In this document: piece after piece, positions 1 through 2,437 of the stretch
Numbering within the stretch: position 1 is the stretch's first letter
How the letters are laid out: every line of letters begins with the position of its first letter
IMG/VR virus record: IMGVR_UViG_2061766007_000442
Strand: one strand, 5' to 3'
DNA length: 2,437 nucleotides
Source: an uncultured virus (IMG/VR IMGVR_UViG_2061766007_000442)
Lineage: Duplodnaviria; Heunggongvirae; Uroviricota; Caudoviricetes
Notes under the pieces: model-generated
The model's input: the letters and a program-made list of their open reading frames with translations, nothing else
Database searches by the model: none
Told to the model about the DNA's origin: nothing
Translations under genes and position numbers: made by a program

Positions 1-1
1 T

Positions 2-274
2 ATATATGTTAATAATCAAATGTATCATGCGGCGATAGGTCTTATCCAAGAAGCTTTACATAATTCAAGACGTGAATATTATTGAATGGAAGATGCCTTA
101 GTATGGACATATCCATTATATGATTTACTTGGTTTTGCTTATTTTTCGTTAGGTGATTATGAAAATGCCGTTGCCGCATCCACTGTTGCTCTAGAATTTG
201 AACCTTCTAATAGACAATTAAGACGTAATCATACTAAATATACTGGTTTATTAAAACAAAAACAGAAACAATAA
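2..274 (+). CDS. 5'-truncated TPR-repeat protein C-terminus containing an in-frame TGA (83-85) read as sense; possibly the TPR tail of a GT2-type glycosyltransferase
   Basis: Frame 2 is open from the window edge: IYVNNQMYHAAIGLIQEALHNSRREYY[TGA]MEDALVWTYPLYDLLGFAYFSLGDYENAVAASTVALEFEPSNRQLRRNHTKYTGLLKQKQKQ-TAA (90 aa visible). 'LGFAYFSLGDYENAVAASTVALEFEPSN' fits the TPR consensus (LG..Y..LG.Y.EA......AL...P.N), and the upstream 'Y.NNQMYHAAIGLIQEAL' looks like the preceding TPR helix pair. There is no Shine-Dalgarno before ATG 86. The glycosyltransferase link is recalled resemblance only, since no catalytic domain lies in the window. Confidence 0.75.
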
Positions 275-282
275 GGGGGTGA
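272..282 (+). promoter_or_regulatory. Shine-Dalgarno for gene 2, overlapping the TAA stop of gene 1
   Basis: TAAGGGGGTGA matches 10 of 11 bases of the extended SD consensus TAAGGAGGTGA and lies 9 nt before GTG 292. Confidence 0.85.
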
Positions 283-291
283 ATATACGTT

Positions 292-902
292 GTGTCTCAA
301 CCCACAGTAAAATTTTACACGGGTCAGGAAATTGATATAGATAATAAAGAAATAGAAAATGGCGCTATTTATTTCCTCCCTTATGATAATGATAGAACAA
401 CCGTGGCATATGATATGAATAATAATAGATATTTTATAGATTATCCTAATCTTGTAACTATTAGTGAGTTAACTACCACTTGAATTCCAAAAGCTGGTGA
501 AATTGTTATTGTTACAGATGCCACTATTGAAGATGGAAAGCCAACTCCATATGTAAAAATTGGAAATGGAATTACAAATGCTTTAGCATTNNNNNNNNNN
601 ACAATGCTATCTCACAAGCAGCAAATGGAACTACTGTTACTTTTAGTGGTTCATATGATAAAGCTACTGGCTTTAATGGTACTGCGGCGACAATTTCTGT
701 AAGTGGTACTTATAAAGAAGTAGATGNNNNNNNNNNACCATATATAGGTGATGATACAGAGATTGCGGAGTTGCGGCAGACCGTGCAAACTCTAAGAAAT
801 GAGTTTGATAATCATAAAAATGATGGTTTAATACATCATAGATTACAAGTACAAGACACAACATATATTATTTCAAACGCCCCACAATTACCAAGTGAAT
901 AA
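292..902 (+). CDS. Putative phage tail-associated protein of about 154 aa (join 292-590 + 737-902) with an Mtd_N/hyaluronate-lyase-N-terminal-like motif and an in-frame TGA at 481-483
   Basis: GTG start with a strong SD. After TGA 481 the frame continues IPKAGEIVIVTDATIEDGKPTPYVKIGNGITNALA to the N-gap. Joining tt(589-590) to a(737) gives TTA-CCA-TAT, i.e. ...KIGNGITNALALPYIGDDTEIAELRQTVQTLRNEFDNHKNDGLIHHRLQVQDTTYIISNAPQLPSE-TAA(900-902). 'P..GE...D...KIG(D/N)G.T....LPY' is the motif pattern of the Mtd_N-like domain of phage tail fibres. It is followed by a short coiled-coil-like segment and an H..D...H motif common in fibre proteins. Confidence 0.8.
601..726 (+). repeat. 126-bp near-duplicate of 1434-1559, bounded by 10-N gaps; probable misplaced scaffold fragment or allelic variant
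   Basis: Ungapped alignment at offset 833 gives 119/126 identity, with mismatches 601 a/g, 602 c/t, 621 g/t, 626 t/c, 632 t/c, 656 t/c and 676 a/g. It is flanked by N591-600 and N727-736. Confidence 0.95.
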
Positions 903-909
903 GGGAGGT
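900..909 (+). promoter_or_regulatory. Shine-Dalgarno for gene 3, overlapping the TAA stop of gene 2
   Basis: TAAGGGAGGT, with core GGAGGT at 904-909, lies 10 nt before ATG 920. Confidence 0.9.
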
Positions 910-919
910 TATAACGTAA

Positions 920-2349
920 ATGCCTAATTATATTGATCATATACAAGTAGGTAGTGATACTTATGATATACGTGATGCCCGTTTTAGCGATCATGATATT
1001 GTAAAACCTTTAAATTTTAGAGGTGTTACTGATACAGCTGGATGGCCTGTAGATGGTGCTACTGTTACAGAAACAGCTACTCCAACATATGCTGAAGGTG
1101 ATGTTATTATTAACACAACAAGTGGCAAAGAATTTGTTGTTGTTAAGGATGATGATACTTTAAAATGGGCTGAATTTGGTGATGCTAGTGACATGGGTGG
1201 CACCGCATTAGATTATGTTACTGCTTCTGGCGCTTTTACACCTGCGGGTAATATAAGTAACTCTAACACAACACTTACTTCTACTGGTAGCTACACTCCT
1301 TCTGGTAGTGTCACAACTGCTACAGCTACATTAACTTCAACTGGTAGCTATACACCTGCGGGTAGCGTTGCTATTTCACAGCCAACTGATGGTACTACTG
1401 TTACTTTTACTGCTTCTTATACACCCGCAGGTAGTAATGCTATCTCACAAGCATCAAACGGAACCACTGTTACTTTTAGTGGTTCATACGATAAAGCTAC
1501 TGGCTTTAGTGGTACTGCGGCGACAATTTCTGTAAGTGGTACTTATAAAGAAGTAGATGGTACTGGTGAATTTACTGGTACACCTGGTACAGTTAGTGTT
1601 TCTGCAGAATATCAACCTGCTGGTACTATTAGTGTTGTTAATCCAACAGCATCAATTAATAAAGTAACAGCGGTTTCTACTGCTTCTATTGGAAAAACAA
1701 CTGCAGTTAGTACTGGTACTATTTATGTTCCTAATGTAACAGCTACTGGTACATTAGTAACTAATGTAACAACTGCCGCGGCTACAGTAGTTTCAGAAGT
1801 TTCATCTGTAAATACTAAATCACAGACAGTTGTCACTGGAGTTCCTACAACTTCTATTAATAAAGTTACAGCTGTTAGTACAGCAAGTAAAAATGTAGTT
1901 TCTAGTGTTTCTACTNNNNNNNNNNNNNNNNNNNNNNNNNNNNNNNNNNNNNNNNNNNNNNNNNNNNNNNNNNNNNNNNNNNNNNNNNNNNNNNNNNNNN
2001 NNNNNNNNNNNNNNNNNNNNNNNNNNNNNNNNNNNNNNNNNNNNNNNNNNNNNNNNNNGACTCAAACAGTTGTTACCGGTGTTACAACTGCCGCACAGAC
2101 TGTAGTTACTGGTGTGACTACTGCGGCTCAAACAGTTGCTACGGGCGGAAATACTGGTACGATTTATGTTCCTAATGTAAGTGCAACTGGTACATTATTA
2201 ACTGGAGCAACTACTGGTAGTGTTAATGAAGTTACTGCGGTAGATACAATTAATACAAAATCTCAAACAGTTGTTACCGGTGTTACAACTGCCGCGCAGA
2301 CTGTGGTTACTGGCGTTACAACTGCTGCACAAACAGTTGTTACTGGTCA
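920..2349 (+). CDS. Thr/Val/Ser/Gly-rich repeat protein, probable phage tail fibre or adhesin; 3' end not resolved
   Basis: Long ORF with a strong SD. A non-repetitive N-terminal region (IDHIQVGSDTYDIRDAR; LNFRGVT...DG...EGDVII...KEFVV...WAEFGD) resembles motifs I recall from gut-phage virion proteins. It is followed by YTPAG-type repeats and then 11-aa beta-rich repeats. The same frame and repeat type continue after the 143-N gap. The ORF-track ending at 2395 depends on crossing the 10-N gap at 2350-2359 and is not trusted. Confidence 0.75.
1235..1630 (+). repeat. Intragenic [F/Y]TPAG-type repeats, 19-23 aa period
   Basis: Anchor aromatic codons lie at 1235 (FTPAG), 1292 (YTPSG), 1349 (YTPAG), 1418 (YTPAG), 1487 (YDKATG), 1544 (YKEVDG) and 1610 (YQPAG), giving spacings of 19, 19, 23, 23, 19 and 22 codons. 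TLTSTGSYTP(S/A)GSV occurs twice and AISQ...GTTVTF..SY occurs twice. Confidence 0.9.
1643..1915 (+). repeat. Degenerate ~11-aa repeats with a 201-bp duplication
   Basis: PTASINKVTAVSTAS (1643) and PTTSINKVTAVSTAS (1844) are 201 bp apart. The block TGTIYVPNV.ATGTL.T...NTKSQTVVTGV at 1712 recurs collinearly, without indels, at 2153. Confidence 0.85.
1916..2058. other. Assembly gap of 143 N inside the repeat region; other gaps of 10 N at 591-600, 727-736 and 2350-2359
   Basis: Directly visible N-runs. Every gap borders sequence belonging to, or copied from, the repeat-rich gene 3. Confidence 0.98.
2063..2349 (+). repeat. 33-bp coding tandem repeat (QTVVTGVTTAA) in two clusters
   Basis: Units start at 2063, 2096, 2129 (degenerate) and at 2264, 2297, 2330 (runs into the gap). 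Positions 2061-2094 and 2262-2295 are identical over 34 bp (offset 201). Differences between full units fall at third codon positions. Confidence 0.95.
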
Positions 2350-2359
2350 NNNNNNNNNN

Positions 2360-2437
2360 GATTTGATAACAATGTTTGTGATGAGCATCTATTAAAAATG
2401 AACGTGTATTTTCTTGTAGTCTCTCTTGGACTAATTT
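2360..2437. other. Unassigned 78-bp fragment after the last gap
   Basis: It lacks the Thr/Val repeat pattern. One + frame and two - frames are open across it (e.g. minus-strand KLVQERLQENTRSFLIDAHHKHCYQI), but it is too short to call. Confidence 0.4.

Follow-up and report, generated by a model that had tools for sequence, protein, structure and literature searches.

TGA as a sense codon, most likely for tryptophan, in the tail-fibre module of a phage from the cattle gut

A stretch of 2,437 nucleotides from an uncultured tailed virus (IMG/VR record IMGVR_UViG_2061766007_000442), referred to here as the window, carries one in-frame TGA in each of two adjacent genes, and this raises the question of whether these codons end the genes or are read as amino acids, and if so which amino acid and by what means. 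A sequence-only reading had proposed that in a phage structural module TGA serves as a sense codon, with tryptophan as the likeliest residue, and this proposal is supported by coding density, homologous codons, and independent assemblies. Confidence is high in the joint reading that the window represents part of the late (tail-fibre) module of a tailed phage from the rumen or gut of cattle and that its TGA codons stand for tryptophan. The recoding of TGA to Trp in the late genes of gut phages is already published (bioRxiv 10.1101/2021.08.26.457843; PMC11210395, as far as the portions of both sources drawn on here extend), and the phage is one more lineage of TGA-recoded Bacillota phages, a known phenomenon whose general picture is unchanged.

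The window and its genes

The window is a scaffold of pieces with four runs of N between them, and two of the pieces (601-726 and 2360-2437) are misplaced. Along it lie, in order, a GT2-TPR glycosyltransferase gene present as its 3' end (gene 1), a 154-codon gene of a narrow phage family (gene 2), and a long repetitive fibre-like gene (gene 3), with the following features.

2..274, plus strand: 3' end of gene 1, the last 90 codons of a GT2-plus-TPR glycosyltransferase, with Pfam matches to TPR and the stop codon TAA at 272-274
83..85, plus strand: site 1, in-frame TGA read as Trp, codon 28 of the open frame 2..274
273..294, plus strand: SD-like AAGGGGGT and GTG start of gene 2, as seen in the sequence itself
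292..590, plus strand: gene 2 part one, codons 1-99 and two bases, encoding a small protein that belongs to a narrow phage family and has a weak Mtd_N-like motif
481..483, plus strand: site 2, in-frame TGA, codon 64 of gene 2 counted from the GTG at 292
591..736, no strand: scaffolding artefact in which two N10 runs flank a variant copy, 126 bases long, of 1435-1560 (a segment of gene 3)
737..902, plus strand: gene 2 part two, with the stop codon TAA at 900-902
903..922, plus strand: SD-like GGGAGG and ATG start of gene 3, as seen in the sequence itself
920..2349, plus strand: gene 3, a Thr/Ser/Gly-rich repetitive fibre-like protein, interrupted by N at 1916-2058 and ending outside the window
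1166..1168, plus strand: TGG, Trp 83 of gene 3; the homologous codon is TGA in two relatives (L199 and L001) and TGG in a third (L008)
2360..2437, minus strand: misjoined fragment matching L199 426-350 in reverse at 94.8% and resembling the L008 ORF 4805-5323 in translation

Both in-frame TGAs, at 83-85 and 481-483, are where the sequence-only reading had placed them, and the open frames continue beyond them as conserved protein. The three in-frame TGG codons (104-106, 1043-1045, and 1166-1168) were likewise found, as were the two visible gene ends, each a TAA followed at once by an SD-like run and then a start codon: TAA 272-274 with GGGGG at 275-279 and GTG at 292, and TAA 900-902 with GGGAGG at 903-908 and ATG at 920.

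The 126-base piece and 1435-1560, aligned to each other, are variant rather than identical copies. In L199, the closest relative (97.1% DNA identity over window 1-590), the bases corresponding to window 590 and window 737 are direct neighbours, and contig X5 from a bovine-gut run continues beyond window 582 as the sequence of 737 onwards; because both skip 591-736, this stretch is taken to be an artefact and gene 2 to resume at 737. Gene 2 joined in this way (292-590 and 737-902) has 465 bases, the length of the gene in L199, with which it is identical at 152 of 155 translated positions, counting the stop. The fragment at 2360..2437 derives from a gene that relatives carry upstream of their glycosyltransferase gene. 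An exact 40-base search of viral_contigs with the window sequence gave no match, nor did blastn of window 1-590 against cultured phages, and a tRNA scan of the window found none.

The fragment of gene 1 in the window matches phrog_13126 (beta-1,4-glycosyltransferase) with an E value of 2.7e-4, and its full-length ortholog in L008 matches the same family with 5.6e-69 (covering 3-363 of 366 aa) as well as Pfam Glycos_transf_2 at 25.8 bits, above the cut-off of 23.3; the L199 ortholog has 371 amino acids. Gene 3 has no family in Pfam or PHROG. It is 83% identical to its counterpart in L001, the orthologs in L199 and L001 have 645 amino acids, and the portion held in the window is without an in-frame TGA. 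Gene 2 shares with the N-terminal domain of Mtd from Bordetella phage BPP-1 (PF18454) a weak motif, W/x-P-x-x-G-E ... K-I-G-x-G, but differs in that it scores 16.7-19.2 bits against a gathering cut-off of 26.3, and membership of Mtd_N was rejected. Alignments of gene 2 with the PDB returned designed propeller proteins only, which do not inform the residue opposite the TGA, and an AlphaFold2 model from a 10-row alignment, with a mean pLDDT of 46.4, was unusable.

TGA is a sense codon that interchanges with TGG

In L199, in-frame TGA is present in all eight plus-strand ORFs of at least 150 aa, 30 TGAs in total, and the seven ORFs with a visible end all stop at TAA or TAG, with spacing of 0-106 bases. 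The ORFs of L199 and of another relative (G002), defined with TAA and TAG as the sole stops and so ending there by construction, abut closely, and TGA is therefore not needed as a stop in them. The gain in coding density that recoding predicts is seen in relatives: with TGA read through, greedy gene sets rise from 0.71 to 0.98 in G002 and from 0.71 to 0.89 in G001, a relative of 130.6 kb, while table 15 gives only 0.75 and 0.77 (G001 and G002). Stop-to-stop cover by plus-strand ORFs of at least 100 aa likewise increases: L001 and L008 go from 0.60-0.61 to 0.90-0.92, and L009 from 0.47 to 0.80. For comparison, the portion of Cook et al. 2024 used here (PMC11210395) gives a rise in the median for coding capacity from 78.0% to 90.4% for table-4 phages of the UHGV, next to 71% to 89-98% in the present relatives.

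The codon at site 1 varies among orthologs. It is TGG in four and TGA in two of the six metagenome loci that align there (of seven related loci); TGG is carried by L200, L201, L202, L205, L119, and eight standard-code viral contigs, and TGA by L199, L203/L009, and L120. TGA is thus a sense codon in these genes, in frame, conserved, and interchanging with TGG among orthologs.

Site 2 is the sole Trp position in gene 2, and all orthologs seen have TGA there, including all seven related metagenome loci (51-99% protein identity), with the protein conserved on both sides of the codon down to 51% identity. The in-frame TGAs at the two sites thus go beyond a chance occurrence. The seven loci amount to about six lineages, for which a rough estimate from the share of TGA puts conservation by chance at about 0.05. 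The use of TGA at the single Trp codon of gene 2 in all orthologs seen could mean selection for a stop-codon checkpoint in this gene. For annotation, table 11 cuts these genes apart, so that table 4 is required for the contig as well as for its relatives; under the standard code the tail-fibre module, in which the glycosyltransferase adjoins a fibre-like gene, would be mis-called.

Late genes, candidate decoder, and probable host

The window holds late genes only, and the concentration of recoding in late genes, with replication genes in the standard code, is seen in G001, which is linked to the window by three syntenic genes at about 55% identity and from which this late-versus-early pattern is borrowed. 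Its late block has 135 TGA and 89 TGG codons and its replication block 50 TGA and 102 TGG, with 12 of these 50 TGAs at ORF edges. The DNA polymerase, helicase, primase, topoisomerase large subunit, ligase, and Sak4 genes have no TGA, against 2-10 TGG each in the core replication genes. A GyrA-like ORF has one TGA, which in a PDB alignment falls upstream of the region matched to gyrase A, and the TGA of a RecJ-like ORF, only three codons before the end of that ORF, may be a genuine stop.

Phages of the 'Agate' clade, as far as they are described in the parts of the preprint drawn on here (Borges et al., bioRxiv 10.1101/2021.08.26.457843), likewise read TGA as Trp, and as in G001 their TGAs accumulate in structural and lysis genes with DNA replication genes in the standard code. 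Firmicutes hosts are predicted for them and cattle are among their sources, both as here, and the lineage analysed in the preprint has about 127 kb, close to the size of G001. The clade is defined by a terminase tree, and the match here is one of genome size and recoding pattern only.

In the favoured reading, the phage of the window reads TGA as tryptophan (NCBI table 4) beside TGG, with TAA and TAG as its stops. From G001 and the literature, it would keep its core replication genes free of TGA in a host that is probably a cell-walled Bacillota bacterium with the standard code. According to the published timing hypothesis, the TGA-bearing late genes would be translated only once a UGA-reading tRNA is available, and virion and lysis proteins would be delayed.

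Standard scans found no UCA tRNA in G001 (11 tRNAs), G002, G005, the metagenome loci, or any other relative scanned, and searches of G001-G004 for RF1 and TrpRS found neither. This resembles the published phages in the portions of the two sources considered: many 'Agate' members are without a detected suppressor tRNA, which was present in 35% of code-4 genomes (bioRxiv 10.1101/2021.08.26.457843), and Sup-TCA was found in only 11 of 73 table-4 phages (PMC11210395). How UGA is read where no suppressor tRNA is visible is a question for the whole class, and one on which a candidate in G001 bears.

ARAGORN with its intron option called a split tRNA in G001 at 115149-115436, the insert of which matches Rfam Intron_gpI with 41.9 bits, below the gathering score of 50, and an E value of 1.6e-9 for the 381-base stretch searched. 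With splice points behind U34 and behind a G, it folds into a 96-nt cloverleaf with the anticodon UCA; ARAGORN's own reading of the anticodon is TTA, and UCA depends on the splice site, chosen by the usual rules for group I introns. The 94 calls made by ARAGORN at an 85% threshold with introns were mostly noise and were not used. The split tRNA is the sole candidate decoder found, an unproven one located outside the window. It is a tentative and rather unlikely proposal that UGA is read by a phage tRNA whose gene a group I intron interrupts in the anticodon loop, so that standard tools miss it and UCA arises only after correct splicing. If true, the code switch and the translation of late genes would be gated by tRNA splicing. 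In the candidate the variable arm is long, the acceptor stem has 7 bp, and the D stem has 4 bp. A long variable arm is a feature of tRNAs of the Ser, Leu, or Tyr type and not normally of tRNA-Trp, and the charging of such a tRNA with Trp is a question that it would raise.

A host that itself uses table 4, with the phage following and no phage-specific code switch, would fit the lack of a suppressor tRNA in standard scans of relatives and the searches of G001-G004 that found no RF1 or TrpRS. The part of Cook et al. 2024 drawn on here (PMC11210395) also reports that most table-4 phages in INPHARED (22 of 27) infect Mycoplasma or Spiroplasma and follow the code of the host. The lysins of the present relatives, however, suggest a cell wall: their endolysins have cell-wall or choline-binding repeats (ELLD with choline-binding repeats in L008), for which a mollicute, having no wall, would offer no evident target. 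The complete avoidance of TGA in the core replication genes of G001 would be unexpected for an ordinary host codon, and G001 holds the candidate split tRNA(UCA). The known table-4 bacteria (Mycoplasmatales, Entomoplasmatales, and some insect endosymbionts) are not known to include cell-walled rumen Bacillota, and a table-4 host is improbable. The host is inferred to be a cell-walled member of the Bacillota because the endolysins bind the cell wall and because the bacterial homologs of the glycosyltransferase, among the 80 loci retained, come almost entirely from Bacillota. The phage appears to be common in cattle-gut samples; at least half of the sampled words were found in 18 runs, labelled mostly as bovine gut, rumen, or gut metagenome. 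One 151-base contig of an RNA run (X19) covers window 218-368, which indicates presence in an RNA library and not transcription.

The amino acid at TGA

The residues opposite site 1 are informative. Among the 35 of 81 viral loci that align there, the codon is TGG in nine (eight of them in contigs classed as standard-code), TGA in two, TAT or TAC in 19, ATC in four, TTT in one, and GGN in none, and Tyr is present in 39 of 40 bacterial genome loci. More distant relatives have Tyr or Phe opposite TGA, with Ile also seen at this site, and no Gly codon was found opposite it in the 35 viral, 40 bacterial, and six metagenome loci. Across the recoded records, partners at no more than 85% identity had TGA at 38, TGG at 30, and Gly at eight of 97 TGA sites, against background partner frequencies of 1.6% for W and 10.4% for G. 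This tally and the BLOSUM62 sum that follows are restricted, since a first all-against-all codon tally that included standard-code contigs was dominated by off-frame ORFs. Over 73 TGA sites of the clade, the BLOSUM62 sum is highest for W (+123.1), followed at a distance by Y (+20.6), with G at -128.4; as controls, TGG, GGA, TGT, and CGA were decoded correctly as W, G, C, and R. Database homologs have W in 116 of 120 cases, a partly circular result, and W is invariant at site 2 in the 10-row alignment, again partly circular in that database rows may themselves be code-4 calls. Judged from these aligned sequences, the residue at TGA is Trp, not Gly.

Glycine is the meaning of TGA in table 25, which would imply a host among the Absconditabacteria or Gracilibacteria, and code-25 phages do exist; those of Absconditabacteria, as presented in the portion of the preprint used here (bioRxiv 10.1101/2021.08.26.457843; see also PMC10746230), have in-frame TGA as well. 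They differ from the present phage in the residue, which here is indicated as Trp by codon interchange and the substitution spectrum. The weak Mtd_N match does score higher with Gly at site 2, at 18.9 bits against 17.8 with X and 16.7 with Trp for gene 2 of the window and at 19.2 against 17.7 with Trp for L008. The expectation in the sequence-only reading that an aromatic residue precedes IPK.GE in Mtd_N is accordingly not borne out. TGG is opposite site 2 in none of the seven metagenome orthologs, and because of this and the 2.2 bits by which the profile favours Gly, site 2 alone cannot separate W from G. Pfam scoring with W, G, or X at both sites gave differences of 1-2 bits in sub-threshold matches. 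The lack of GGN opposite site 1, Gly partners at eight of 97 TGA sites against a 10.4% background (TGG at 30 of 97 against 1.6%), and the negative BLOSUM62 sum together strongly disfavour glycine, which is very improbable.

A rival reading takes the TGAs as real stops, whether through nonsense mutation, pseudogene formation, gene splitting, or faulty assembly. In favour of such origins, the window is a poor scaffold, with its N runs and misplaced pieces, and table 11 gives an ATG (86-88) that directly abuts the TGA of site 1 and opens a 62-aa ORF (86..274). The earlier claim that no pair of SD and start follows the TGAs needs correction for this start codon and stands as to the SD, with no SD-like run before that ATG. 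Against these origins, the TGA bases were checked in independent assemblies: Logan contigs X3, X4, and X5, from three bovine-gut DNA runs of three studies, span both sites with a likeness of at least 99% or of 95-99%, and keep both TGAs; their sole differences from the window are at 46, 58, 169, and 268. Since three independent runs carry the same bases, the TGAs are not assembly errors. Stops would moreover break every one of the eight long ORFs of L199 and would sit within protein conserved on both sides at all seven site 2 loci, and this explanation is refuted for practical purposes. Selenocysteine has a negligible probability, with nothing for it except that ARAGORN labels the hypothetical spliced tRNA(UCA) 'SeC', given that each genome has TGAs by the dozen where Trp would be typical, a BLOSUM62 ranking in which Cys is outside the six best-fitting residues printed (the lowest at -75.9), and the 7-bp acceptor and 4-bp D stems of the candidate, which are unlike the shape of tRNA-Sec.

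Structural homologs of other TGA-bearing genes were also compared. At the TGA site of NrdD, PDB homologs have F, E, and K, which is uninformative, and in a lysin with ricin-type repeats the PDB alignment was confined to the repeat that bears TGG. By eye, the TGA of this lysin is at the place taken by W or F of a Q-x-W-like motif in the other two repeats.

Gene map and assembly of the window

The 2437-base window has a G+C content of 36.5%, is interrupted by four runs of N (591-600, 727-736, 1916-2058, and 2350-2359), and carries three genes on its plus strand:

Gene 1, frame 2..274, plus strand: last 90 codons of the gene, with an in-frame TGA at 83-85 (site 1) and stop TAA at 272-274
Gene 2, GTG start at 292, plus strand: in-frame TGA at 481-483 (site 2); enters the first N run
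Gene 3, ATG start at 920, plus strand: product a Thr/Ser/Gly-rich repetitive protein

The two in-frame TGA codons are as the sequence-only reading described them, and its account of the gene ends and TGG codons is accurate, bar one small exception. At both gene ends visible in the window, TAA leads into an SD-like purine-rich run and then a start codon, and in-frame TGG occurs three times (104-106, 1043-1045, and 1166-1168). An SD/start pair was said to follow neither TGA; an ATG (86-88) does stand directly after site 1, with no SD-like run there. Logan contigs from three bovine-gut DNA runs, each from a different study, span both sites and depart from the window at no positions other than 46, 58, 169, and 268, which confirms the TGA bases in independent data. 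Eighteen runs, labeled mostly bovine gut, rumen, or gut metagenome, contain at least half of the sampled words of the stretch; one may be the source sample.

The window is mis-scaffolded: a variant 126-base piece has been put into gene 2, and a reversed fragment of an upstream gene stands at the end. The closest relative, the 9293-base metagenome contig L199, matches window 1-590 at 97.1% and 737-1876 at 87.7%. Because these matches abut in L199 (2979 and 2980), window 591-736 is an artefact of insertion, made up of two runs of ten N flanking the near-copy of window 1435-1560. A contig from one of the bovine-gut runs (X5) passes from about 582 directly into the sequence of 737 onwards. Joined by script, 292-590 and 737-902 give 465 bases, exactly the L199 gene length, with 152 of 155 translated positions identical (stop counted). 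The last 77 bases (2361-2437) match L199 426-350 in reverse orientation and come from a gene that relatives carry upstream of gene 1.

The part of gene 1 in the window encodes the C-terminus of a TPR-repeat GT2 glycosyltransferase. Its full-length ortholog in the relative L008 matches phrog_13126 (E 5.6e-69), Pfam Glycos_transf_2, and many TPR models, and the family has more than 1000 database homologs. Many Bacillota genomes and viral contigs carry homologs. The gene 2 family is narrow (7 database homologs) and its AlphaFold model is unusable (mean pLDDT 46.4). Gene 3 has no family match in Pfam or PHROG; the product looks like a repetitive fibre protein. Further on, the L008 module encodes large unannotated proteins, an endolysin, a RuvC-like resolvase, and an HNH nuclease. 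The endolysin gene (15777-16883; ELLD domain and choline-binding repeats) has no in-frame TGA, in contrast to a published hypothesis stressing lysis-gene recoding, while the lysin gene of the 130.6-kb relative G001 (62199-63182) has five.

Reading of TGA as tryptophan

The proposed table 4 interpretation, TGA as Trp, is supported by ORF cover and coding density, by TGG at site 1, and by clade tallies. Relatives were taken from viral and metagenome collections. ORF cover (plus strand, stop-to-stop ORFs of at least 100 aa) rises when TGA is read through rather than taken as a stop, from 0.605 to 0.902 in L001, 0.607 to 0.919 in L008, and 0.467 to 0.801 in L009. The suggested comparison of translation tables likewise gives a gain: coding density, from a greedy non-overlapping gene set, increases from 0.71 under table 11 to 0.98 with TGA read-through in G002 (23.7 kb) and from 0.71 to 0.89 in G001, while TAG read-through instead reaches only 0.75-0.77. 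All eight L199 plus-strand ORFs of at least 150 aa contain in-frame TGA (2, 4, 4, 1, 1, 5, 5, and 8), and the seven with a visible end all terminate in TAA or TAG, the only stops used in calling them, with spacing of 0-106 bases. The site 2 codon is TGA in 7/7 metagenome loci (51-99% protein identity), with both flanks conserved.

Aligned homologs, also suggested earlier, favor Trp as the residue. At site 1 (codon 28 of gene 1), the six aligning metagenome loci have TGG (4) or TGA (2). Thirty-five of 81 viral loci align there, with TGG in 9, TGA in 2, TAT/TAC in 19, ATC in 4, TTT in 1, and a Gly codon in none; eight of the nine TGG loci lie on contigs with ORF cover that is independent of TGA. 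The 40 of 80 bacterial genome loci that align have Tyr (39) or Leu (1). Among 120 protein-database homologs, 116 have W in this column, 3 have Y, and 1 has a gap; the count is partly circular, since table 4 was evidently used to call some entries, the window's own protein P0009 among them. The gene 3 TGG at 1166-1168 (LKW AEFGD) corresponds to TGA in L199 and L001 and to TGG in L008. Across 97 TGA sites in recoded records, with partners at no more than 85% identity, a partner carries TGA at 38, TGG at 30, and a Gly codon at 8, against background partner frequencies of 1.6% for W and 10.4% for G. BLOSUM62 sums over 73 TGA sites with a sense-codon partner place W first (W +123.1, Y +20.6, F -36.9, G -128.4), and the same procedure assigns the control codons TGG, GGA, TGT, and CGA correctly to W, G, C, and R.

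Site 2 alone is undecided between W and G. No ortholog has TGG there, and the aromatic residue proposed for the Mtd_N motif does not hold as an argument, since the sub-threshold Pfam match reaches 18.9 bits when the residue is Gly, 17.8 when it is X, and 16.7 when it is Trp. PDB alignments were uninformative on the residue opposite TGA.

Candidate decoder in a relative

The window contains no tRNA. The suggested search for tRNA-Trp(UCA), release factor 1, and TrpRS found none in G001: no UCA anticodon among the 11 tRNA genes that Rfam and ARAGORN identify, and neither RF1 nor TrpRS. ARAGORN with its intron option gives two split tRNA genes in the G001 tRNA cluster, both missed by plain ARAGORN and Rfam tRNA scans, at 106255-106940 and 115149-115436 (L035 6255-6940 and 15149-15436), with group-I-like inserts of 595 and 192 bases. 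By eye, the 595-base insert appears to contain an open frame.

The insert at 115149-115436 matches Rfam Intron_gpI from end to end; its score of 41.9 bits (E 1.6e-9 for the 381-base stretch) falls short of the gathering threshold, 50. ARAGORN's own boundaries give anticodon TTA and an intron not ending in G; group I introns splice 5' after U and 3' after G. Splicing after U34 at the 5' end and after the nearest G at the 3' end would yield a 96-nt product with a full cloverleaf, 7-nt anticodon loop, anticodon UCA, and 6-bp variable arm, given by ARAGORN and by the unconstrained RNAfold minimum (-32.2 kcal/mol). This long variable arm is atypical of tRNA-Trp. This split tRNA is a candidate UGA decoder, predicted in a relative rather than in this phage.

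Three adjacent G001 tRNA genes of 86-92 nt (109104-109522; L015/L035), with anticodons UGU, UAU, and CAA, have long variable arms, which are unusual for Thr and Ile anticodons. The G001 cluster (about 106-116 kb) also holds a full-length ROOL RNA (Rfam RF03087, 347.6 bits; 112384-112985, L035 12384-12985); an endolysin gene lies about 500 bases downstream of it. In the tRNA cluster of G004, a TGA-recoded 126-kb phage, ARAGORN gives a 73-nt tRNA-like gene with an 8-nt anticodon loop ('gaca') on the minus strand (L014 1025-1097).

Relation to published TGA-recoded phages

The window phage is a member of an already published class of TGA-recoded phages. In the preprint by Borges et al. (bioRxiv 10.1101/2021.08.26.457843), the TGA-recoded 'Agate' phages form an approximately 127-kb lineage whose sources include cattle and whose predicted hosts are Firmicutes; TGA occurs in their structural and lysis genes but is absent from the replication genes, and a suppressor tRNA is detected in only 35% of the code-4 genomes there. 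Table-4 phages are rare according to Cook et al. 2024 (PMC11210395), with 46 UHGV vOTUs and Sup-TCA in 11/73.

G001 (CheckV completeness estimate 90%) shares the three-gene order of the window at about 55% identity. It encodes portal, terminase-like, and virion proteins; its replication module has DNA polymerase, DnaB-like helicase, primase, two topoisomerase II subunits, ligase, Sak4, a RecJ-like exonuclease, and a split NrdD. There are 135 TGA vs 89 TGG in the late block and 50 TGA vs 102 TGG in the replication block, where 12 of these TGA lie at ORF edges. The core replication genes for DNA polymerase, helicase, primase, the large topoisomerase subunit, ligase, and Sak4 have no in-frame TGA, and the single TGA of the GyrA-like ORF precedes the region aligning to gyrase A. 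This late-rich pattern, with core replication genes free, matches that of 'Agate' phages in the preprint. We infer a standard-code host, a decoder, and a timing role.

The RecJ-like ORF (G001:76862-77980), of early type, has its sole TGA three codons before a terminal TAG; this TGA could be a genuine stop where the genome elsewhere reads TGA as Trp. The nrdD gene lies in two pieces on either side of an HNH endonuclease gene (G001:65972-69777; L033 5975-9777), an arrangement that suggests an intron or intein-type insertion.
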